This document shows, piece by piece, positions 1-55,946 of a stretch of DNA of 55,946 nucleotides. Positions within the stretch are counted from its first letter, which is position 1; every line of letters begins with the position of its first letter. Origin of the DNA: Octopus bimaculoides (taxonomy: Eukaryota); NCBI RefSeq assembly GCF_001194135.2, contig NC_068994.1:2223394-2279339 (forward strand). Direction: 5' to 3'. The translations under genes and the position numbers were made by a program. Under the pieces are notes generated by a model. That model did no database searches and was not told where the DNA came from. It worked only from the letters and a program-made list of their open reading frames with translations.

Positions 1-13875: not shown

Positions 13876-14204
13876 GTATAGGTGTAAACTTTGAGTGTGG
13901 GTTAATGAAATATATGTTACCCCAGTTGTGGGTTAATGTATTGCTAATGTTTACCCCAGAATCTCTACAGTATGGAACAACAATGCTTTGTGACATTCAA
14001 TTAAGGTCCTTTATGTTCTCACTTGAAATCCTCTTGGGATCAACTTTGTCTTGTCTTTCCAGAATTGATAAAATACCAGTCATGTATTAGGGTCAGCATA
14101 ACCAGCCATACCCCCCACTTCTTGTGTCAGACAAATCAATATTTTGCCATCACTTACAAGAATTGCAAGTGATGAATAAAATATGCCCTGTCTCTATAAT
14201 TGCT

Positions 14205-14400
14205 TATCTTGTTTTACTCATTAAGCTGTGGCCATACTGGGGCACAACCTTGAAGAATTTTTAGTCTAACGAATTGACCCCAATACTTGTTTTTTTGTTT
14301 TTTTTCAAAACTTGGTACTTATTCTCTCAGTCTCTTTTATGAAATTGCTAATTTACAGGGACATGAACACACCGATGCTGGTTGTCAAGCAATCATAGGG
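14205..14400 (-). mobile_element. SINE family A, 3' part (intronic)
   Basis: ggccatactggggcacaacc...ggtacttattctc...acaccgatgctggttgtcaagc. Confidence 0.75.
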
Positions 14401-14439
14401 GACAGGCACAAAGACAAACACTCATATCTATATGTGCCA

Positions 14440-14570
14440 GTGGCATGTAAAAAGCACCCACTACACTCTTGGTGTGGTTGGCATTAGGAAGGGCATCCAC
14501 CTGTAGAAACATTGCCAGATCTGATTGGAGCCTGGTGCAGCATGGAAAACGGACGTTGAATGATGATGAC
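14440..14570 (+). mobile_element. Family B repeat (intronic)
   Basis: gcacccactacactct...ggaagggcatcc...cagcatggaaaacggacgttgaatgatgatgac. Confidence 0.8.
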
Positions 14571-14574
14571 ACAC

Positions 14575-14735
14575 ACACACGACAGGCTTTCCTCAGTTTC
14601 CATTTATCAAATCCATTCACAAGGCTTTGGTTGGTCCAGGGCTATAATAGAAGACACTTGCCCAAGGTGCCAGTCAGTGGGACTGAACCCAGGACCATGT
14701 GGTTGGGAAGCAAACTTCTTACCACACAGCCATAC
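14575..14735 (-). mobile_element. tRNA/CORE-like SINE family C
   Basis: Reverse complement of the 47553 element: acacttgcccaaggtgcc...gggactgaaccc...cttaccacacagcca. Confidence 0.8.
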
Positions 14736-14836
14736 TTGTAACTATATTAATATTCTGAGTTCAAATCTCACCAAGGTCATTTTTCTGAAGTTGATAAAAT
14801 TAGGGTTGGGGTTAGGGTTGTAGATCCCCACATTGT

Positions 14837-15068
14837 TTAAGCCTTTATCATTTAAACCAGCCAAATCCAGGGTCCAAATTAACTCCCTGTTTTGTGTTGC
14901 AGCTGGCCAGACCTGACCTCACACCTCAACCTTCCAGTGTCATTCTAAAAATTATTTAATCTCATCATCCAAATTTCAGAGGTAAAAGATAATGCAGGAT
15001 TAATTGTATGCAATGGGAATAAATAAGCATTATATTTAACTGGGTAATCTGAATGTTTAAAGGGTTAA
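14837..15068. mobile_element. piggyBac-like MITE (TTAA...TTAA)
   Basis: Left ttaagcctttatcatt, right aatgtttaaagggttaa: imperfect CCCTTT-type TIRs bounded by TTAA. Confidence 0.55.
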
Positions 15069-15167
15069 TATTAAAATTCCGAAGCAGAATGTTAGCCAGC
15101 ATCTCCCCTCCCCCAACACCACCACAGTAAATGTCTCTTGTAATTTGTGATTGGTTTCTTCTTGTAG

Positions 15168-15453
15168 GTGTTTGTGCGCAATCATGAACTGACCCACACT
15201 GGTGTGAGGCCTCACCAGTGCCCTGTATGTCCGAAAGCATTTGCTCAGAAGGTCCACTTGAAAGTCCACTCTCGAATTCATTCAGGAGAAAAACCTTATC
15301 ATTGCACTTACTGTTCGAAAGCGTTTTCACAGCGAGACCACCTCACCAACCACGAACGGGTACACACTGGAGAGAGACCATTCCGATGTTCTTTCTGTTG
15401 TAAAGCCTTCTCTCAGCGATCCCACCTGCGTAATCACCTCAGGACACATACAG
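15168..15453 (+). CDS. C2H2 zinc-finger protein 1, coding exon 2
   Basis: Acceptor cttcttgtAG at 15166-15167; VFVRNHELTH completes finger 2 in frame; three more fingers with GEKP/GERP linkers; phase-1 donor CAG|GTAAGA at 15454. Confidence 0.93.
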
Positions 15454-15889
15454 GTAAGACTGTTTACTGTAGTTAAGTAGTGGGCACACATTGAAGCTGT
15501 AGCGAAAGAGGTAGTATAGTGGACCCGTTTGAAAGGGCTAAAGACAGGCACTTTCCTCTTTGGCCAAGCCCTCGTCAACTTTTTCCAGTTCAACTTGAAA
15601 AGGAAGTTGAGGGTGGAGAGGGAAGTGTTGGAAGAATGGCCAGTGTGAAAGGACCAATTCTGAGCATGCACCTGTAAAAAGGGAAGCAAAGAAGGGCTCT
15701 TGCCCTGTTGTTCAGGCACCTGTGGGTTTTTCCATGAGGACCTTAAAGTGCCTCCCCTATTGTTCAATTTTTATTGTTGTTACATTGTGTACACACGAAA
15801 ACCCATTGTATTGTCCTGTTTTGTCTTTTATGTTGTTGTATGTCATTTAATGTTTTGTATGTGAGCCCTTGTGGCCAGTAAAAGAATAA

Positions 15890-15944
<55 letters not shown>
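15890..15944. repeat. (TTA)n microsatellite
   Basis: Seen directly. Confidence 0.95.
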
Positions 15945-15945
<1 letters not shown>

Positions 15946-16180
15946 GGTGGCAAGCTGGCAGAATCGTTACATTCTGAGTTCAAACACCACTGAGGTCAAC
16001 TTTGTTTTTTATCCTCTCGGTGGGGTTCTTTGCATTCTGAATTCAAATTCCACCAAAGACGGCTTTATCTTTCATCATCCTTTCGGGGGTCAATAAATTA
16101 ATTACCAGAAAAACACTGAGGTCGATGTAGTCGACCGGTCCCCTTCCCCAAATTTTCAAGCCTTGTGCCTAGAGTAGAAA
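15945..16180 (+). mobile_element. tRNA-derived SINE 5'/central part (family A head)
   Basis: ggtggcaagctggcagaatcgtta head; ttctgagttcaaa...gaggtcaacttt...tttcatc present twice; homologous to 35045 and 47250. Confidence 0.75.
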
Positions 16181-16245
16181 AGATTATTATTATTATTAAT
16201 GTTGTTGTTTATGTATTTATTGACTACTTGTTGTTTTTGTTGCAG

Positions 16246-16910
16246 GAGAGCGTCCTTACAATTGTTTCTCGTGTGACAAGACATTTGCCCAAAAGGCTCA
16301 CTTGACCATTCATCAACGCACACACTCTGGGGAGAAACCTTTCAACTGTGGCGTATGTGGCAAAAGTTTCCCTCAAAGGGTCCACATGCAGAAGCATGAA
16401 CGCAGTCACAGCAGCGAAGAACTGATGCGTGCCGGTGTCACACTTCATGTACCAACTGTCCGGCAGCAACAGCAACAACCTCCTCCTTTGACACCTTCCC
16501 CTCCTTGTTCAGGGCCAAATTCTTCATCTCCTCTTATGACAAGCTGCAATTGCAACTGTACCTGCAACCTGCTCATGTGCACGCAATGCTCCCCAAATGC
16601 ATCGCCGTCACCAATTCCTATTGCATCTCCATGCAACATGCAAATGAATCAGAGATTGACAACAATTTCTTCAGCATCTATTGCAACAATCTGTCCCCGA
16701 CAGATGTCCGGTCGGTCAGCGTGCGTCACTCCAACTCCTCCGCTTTCTCAGGGCAATCTTTCTCAACAGTCAAACTATTGCACAGCTCGCAGTTACCCTG
16801 GCAACTCCACCAAGTGGAGTAACAACAACAATAGTAGTAATGTCACCATGTGTTTACCTTCCTCTTCATGTGGCAAAAACATGAAACAAAACATGCATCA
16901 AAGAAGTTGA
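16246..16910 (+). CDS. C2H2 zinc-finger protein 1, coding exon 3 (total 453 aa)
   Basis: Acceptor ttgttgcAG at 16244-16245; G+GA restores the TGERPY linker; fingers 6-7 then a Q/P/S/N/C-rich tail; TGA at 16908-16910; summed CDS 1362 nt is a multiple of 3. Confidence 0.92.
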
Positions 16911-18900
16911 AACTTTCCAAATGAGCATCCCCCATCCACGCCCCTGTCCATCTCTTCCTCAGGGGAAACAGTTCAAGTCTTGTAGTTTATCTTCTGTTTA
17001 TGGAGTTTGATAACTCATTCTGCATTGAATACATTAGTAGCTGTTAGCCCCAGCTACCAGTGCTACTCCTCTCTCTCCCCCTCTGTTGTTGGGTCTTCTG
17101 TGTTGGTCACGGATCACTTCTCTCTCTCTCTCTCTCTCTCCAACACACCCACCTGGTCAACAGATGCCCTAAGCTATACACATTCACTATGTAAACACAA
17201 ACATACACATCCTACATTCTGCATATACACACACATGCATCAGTGCAATATAACCCAGTGTATTGGTCAAGTGTCCTGTTTCTACCCTCCATCCTCATAC
17301 ACCCCTCCTATTTGGAGAATGGGTGGTCATCATGCATGGACAGAGACTTGTAGTAAGCATAGATGGGCTTGAATTTGTGTGGTAGCCAGTGTTGTTGATG
17401 TAAGGCTGAGTGGTGGCCACCACCCTTGGCTGGTGGTATGCTGCAGTAGCCAATGGGGATTGTAAGGTTATGAGTGCAAAGGCTCCACTTTTGACCAGGT
17501 ATGGAGTTGTGTATTAAATGGTGATAGATAGTCCAGTCCTGTTACAGTAATTAGCAATTATAGTAATTAACTATTACCTTAAATGTTTCTCTGTAGCCAG
17601 ATAGCTTTGTCGAAATGTTTAAATAGCATCCTCTACACCATTGTCTTCTCAGCTTCCACACACCTCTCAATACTACTACTTCTACGTTGATCAAGCAAGG
17701 CCAAGATCAAAGACACTCCAATCATGACTACCTTTGATATTTTGTATTCCAGGGAGTACGCTGTATCTGTTAAGATGGTCGGATACATTTGAGGGACTTT
17801 AACTGCTATTTCTAGCAGATCTAGAAGCTCACATAGAGGTTCCCTCATCTACTTGATAATGGTTCTTGCATCTTACATCAGTTCTGTCTCCAATCTATGA
17901 ATTTCCTTTGTAAATCACAGGCGCTGGAGTTCATGTCTCTTCACTATACATACGAGTGAGATTGTAACTTGGATAATACAGCAGTTTGCCCTACGTTGAC
18001 AGTTTACACCTACTGGAGGTGTCCCCTTGGGTTTACAGGAACGACTACTATCTACTTCATTGTCTCTTGTAGGGGAACCACCAGGTTCTAGTTGCAGGTC
18101 TTCCTCTCAGCTTCAACATACTTTCTTTACTGACAGTACACTGTCTGTACTTGACCAAGGGCAGTTACAATGACCACACTGCTTATACTCGGCCAAGGCA
18201 CTCTAACTAGCTCAGGTTACTCAGAGACAAATTGGTGCTTCGTGTACTAATCACTAATTAATTACGGGTGGGTTTTCAATAATTTGAGAAGACAGAAGGG
18301 ACGTTACTCGGTATACAATTATCTCCTCTTGAGTGATTTCCTGAACCTTCTAATATATCACGACCCTCTACCGAAACTGATCGCTACAGCTGCTAGTGTA
18401 TGTTGCCTGAAGGGATCAGCCTACCATTAGCATTGTTATTGTTTAACCACAGGTCAGCCCTACTGGTCAAGAGATGTTTCATTGTGACCATCCTGGCTTT
18501 ATATCAGGAGTGACATTATGCAGTCTATCCTCTTTGAAAGACAATAGAGAGGTATTTTGCGTTAATTTTGTTTGCAATTTTTGAAGATCAAGGGACTGTC
18601 AATGGTAATTCCAGATTCCTGATTTCACTGATTAGATAAAGTGGTCAGTTATGAAAACTTGAATTATGGGTTCATGTCACATTGACACCACTTCACCACT
18701 GGGGCCTGAATTGTAATATTTTACTGGAGACTGGGAATGAATCGTGGATGACATCTCCCTTCTAAAACATATTAAGAAAGCATTAATTGAGAACACTGCC
18801 ATGTATGTGTGTGTATATGTATGTTATATGGGTCAATGTTTACAACTGACGCTCTGATGCTTGCTCAAAGTGTTTTGCAAGAATGTGTGTGTGTGTGTGT

Positions 18901-19060
18901 AAGCATGGTATGGCCAAATGGTTGAGAAGTTTGCATCACAACCTTGATGTCTTGGGTTCAGTCTTAGTGTGTGGCATCTTGGGCAAAAGTTATTTTCTGT
19001 TACCTCAACATTGACCAATACCGTATGAGTGAAACTGGATCAATGGAAAAAGCATCGAAG
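18901..19060 (+). mobile_element. SINE family C, degenerate
   Basis: tggccaaatggttgagaag...ctgggttcagtc-like B box, catcttgggcaa CORE-like segment. Confidence 0.6.
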
Positions 19061-20714
19061 CACATCAGGTGGGGGCTGTACTTTGTGATTCAAAAGGCAC
19101 AGCCTTGTTACTGTGTCACAATGATTCTACTCTGAGAATTCCATTAAGGAAACGGCTTTTATCTGAGGAATATTCAGCAACTTACATTTTAATCAGTTGG
19201 TCAAACAACTGATTTTTATCATCAGACAATAGAGATCCACCAGAGAAGGACAATATTTATGGTACTTTTTGGTATGGCCTTTCTGTATTTAGGTCCTAAT
19301 ATTTTTAAGGAGTTGCTGTCTTCATTTTAAACTGACACAAAAACTTGGATCGTCTGTTGGTTCCCACAAGAGTATTTTTTTGTATCATCACAGTGGGGAG
19401 AGACACCCAACCTGACAAAGTCTATTGTATTTTGGCCTCATCAAAGACAACATATGGAATCATTATATATGATCTCGTTGCCAGGAATGTTAGCTGTGAT
19501 AAACTAGCATTCTGTCCAGGAGAGCATGTGTCTGCTTCCACTTAATACTAATGAATGCAGAATGATGTAGCAACTTTCTGTGTCTCTAAGACATCTCTGT
19601 TTTCATCATAACATTTGACTAACATTTGTTTCATTTTCAAGTTTAATTAAAAGGGACATTTATTTATTTATTTATTTTTTTGTATCAATGTTTAGAAGAT
19701 GCCTGTTCAACACGTAACCTACAGGGTTGATCCTCTTTTGAGGAATGCATTGAACTGTTTTATACTACAACCTACAACCCTGGTCCTTTTCTGTGGAATC
19801 TAAACAAAGCCAATATCTTCTTTCCTTCACATTCTTCCCAACATCACTTTTTCTTGCTTTTTTCTAATTTTCTTCCGATGGCCCTTTCTCACCTCCATTT
19901 TCTATAGATTTTCTTTGTTCTCTGATGCTCTAATCATCAACAAGTGCCTTGATTCCAGCCAGCACAAAAACACTGATTCCAGATTCAATTCTTCTTAGAA
20001 CTAAACAATCTTTAAAACCAAGCAAAACTTTGAAAAAACTTGCATCAATGACAAACTTTTCTATATTTTCATAATTTCCCCCTCCCTCCCTCCACCTCCT
20101 CACATCTTTTTGTTATATTTTAATTTTATTTCTAAAACTCTTCAAGACTACAAAAAGATAACTAAATATAAATTTAACAAAAACAACAATAAACAAACAT
20201 TATTTCTTGAATTATTCTTTTATTTTTAACACAATTTTCTGTTGTCAAAGAAAACTGCATCAACTGATGTGAAAGATGATGGGTAATTGAGTCCGGAAGT
20301 TTTGATTAATTACGTCTCTGGCTGTATTGGTGAGGAGTAAACATCAGGTTAATGATTGTGTATTGATGAGGGATAAATAGATCAATGATTTTAATCTAAC
20401 CAGGAAGACAACTGGAGGTATCAATAAAAATATCAAAACTGAAAATAGCGACAGAATGAGGAGAACATGGGAGGGACTAAGATTTCTCTGGTGATGGTTC
20501 CAGGTTAGGTTTGGTGTTGCCAGGCAGACAACGGAAGCAGTTGTATCTGCTGAATGTGAAATAACAGATTTCCTTTATATACAGTAATGTAAAACAATAA
20601 GTGTATATTACTGTATGTGTACAGTAATATCCATCAGTAGGTTAATTGCTGATGGGGACACCGAATTGTTTTGCAACCATAATAGACTACCAAATATAGT
20701 AAGTCGTCATCGTG

Positions 20715-21032
20715 GCTGATGACGGTACCACCTGATTGGCACGTAAAAAGCACCATTTGAGTGTGGTCAATGCCAGTGCTGCTTGACTGGTTCTGTGCCG
20801 GTGGCATGTAAAAAGCACTATTCAAGTGTGATTGTTGCCAGTGCCAGCTGACTGGCTCCTGTGCCGGTGACACATAAAAAGCACCCACTACACTCTCGGA
20901 GAGGTTGGTGTTAGGAAGGGCATCCAGTTGTAAAAACCTTACCAGATCAGATTAGCCTGGTGCAGCCCTCAGTCAAACCATCCAACCCATGCCAGCATGG
21001 AAAGCAGATGTTAAACGACGATGATGATGATG
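20715..21032 (+). mobile_element. Family B repeat with internal tandem units and (TGA)n tail
   Basis: Three ggca(c/t)gtaaaaagcac units, then ggaagggcatccag...ccatgccagcatggaaagcagatgttaaacgacgatgatgatga. Confidence 0.85.
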
Positions 21033-21419
21033 ACACAGTATTGACTTAGAAACCTTTAATATACCTTATGAATTATTACAGTTTCAAAATGAAATACAGT
21101 GTCCTTACTAGTAAGCAATTGTCAGGAATGTGTTTAATATGTAAACTGGTCTATCCAATAGTGTTGCACTTGTCTATTTTGTAGCTATTTAAGCAATGTA
21201 TTTATGAATGGTGAATGGGTTGAGGTGATGCTGAGGAAGAAACAAGAACTCTAGAAATATATATATATATATACACCCATTACTTATTTTTCTGTCTTCA
21301 GTTGCATTGTTTACATTGTGTATTCGTATACAAAATGTAACTTTCAGTGCTGGCTCTAAATTCTATTCAGAATTTGTAGCAATAAACTTAATAGTAACCT
21401 CATTAGATGTATATCGATG

Positions 21420-21730
21420 ACCCCCTTCAATCATGAATGGCCATGGGATTGCACCTAGAAAGTTATCCACCGAGGCACAAGTCCAAGTAAGGTTGTTTTA
21501 TGGAAGAGCAGCAGTCTCCCATGCTTACCAACCTCCCCTTTCCAAGGGAAAGACAAAGGAGCCAATAGAACTTGGCACCAGTGACATTGCAGCTCATTTC
21601 TACAGCTGAGTGAACTGGAGCAACGTGAAATAAAGTGTCTTGCTCAAAAATATAACATACAGCCCAGTCCAGGAATTGAACTCACAACCTCACGATCATG
21701 CGCTCTGACCACTGAGCCATGCACCTTCAC
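21420..21730 (-). mobile_element. tRNA-derived SINE, longer variant
   Basis: gtgtcttgctcaa, ggaattgaactcac, gaccactgagccatgc are reverse-complemented CORE-like, B-box and A-box segments. Confidence 0.6.
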
Positions 21731-21988
21731 TTAGATGTATATATATAATGTACACCAAATGGTGTATACTGGGTAGCATCCATGCAGGATATTACTACAG
21801 TCTAAGGTGAACTATATCTGAAAAGATGGAACAGTCATGGCTGAACTATTTCTGATTATCGGTCAACTGGGATCAGAGCTGAACAGTATCAACCAACAAT
21901 CAGCTGCTGTGATGTTGATGCCTCTCCACAGACATATACAGCCCAACCCTGTCCTATACAATATATCTTGCTGGGTTTTTTTTTTCAG

Positions 21989-23528
21989 ATGATATAGCAA
22001 TGGGCAAGGCATGAAGGGCACAACATGAATTCAGTCCCTAACCCTCAATATCTTTCTCACCTTCTCCCGTTTTACATTCATAAATACCCACAACTGACCC
22101 TTTTATTCCGCACTGCTGTTTTCTCACCTTCTCACACATTTCTCACTCTCACTCTCACTCACTCCTTCACTCCACTTCATATTCTTCACCTTCCCTCTCT
22201 CTCTCTTCTCTCTGTTTCTCTCTTCCATCCTTCCTCCTTCTACCATATTTTTCTTACTCTTTCACTCCAATCGTGCCTTTCTTCAATATTTTCATCTCCT
22301 CTTCCTTCTACCATAGTTGACACTCTCCTCTACACATTCTCTCTTTCTCTTTCCCTCTCTATTACTCTTTAACTGCTCTTACTCCAGCCCCCTCTCTTAC
22401 AATTTGCTCTGTAACCCCTCTTATATTCTCTCTTTTCATTCATTTATCCTTCTTCCTCCCTCCCCTTCTTTCTCTCCATCTTTCGCCTTCGCTCTCTTCC
22501 TCTATCCCCCACCCATCTCACTCATTCATGATATTCCTCCTCCTTCACTCTCTTTATCTGCTTTACCATCTCTCTCTCTCTCTCACTCTCACCATCTTTC
22601 TTCCTCCTTTCTCCTTTTCTGACCACCCTCCTTCTCCACACTCTATTCTATCTACAATCCTAGCTTCTATCGTCTGCTTTCTACATTCTCTCTCACCCCC
22701 GTCGCCCCCCCCCTCTCTCTCTCTCTCTAACCCTCGCCATCATCTATCACTTTTTTATTTTCACATCTCGATCGTTTTATGCTTTTACCTCACACTACTA
22801 CTCTCACCAAAAACATTATGCTACCACCTTTTCCTCATTCTCTCATAACATTCCACCACCTTATACTTATCTTTCTCTCTCTCTCTTTTTCCTCCCCTTC
22901 TCATTACATATATAACATTCCATAAACTCTCACCTCTNNNNNNNNNNCCAAAAACATTATGCTACCACCTTTTCCTCATTCTCTCATAACATTCCACGAC
23001 CTTATACTTATCTTTCTCTCTCTCTCTCTCTTTCCTCCCCTTCTCATTACATATATAACATTCCATAAACTCTCACCTCTCTGTCTCTCTCTTCCTTCCT
23101 TTCGTTATTCCACTACCTCATACTTCTTTCTCTCACTATCCCTCCACCTACTCTCTTTTTAATCTCTTCTTTCTACTCCTTTCCCCTCCTCAATTCGCTT
23201 TCCCTACTCCTCTCTACAACAATACCCTCTTCCTTTCTAACAGAATCCCTTTCCTCCCACTTCATTTGTTCCTTCACTTTTACCATTCCTCACTCACCCA
23301 ACGCTACTACTGTTCCACTCTTAATCTTTCTCTTCCTCCCGCTAAACCTCATTTACCCTTACTCCCATTTCCACCACATTTCTTTCTTTCTTTCTCTTTC
23401 CTCCCACTATTTCTCTCTCTTCTAGCCTTTTCCCTTGACCCTTATTCTCTTATTCTCTCTCTCTCTCTTTCTCTCACCGCCACCACCATCATCACCACTA
23501 CTGCTACAGCTGACATCAACAGTCTGAC
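21989..23528 (+). other. 1.5-kb polypyrimidine tract, putative 5' leader exon of ZNF gene 2
   Basis: Acceptor-like t10-cAG at 21987-21988; CT-rich body; donor-like GAC|GTAAGA at 23529. Exon status is inference. Confidence 0.4.
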
Positions 23529-24734
23529 GTAAGAGACCCCGGACAGAGCTACCTACCTCCAGCGAATGTACCCCGAATGGACCGGGTAGACCGAGTAGCC
23601 TTTATCTCAACACATCACTTTAACCGTGCCTCTGTAAGTACATCGACAGACACGAAACAAAGCGACACCATTGCTTTGCTGTTTACTTTTTACACATATT
23701 TCACTCTCACTCTCTCACACACTCTCTATCTATCTCTCTTTCTCTCCTCCCGGAAGGAAATACTCCGTCCTCTCTCCCTCTGTCTCTCACTCACTCCCTC
23801 TCTCTTCGCAATATTTACCTCTCTCATTTCATCACTCTCTTTCTTTCGCCAACACACACACACACACACACACATCATCATCATCACCTCTCTCTCCCTC
23901 TCTCCTATAACATACTCTTTTTCTTTCTTTCTCCCTCTCCTACACTCTGTCCAGCCAAACACAAACCAATGTGTTCAGTACAAACATGAGCCAGTTTTAT
24001 ATGAATTAGCAGCTAAACCTGCCTCAGCTCAGAGACCCTACCGTCTTGAAAAAGAAGGACCATTAGTTAATGTAGTGTTTGGTATAGAAAAAGACGAGGT
24101 GGTCACGGCTGGAAGTCAGAGCTCAGCTGGAGCTATACAACATTACCCTTGCATATTTCACATGCACACCTCGCACGCCTTTCCGATGTCCACTGTCTTG
24201 GCCTGCTAGAAATAGTAGCCAAATCTAGGTTTAAATTACAACCCCTGTTTTATTTTATAAAGGACACACGAAATACTATAGTCTATAATAGTGTTTTAAG
24301 AATAAATGATATGGCCATGGCTGGACCTCTTTGAACATAAATATGCTTGTTTAGGATCGACCTGATGTTAAATAAGAACTACACATTGTATACAACGAGG
24401 GAGCATCTATGTGGTCGTCCGGCCTGCTAGAGATTGCAGCCAAATCTACTTCATATCACACGCTATCGTTCTGGTCATGGATTTAACTGTTTAAAAAAGG
24501 TGGGACGGTCATGGCTGAAATACTTTGGAAAATAGATCAACAGTGACATATTTACATTGGTTGTTGTTGTAACAGACCTTATAATTAAAAGCATTCTAGC
24601 CATGACTCTCGTCTTTTTGTATACATTAGATGACATTAAACAATGTGTCCTTCCTTTTCAAGTGAAATTTGGCTGCTATTTCCAGTAGAGCGACCTCGTA
24701 GCTTCTGTGTCTCTTGTTATTCCTCTGTGAACAT

Positions 24735-24776
<42 letters not shown>

Positions 24777-25179
24777 TTTCCACCTCAACACATTTCAATA
24801 TTGAGGGTGGCGACTGCTAGATACACCTACTACCACAATCTGTCTCTACCTCTTCCCACCACCCACTCTACTCCCTATAGTATTGGACTGCGACACACAG
24901 ACAGACAAGGTGGTGGTCATTTGTCAATTGTCCCTTCCATCACACTGTCACCGTCGTAGTGGTTGAGTGATTGATTGATTTGTTTGTTCATTTCTGTCCC
25001 CATTGATGAACAACTAATGTCGTTGTCGGCTTCAAGACTAATGACTGGATAAAGAGAGTGACAAGGGAGTGTTCACAACAAGATGCAGAACAAATATAGC
25101 AGGGACTTTGGAAACACTCCACCACACATAACAGTGGTATTTTCTGCATGAACGTAAGACATGTAATACTTGCCTTCGG

Positions 25180-25360
25180 CTTGTTTCATTCATTAAAGTG
25201 CGGCCATGCTGGGGCACCGCCTGGAAGGATTTTTAGCCGAATGACTCGATCCCAGAACTTGCTATAACTCTAAAACCTGGTTCTTATTCTATCGGTCTCT
25301 TTTGTCATACTGCTACGTTACAGGATGTAAACACACCAACATTGGTTGTCAAGCAGCATT
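25180..25360 (-). mobile_element. SINE family A, 3' part
   Basis: ggccatgctggggcaccgcc...tattctatcggtctcttttg...taaacacaccaacattggttgtcaagc. Confidence 0.8.
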
Positions 25361-25509
25361 GTCAAACACACATGCAAAAACACTCACATGCACACACAAA
25401 CACACACACACACATATATCATATACCCCATCATCATTGGCTGCTGAATGATGATGATGATGATGATGATGATATATATATATGTACACATGTGTGTGTC
25501 ACCGACCAC

Positions 25510-25972
25510 TGCTTTTTGTTTCTTTGAAGAAACCAGAAAATTTCCTGCTGTATAGTTTCAAAAAATGCCCAACTTAAGTAATGCAAGATGGAATTCTTGA
25601 GCAAAACTAGCTCTTTTGGCATTTATTCTTCTACCAGATAAAAGTTTTGTTTGTCAACGTTTGTTGATTCATCTCTTAGAGCTGGGCAGATTTTTGGTTT
25701 ACTGACCAAATGTTCAATGCACATGATTATCAGAAGTTATGTGGTAGCCAGCAAGTTCATAAAAAAGCATTGAACTCCGTAAAAAAACTTTTGGACTCCA
25801 TCAAAACTGGAAATTCCCAGAACGAATCAGAGTGCAGAATGGGCAACCAAGGGGCGGAGGTATCTTTTGTTGTGTTGTCTATTCTGTATTTTATGTAATT
25901 TGTTCTTAGTGCTTGCTCTTGGGCAGCACAGATTAGAGCCTCCGTTTCTCGTTTTAAATCACTTTCAGTCAT
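25510..25972 (-). mobile_element. Decayed R4/Dong-like (RLE-type) non-LTR retrotransposon fragment
   Basis: Minus-strand LKRETEALICAAQEQALRTNYIKYRID resembles the ETE..I.A.Q.Q...T..Y segment that precedes the zinc knuckle in R4/Dong ORFs (recognised by eye, not searched). Confidence 0.55.
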
Positions 25973-26306
25973 CCACAGCCATCTTTTTTCTCTGTCTGTA
26001 TTATTATTATTATTGTTATTATTATTATTATTATTATTACTACTACTACTACTACTACTGGTCTGTTGTATCTTTTATCAGGTGTTCCACCTCCCTGTCA
26101 GAGCTGATAAAAGACCACAGCCATCCACAATCCATGCTACAGGAACATATCAACTTTTCCAGTCTTGATATTCAGATTAAACTGTTTCTATTCCATAGAC
26201 ATATTCTACATTCTGCAAGGAATCGTTTGTCGGCAGAAAATCCAGGATACTTTCATTATAACCAAACTCTGTCTGTTTAATGCCGTCACTTTGAAGAACT
26301 TTAACA

Positions 26307-27839
26307 ATGGAGAAAACCTTCCGGCAAAAACTCCTCGCCAAATACAGTAATCTGAATAACAGAAGTGGGAAAAAGTTCTCCTTTCTCAAGAACTTCTCCT
26401 CCAATTCTTCTGAAAGTACTCCTAAAAAGTTCTCCTTTCTTAAGAGTCCTTCTACAAATTCTTCTGAAAATCCTACAAAAAATGCCAGAGAAAGCAAAGT
26501 AACTTTGCAACGGGCTTTTTTTTGTGACATCTGTGACAAATCATTCTCTCGAAGTAGTTATTACAGCTGGCATAAAATGAACCATTCTCTTGGCGAACCA
26601 GTGCCAAAAATATCACTGAGTAAACGAAAACAGAAACTCTGTACAACCCACAAATGTGATATCTGTGAGAAAGTCTTCTCTAGGTTTGAGTATTTACGAC
26701 TTCACCGACTGAGCCATGTTGAGGAGAAACCATTTTCTTGTGAGACTTGTGGACAGTCATTCATACAAGCTAGTCTGCTAAGAAACCATGAGAAAACTCA
26801 TGCTGATGGCAAAATCTATAAATGTGAAGTTTGTGAAAAAGAATTTTCTAAGAGTTGTGATCTAAAACGCCATCTCAGTGTCCACCTGAGTGTGAAACCA
26901 TTTAAGTGTGAAATTTGCTCTCGCAATTTCTCAAGGAATGACTATTTGAAATCTCATATGCTGAGTCACACAGGCAGCACTCCATTCAAATGTAAAACTT
27001 GTGGGAAAGGATTTGTTCGACGGTTTGCTTTAGAAAACCATGCAAGGACACACACAGGTGAAAAACCCTATGTCTGTAGCATTTGTGGCAAAACTTTCTC
27101 TCAAAAATCAGGCTGGATGTCACACTCAAAGAACCATGTCGACAAAAAGGCTTTTGTATGTCGAGTTTGTGGGAAAGGGTTCACACAGATGTACTCGTTG
27201 AAAAGACATGAACGCACGCATGCTGACAAAAAACCTTACAGTTGTGAATATTGTCAGAAAGAGTTCTCACAGAGTGGACAGCTAAAGTCGCACCTGGCCA
27301 TTCATACAGGAATCAAACCATTCAAATGCGAAGTGTGTGGTAAAAATTTTGCCCAAAAATCCATCTTGACAAAACATGAGCGGATTCATGCTGAAATTAA
27401 ACCGTACAGTTGTGAGGTGTGTGGCAAAGGGTTCACACAGAACTTCACCTTACAGATACATCTGAGGAACCATACAGGGGAGAAACCTTTCTCCTGTACT
27501 TATTGTGATAAGGTATTCTCCCGTAAAGACAGTTTAAATAATCACATCAAGAACCATACAGGTGAGAAAGATTTCTGCTGCAGATATTGTGATTCTGCTT
27601 TCACAAAAAGTTCCACTTTGAAGCGACATGAGATGACACACACTGGGGAACGGCCTTATGTTTGCCAAATTTGTTCCAAGGCTTTTGCAAAGCCAAGCGA
27701 TCTCAACCGTCACATGATTACACATACTGGCGCCAAACCATATACCTGTAATATATGTGGGAAGGCATTTTCTCGTAATGAGCACCTGAAAAAACATGAG
27801 ACTACTCACTCGCTCACTTACCAGCCATGGCTACTCTAA
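26307..27839 (+). CDS. C2H2 zinc-finger protein 2, 510 aa, 15 fingers, uninterrupted CDS
   Basis: Fifteen C-x2-C-x12-H-x3-H motifs, 14 in tandem with TGEKP-type linkers; in-frame stop upstream of the ATG; likely acceptor ttttatcAG at 26080-26081; no KRAB/BTB/ZAD recognisable. Confidence 0.95.
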   Translation: MEKTFRQKLLAKYSNLNNRSGKKFSFLKNFSSNSSESTPKKFSFLKSPSTNSSENPTKNARESKVTLQRAFFCDICDKSFSRSSYYSWHKMNHSLGEPVPKISLSKRKQKLCTTHKCDICEKVFSRFEYLRLHRLSHVEEKPFSCETCGQSFIQASLLRNHEKTHADGKIYKCEVCEKEFSKSCDLKRHLSVHLSVKPFKCEICSRNFSRNDYLKSHMLSHTGSTPFKCKTCGKGFVRRFALENHARTHTGEKPYVCSICGKTFSQKSGWMSHSKNHVDKKAFVCRVCGKGFTQMYSLKRHERTHADKKPYSCEYCQKEFSQSGQLKSHLAIHTGIKPFKCEVCGKNFAQKSILTKHERIHAEIKPYSCEVCGKGFTQNFTLQIHLRNHTGEKPFSCTYCDKVFSRKDSLNNHIKNHTGEKDFCCRYCDSAFTKSSTLKRHEMTHTGERPYVCQICSKAFAKPSDLNRHMITHTGAKPYTCNICGKAFSRNEHLKKHETTHSLTYQPWLL

Positions 27840-28840
27840 CTGAACTCAATCCACCTCTTCCCAACCCAATCACTTCCACATAATTGAACGAAATTCTCAC
27901 CTTTGACCTCTCTTTGAAGTCCAGTCTGTTAGATGACTTTCAAAAGTTTTCATTTTCTTCCCTCCAACACTTGCTGACACAGGTAGTTCACACCTAGTAT
28001 TTATACAATAATAGTGGCATTTAGATTGATGTGATACTCCTCCCTGCTTTACTCTGAGTTTCAGGATAACAAGACAGGATCCAGTTGGATCTTATTTTAG
28101 TACTCCGTCCCTTCTATATAATTACAGCACCCAAACACACAAAGGGACCTGTCTTTGTTAGGGTTGACTCCCACTGGAAGAAGATACACTGGCAGACAAT
28201 GAAAGACAAACACAACCATTAAGGTAACTGAAACTGCTAGAAATAGCAGCTAAATCTCCCCCACACCTTACAGTCTGAATATAAGATGACTAGAAGGTTT
28301 GTCTATCAACAATCTTTTGGACTAGAGCTGACTTGTGAGCTAAACAATAACAACGACAACAACAGCATGTCCTCATTAATATCTTAACGACTCTTTCAGA
28401 AACACTTCTCATCCAGTTGCTGCTGCTGTTATGGTTTTCCCATATTACTCGAAAGCCATTTTTCCTATTGATTTCAACCAAACATTAAAAAGTTCTTCAT
28501 CTCCTCACGTAAATGACACCTGGGAGAGGTTTGAGTGAGTGCGAAATGAAGTAACAGACCAAGTGGATTCCTACAATTCCTCTGATGATGATGATGAGGG
28601 TGGGCTTTGCTAACTGATATTCTAAGTCACCAGGAACATGTCAATGGTTGCTGTTAAAAGCTTTTGAAGTCAAAGGATTCAGTACCACCTGGCTATTTCA
28701 CGTAAACCTGCCATCTTCTGTGGGGACTTAACGTGTATAATTTTCTCATGTGTCAACTACACACACATACACACATTGATATGAATGTACAATCAGCACA
28801 CAATATGTGTATATATATAAATATATGCGTTATTTACATT

Positions 28841-29216
28841 ATTTACATTTGACGGATATTTGTCCTCATCTTGTTTGTTGCTAACACAACGTTTCAGCTG
28901 ATATACCCTCCAGCCTTCATCAGGTGTTTTGAGGAAATTTCGAACCTGGATTCTCATTCCTAAGGTATTTTTCGATATTGTTGTTGTTGTTGTTGTTGTT
29001 ATTCAAGTCACTGCCTGGAATCAACTAACCCCAAGATTCTGAGTTCAATTCCAGGCAGTGACCTGAATAATAATAATAACATTGAAAAATACCTTAGGAA
29101 TGAGAACCCAGGTTTGAAATTTCCCCAAGACACCTGATGAAGGTTGGAGGGTATATCAGCTGAAACATTGTGTTAACAACAAACAAAATGAGGACAAATA
29201 TCCATGAAATGTAAAT
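28841..29216. mobile_element. Foldback palindromic element, ~180-bp arms, ~15-nt loop
   Basis: 28841-29026 is the near-exact reverse complement of 29042-29216. Confidence 0.85.
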
Positions 29217-29544
29217 GATGTACATAATTCCTCATTTCTTGAATACAAAACTGTATAAATATATGGGCATGTCATATATTTTTATGTGTGTGTGTGTGTA
29301 TATGTGAAAAGTATTTTCATATTGGGAAGAGTAACAGTAGAACAACATTATATTGTTGTGGTAAGTGAAGTTTCCAATGTTTTGGACAACAGCATCTTTC
29401 AGTGGTTCAGATGATAGGAGAGAAAAAGTAGAGACAGCAACGTTTTACCTCCTCAGTAATAACGGGGTGGCATCACCACTCAGCAGTGTACGTGTGTGCA
29501 TGCATATGTACATATGTTTATGCGTATATATATATATATTATAC

Positions 29545-29885
29545 ATATGGCAGTGAAACATGGGCTGTAACTGCTGAGGACATACGTAAGCTCGCAAGGA
29601 ATGAAGCCAGTATTCTCCGTTGGATGTGTAATGTCAATGTGAATACCCGTCAGAGTGTAAGTATCTTGAGAGAAAAGCTGAACATTAGAAGCATCAGTTG
29701 TGGTGTGCAAGAGAGACGATTGCGCTGGTATGGACATGTGGTGAGAATGGATGAGGATAGCTGCGTGAAAAAGTGCCACACCCTAACAGTTGAGGGAACC
29801 CGTGGAAGAGGTAGGCCCAGGAAGACCTGGGCTGAGGTGGTGAGGCAAGACCTTCGTACATTGGGCCTCACCGAGGCGATGACTA
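29545..29885 (+). mobile_element. RTE-clade LINE, ORF C-terminal fragment (5'-truncated)
   Basis: YGSETW...RRLRWYGHVVRM...RGRGRPRKTW are RTE-clade post-RT motifs; runs into the N gap 29886-30414. Confidence 0.9.
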
Positions 29886-30414
29886 NNNNNNNNNNNNNNN
29901 NNNNNNNNNNNNNNNNNNNNNNNNNNNNNNNNNNNNNNNNNNNNNNNNNNNNNNNNNNNNNNNNNNNNNNNNNNNNNNNNNNNNNNNNNNNNNNNNNNNN
30001 NNNNNNNNNNNNNNNNNNNNNNNNNNNNNNNNNNNNNNNNNNNNNNNNNNNNNNNNNNNNNNNNNNNNNNNNNNNNNNNNNNNNNNNNNNNNNNNNNNNN
30101 NNNNNNNNNNNNNNNNNNNNNNNNNNNNNNNNNNNNNNNNNNNNNNNNNNNNNNNNNNNNNNNNNNNNNNNNNNNNNNNNNNNNNNNNNNNNNNNNNNNN
30201 NNNNNNNNNNNNNNNNNNNNNNNNNNNNNNNNNNNNNNNNNNNNNNNNNNNNNNNNNNNNNNNNNNNNNNNNNNNNNNNNNNNNNNNNNNNNNNNNNNNN
30301 NNNNNNNNNNNNNNNNNNNNNNNNNNNNNNNNNNNNNNNNNNNNNNNNNNNNNNNNNNNNNNNNNNNNNNNNNNNNNNNNNNNNNNNNNNNNNNNNNNNN
30401 NNNNNNNNNNNNNN

Positions 30415-30533
30415 TAGAAACTCTGCCAAATTAGATTGGAGCCTGGTGTTGCCATCCGGTTTCACCAGTCCTCAGTCAAATCGTCCAACCCATGCTAGCA
30501 TGGAAAGCGGACGTTAAACGATGATGATGATGA

Positions 30534-30536
<3 letters not shown>
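30415..30536 (+). mobile_element. Family B tail, probable 3' end of the preceding RTE copy
   Basis: ccaacccatgctagcatggaaagcggacgttaaacgatgatgatga immediately after the gap. Confidence 0.8.
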
Positions 30537-30568
<32 letters not shown>

Positions 30569-31844
30569 CTTTTTTCACATCTGCTTTCAAAGCTGGTGTG
30601 AGTTGGATGATTTAACAGGATCCAATGAGTCAGAAGATCACATCTTATTCCAATCTCTTAGTTCTAAGACCGTTTCTACTGCTGGATGCCCTTCCTGACC
30701 CCAATTGTTTTACAGTGAGGTTGCCTTCTACCTCACAAGACTTAAAAGTTCCTTTGACTGAAAAGAAGAAAATGAGATGTTGAGATGTTAATGCGTGACG
30801 GGAGATGTAGGGACAGTTTTGTTGTGGGAGAGATTCATGGCTACTTATGTATTTGCTGTGTGTAGATGGGTTAGGCTGGAGTGGGCCCACAAATAGAGAT
30901 AAATATGGTGGCAGTGAGATGCTAGAACCTATCTTCATGGTAAGATGTCCCAGAAGGGGAATAGAAGAGCATATGGAGATAGAAAAATCAGCAAGGATGG
31001 GCAAGGTGACATGAAGAGAGAATGAGGGTTGAATATAAGCATGGAATGGAGGTGGTCAGATGTATATATATGGGATGAATGGTGTGAATGGTAAAAAGAA
31101 GTAGAGAGGTGGTCAACAGATATTATAATGATAGAATGATGGATGGATGCCAGTTGGACGTAGTGCAGGGGAAAGGAAGTGGTGACTGGCAGTACATAAA
31201 TGGTGATACCAGATGGTTTGTAGTATCAGGTTCTAATGTATCAGGCTTACGTCACAATCAGATCCATGTTTGCAATCCACATGTATTTCTTGCTCCTGTT
31301 CCCCTAACCGTTCCTTTTTACTCCTTCACTCTTTAGAAGGCTTTATTCCTCCACCTTTTACACCCCATAACATTCAACACTCATCTAAAGAGCCAGTATA
31401 TAGAGACACATAGTCAATAGTGACCAACTGTTGGACCTACAGCTACCAATCTTCATGAAATAGCAGACAATTCGCACTCTACTCTTTTTGATACCTTTTC
31501 ACAAACAGGAAGAACAACATGCTAACAAAAGTCCTGCATGCATTGTTGTCATAGAGACTGTATGGACAGAGCTGGACTTTCGAGGATCATGAAAGTAAAC
31601 AACAATAATTTAACTGACATACTTGTGTTGTTGTTGTTGTTGCCAGAATGAGTTTACTTCCAACTAAGATGTTTCCATCTGTCATTTGTTGTACATTTGG
31701 TGACTCAACATCAGATTACACTAAATCTACACTGTCTGTACTGTTGATACACTACATCTACACTGTTTCTACAATGTAAGTGTCCTGTTTGTTAACTGTC
31801 AATTCCACTGTCTCAAAAGTGATATTCTTTCCATTTTGTATGTG

Positions 31845-31875
<31 letters not shown>

Positions 31876-32799
31876 AAATGAAATGAAATGAAATGAATAA
31901 ACCTGTTTAAGCAGCCAAAGTTGTTGTTCTTGTGACACCTGTCCCTTCCACAGGGTAACACACAGTACCTCAGAGCAGCTGTTGGTACCTGACACCCTCT
32001 TCTTGATGTACTGGAACTCTGGGATAACTGTTGATACTCCAAGGTAATTGTACAGTATGGTAAGTATTGGAACACCCTGGTAGCTCTCTTGGAACATAAT
32101 CAGAAATGGTTTTTACACAATGATAATTGTTGGTACACTGGACATTTTTGTTTTCAGTCTTGAAAAACAAAAAAAAATCACAGAAGAAAGAAAGAAAATA
32201 AAAATATTATCAAACAAATATCAGTCGTTAAGGATGTAGATTTAACAATTTTTTATTTTTTACAATGTTTGGCTTAATTTTATTTCTCACCATCATTAAT
32301 GTCCGAGTCTGATCTGTTGTCTGCTCCTTCAGTTTAGTCACATGATTGATATCACTGGACATCACAAGCAGTGGGACTGACTCAACAACATCTTGCTTTC
32401 TCTCTACCAGCATATCTCTCCTCCTTCCTCTCCCCTCCCCCTCCCTACTACTTTCTCTCTCCCACTCTCCTTTTTTTCTGTCTCTCCTGTTCTCTCTCTC
32501 TCTCTCTCTTTCTCACATATGTTGCAGCATATGTTCTCATGTCACCCACTTTCCTTTCAAAAATGTCTAAATGGGCTATTTTCATTCAAAAGCTATTAGC
32601 GTGGTTCATCCAAAAACTGAAGAATCTGAAATAAAAAAGAAAGGACATTACACAGAATAATAAAAACATAAGAATGGTGTTGCCATAAAGTGCAAAGAAG
32701 CTAGGAAAGGTTTTATCAAAATCGATTCACAGAAAACCCAAAAATCCTAAATTTCACTCCATGCTATTAGCGTGGTTCTGGGTGTATATATGTCTATAT

Positions 32800-33092
32800 A
32801 TCTATATATATAAAACTGAGAATGTGTGTGTGTTTGTATATGTGAATCACTAAAACTCAAGAACTACTTAACCGATTTCATCCAAATTTTACATATATAG
32901 ATTGTGTCGGCTCCATAAGGCTGGTAACCAAAGGTAATCCCATAAACCAGCCTTCCCCATTATATATATATATATATATGGAGCCCACACAATCTATATA
33001 TGTAAAATTTGGATGAAATCGGTTGAGTAGTTCTCGAGTTTTAGTGATGCTCATGCACAGACAGCCAGACATTCTCAGAATAAAAGTGAAAC
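32800..33092. mobile_element. Foldback non-autonomous element, Helitron/Helentron-like
   Basis: Arms 32846-32917 and 32977-33048 are reverse complements; tctatatatataaaa start and aaccgatttcatccaaattt motif resemble invertebrate non-autonomous Helitron-type families (family call from memory). Confidence 0.65.
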
Positions 33093-33589
33093 TATAGAAA
33101 AGGGAAACGATAGGTAGATAGACAGATAGATAGATTGATTGATAGATAGATAAAAGGAGAGAGAAAAGACATACATACGCATGCATGGTATGACACCTCC
33201 CACCAATACAATCCCCCACCTACACACACACTATTTAATGGAAACGATGCAGTCGGACAGCTAATGTCAGGTGATTGATCTGTGTTGAAGTCATGACCAG
33301 ACGACCATATGTCTTCATCTCAACTAAAATTATTTCTCTCCTGTCTTTAGACTAATACCATAAAATGGTGCCATAAACACGTTTCTGGCATGTCACCACA
33401 CTTAGAGAATAGAGATCTGTCCGACCACTTCTCACCCCCACTACACTCAACAGCCCCCTTCCCTGTACATGGTCACTTGGATTGCTAAACATAGTGACTA
33501 AAACCCCCCAAATCACACACACAAAAGAACTTAAGCCTAATGTGAACATAGAACAAATAAAGACAGGTTGGTCATGGCTGGAATATCTT

Positions 33590-33865
33590 TAACTTGTTTC
33601 AGTCATTAGACTGTGGCCATGCTGGGGCAGCATCTTGAAGAATTTCTAGTCAAATTAATCAACTCCAGAACTTATTTTTATGCTTTTAAAACTGGTACTT
33701 ATTCTATCAGTCTGTTTTGCCAAACTGTTAAGTCATGGGGATGCAAACACACCAACACCAGTTGTCAAGCAGCATAGGGGACAAACACAGACACAAAGAT
33801 ACATGCACACACACACACATGGCAGACTTCTTTCAGTTTCCATCTACCAAATCCATTCCTGAAGC
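33590..33865 (-). mobile_element. SINE family A 3' part followed by a family C fragment
   Basis: ggccatgctggggcagc...ggtacttattctatc...aacacaccaacaccagttgtcaagc, then tttcagtttccatctaccaaatcc. Confidence 0.75.
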
Positions 33866-34123
33866 TTTGGTCAGCCCAAAGTTATATTAGGTCATGAAGT
33901 ATGAAATTTGTAGTAAGGTATATGGTGAACTTTGATAGCTGCTCATTTTGTGCCATTATTATATTTTGACAATCTTTACCCAGCATACCATGCAGTGGAA
34001 TTGAAACTGGAACCATGCTTGTGCCTTTAATCATAAGTCTATTCAACCAGGCATAAATCTGGGGCTTAAAACCAAAAACAAACCTACAGCCTTCAGCTCC
34101 TCTCATTTGGTACTCATAAAGCT

Positions 34124-34207
34124 CCCTCACACCATACATTTCTAATAAGGCCTAGAGAGGCTCACCCCTCACACCATACATTTCTAATAAGGCCTAGAGA
34201 GGCTCAC
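34124..34207. repeat. 42-bp perfect tandem duplication
   Basis: ccctcacaccatacatttctaataaggcctagagaggctcac twice. Confidence 0.9.
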
Positions 34208-34321
34208 CCATCACACCCTTACATAGAGTCACCCCCCCTCACTTTTATAACACAGCCCACCCCCTTGTCTCATCTCACTTATAATACAGACCTCTTCTCA
34301 CCCCCTCTCTCTCTTTCTGTT

Positions 34322-34352
<31 letters not shown>

Positions 34353-34715
34353 TTTCTTCCTCTATCTCTTCCAGAGAATATGTCATGCCTGGGAAAAGCT
34401 GTCTGTTCCCTCAGCCCCGCCCTTCCATTAACTCCACCCCCCACCTCGAATTAATTTTAATGCTATGTGTGTCCATGTGTGCTCTAGTGTTTATGCATGT
34501 ATTTCTTTATGTATATATGTGTGAGTCAATATATTTTTTAAAATTCTTTACAGTACGTGCATTTATGAATAGCAGGGTTGATAGATAGATAGATACATAC
34601 ATATATACATACATGCATATTTACATAGATACATACATATATACATACATGCACATATACATACATAGATACATACATGCATGCACACACACACACATAC
34701 ATGTGGTTGTAAGAC

Positions 34716-34727
34716 TATATATATATA
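34716..34727 (+). promoter_or_regulatory. Possible TATA element of the micro-exon gene
   Basis: TATATATATATA about 60 nt before the ATG at 34784; could also be a plain (TA)n repeat. Confidence 0.35.
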
Positions 34728-34783
34728 GGAGCAAACAGTTGCTGACATACAACACTACAGTTTAAACTCTTCAAGAACACAAG

Positions 34784-34838
34784 ATGAAACTTCTGCTGGT
34801 TGTCACCATTTCTCTCTTCATAGCGCTGGTTGTTGGCA
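34784..34838 (+). CDS. Secreted micro-exon gene, exon 1 (signal peptide MKLLLVVTISLFIALVVG)
   Basis: aagATG context, basic N-region, hydrophobic core, V-x-G cleavage site, then phase-1 consensus donor A|GTAAGT at 34839. Confidence 0.8.
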
Positions 34839-35044
34839 GTAAGTATTATTAAATCTGTCTTCTAATTCTGCTCCTGGTCTGCTTATGCTTTATCTCTGCC
34901 GTTGGTGTACTCGGTCTGTAATTCTGTTACTTGTAACTCAGATGTAACTTTGCTGTATCTCTATATTGTAACATTATTGCAACTCTGTGATATCTCTTTT
35001 CTACTCTTGGCACAAGGCCCCCCAATTTTTTTTTTTTTTGTGGC

Positions 35045-35205
35045 GGGGAAGTTCATTAGATTGACCCTAGTACTTAATTTATCGACCCTGAAAGGATGAC
35101 AGGCAAAGTCGACCTCGGCGGAATTTGAACTCAGAACGTAAACACAGATAAAATACCACTAAGCATTTCGCCTGGCATGCTAACGGTTCTGACAGCTTGC
35201 TGACT
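35045..35205 (-). mobile_element. tRNA-derived SINE head/central part (intronic)
   Basis: gtacttaatttatcgaccc...ggcaaagtcgacctcggcggaatttgaactcagaacgtaa; near-identical to 47250-47480. Confidence 0.85.
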
Positions 35206-35950
35206 TAACTCTGTTATATCTCTGGTGGAACTCTGTAGTAACTGTCGTATATTTGCCATAATGCTAGACATGGATTCAACAAGGATACCAAGAGGTGGAG
35301 TGACAAGCAGGTCAGTGGTGGGAATGCCTCAGAAGTGGAGATATGGGACAAGACAGCTCCAAAGAATAGAGGCCATTGAAGTAGTGATGAAAAGTCAAAG
35401 ACAGGAGCTAGCCCTAGTGGGGTGGGGTCCGGGGATGGAATATGTCTGTTAGTGATTTGATGTTGATTTGTCAAGTGGCCCTCATCTGAATGTGAGTCAC
35501 AATGTCTGTGTGTTCATTGCAATAGAACCATCTCCCAGGTCTTTGCATACATACATGTGTGTGTGCACATGCATGTGTATGTGCGTGTGTGTATGCATGT
35601 GTGTGTAAAATGAGATGACAAGGGAATTAACAAAATCTTATGTGGAATTTGTCTTATAAAATATGCTAATTACTCACAGCTACACATGTATAATATTGTC
35701 TATCTAAACAGTGGTTCTCTCATCAATATTTCAATGTCTACAGTAAAGTCTATGTTTTGCTAAAGAGGCTTAATACAATGGAAAGATGTCAAGAGTTGTC
35801 TCCCAATTAAGCCACTACTAATCTTTCGTCTAATACATTTTTCCTGATGGTCTAATCATTTTTAATTAGCTATGTAAAGTGATTACACAAAGTCTGGCCT
35901 CCCAATTGTTGTCTCTCTCTCTATTAATCTTCTTTTTCCTTTATTTACAG

Positions 35951-35974
35951 CTCCTAATATTGATGACATTAAAT
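35951..35974 (+). CDS. Secreted micro-exon gene, exon 2 (24 nt, phase 1-1, TPNIDDIK)
   Basis: Long polypyrimidine tract + ttacAG; donor GTAAGT at 35975; open in the frame set by exon 1. Confidence 0.75.
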
Positions 35975-36457
35975 GTAAGTTATTTCCTTGACATTGTTCA
36001 ATATTCATAACAATACATATTGATTTCTAACAATAACAGGTAGGGGTGGGGCTCTGAAAGGGGTCTCAGGGAGTAGCGTCTCTGCCTTCCTGAGCTAGTT
36101 TTCCACCACATTTCTTAAAAATAGTGGTAGAGGCCTTCGTCTCGGGACCACTCATGTTTAGAAACTGACGTTGGGGGTTCTTCCTGTAGAAAATCCTGCT
36201 CCAAAAAAGCCTCAAGATAGCAAAGGAGAATGGGCACCAGCCAGCCCAAAGGTTGGGGTGGGCTGCACCTGCCTGCCTCGGTTGCTATGGCATTGAGGAA
36301 GATCCAGCCCCCCCCCACCACCACCACCACCATTAACAGGGACAAAACCCTAACAAGCTGATGCAGGTAGTTTATCCTGTCCCCCTCCGACTTTTAGTTC
36401 ATACAATTGAAAAGAACTGCATTATTTATGGGATGACCCAATATATATAAATATATA

Positions 36458-36458
<1 letters not shown>

Positions 36459-36542
<84 letters not shown>
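36459..36542. repeat. (CA)n microsatellite
   Basis: About 40 CA units. Confidence 0.97.
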
Positions 36543-36547
<5 letters not shown>

Positions 36548-36590
36548 GAGCAATATTCCTACTGACATCAGAGTATTTTTGTTATTTCAG

Positions 36591-36614
36591 TTGATATTGT
36601 TGGAGCTAAAACAG
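36591..36614 (+). CDS. Secreted micro-exon gene, exon 3 (24 nt, phase 1-1, FDIVGAKT)
   Basis: Branch-point-like actgac at 36561, acceptor tttcAG, donor CAG|GTAAGT at 36615. Confidence 0.75.
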
Positions 36615-36820
36615 GTAAGTGATGGATTTCATTCATTTTCCATTGTTCTGTCATTGCCTTAATTATTTTCATCATCATCATTGTCATCATGTAAAAGAAG
36701 AGATGAAGTGATTATATTGCTTATCCTAGCCAAATTCCTGCTTTTGCAACTTGTGTTACACAGCACGCATATATGTGTGCATGTATATATATGTTTGTAT
36801 GTATATATACTTATATATAA

Positions 36821-37507
36821 CAAGAACATAACAGACGATGACAAAAACATACGGATAGATGGATGATACAAAGATGGACAGGAAAACCAGGACGGGACAT
36901 TTGTGGCTTTCTATTCATCAGTTCTATTCACTACAGTTTCAGCCTGTTACACTTGAGACTGTTCAAAACTGGTAGGCCCCAAAAATCCAAGCTAAGGGCA
37001 TTCAATTTTTGGAAGAAAACGGGCGAATATGTGTGACAACATGGACAAAAAAAAAAAAAACAAGAAAATGGAGAAAATATTACAAAATTGCAAATACAAA
37101 AAACAAGAATAACAACAGGTGTCTTTCAACTGAAAGGACAAGTTTAAGATAAGGTGGAGTGTGAACTGGAAGCCTTACGGCAACAAACATAGATGAAAGT
37201 CAGGAGACAGGAAAAGAAAGTGCTGTGCGAGTGGTGGTCAGGCCAAGAAAGAAAGATCATGCTTGGCTGAGCATCGGTCAAGTGGAAGGAACAGAGTCCA
37301 TGTTCTTGTTTTTTTGATCCCTGCTGTTGCACATATTCGCCTGCTTTCTTCCAAAAATTGAATGCCCTTAGCTTGGTTTTTTGGGGGGCCTAGCAGTTTT
37401 GAACAGTCTCAAGTGTAACAGGCCAAAACTGTTGTGATAATTGGAAGCTTGACTGGTTTTCCTGTCCATCTGTCCAGATGTTTTCATTGTCGTCCATTAT
37501 GTTCTTG
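36821..37507. mobile_element. Intronic foldback element (arms ~36821-37040 and ~37325-37507)
   Basis: cctgttacacttgagactgttcaaaact...ccaagctaagggcattcaatttttggaagaaa occurs as an inverted pair. Confidence 0.8.
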
Positions 37508-38259
37508 TTCCAATGGATTCTATTGTCTTAGAAATTATTTTTCTGGCAATGTTTGTCAATTCCACTTCCATCACATGACTCTGTCAGGAAGCAACCACAG
37601 CCCCATTACCTACTGTTCTGTTTAAAGTCCTGCTCAAAGACATATCATGAAAAGAATGCCAGCCATGACCATTCCATCATTAGATCTTGAAATATTCATG
37701 GCTCTACCTATTTCAATCTCTCTCTCAATCACTAGCTGAGCTACTGTGGAGTTGCTCAAAATGCTAGAAATAGCAGCCACCTCTCCCTCAAATCACACAA
37801 TGAAACATCAAATGTGATTCTGGACTCTTTGCACATAAGAAAAAGATAGGATGGTCATGTTTGGAATGCCTTTGATCATAGGTCTGCTCAAAAACGCATG
37901 ACAGCTAACTGAAGCCTATATATGGCCGCTCCACCATCTAGAAATAACAGCCAAATCCCTCTAATATTACACCCTACCATTCTTTAGAGTAGGAAGGAGC
38001 CATTGGATGATGTAATACTAGGTGAACTATGCCTGAAAAAAGACCGATGGCATGGTCCCTGTGGGATTAACTTTGATCAGGACTGACCTAGGGCTAAACT
38101 TTAATAGCAACTAACCGAACCTGAGCCATATTAACTGAGTTATTATCCTTTCTCCCTGTCTGGATTGTTCCGGAACAATTATGGGGAGAGGAGCCCCCTC
38201 CCCCACACTTCCTCATTTGTTTTCTCATTAAATTAATGAATTTATTGATTACTTTGCAG

Positions 38260-38301
38260 CTGCGTCAAGTGGAGGGTCTGCTGGGAAACGAGCATTCAAT
38301 G
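38260..38301 (+). CDS. Secreted micro-exon gene, exon 4 (42 nt, phase 1-1, AASSGGSAGKRAFN)
   Basis: Acceptor actttgcAG, donor ATG|GTAAGT at 38302; encodes Gly-Lys-Arg. Confidence 0.75.
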
Positions 38302-38304
38302 GTA

Positions 38305-38412
38305 AGTAGATACTACCATTACTACTACTATTACCACTATCACTATTACTACTGCTGCTGCTACCACCACTACTACTACTACTACTACTACCATCACCAC
38401 CACCACCACTAT
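38305..38412. repeat. (CTA)n/(CCA)n microsatellite
   Basis: Seen directly. Confidence 0.9.
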
Positions 38413-39157
38413 GAAGTATGACACCTTGCCAGTCGATGAGATGGCCATATTTTCAATGGTGACTTGATATTTGCCTTATAGCAGCAACAGCAACAGTAAT
38501 TCTCTGGGAGTTTCTCCTTTGATCTCTGTTGAGGATTGTTGAGGGCTGAGCTCATTTCTGGCTTTACTTTCCATCCTTCCAGTTTTTGGTAATGTCAATA
38601 TCAAATGTTGTAAATGTTGTTGTTGTTGCTGCTGCTGCTGCTGTTGTTGTTGTTGTTGTTGCTCAACCTCTGTTCAACCCTGATCAGGCGGACTTACTGG
38701 GGGGGTACCCAAAAGTAACCAGAAACGTTCTCTGTGGGACAAACCCATTGTAGTTTCTTGCTCTCTGCAAGATGTAGAAAGGTGACAACTGAGGCATTAA
38801 GAGGCCTCCCTTCACAAGAGTTCCAGGACTGCTTCGAACAGTGGGAAAAGCGTCTGGACTGATGCATGGCTTCAAATGGAGAATACACCAAAGGCAATGA
38901 AAGTGTTGACACGTAAAAGTATGGGAATAAAACCATATTACTAAATTCCAGTTTCTTTTTGGGTACCTCTCATATAAGCAAAATTATCTCACTTGTTCCA
39001 GCCTGGACCATCTCACTTTGTTTAATGTGTCCTTCCTTCTATTGAAGTGTCATTTGCAGAAGATTTAGCTATCATTTCTAGCCTGTCAAGTGACTGTTGT
39101 TGTTGTTGTTGTCACAACTGATGTTATCCTTATAACGATGGCCATTATCTCTTCCAG

Positions 39158-39228
39158 GAGGTCCACCCGTAGGAGGCAGTGGAAACGATTTAAATGCCTT
39201 GAAGACAAAAGAGATGGAACTGGATTAA
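39158..39228 (+). CDS. Secreted micro-exon gene, probable terminal exon (GGPPVGGSGNDLNALKTKEMELD*)
   Basis: Acceptor tctcttccAG at 39156-39157; phase-1 frame open to TAA at 39226-39228; AATAAA near 39501 and 39783. Confidence 0.55.
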
Positions 39229-40109
39229 CTGGCACCATTATTCTTGTTGTTCCTATCACAATGAAGAAATGTTCAAGGAAACATGAACATTCTGCAGACT
39301 TTCACAACTGTCTTGGCTTCCTAAACATTTAAGAAACTTCCTTTAATATTCCTTCCCAATTCTTGCAGTAATCTGGAAGATTCCAGATGTTGTCTACATG
39401 GAAACTTTTAAACTTAATTTCCATGAAAATTCCATTTGTTGATGGCAGAACATTCTGGATGTTTCCAGTTTGATGTTAAAATATAAAGTGCAACCTTCAT
39501 CAATAAAATCTAAATTCTAATGTCTCCATGTTTTACTCTTTATTTGTCATATCATACCATTACAGAAATACATGAGGACCATGTAGACAATATCATAACA
39601 CTATAGAAATATGCATGTGGACGTAAAGATACATGTGACGATGTAGCCAAGAAACCATGTATCCTACAACCAATAGTATACTACAGTAACACATGTAGCC
39701 ATGTCCCCATGTGGTCAACCTAAGCAAAAGAATATGTAGGAAAGATAAGTGAGTTAATTTGTTTATAAATTAATGGAAGCTCAATAAATAAATAAGAGTT
39801 AATAGACATGTTTAATTTAAGAAATTAGGACACAGCAGGTCATGCTACTCCAGACTGATGATGAGCAAAGACTCAGAAACATGTCTCTGGATGCTGGCTT
39901 AGCTGGGTGGAGGTGCTTCTCTCCCCCTTGTAAACATAAGGACACAGGAAATGTGTCAAGGCCAACAGGAAGCAGTGCAGCTTCCTAGGTCTAACCAACA
40001 GTAGTATTATTCCCTTCAGGGGACTGTCACATTAAGTTGACAGCATACAACTACTTCATTGTATTCCCGGAATCATTGGAAATTTTTTTTTTCTTTGAAT
40101 GAATTCCTG

Positions 40110-40470
40110 TGACCACCTAATATGCTACAAAACCCTTTTTGGGGTCCGAAAAACGGAGTGGGTGTAGGTGGAAGCTTCGGAAATTTCACCCCCCCACCCC
40201 CATTGATCTTTTCACTAAGGAAAAATAAATAAATAAGCGATTTAAAATAAATATATCTTTGTTGTGTGAGAAAGTATATATATTCTGATGATAAAATATA
40301 GTATCTTTCAAAAACATCCTAAATTTGTAGACTCTATCTTGTGTGTTTAAGGAAAAAGACTTTATAGAAATAAATTTTCCAGAATGTGAATTACATGGTT
40401 CGTTATTGAATATATCCCCCACCTTTTTTTCCGAACCAAAATAAGGGATTTGCAGCATATTAGGAGGTCA
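40110..40470. mobile_element. MITE-like element with ~45-bp imperfect inverted repeats
   Basis: tgaccacctaatatgctacaaaacccttttt..ccgaaaa versus ttttccgaaccaaaataagggatttgcagcatattaggaggtca. Confidence 0.6.
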
Positions 40471-42527
40471 GGGTGCTTGATTCCACGCAAAAACCCGAGT
40501 TTTTTTTTTCATTCTTAGTGAAAATCGTGCGGGTGTTAATATAAAAATTTACCTAAAATAATGTTTCTTTAAAACTTTCCTTCACAAAAAAAAAAAAAAC
40601 ACAATTGCGATTTAAAATCGAGAAGTAAAAACAAAAAGACAGTTTTGGGTAATCACTGAATTATACCGTTCATATATTTAATGGACCTCATATGGGATTT
40701 CGAGCACAGGCGAAGGGACGTAACTCAATACTGAAAATTACGACGTCACTAGTTGTCATTGTCCACTATCCTAAGTGATATGAATTTACTAAATATTACA
40801 GGAATGAAAGAGGCGAAGCGGAAATAGTTCAGGCTGAAGTCTCCAATAATTCAAATTTCACCACGAGCATTATAATATAATGATGGACACCTTTCACAAC
40901 AACTACAAATAAAAAAAAGAGAAAATTATAACCTAGGGTGCAAATCTTAAGCTCATCTATGGCTGTCGTGTCTTTGTGATCAACATTAGAGAAATAAAAA
41001 CGAACAATGCGAATAGAATACAATCTGCAATTGACTTTCAGTGCAGAATGGTGTTAGAATAATTGTTATTTTCAAATATGAGTGGATAACGAGAACGTCA
41101 CTAGGAAACGTCGTATGTCCCGTCATTTATTTTAGTTCCCTTATCGAAGGATTTTATTCTTTGAAGGTTATTAGAATTTTGCTGGATTCTCAGTAATTGT
41201 TAATAATTAGTATGAAATAAGAATGTAAAGTATATTTAATGCCAAAGATTAAAAGTTAAAACATAATGATTAGGCACCACGGTACACTGCGATTGTCAAA
41301 CCGATATTTCTGAGTTGTATGAAAGTTCGCTATATTCCAGCGAATAAACATTATTTTTACTGTCAAAACCGAAAGTATTCAATAATCATAGTGAAAAAAA
41401 AAATGAGAAGACCCCACGGTGTCCGACATAGCCAGAAAAGTAATTGTCATATAAATCTCAGCTTACACCGGGTACTTGGCTATAGGTCCTACGAATTACA
41501 CCCAACACCGGTTACCGGCTTATCTATCTTGTTGTTAAGACACAAAATTCAGAGTTTATGAAACCATGTGTTTCTATTTTATCTCTGGTGTGCATTTTAA
41601 CCACTGCACAAAGCAGTGTCTTCTTAAAACCCTTTCGGTTTCCCTGTGATCCTCACGAGGACGAGACGATTATAAGAGAGTTATGTTGTTAATAATGTAA
41701 AGTTCCCAAACTCGCTCCATCAAACCTTCTTCCTCTGTGAATGTGAACATTTTGCCTATCAAATAATTAATTGTAAGTTTTATTTAAACTTTAAAACAAT
41801 GCATCTATATTATTATATATAGCTGTTTGCCAGCCGAGATTAAGCACATGATAAAAACGTTCAAGCTATGACCATCCCGTCTTATTTTTTGATAATTTAT
41901 AATTACATTATCTAATGTTCTCTTCCTTTTTTAAGACAATTATGTGATTTGAGGGGAAATTGGTTGCCTTTTATAACGGATTCAGAAGATCCTTGATTGG
42001 CAGGTGCTCTGACTAAAGAATTGTTTATATTGTAATAACTAGACATTGACGTAATCGATCTTTTACCAACCGTAAGAAGTGTTGAATTTTGGCGGCTATA
42101 AAAATGTTAGCCTTTGATTGGTTTACTCAAAGTAAACCAATAGGTGTCTATCTCACAAAAGTAAACAATAACCAAAAGTGATTATATTATCAAAATAGAG
42201 GCCCGAACACTCCATTCAATTATTCATCTTGCCAGTGTAAACTGGTTAACTCTTCAATAATTTGTCTCATTTTTTGAGATAGTTTTTTTTATGCCTATCA
42301 ATTAAATTTATTCACCTTTTTTTTTAAAAAAAAAGTATTTTAAAATGTTTTCTTCATATAACTGTAGTAGTGTTCCGCTCGTTTCCAGCGCTAGTTTTAA
42401 AAAGCTCATTGAAACCGTCGTCATAAGATATTGAACAATATTAACAGCTTCAGCAACCTGATTTCTCTCGACCTTTCATGGAAGGCACTAACAGCAGAAC
42501 CACATGGTATAATGTCTTTGAGTTAGA

Positions 42528-42711
42528 CCTATGACAGCGCACTTAGTTGTTGGAGCGTGTTTATAGAATATTTTGAAGTTACCAGATTCAGTCTCGTTTT
42601 CACTTGTACTAAAATAGCTCCTATGACAGCGCACTTAGTTGTTGGAGCGTGTTTATAGAATATTTTGAAGTTACCAGATTCAGTCTCGTTTTCACTTGTA
42701 CTAAAATAGCT
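42528..42711. repeat. 92-bp perfect tandem duplication
   Basis: cctatgacagcgcac...ctaaaatagct at 42528 and again at 42620. Confidence 0.92.
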
Positions 42712-42749
42712 AATAATGAAATACTTGCTCACATCCTTCAGCTCAAGAT

Positions 42750-43000
42750 ATATTCTCTGCTCCATAAATAAAAATCCAATCTACCATTTCTCATCACCGG
42801 TTATGGTTTCATTTCAGCCACCATGTCATTGGACAGAGAGAAACAAGATGTGTATAAGTTTGAGGTTTTTTGTCAAAGATAACGGAAGCCCATCTCTGAA
42901 TGACACAGCGAATGTTGTTGCTGAGATTCTCGATCAAAACGACAATGCTCCCTATTTTACATACCCTAGTAGTGACCCTTACACCCTAAATGTGCAGTAC
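42750..43000 (+). pseudogene. Protocadherin EC5-EC6 gene fragment, frameshifted
   Basis: Aligns to 52720-52969 with about 8 substitutions and a 1-nt T insertion (manual count); no flanking Pcdh sequence. Confidence 0.9.
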
Positions 43001-43699
43001 GAACCAGTGCTCTTTTCATAAAAAAAAGCACAATCGTTTGACAAACACTTGTATACAGAAAAAATGTTACATTTGTCATGTATTTAAACCTATTATAATC
43101 ATTTCATATGGTCTTCCCAGACTTGCCAGACAAACCTGAAAAATTATATCCTTCTTCAAAAGACAACTTTAAATAAATTAATGAGTATTTTTAATTACTT
43201 TTGATAAATGTAATAAAAAAAATAGTCCATGTTAAAAACGTGTATTTTTATTGTTTTTTCCTTCTTCTAATCGTCATTTGGGATTCAGCACATTTCACAA
43301 ATTAATCCGTGTTTAAAAAAATGAGGATAACTGATGTGACTAAGTCAGAAAATATAACAAGTCTACTGTATATGGAATGGTTTGAGACAAAGTCACTCCA
43401 CCTTCTTATGTAACAGTGAGAAAAGAGCACTCTGTAATAGTTTATTTAACCCTGATGCCTTTGTCAGTTCTGGTGTCTTAATTCCCATTTACATAATACT
43501 GTATCAGAATGTTTATAAACTAAATTTTTCACTGATTCCCTTTTCCCTCACTCACAAATGTGCCTCGTTTGAATTTAGGATTGTGATTGAGAAGACCTGG
43601 CAACTAAAGTGAGATCGCAGCCACACATGTCCGGCCCTGTTAAGAATACCCCTGATGCATTGGGTGATATGATATGCTAGAGAAGACCTGTTGAGTCAA

Positions 43700-44062
43700 G
43701 TAAAACCAATATTGTAGCTGGAGCCTGTGCCCCCTAACTGGCTCCCATGCTGGTAGCATGTAAAAAGCACCGACTGATCATGACCAATGCCAGTACCCCC
43801 TGACCGCCTCCTGTGCTGTTGGCATGTAAAAAGCACCATCTGAACGGGATCGTTGCCAGGCCTGCCTGACTGGCTCCTGAGCTGGTGGCAAGTAAAAATC
43901 ACCCACTACATTTTCAGAGTGGTTGACGTTAGGAAGGGCATCCAGCTGTCGAAACTTTGCCAGGTCAGATTGGAGCCTGGTGCAGCAGCTGGCTCTCCAG
44001 ACCTCAGTCAACTGTCCAACCCATGCCAGCAAGGAAAATAGATGTTAATCAATGATGATGAT
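43700..44062 (+). mobile_element. Family B repeat with internal tandem units
   Basis: actggctcc..ggcatgtaaaaagcacc units, then ggaagggcatccagctg...ccaacccatgccagc...aatgatgatgat. Confidence 0.82.
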
Positions 44063-45499
44063 AAGTAGCTATGTTATGTTTCTTCAGTTGTCACTTAATT
44101 AGTTTCTTCCTTGAAATGTTTGAAAACTTAAAATTCCATTTTTTGGCAGCAGTGTTACCAAATTTAGTTTGATCAAAGATGTAAGACTTATTATATAAGC
44201 TGGAGGTTAATTTGTCGAAGTCTGACTTAGGTCAACTAATTCTGTTAGAGCTCGTTTACCTAAGTCAAGAAAAAGACACAGACTGTGAGATTTGTGTACA
44301 ACCTCAATGTGTCAATAATGATATTCATATTGTCTCAATAATGATATTCATTTCTGGACAAAAGCAGACTGTCAGAGGATGTATTTTAAAACTTAACTCA
44401 GTTACATTTATTTAGAAAAGTGAAAATGATAAACTTGACAGATGTGGTATTGTAGACTCTTCCAGCCACTATTTTCTGTAGTTTAAATCCTCTACAGACA
44501 GAACTAGTTACCTGTAGCTGGGGAACAGTGGGCCTTTCATCATCATCATCATCATCACGTAACGTTCGTTTTCCATGTTGGTATGGGTTGGATGGTTTGA
44601 CAGGAGCTCTAATTGTCTGTTGTGGCATGGTTTCTGTAGTTTCTATGCCCTTTGTGAAAGAGATAATTAAACTTACAATAATGATCAGGAATATACTCTA
44701 CCACTTGTTTCAACCTGTTGGCTGTGGCATCTTCATCATCATCATTTAAGACCCACCTGTGCTAGGGTCTGATAAGTCTGGAGACTGCATCAAGCTTAAG
44801 TATTTGTTTAGGGTTAGGGTTTTCTATGGCTGGATGCTGTCCCTCAACACCAGCCACTTCACAATGTATTGGGTGCCTTTTTACATGTTTAATATTTTCA
44901 TATATTTCTTTTCTGTAATTGCAGATACAAAAGTCATCTGAGAAGAGAGTCTTTTTCTGTGAATACAGTTTAATGAACATAACAAGTAGGCCTTAGTCAA
45001 CATGACTAACTAAAGTAAGGACTTGAAATTGGTAAAATTCATCACAGTCATCAAATTACCAATTAAAGCAGTATCCTGTAAACCTAGCTCTCTCCTTTGC
45101 TGGTTTTTAACAACCCACACCTTTCCCTTTCTAGTTGAGAACATTGATCCAGGCCATCACACTACTCACAAACATCATCATCATCGTCATCGTTTAACGC
45201 CCGCTTTCCTTTTTCTACATATATACATAATTGCTTCAGCAACAACAAAAACCCATCTATCTCTTAACATTGATATTAGCATAGCTTTCACTCGCTTGAA
45301 ACCAAGTGCCTACAACCTGGAATTCTTGTTCAGATCATCAATAACACATTTACAATCTAGTTTCCGAATGATATACTACAAAGATCCATTTCCTCATCCA
45401 TTGTTTTTACCATATACCTACCCAATGTTCTCATTCGGGACTTCCAATCTCTCTACAATAAACTACATTTTACACATGTAGACCATTTGCTCTTGTGTA

Positions 45500-45950
45500 A
45501 ACAGTAAAAATGAAAGCTCATCAGAATATTCAAAGGACACCGTTTCTTTGTACTGCAACTTCCAAACCTCACCGTCCCCACCATGCATTAATATCCAGAT
45601 GTGTTTATAAGATAGCAGAAGATTGCTTCAACACTCTCATACAAATGCTCTCTTTTCCATTCAGTTCAGAAACATTAAAAAGACATTCATATAAAAATAT
45701 CTGCAGCATCAGCAAACACATCAGCCTCAAAGATTATGTGCTGGAATGTTTACTAACAATAAAAAGGGCAAATGAACAACAGCTGTGTCCACCTTGGCCA
45801 CCACCAGAATCCGATGGAGTGAATGCAACACTTCCCAAATTGTCACTCTGCACCTCATGTTGAAACGTGCTGTATGGTCTTCAACTTGGTGGAGGAATAG
45901 ATCTGTGGACTGCATTTTGTTGTTTGACCAACTTCTTGCATGCCACACAG
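45500..45950 (-). mobile_element. Highly decayed LINE reverse-transcriptase remnant
   Basis: Minus-strand PFLLLVNIP and FADAADIF in different frames resemble PLLF.LYVND and F/YADD; weak. Confidence 0.3.
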
Positions 45951-46774
45951 GTTTGCTTGATCAGGGCTACCAAGGCCGCACAACAATGCTATTTGTGTTA
46001 AGAATAAAGGTAAGTTTTTATTGTTTGCTTTATCTTTTTCACATAAGATAAAAACACAACTATTGTTGACATTTCATATGATGTACACCTCATAAGCAAA
46101 TCTTTGTTTTATGTAAACAGACAGCAAAAAAAAAAAATTCTTTAAATGTTATAATTTTGTTGTTGCTTAATATATATAGAATGTATCAGTTTTTAACTGC
46201 CTGAGGTCTGATTCTATATTATAAACTTATTGTTTTCAAGTGATCTAATCTAAAGTTTCCGACCAAAATTTCATATTAATTTCTGTTCCAAAAACCAGTT
46301 TAATAAAGTTGTTTTACTGAATTCTTTATATTCAAAATTGATTGGCGCAGAGGAAGTGTATTTGGTTAGGAATACAGTAACAAAAGTTTAGTAGTTGTTT
46401 TCTATTATGTGGCTGGCTATCAGATGGAGACAGTGTTGTGTGTAGTGTAGATGACAACCTCTCCAGTGCTGGTGCCATAATATAATGCAGTCTGAAAAAT
46501 GGTTGATGTTAGGAATGGGATCCAATTGTAGAAATGATGCCAAACATTGGAATGTACAAGCAAAAAAGCCTCTTCCAACCTCTGTAGGAGGGCAGTAACT
46601 TCAAATTGCAACTAACTCAGTCTGTAACAACCCATGCAAGCATGGGAAGTGGGCATAAGACGATGATAACAATGATTGTTTCATCTCTGAAATATTTTGT
46701 GAAATCCAGCAGCTCCAGGAAGCAGAGGCCATTACACGAGATGTAATGAAACACAAAGTAAGTGACAATATTGC

Positions 46775-47062
46775 CATCATCATCATCATCATCATCATCA
46801 TTTAACATACGCTTTCCGTGCTGGTATGGATTGGACAGTGACAGGAGCTGACTAGACAGAAGACTGCACCAGGCTTTAGTGTCTGTTTTGGCATGGTTTT
46901 TTTACGGTTGGATGCTCTTCCTAACACCAAGAGTGGACCAAATACTTTTTACATGGCACCAGCACAGGTGAGGTCAGTTTTGGCATGGTTTTTACAGCTG
47001 GATGCCTTTCCAAATGCCGACCACTTTACAGGTGTACAATGGATGCTTTTTACGTGGCACCT
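46775..47062 (-). mobile_element. Family B repeat, partly duplicated
   Basis: (CAT)n + ttaac..gctttcc.tgctgg; ctggatgcc...tttttacgtggcacc twice. Confidence 0.78.
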
Positions 47063-47249
47063 ACTAAATTAAAATGACTCATAAAATTTTATCTTTACTT
47101 CAGATTCACATGTTTATGGAAAAGTTCTCGATACAAGCCTTTTTTTCTCTTTGTTATAAATTGAAAACATAATCACGTGGGTGTGGGTGTGTGTGTCTAT
47201 TAAGAAAAACAAATATACACTTGGTTCATAACATTCCTCTTGCTGTGGC

Positions 47250-47480
47250 CACTGTCACACATTCTTTTCTACTGTAGGCACAAGGCCCGAAATTTTGGGG
47301 GAGGGGCCAGTCAATTAGATCGACCCCAGTATGCAAATGGTACTTAATGCATTGACCCCGGAAGAATGAAAGGCAAAGTCGACCTCGGCGGAATTTGAAC
47401 TCAGAATGTAAAGACAGACGAAATACCAGCAAGCATTTCGCCCGGAGTGCTAACGTTTCTGCCAGCTCACTGCCTTACCA
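47250..47480 (-). mobile_element. tRNA-derived SINE head/central part
   Basis: ggcaaagtcgacctcggcggaatttgaactcagaa...aagcatttcgcc, matching 35045-35205. Confidence 0.85.
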
Positions 47481-47552
47481 CTGTCACACATTAAGAAACC
47501 CACATATTAATATAAATAACTTCATTATATTTAACATTTTATACTAATTAGG

Positions 47553-47730
47553 TGCAGGAGTGGCTGTGTGGTAAGTAGCTTGCCTACCAACCACATGGTT
47601 CTGGGTTCAGTCCCACTGTGTGGTACCTTGGGCAAGTGTCTTCTACTACGGCCTTAGGCCGACCAAAGCCTTGTGAGTGGATTTGGTAGACAGAAAATGA
47701 AAGAAGCCCGTCGTATATATGTGTGTGTGT
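47553..47730 (+). mobile_element. tRNA/CORE-like SINE family C
   Basis: A-box-like tggctgtgtggtaag, B-box-like ggttcagtccc, CORE-like accttgggcaagt, (TA)/(TG) tail. Confidence 0.85.
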
Positions 47731-48026
47731 GTTATAATCCACGAAAGGCAACCCTTATGACAACCAAGGGACATAACTCTATTAAACCTGGAGTTACATC
47801 CCTTAGCAAGAATAGGTTTGAATTTTGTCACTTTGTTTATCATTCATTCAGAGTCGACAAGATTAAACGCCTATCGAGTATTTGGAGCGATTTTTATCGA
47901 CCGACTCCTTTCCCAAAATTTCAGGCTTTGTACCTTTCATAAAAAGCAATTATTACTATGTGTTACATTGTTGGATACACATACAATGTGTGCGTATATT
48001 TTCTGTTTAGACTTTATTTGTATACA

Positions 48027-48057
<31 letters not shown>

Positions 48058-48113
48058 CATATATATAAGTTCAATTAAAGGTTAAAAACCTCATTAAGGA
48101 ATAAGAAAATCCA

Positions 48114-48935
48114 ATGAATATACTCAGGGTAGGGTGCGCTGAAAGTGTAGTTGCTAGAATGAGAATAGCCTGGGCAAAGTTCAGAGAGCTCTTACCTCTG
48201 CTGGTGATAAAGGGCCTCTTGCTCAGAATAAAAGGCAGACTGTATGACGCATGTGTACGAACAGGCATGCTACATGGCAGTGAAACATGGGCCGTGACTG
48301 CTGAGGACATGCGTAAGCTTGCAAGGAATGAAACCAGTATACTCCGATGGATGTGTAATGTCAGTGTGCATACTAGACAGAGTGTAAGTACCTTGAGAGA
48401 AAAGTTGGACCTAAGAAGCATCAGTTGTGGTGTGCAAGAGAGACGATTGCGCTGGTATGGACATGTGGAGAGAATGGATAAGGATAGCTGTGTGAAAAAG
48501 TGCCACACCCTAGCAGTTGGGGGTACCTGTAGAAGAGGTAGGAAGACCTGGGATGAGGTAGTGAAGTACGACCTTCGAACATTGGGCCTCACCGAGGCAA
48601 TAACTAGTGACCAAGACCTTTGGAAATACGCTGTGCATGAGAAGACCCGGCAAGACAAGTGAGACCATAACCCGTGGTGTTTATCTGGTGTGAAGCCAGC
48701 TCACTTAGGCGTACCTTTCCTTCTTTGGACACAAAGCCCTGCTTGCGAAGACCTATTGAGGCAATCAAAACTGAACCAAATTCGATGACTGGCATCCATG
48801 CCAACCTTCCTTCATTGGACACTAAACTCAGCTTGCGAAGACCTGTTGGGGCAAGTGAGGTCAATCGATCGAAACTGAACCAAATTCGATGACTGGCACC
48901 CGTGACAGTGCAGGGGCTAAGAGCACCATCCGAGC
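48114..48935 (+). mobile_element. RTE-clade LINE fragment: ORF C-terminus (to 48662) plus 3' UTR with internal repeat
   Basis: KGRLYDACVR...HGSETW...RRLRWYGHV; closely similar to 29545-29885; UTR has gcttgcgaagacct..aactgaaccaaattcgatgactggca twice. Confidence 0.9.
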
Positions 48936-48940
48936 GGGAT

Positions 48941-49137
48941 TCTTAGTAGACATTCTCTCGACATCGTTCACACGTGCCTCACTCAGGCCCAGAAGTTACA
49001 GCCTGAGTTGTTATCTGTCATTGTAAAAATTAAAAGTAATTTAAATTGCAATCTATGAAAAGTTTCTGTTCTACAATGTTCTTAAAGAAACGAAAAATTA
49101 TCCAGCAACCCACGCTAATATTAGCTTAGTAGGTGTA
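48941..49137. repeat. Unclassified ~200-bp interspersed repeat, copy 1
   Basis: Same-orientation homolog at 55355-55563. Confidence 0.8.
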
Positions 49138-51165
49138 TATATACACACACACGCACACACATATGTACATATAAGTTTCAGTTAATATGTTTATTTTCTG
49201 TGAGGAACTAGTAATATATAATAGCTGCTCTTTATGAAAACAGAGATTATTTTAAATGTTACACTCATTTTCTCTTAATGGTACAATATTATCAACAGGA
49301 ATAAAAGAGCAGCAGACATTTTTGGGTTGGTTTACTTCCATTTCTTTACATTCTGTGTCCACATCTCACTGATATAGACTTTTGCCTTCATCCACTGAGG
49401 TTTATAATATAATTACCTGTTAATTACAGGTGTTGATGTTTGTCTCTCTCTTTTTCACAATGTGACCTCACAACTATATTAGAAATCTTACTGACATTAC
49501 CATGTAAATGTACTTAATGATAACCTTATGCATTTTTTTACAATTATTAGTAATTATGTTCTCATTTTCTCAGTTAATTTTAACATAAACTACATTACTG
49601 AGAAATTACTTTCTCATTTCATTCTGGTAACAGAGAATGTCACACAATCCTTTAAGAGAAACATATTTCTCCTGGTGGAATAAATGTTCAACAGAGCATC
49701 TCCNNNNNNNNNNNNNNNNNNNNNNNNNNNNNNNNNNNNNNNNNNNNNNNNNNNNNNNNNNNNNNNNNNNNNNNNNNNNNNNNNNNNNNNNNNNNNNNNN
49801 NNNNNNNNNNNNNNNNNNNNNNNNNNNNNNNNNNNNNNNNNNNNNNNNNNNNNNNNNNNNNNNNNNNNNNNNNNNNNATTATGTTTAATTATAAAATATT
49901 ATGCTTATTGACATATATATGTATGTCTGAAAATAGTAAATGTCGTCTTTGTGTGGATAAATGCATGGAATATATTATTAGATTGGTTTATTCCTACAAA
50001 CATACAACTTCCATAACACATGCAGCCCTATCCTAGCAGCAGACTATCTGCCTGACGTGCTACACTACTCCATCACCATACAGCCATTGTCACACCATTA
50101 CAGCAGCACTTACAATGGATCTTTCTACAACAATACATCTGTCAATTCTCACTGAATAACCAATGATATAATTATTAAAGAGGTAAGTTTCTATTTAATC
50201 TTTTATAATCATATTTGATGTAGTAAGTCTCATTGAATTTGTTAGATATTATTCTAACAGCTTTAATATTCTTTTCTACTTCAATAATAAAATTATTTTC
50301 AAAATCACATTTTGATAAAAACTTTATTAAAATTAGAAATGTTCAGAGATTTCGAGACTGGTTAGACTCTCGTAATTGCTTTCTTTTAGTAAACATTACA
50401 TACTCCAAATTGATTAATAAGTAACTTTCTTCATTTTAATATATAGATGGATGTAGCCATCAAAATTTGTTGCCTGCACTGAATCTCTACTGTTGCATTT
50501 CTCGTTTCCCTTCTCCCTAACCTTTAAGGCATCCCATTAACAAGATCATGTTAGTTAGTTTCTCACTGTAACTCTCCTCATTGGCTGACATTAATTGCTT
50601 TTCAGAAAAATTAACACACTTCCTTATGGCCTAAATTGGCCATTGTGAGCATGTTTTATACAACAATCCTCCATTGGTCTCCTTAAAACCAAACAGACAA
50701 GAGTAAAGTCAACTATAAGAATTGGTTGTATGTTAGCAGTCTGTGTTGTTAAGGATAAAGCTAAAGGATCTTTGGAATGGTTACTGAGATGTTAATGTGG
50801 CACCAGCTCCTGTGCTTTATACGTGGCACTATCACCAGTGCTTTTTATGAATGTATAATCTTCTTTCCAGCAGATATTCAAAATGACATGAAGCCTGTGC
50901 GTGTTGATGCCATTCACCATAGTTTGAAGTTATTTCATTCATGTCCAGGTGGAAGTCTTGCATGGAAGAAGTTCTTTTTTGGAAGAATCATTGATTAACA
51001 TTTACTTTAGCCTTATGTGAACAAGGTTGTGAAATGATGCCTAATAAATAATTTTCTGTTACACTACATGGAAATCTTGTTAAATTATGGACTTTTGTTT
51101 CTGTTTTAGATTTTATGTTCAGTCTATTGAGACATTTTTAATCAGTTCCAACACTTAACTAAAAC

Positions 51166-53007
51166 ATGTTCCTGTCATTGTCTATTGCATTATCAGTGGT
51201 CCACTGTGTCTTGACCATAGACCTTACCTACCATGTGGAAGAAGAGAGAAGTCCAGGAACATATGTAGCAGACATTGCTGCTGATTCTAAACTTTTAGAC
51301 AATGTTAAACCATCTGATCAACATTTGATAACATTCAGTCAATTCAAACGAAAGGTGGCACAGTTATTTAATATCACCAAAACAGGTAAACTGTACACTG
51401 CTCAGACATTGGATGCAGAAGATCTTTGTACATTCAACAAAGAATGTTCCAGAACTATGAAAGTTGTTGTCANNNNNNNNNNNNNNNNNNNNNNNNNNNN
51501 NNNNNNNNNNNNNNNNNNNNNNNNNNNNNNNNNNNNNNNNNNNNNNNNNNNNNNNNNNNNNNNNNNNNNNNNNNNNNNNNNNNNNNNNNNNNNNNNNNNN
51601 NNNNNNNNNNNNNNNNNNNNNNNNNNNNNNNNNNNNNNNNNNNNNNNNNNNNNNNNNNNNNNNNNNNNNNNNNNNNNNNNNNNNNNNNNNNNNNNNNNNN
51701 NNNNNNNNTGGATTTCAAAACTCGTTAATACAATATAAATTAAAATCAAAGAATGGAGAACCATTCTCTCTGTCAGTGTCTAAAAGAGCTGATGGTATTT
51801 CTTCTCTTAAAATAGTTTTAAAAGAATCATTGGACAGAGAAATCAAAGACACATATTTATTACAAGTCATAGCTAAGGATGGAGGTTCACCAGCAAAACA
51901 AGGTGTTTTAAATATAAATATTTCCATAATAGATGTTAATGACAACCCACCTGTATTTTCTAAACCTCTCTATAATATATCCATACAAAGTACACATCAC
52001 AAATCTAAACCCATCATTGTTTTATCTGTGACTGATGCTGATTCTGGTGAAAATGGTAAAATTACTTTTCATTTAAGTCCAAAGACATCAGATCTAGCAA
52101 AAAGCTATTTTCTGTTAAATGAAACCAGCGGAAACATTTTCTTAAGGGAATATTCAAATTTAGGGAAAAAGAAAACCTATGAACTATTTATAGAAGCCAG
52201 AGATGGAGGCAGTCCACCCTTTAGTTCTATAGCAACAGTTCTAGTAAATGTTATCAACCAACACAATAATCCTCCATTTATTGATATTCAATATGTCTCA
52301 GCAATCAGTGACAACACAGCTACCATTTTTGAAGACAACAAAATCGGTAGTTTCATTGCTTATGTGATGGTCACTGACAACGATGTGGGACAAAATGGAC
52401 AGGTGAACTGTCATATCAAAGATGACACATTCAAACTACAGTCAATGGGATCTAAAGAATATAAAATCCTTCTAAACAAACCAGTGGACAGAGAAACACA
52501 AGGACACTATAACATTCCTGTCTCCTGTCAAGATAAAGGATTACCTCCTCTGAAAAGTGTTAAAACCCTCTCTATCCAAGTGATGGACATCAATGATGTA
52601 CAACCACAGTTTACCAAAGATACATTCCAATTCTTCACCTATGAAAACAAAGATAAAGACTTCCCTATTGGTTTTGTCAATGCCACTGACCCTGATCTTG
52701 GATCTGCTGGACAACTCACATATTCTCTGCTGCGTAAAGAAAAATCCAATCTACCATTTCTCATCACCAGTTATGGCTTCATTTCAGCCACCATGTCATT
52801 GGACAGAGAGAAACAAGATGTGTATAAGTTTGAGGTTTTTGTCAAAGATAACGGAAGCCCATCTCTGAATGACACAGCGAATGTTGTTGTTGAGATTCTC
52901 GATCAAAATGACAATGCTCCCTATTTTACATATCCTAGTAGTGACCCTTACACCCTAAATGTGCAGTACCATCCGCAGAGTAAGAGTGACATCACAGTTT
53001 TGAGAGC
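51166..53007 (+). CDS. Protocadherin, large ectodomain exon (signal peptide, EC1-EC6 start; gapped)
   Basis: Signal peptide, EC1 DLTYHVEEE, repeated LDRE, A.DGG, D.NDN.P motifs; gaps 51473-51708 and 53008-53885 explain the frame change; acceptor gttttAG at 51108-51109. TM segment presumably lies in the second gap. Confidence 0.93.
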
Positions 53008-54072
53008 NNNNNNNNNNNNNNNNNNNNNNNNNNNNNNNNNNNNNNNNNNNNNNNNNNNNNNNNNNNNNNNNNNNNNNNNNNNNNNNNNNNNNNNNNNNNN
53101 NNNNNNNNNNNNNNNNNNNNNNNNNNNNNNNNNNNNNNNNNNNNNNNNNNNNNNNNNNNNNNNNNNNNNNNNNNNNNNNNNNNNNNNNNNNNNNNNNNNN
53201 NNNNNNNNNNNNNNNNNNNNNNNNNNNNNNNNNNNNNNNNNNNNNNNNNNNNNNNNNNNNNNNNNNNNNNNNNNNNNNNNNNNNNNNNNNNNNNNNNNNN
53301 NNNNNNNNNNNNNNNNNNNNNNNNNNNNNNNNNNNNNNNNNNNNNNNNNNNNNNNNNNNNNNNNNNNNNNNNNNNNNNNNNNNNNNNNNNNNNNNNNNNN
53401 NNNNNNNNNNNNNNNNNNNNNNNNNNNNNNNNNNNNNNNNNNNNNNNNNNNNNNNNNNNNNNNNNNNNNNNNNNNNNNNNNNNNNNNNNNNNNNNNNNNN
53501 NNNNNNNNNNNNNNNNNNNNNNNNNNNNNNNNNNNNNNNNNNNNNNNNNNNNNNNNNNNNNNNNNNNNNNNNNNNNNNNNNNNNNNNNNNNNNNNNNNNN
53601 NNNNNNNNNNNNNNNNNNNNNNNNNNNNNNNNNNNNNNNNNNNNNNNNNNNNNNNNNNNNNNNNNNNNNNNNNNNNNNNNNNNNNNNNNNNNNNNNNNNN
53701 NNNNNNNNNNNNNNNNNNNNNNNNNNNNNNNNNNNNNNNNNNNNNNNNNNNNNNNNNNNNNNNNNNNNNNNNNNNNNNNNNNNNNNNNNNNNNNNNNNNN
53801 NNNNNNNNNNNNNNNNNNNNNNNNNNNNNNNNNNNNNNNNNNNNNNNNNNNNNNNNNNNNNNNNNNNNNNNNNNNNNNNNNNNNNTAAGTGAAAACATTA
53901 TAATATTTTCTCTTTCTTCACTGTATATGTAAAAAAGGAACAATGAAATCTCTTTGAATATGTTTTAACTTCAATAATACATTCCAATATTAAATTGTTC
54001 TCTGTCCATGTTGATTGTAACTTCCATTGTTTGGTGTCTCCTCACATTTCTTTATCATTGGTTTGTCAACAG

Positions 54073-54226
54073 AAATACTGTCAACCTGTTGTGGTGACAT
54101 CAAGTGATGATGCTGTGGAAGATAATGCTGCTATGGTTTGTAACTATACATCAGATACAATGTCATCTAAGAGAAGTGGTAGACAAGGAGACTTGAAACA
54201 TTATGAAGAAATACCAGGAGTATCAG
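54073..54226 (+). CDS. Probable protocadherin cytoplasmic exon
   Basis: Acceptor caacAG, open frame KYCQP...TSDTMSSKRSGRQGDLKHYEEIPGVS, donor CAG|GTACAT; taagt right after the gap (53886) fits a [G]TAAGT donor for the preceding exon. Confidence 0.55.
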
Positions 54227-54682
54227 GTACATTAGCTATATTTTATCTTGTCGTCATATGAAATTTATTAGTAACTCTGTTAACAGATTTATAATTGACT
54301 CTAAGAATAAATCAATTCGTTTGAATACCAGATTCCTAGGATATTTTTTGTTTTTTCTTGACAAGTATTAGAATTTTTTATTTACATTATCAGTGCATCT
54401 TCTGTTACTTTTTTCATATTATTTCCTTTTCTAAATATTCAAGAACATCTGTTTGTAATACATGTTGTATGTAATACATGTTGTATAATACATGTATTTC
54501 CAGATCAAAGTATTTATAAGAACAACGACACTTCTACAAGAAAGGAATCCATGGAAGAAACACCAGTGAAGCATGTATAATTCTGTTTCTAAGAAGACAT
54601 AATTGCAGTTCTTCATCTAAATATAAGATGTTGATATCCCAAACAATGTTAACATGTGCAGTATTATCTCACATATATATAA

Positions 54683-54943
54683 TTAGTAAGTTTGAAAATG
54701 GAGAAATTCAATGGATATAAATTAATTTATTAATTAATTATTATCTTTGCCTACAACTGTTTCACTTCACATCCAATTTAAATTTCAAAGCATATATAAA
54801 TATATATAAGTTTGCATTGCAAAATACCTTGGGTGTAAAATCTTGAGGGCATTTTCATGTCCTGAAGATTTTCCACCCAAGATATTTATATATGCTTTGT
54901 AATTTAAATTGGATGTGAATCTCTCCATTTTTAAACTTAATAA
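54683..54943. mobile_element. AT-rich foldback element
   Basis: Three nested inverted blocks: aagtttgaaaatggaga/tctccatttttaaactt, ttcacatccaatttaaat..aaagcatatataaatat/complement, cttgggtgtaaaatctt/aagattttccacccaag. Confidence 0.75.
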
Positions 54944-55354
54944 TAAATATTTGTTATTTTACAATATTTTATAATATATTCATTGAAGTAATATCTCTTC
55001 AAAATAGACTATATTAAACCAGTGTATCTTGGATAAAAAATATATCTATCATAGGTCTAAATATCCTCAAAGTGAATACACACACACACATACCTATATA
55101 TATATATATACATATATGTATATGTATATATATCTATCAGGGGTAACTCTTGCACTCAGGGTGTTCAGGCTTATCCTAAGTATAAATTTAGTAAAGTGAG
55201 CCTGTATTTTCAAGCTGATTTAATTTCTGCCAACACTGACTTCAAGTCAGCCAATAACTTGGGCTCCTTTTATGGAGTCTGCTTACAGTTCATTTATTTT
55301 CGTTCATCCGCCTCTGGCAGTCGTCTTAGAGGTGCCTTGTCTCAAAACATATCA

Positions 55355-55563
55355 TTCTTAGTAGACATTCTCTTGACATCGCTCACACATGCCTGACTCG
55401 GACTCAGAAATTACAGCCCGAGTTGTTATCTACAATCGTAAAAATTAAAAGTAATTCAAAAGTAATTTAAATTGCAATCTATGAAAAGTTTCTGTTCTAC
55501 AATATTCTTAAAGGAATGAAAAATTCTCCAGCAACCTGGGCTAATGCGAGCCTGGTAGGTGTA
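55355..55563. repeat. Unclassified ~200-bp interspersed repeat, copy 2
   Basis: Homolog of 48941-49137 with a short aaaagtaatt duplication. Confidence 0.8.
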
Positions 55564-55912
55564 GAAAGCTAAGTGCCATCTCTTGTCAGGAGTACAGTTG
55601 CCAGTCAGATTGCTGATGTTCGTTGTCATCATTTGACTTTTTATTCTGTGTGTCTGTGTATAAAGATCAGTTGTGTTTTGCAGGGTTGCTTCATTTTTCC
55701 CTAACCCTAACCCTAACTTAAAAATGGTAAAAGACAGTGCTAGATATAAAAAAATAAACTATTTGGGGCTAGAAATATTACAGGAAAACATGAAATTCTT
55801 TGAGCAGGCATGTGTCTTATGCAGAATTAGTGATGAGCCCCAGTGACGAAATCTGTGATGAGCCCCAGTGACGCTGATAACCAGGAGTCACCTCTGATAT
55901 ATATGTATATAT

Positions 55913-55946
<34 letters not shown>

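What the first reader, a model, noticed from the sequence alone, without database searches (positions are those of the whole stretch)
34784..39228. Hidden micro-exon gene encoding a small secreted peptide precursor
Seen: a signal-peptide exon and three tiny exons (24, 24, 42 nt), each with a canonical acceptor and a perfect GTAAGT donor, all phase 1-1 and multiples of 3, then a plausible terminal exon and AATAAA. Spliced product, 71 aa: MKLLLVVTISLFIALVVG-TPNIDDIK-FDIVGAKT-AASSGGSAGKRAFN-GGPPVGGSGNDLNALKTKEMELD. Four consensus donors in one open frame behind a signal peptide are unlikely to be chance. The layout parallels schistosome micro-exon genes, where symmetric exon skipping yields families of secreted variants (established). 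Inference: a cephalopod micro-exon secretory system giving up to 8 in-frame isoforms, with junction residues that change on skipping. It is absent from the ORF track and I recognise no homolog.
Basis: partly seen in the sequence, partly recalled or inferred. Interest (0 to 1): 0.92.

Follow-up and report, generated by a model that had tools for sequence, protein, structure and literature searches.

The report
Annotated octopus small secreted-peptide gene

Summary
Observation confirmed to the base. Exons 34784-34838, 35951-35974, 36591-36614, 38260-38301 and 39158-39228 (+) have YAG acceptors and four GTAAGT donors.

The gene is not hidden. The product is 100% identical over its full length to UniProt A0A0L8GYS9 (Octopus bimaculoides, uncharacterised). 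It is 89% identical to a 71-aa O. vulgaris protein whose colinear locus has the same five exons.

Evidence that it is coding:
- Codons 1-35 differ by 6 synonymous and 0 non-synonymous changes (P~3e-4).
- The TATA run and the AATAAA signal are conserved.
- Chains of three or more such micro-exons arose in 3 of 400 simulated sequences.

The micro-exon-gene (MEG) analogy is weak:
- Three micro-exons make up 42% of the CDS.
- No paralog was found in the window or the ortholog locus, and no relative outside Octopus in the protein libraries.
- No skip isoform is on record.
- Micro-exons 2-3 are the most constrained part.
- The E2-E5 junction makes TGA, so 7 isoforms reach the normal stop, not 8.

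Best reading: a constitutively spliced, Octopus-restricted gene for a small acidic, disordered secreted peptide, possibly cleaved at the conserved K44-R45. I saw no transcript data. Interest is low to moderate.

The parts
34716..34727 (+). TATA-like run (TATATATATATA), 57-68 nt upstream of the ATG; putative core promoter
   Evidence: Read. The surrounding 'aagactatatatatatagga..cagttgctgacatacaacac' is nearly identical in O. vulgaris. There is no upstream ATG between it and the start codon. Promoter function is inferred.
34784..34838 (+). Exon 1 coding part (55 nt): ATG with A at -3, then the 18-aa signal peptide MKLLLVVTISLFIALVVG, ending in phase 1; donor GCA|GTAAGT
   Evidence: The O. vulgaris copy differs at 5 bases, all synonymous third positions. 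AlphaFold puts a helix at residues 3-17.
34839..35950 (+). Intron 1 (1112 nt), phase 1; holds a SINE-like element at about 35010-35200
   Evidence: 89.5% identical to O. vulgaris intron 1, with indels.
35951..35974 (+). Micro-exon 2 (24 nt, phase 1-1), encodes (T)PNIDDIK; acceptor ttatttacag, donor GTAAGT
   Evidence: identical in O. vulgaris.
35975..36590 (+). Intron 2 (616 nt; 2589 nt in O. vulgaris), holds a (CA)n microsatellite
36591..36614 (+). Micro-exon 3 (24 nt, phase 1-1), encodes (F)DIVGAKT; donor CAG|GTAAGT
   Evidence: One synonymous difference in O. vulgaris, where the donor is GTGAGT.
36615..38259 (+). Intron 3 (1645 nt), holds a foldback element at 36819-37509
38260..38301 (+). 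Small exon 4 (42 nt, phase 1-1), encodes (A)ASSGGSAGKRAFN, including the dibasic K44-R45; donor GTAAGT
   Evidence: Two non-synonymous differences in O. vulgaris (A36V, G43E); K44-R45 is kept.
38302..39157 (+). Intron 4 (856 nt), holds trinucleotide repeats and a mariner-like remnant
39158..39228 (+). Exon 5 coding part (71 nt): (G)GPPVGGSGNDLNALKTKEMELD plus the TAA stop
   Evidence: Ten base differences from O. vulgaris, changing 6 of its 23 residues: the fastest-evolving part.
39229..39507 (+). Putative 3' UTR up to the first AATAAA (39502-39507)
   Evidence: the AATAAA and the 35 nt after it are identical in O. vulgaris (L001 16644). The UTR aligns at about 89%. The poly(A) site itself is inferred.

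Best explanation
This is a genuine, already annotated, Octopus-restricted protein-coding gene (UniProt A0A0L8GYS9 in O. bimaculoides) of about 4.8 kb. It has five exons, three of them very small (24, 24 and 42 nt).

Proposed mechanism:
1. Transcription starts about 30 nt downstream of a conserved TATA run.
2. Four phase-1 introns are removed. The micro-exons are too short for ordinary exon definition, so they are recognised through donors perfectly complementary to U1 (GTAAGT) and pyrimidine-rich CAG acceptors. This suggests constitutive inclusion.
3. The resulting mRNA of about 0.55 kb is translated from ATG 34784 into a 71-aa precursor.
4. An 18-aa signal peptide, encoded exactly by exon 1, takes the precursor into the ER and is cut after Gly18.
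5. What is released is a 53-aa, cysteine-free, acidic (pI about 5), Gly/Ser/Ala-rich and largely disordered secreted peptide.
6. A conserved dibasic site (K44-R45) probably lets a prohormone convertase split it. The N-terminal peptide (24-25 aa) has an invariant first 16 residues, TPNIDDIKFDIVGAKT, and is the likely functional core. The C-terminal peptide (26 aa) evolves fast.

Shown here: the exon structure, the identity to public gene models, orthology, and purifying selection on the reading frame. Inferred: transcription, splicing efficiency, signal-peptide cleavage, cleavage at K44-R45, and any bioactivity.
For: Structure:
- Exons, splice sites and ORF were verified.
- The 71-aa product is 100% identical, over 100% of its length, to A0A0L8GYS9_OCTBM. 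It is 89% identical to the 71-aa O. vulgaris CAI9733520.1.
- The O. vulgaris locus is colinear in its flanks and introns. It has the same five exons with AG and GT(A/G)AGT sites.

Selection:
- Codons 1-35 show 6 synonymous and 0 non-synonymous changes, all at third positions. The chance of this under neutrality is about 3e-4.
- dN/dS is 0.27 for the whole CDS and 0.72 for codons 36-71. The excess of synonymous changes over the whole CDS has P=0.017.
- There are no indels in any exon, but many in the introns.

Gene signals and chance:
- The TATA run, the A at -3, the absence of an upstream ATG, and the AATAAA at 39502 are present, and the TATA run and AATAAA are conserved.
- The chain of symmetric micro-exons is rare by chance: 3 of 400 simulations.
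- No further candidate micro-exons lie in the introns.

Product:
- Signal-peptide features: n-region MK, a 15-residue hydrophobic core (GRAVY 2.53), and V at -3 with G at -1.
- AlphaFold gives helix 3-17, a disordered middle with pLDDT around 50, and a weak helix at 59-70.
- K44-R45 is conserved.
Against: - I could inspect no transcript or peptide evidence. The exact protein is not on record in the assembly and Logan gene index. A spliced-junction pattern found nothing in the metagenome contigs.
- The two public gene models are not independent. The O. vulgaris annotation aligned the O. bimaculoides UniProt proteome to the genome (PMC10700109). The O. vulgaris gene range on record equals the CDS only, so it may lack transcript-derived UTRs.
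- The two species are close: introns are 80-90% identical. The selection signal therefore rests on only 18 substitutions.
- The Gly before K44-R45 that would donate an amide is Glu in O. vulgaris. This argues against a classical amidated neuropeptide.
- No match to any Pfam family, and no relative outside Octopus, so the function has no homology support.
Confidence: 0.8

Rival explanations
1. One reading: a schistosome-MEG-like system. Because all internal exons are symmetric (phase 1-1, multiples of 3), regulated skipping would produce a set of secreted peptide variants with altered junction residues.
For: - The layout resembles MEGs: a signal-peptide exon, small symmetric internal exons, introns much longer than the exons, and a small, disordered, lineage-restricted product (MEG description in PMC4350168 and bioRxiv 10.1101/2023.06.21.545858).
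- Six skip combinations stay in frame to the normal stop in both species.
- The C-terminal half evolves quickly (dN/dS 0.72).
Against: - There are only 3 micro-exons, 90 of 213 coding nt (42%). In MEGs 'most of the coding region' lies in 10-20 tiny exons.
- No paralog in the window or in 26 kb of the O. vulgaris locus. No relative beyond the Octopus pair among 5.8 billion clusters or 1.84 billion representatives.
- None of the 13 in-frame skip isoforms of the two species exists in the collection of about 15 billion proteins.
- All internal exons have consensus-strength sites. Such sites are typical of constitutive micro-exons (established knowledge, applied here by inference).
- Micro-exons 2-3 encode the invariant part of the peptide (0 non-synonymous changes). 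That is the opposite of a diversification cassette.
- The E2-E5 junction gives a stop.
- No paper links micro-exon genes to octopus or other cephalopods.
Confidence: 0.08
2. It is not a functional gene. It would be a chance arrangement of splice-like motifs that an ab initio predictor called in O. bimaculoides, later copied into O. vulgaris by protein-to-genome alignment. The locus would be non-coding or untranscribed.
For: - I saw no transcript evidence.
- The two annotations are not independent.
- Exon identity at the base level (86-100%) is not clearly above intron identity (80-90%).
- There is no homolog outside the genus.
Against: - Six of six substitutions in codons 1-35 are synonymous third-position changes (P about 3e-4).
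- All eight splice dinucleotides, the TATA run and the poly(A) signal are conserved, and the exons have no indels.
- A chain of three or more such exons is rare in simulations, 3 of 400. That count does not even require an ATG, a signal peptide, a compatible terminal exon or a poly(A) signal.
Confidence: 0.07
3. The hydrophobic N-terminus is an uncleaved signal anchor. The product would then be a tiny type II membrane microprotein rather than a secreted peptide.
For: The hydrophobic stretch L3-V17 is predicted helical. No signal-peptide predictor was available.
Against: - The hydrophobic core is only 15 residues, short for a membrane span.
- It is followed by V-V-G, which fits the -3/-1 rule for signal peptidase.
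- The exon 1 boundary falls, in phase 1, exactly at the predicted cleavage site. This is usual for secretory signal-peptide exons (established knowledge).
Confidence: 0.04

Closest known systems
[quoted passage not shown] 2010, as described in PMC4350168 and bioRxiv 10.1101/2023.06.21.545858)
   Same: - The first exon encodes a signal peptide.
- The internal exons are tiny and symmetric (multiples of 3, same phase) and are separated by much longer introns.
- The product is small, secreted, disordered and lineage-restricted.
- Skipping would in principle keep the reading frame.
   Different: - Three micro-exons (24, 24, 42 nt; 42% of the CDS), against 10-20 exons making up most of the CDS.
- No paralog found, against 25 families and 35 genes.
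- No sequence similarity to MEGs, and no evidence of alternative splicing.
- The micro-exon-encoded part is the conserved part, not the variable one.
- One skip junction creates a stop.
- The host is a free-living mollusc, whereas MEGs 'appear to be restricted to platyhelminths' (PMC4350168).
Small neuropeptide or peptide-hormone precursors of molluscs (signal peptide, then peptide, dibasic site, spacer)
   Same: - A short precursor (71 aa) with a cleavable signal peptide.
- A single conserved Lys-Arg site.
- A conserved peptide next to a fast-evolving remainder.
- Gly-Lys-Arg in O. bimaculoides, which could give a C-terminal amide.
   Different: - The amidation Gly is Glu in O. vulgaris.
- There are no repeated peptide copies and no cysteines.
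- No similarity to any Pfam family or to any protein outside Octopus.
- No expression or peptidomic data. A vague likeness of the C-terminal peptide (NGG...DL..L) to molluscan cerebrin/PDF-type peptides is recalled from memory only and was not tested.
Neuronal microexon programme of bilaterians (3-27 nt exons regulated by SRRM-type factors; e.g. PMC8797185)
   Same: The exon size (24 nt), and the dependence of such exons on strong splice signals.
   Different: Those microexons are single alternative cassettes inside large conserved intracellular proteins. Here the micro-exons build the core of a tiny secreted peptide, and there is no sign of regulation.
Phase 1-1 exons of extracellular and secreted proteins, and phase-1 introns after signal peptides (established knowledge, Patthy and co-workers)
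   Same: The signal-peptide exon ends in phase 1, and all internal exons are 1-1. This is the commonest phase class in genes for secreted proteins, so the symmetry does not by itself point to a special mechanism.
   Different: The exons here are far smaller than typical 1-1 domain modules and encode no folded domain.

Membership tests
Schistosome-type micro-exon gene (MEG) | The product starts with a signal peptide encoded by a conventional 5' exon | tested here: met
   Exon 1 encodes MKLLLVVTISLFIALVVG: n-region MK, a 15-residue hydrophobic core, and V at -3 with G at -1. It is predicted helical. No SignalP was run.
Schistosome-type micro-exon gene (MEG) | Internal exons are very small and symmetric (length a multiple of 3, same phase at both ends) | tested here: met
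   24, 24 and 42 nt, all phase 1-1.
Schistosome-type micro-exon gene (MEG) | Most of the coding region is made of such micro-exons (typically 10-20 of them) | tested here: not met
   3 micro-exons, 90 of 213 coding nt (42%). No further candidates lie in the introns. Definition from PMC4350168 and bioRxiv 10.1101/2023.06.21.545858.
Schistosome-type micro-exon gene (MEG) | Member of a multigene family, or sequence-related to known MEG families | tested here: not met
   Only the O. bimaculoides / O. vulgaris ortholog pair was found. No paralog in the window or in L001. Unannotated paralogs elsewhere in the genome could not be searched.
Schistosome-type micro-exon gene (MEG) | Alternative splicing (exon skipping) yields protein variants | tested here: inconclusive
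   None of the 13 in-frame skip isoforms of the two species is in the collection of about 15 billion proteins. That collection is a poor proxy for RNA data. The E2-E5 junction gives TGA.
Schistosome-type micro-exon gene (MEG) | Expression in secretory glands or epithelia exposed to the environment | not testable with these tools
   No expression data were available.
Neuropeptide / prohormone precursor | N-terminal signal peptide and a small precursor | tested here: met
Neuropeptide / prohormone precursor | Conserved basic cleavage site(s) flanking a conserved peptide | tested here: met
   K44-R45 is conserved. Residues 19-35 are invariant with synonymous changes only. Only two close species were compared.
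Neuropeptide / prohormone precursor | Conserved C-terminal Gly as amide donor (for amidated peptides) | tested here: not met
   G43 in O. bimaculoides is E43 in O. vulgaris.
Neuropeptide / prohormone precursor | Homology to a described peptide family | tested here: not met
   Pfam gave 0 families at E<=10. The exhaustive HMMER search gave only the Octopus cluster plus three repeat proteins that match residues 9-40, dismissed as spurious.
Neuropeptide / prohormone precursor | Neuronal or endocrine expression, and detection of the processed peptides | not testable with these tools
   No transcriptome or peptidome data were accessible. No paper cites the accessions.
Functional protein-coding gene (general) | Reading frame, splice sites and regulatory signals conserved in an ortholog, with purifying selection | tested here: met
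   the same 5 exons, all splice dinucleotides kept, dN/dS 0.27 overall and 0 for codons 1-35.
Functional protein-coding gene (general) | Spliced transcript observed | not testable with these tools
   Searches found nothing. The public models were made with RNA evidence in the pipeline, but support for this particular gene is unknown.

The most novel reading that the evidence does not exclude
This octopus gene would be the first micro-exon-gene-like locus outside flatworms. Regulated skipping of its three symmetric micro-exons would generate up to seven secreted peptide variants (plus one truncated form), perhaps as one of several unannotated genes of this kind in cephalopod genomes.
Probability: 0.07. 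Interest if true: 0.65.

Novelty: already known. Interest (0 to 1): 0.2.

Why it matters
As it stands, little. The gene model has been public since the O. bimaculoides annotation, and the architecture (a signal-peptide exon followed by small phase 1-1 exons) is ordinary for secreted products.

It has modest value in three ways:
- It is a clean example of an Octopus-restricted orphan secreted peptide whose N-terminal 16 mature residues are under strict constraint. That makes it a candidate signalling peptide worth an in situ and peptidomic look.
- It shows that 24-nt coding exons can be read from raw sequence when the donors are perfect.
- If transcript data were to show regulated skipping, or a family of such genes, it would extend the micro-exon-gene strategy beyond platyhelminths.

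Tried and rejected
- **Relatives.** The word-indexed search, Pfam and the exhaustive HMMER search with a two-sequence profile found only the Octopus pair. Three weak hits are long repeat proteins with a motif of the type 'SLVAGTGDSDNxKFQIVG'. It aligns across the signal peptide and mature N-terminus (residues 14-37 of P0001 against P0003), so I rejected them as spurious.
- **Skip isoforms by exact look-up.** Two O. bimaculoides isoforms were mistyped, and one other entry there wrongly read through the E2-E5 TGA. I recomputed all isoforms by script and queried again. All were absent.
- **Transcript evidence.** Exact-protein contig look-up for P0001 found nothing on record. A scan of metagenome contigs with a pattern spanning two exon junctions gave 0 hits, which is expected and uninformative.
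- **Paralogs and hidden exons.** tblastn and blastn-short of the exons against the window and L001 gave self hits only. A relaxed scan for extra conserved symmetric micro-exons in the introns found none. The other 21 GTAAGT sites on the + strand are not preceded by plausible micro-exons.
- **Flanking-intron conservation** as a mark of alternative exons: no clear signal at this divergence.
- **Structured RNA** in the region: no Rfam hit.
- **Structure prediction:** low confidence and disordered, so I ran no fold search.
- **Literature.** No paper links micro-exon genes with cephalopods or octopus, and none cites the protein accessions. DeMarco 2010 and Albertin 2015 are not held in the library.
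- **Cerebrin/PDF-like reading** of the C-terminal peptide: considered from memory only and dropped as unconvincing.


Full report
**1. Observation**

I read window 34600-39500 and extracted the five proposed exons by script.

| Exon | Coordinates | Length | Acceptor | Donor |
|---|---|---|---|---|
| 1 | 34784-34838 | 55 nt | (starts at ATG; context acaagATGa, A at -3) | GCA\|GTAAGT |
| 2 | 35951-35974 | 24 nt | ...ttatttacag | GTAAGT |
| 3 | 36591-36614 | 24 nt | ...gttatttcag | GTAAGT |
| 4 | 38260-38301 | 42 nt | ...tactttgcag | GTAAGT |
| 5 | 39158-39228 | 71 nt | ...tctcttccag | (ends in TAA) |

- Joined, the exons give 216 nt.
- All four introns are phase 1.
- An AATAAA sits at 39502. A TATA run lies at 34716-34727, 57-68 nt before the ATG, with no intervening ATG.

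**2. Is it more than chance?**

- The window holds 25 GTAAGT on the + strand and 10 on the - strand.
- I looked for exons of 6-63 nt with a length that is a multiple of three, open in frame, with a YAG acceptor and a polypyrimidine tract. The only GTAAGT sites preceded by one are the four of this gene. One of those four candidates is a spurious 15-nt sub-exon that reuses exon 1's donor. The - strand has none.
- In 400 second-order Markov simulations of the window the mean was 1.5 candidates. A chain of three or more within 3 kb spacing occurred 3 times, and a chain of four never. This does not yet require the ATG, signal peptide, terminal exon, TATA or poly(A) signal.
- The other GTAAGT sites are not preceded by credible micro-exons.

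**3. The gene is not hidden**

- The 71-aa product is 100% identical over 100% of its length to UniProt A0A0L8GYS9, 'Uncharacterized protein', Octopus bimaculoides.
- It is 89% identical to a 71-aa 'hypothetical predicted protein' of O. vulgaris, CAI9733520.1 / A0AA36FCW8.
- The window is therefore O. bimaculoides DNA. This fits its neighbours: a 13-finger C2H2 zinc-finger ORF at 26307-27839 and a protocadherin-type ORF at 51166-53932.

**4. The ortholog**

The O. vulgaris locus (L001, OX597827.1) is colinear with the window through flanks and introns.

- It has the same five exons at L001 10001-10055, 11203-11226, 13816-13839, 15358-15399 and 16325-16395.
- All acceptor AGs are kept. The donors are GTAAGT, except GTGAGT after exon 3.
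- Introns are 1112/616/1645/856 nt in O. bimaculoides and 1147/2589/1518/925 nt in O. vulgaris.
- The species are close: introns are 80-90% identical and exons 86-100%. Base identity alone says little, although no exon has an indel while the introns have many.

The pattern of substitutions is what informs:

| Region | Synonymous | Non-synonymous | dN/dS |
|---|---|---|---|
| Codons 1-35 (exons 1-3) | 6, all third positions | 0 | 0 (P about 3e-4 under neutrality) |
| Codons 36-71 | about 3.5 | about 8.5 | 0.72 |
| Whole CDS | 9.5 | 8.5 | 0.27 |

- The two halves differ significantly (Fisher P = 0.0015).
- The excess of synonymous changes over the whole CDS has binomial P = 0.017.
- The TATA region, and the AATAAA with its downstream 35 nt, are also conserved.
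- This evidence is independent of any annotation pipeline.

Caveat: the two public models are not independent of each other. The O. vulgaris annotation aligned the O. bimaculoides UniProt proteome to the genome as one line of evidence (PMC10700109). The gene range on record there equals the CDS.

**5. What the product looks like**

- Residues 1-18 have the three regions of a cleavable signal peptide: MK, then a 15-residue hydrophobic core with GRAVY 2.53, then V-V-G. The predicted cut after G18 coincides with the exon 1/2 junction.
- The 53-aa remainder has no cysteine and is 42% Gly, Ser, Ala and Pro. Its pI is 5.1 (4.6 in O. vulgaris).
- AlphaFold predicts it as disordered apart from a weak C-terminal helix at 59-70. 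Mean pLDDT is 60.7.
- A single dibasic site, K44-R45, is conserved. The preceding Gly43, a potential amide donor, is Glu in O. vulgaris.
- The invariant stretch TPNIDDIKFDIVGAKT (exons 2-3) is the likely functional core. The C-terminal 26 residues change at 6 positions between the two species.
- Pfam finds nothing.
- An exhaustive HMMER search of 1.84 billion representatives finds only the Octopus cluster. It also gives three long repeat proteins whose repeated motif aligns with residues 9-40, across the signal-peptide boundary; I regard these as spurious.

**6. Mechanism proposed**

A TATA promoter drives a pre-mRNA of about 4.8 kb. Four phase-1 introns are removed. Exons of 24 nt cannot be defined by the usual cross-exon contacts, so they depend on very strong sites: perfect U1 complementarity at GTAAGT and a Y-tract with CAG. 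This follows from established knowledge of micro-exon splicing, applied here by inference. It accounts for the 'four perfect donors' without invoking regulation, and if anything argues for constitutive inclusion.

The mRNA of about 0.55 kb gives a prepropeptide. The prepropeptide enters the ER, loses its signal peptide and is secreted. It is probably cleaved at K44-R45 into a conserved N-terminal peptide and a variable C-terminal peptide.

- Shown: structure, orthology and selection.
- Inferred: transcription, cleavage, secretion and bioactivity.

**7. The MEG analogy**

According to PMC4350168 and bioRxiv 10.1101/2023.06.21.545858, schistosome MEGs have these features:
- a signal peptide;
- most of the coding region in very small symmetric exons (10-20 exons of 6-81 bp);
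- membership of some 25 families;
- alternative splicing that yields protein variants;
- accelerated evolution;
- apparent restriction to platyhelminths.

Here the signal peptide and the symmetry are met. The rest is not:
- Only three micro-exons make up 42% of the CDS, and no further ones hide in the introns.
- There is no paralog in the window or in the 26-kb ortholog locus, and no relative in the protein libraries.
- None of the 13 in-frame skip isoforms of the two species is present among about 15 billion proteins. This is a weak test.
- The residues encoded by micro-exons 2-3 are the conserved, not the variable, part.
- Joining exon 2 to exon 5 gives T+GA = TGA in both species, so the count of '8 in-frame isoforms' is 7.
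- Phase-1 introns after signal peptides and 1-1 exons are the commonest arrangement in genes for secreted proteins (established knowledge). The symmetry is therefore not diagnostic.
- No paper in the library links micro-exon genes with cephalopods or mentions these accessions.

**8. Verdict**

The gene is real with high probability, but its model is already public. The interpretation as a secreted small-peptide precursor is supported by sequence features. The MEG-like isoform system is an untested analogy, and several tested features speak against it. Function remains unknown. My best guess is a lineage-restricted secreted signalling-type peptide. I could not examine transcript data, and that is the decisive missing step.

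Noticed in passing
window 26307-27839 (+); also 13322-13750 and 16302-16910 (+): A 510-aa single-ORF C2H2 zinc-finger protein with 13 fingers. Two shorter ORFs with C2H2 fingers may be exons of another zinc-finger gene. This fits the known C2H2 expansion in octopus.
   Followed up: partly
window 51166-53932 (+): A protocadherin-type ORF (Cadherin_2 N-terminal domain plus at least 4 cadherin repeats) interrupted by runs of N, i.e. assembly gaps. It is apparently a single large exon, as in the octopus protocadherin expansion.
   Followed up: partly
window 29547-29885 and 48274-48606: Two copies, about 88% identical, of a retroelement-like ORF (…SETWAVTAEDxRKLARNExSILRWMCNV…RLRWYGHVxRMD…). Each contains a GTAAGT. 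No Pfam hit.
   Followed up: partly
window about 35010-35200 (intron 1); L001 11767-11896: A SINE-like element after a T-run in intron 1. It is shared with O. vulgaris, which carries a second, 80% identical copy in its longer intron 2.
   Followed up: no
window 36819-37509 (intron 3): A foldback element of about 690 bp. Its arms are about 245 nt long and 80-90% complementary, around a loop of about 240 nt. O. vulgaris appears to have only one arm at the orthologous place, so this is an inverted duplication or a loss since the species split.
   Followed up: partly
window about 38705-38972 (intron 4): A short mariner-like remnant with terminal inverted repeats GGTACCCAAAAG. Its internal reading frame ends like a mariner transposase C-terminus (…EALRGLPSQEFQDCFEQWEKRLD*). 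It is present in both species.
   Followed up: partly
window 22001-24000: A strongly strand-biased, pyrimidine-rich stretch (GC skew -0.75, AT skew -0.33) that includes a 141-bp tandem duplication at 22803-23081.
   Followed up: no
window 38310-38415 and 38617-38665 (intron 4); 36458-36545 (intron 2): Trinucleotide repeats, (ACT/ACC)n and (TGT/TGC)n, on either side of a unique stretch in intron 4, and a long (CA)n in intron 2. These are ordinary microsatellites.
   Followed up: no
L001 10001-16395 (O. vulgaris gene record): The annotated gene range equals the CDS exactly, with no UTRs. That annotation pipeline adds UTRs from transcript assemblies, so this model may rest on protein alignment or ab initio prediction rather than on transcripts.
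   Followed up: no
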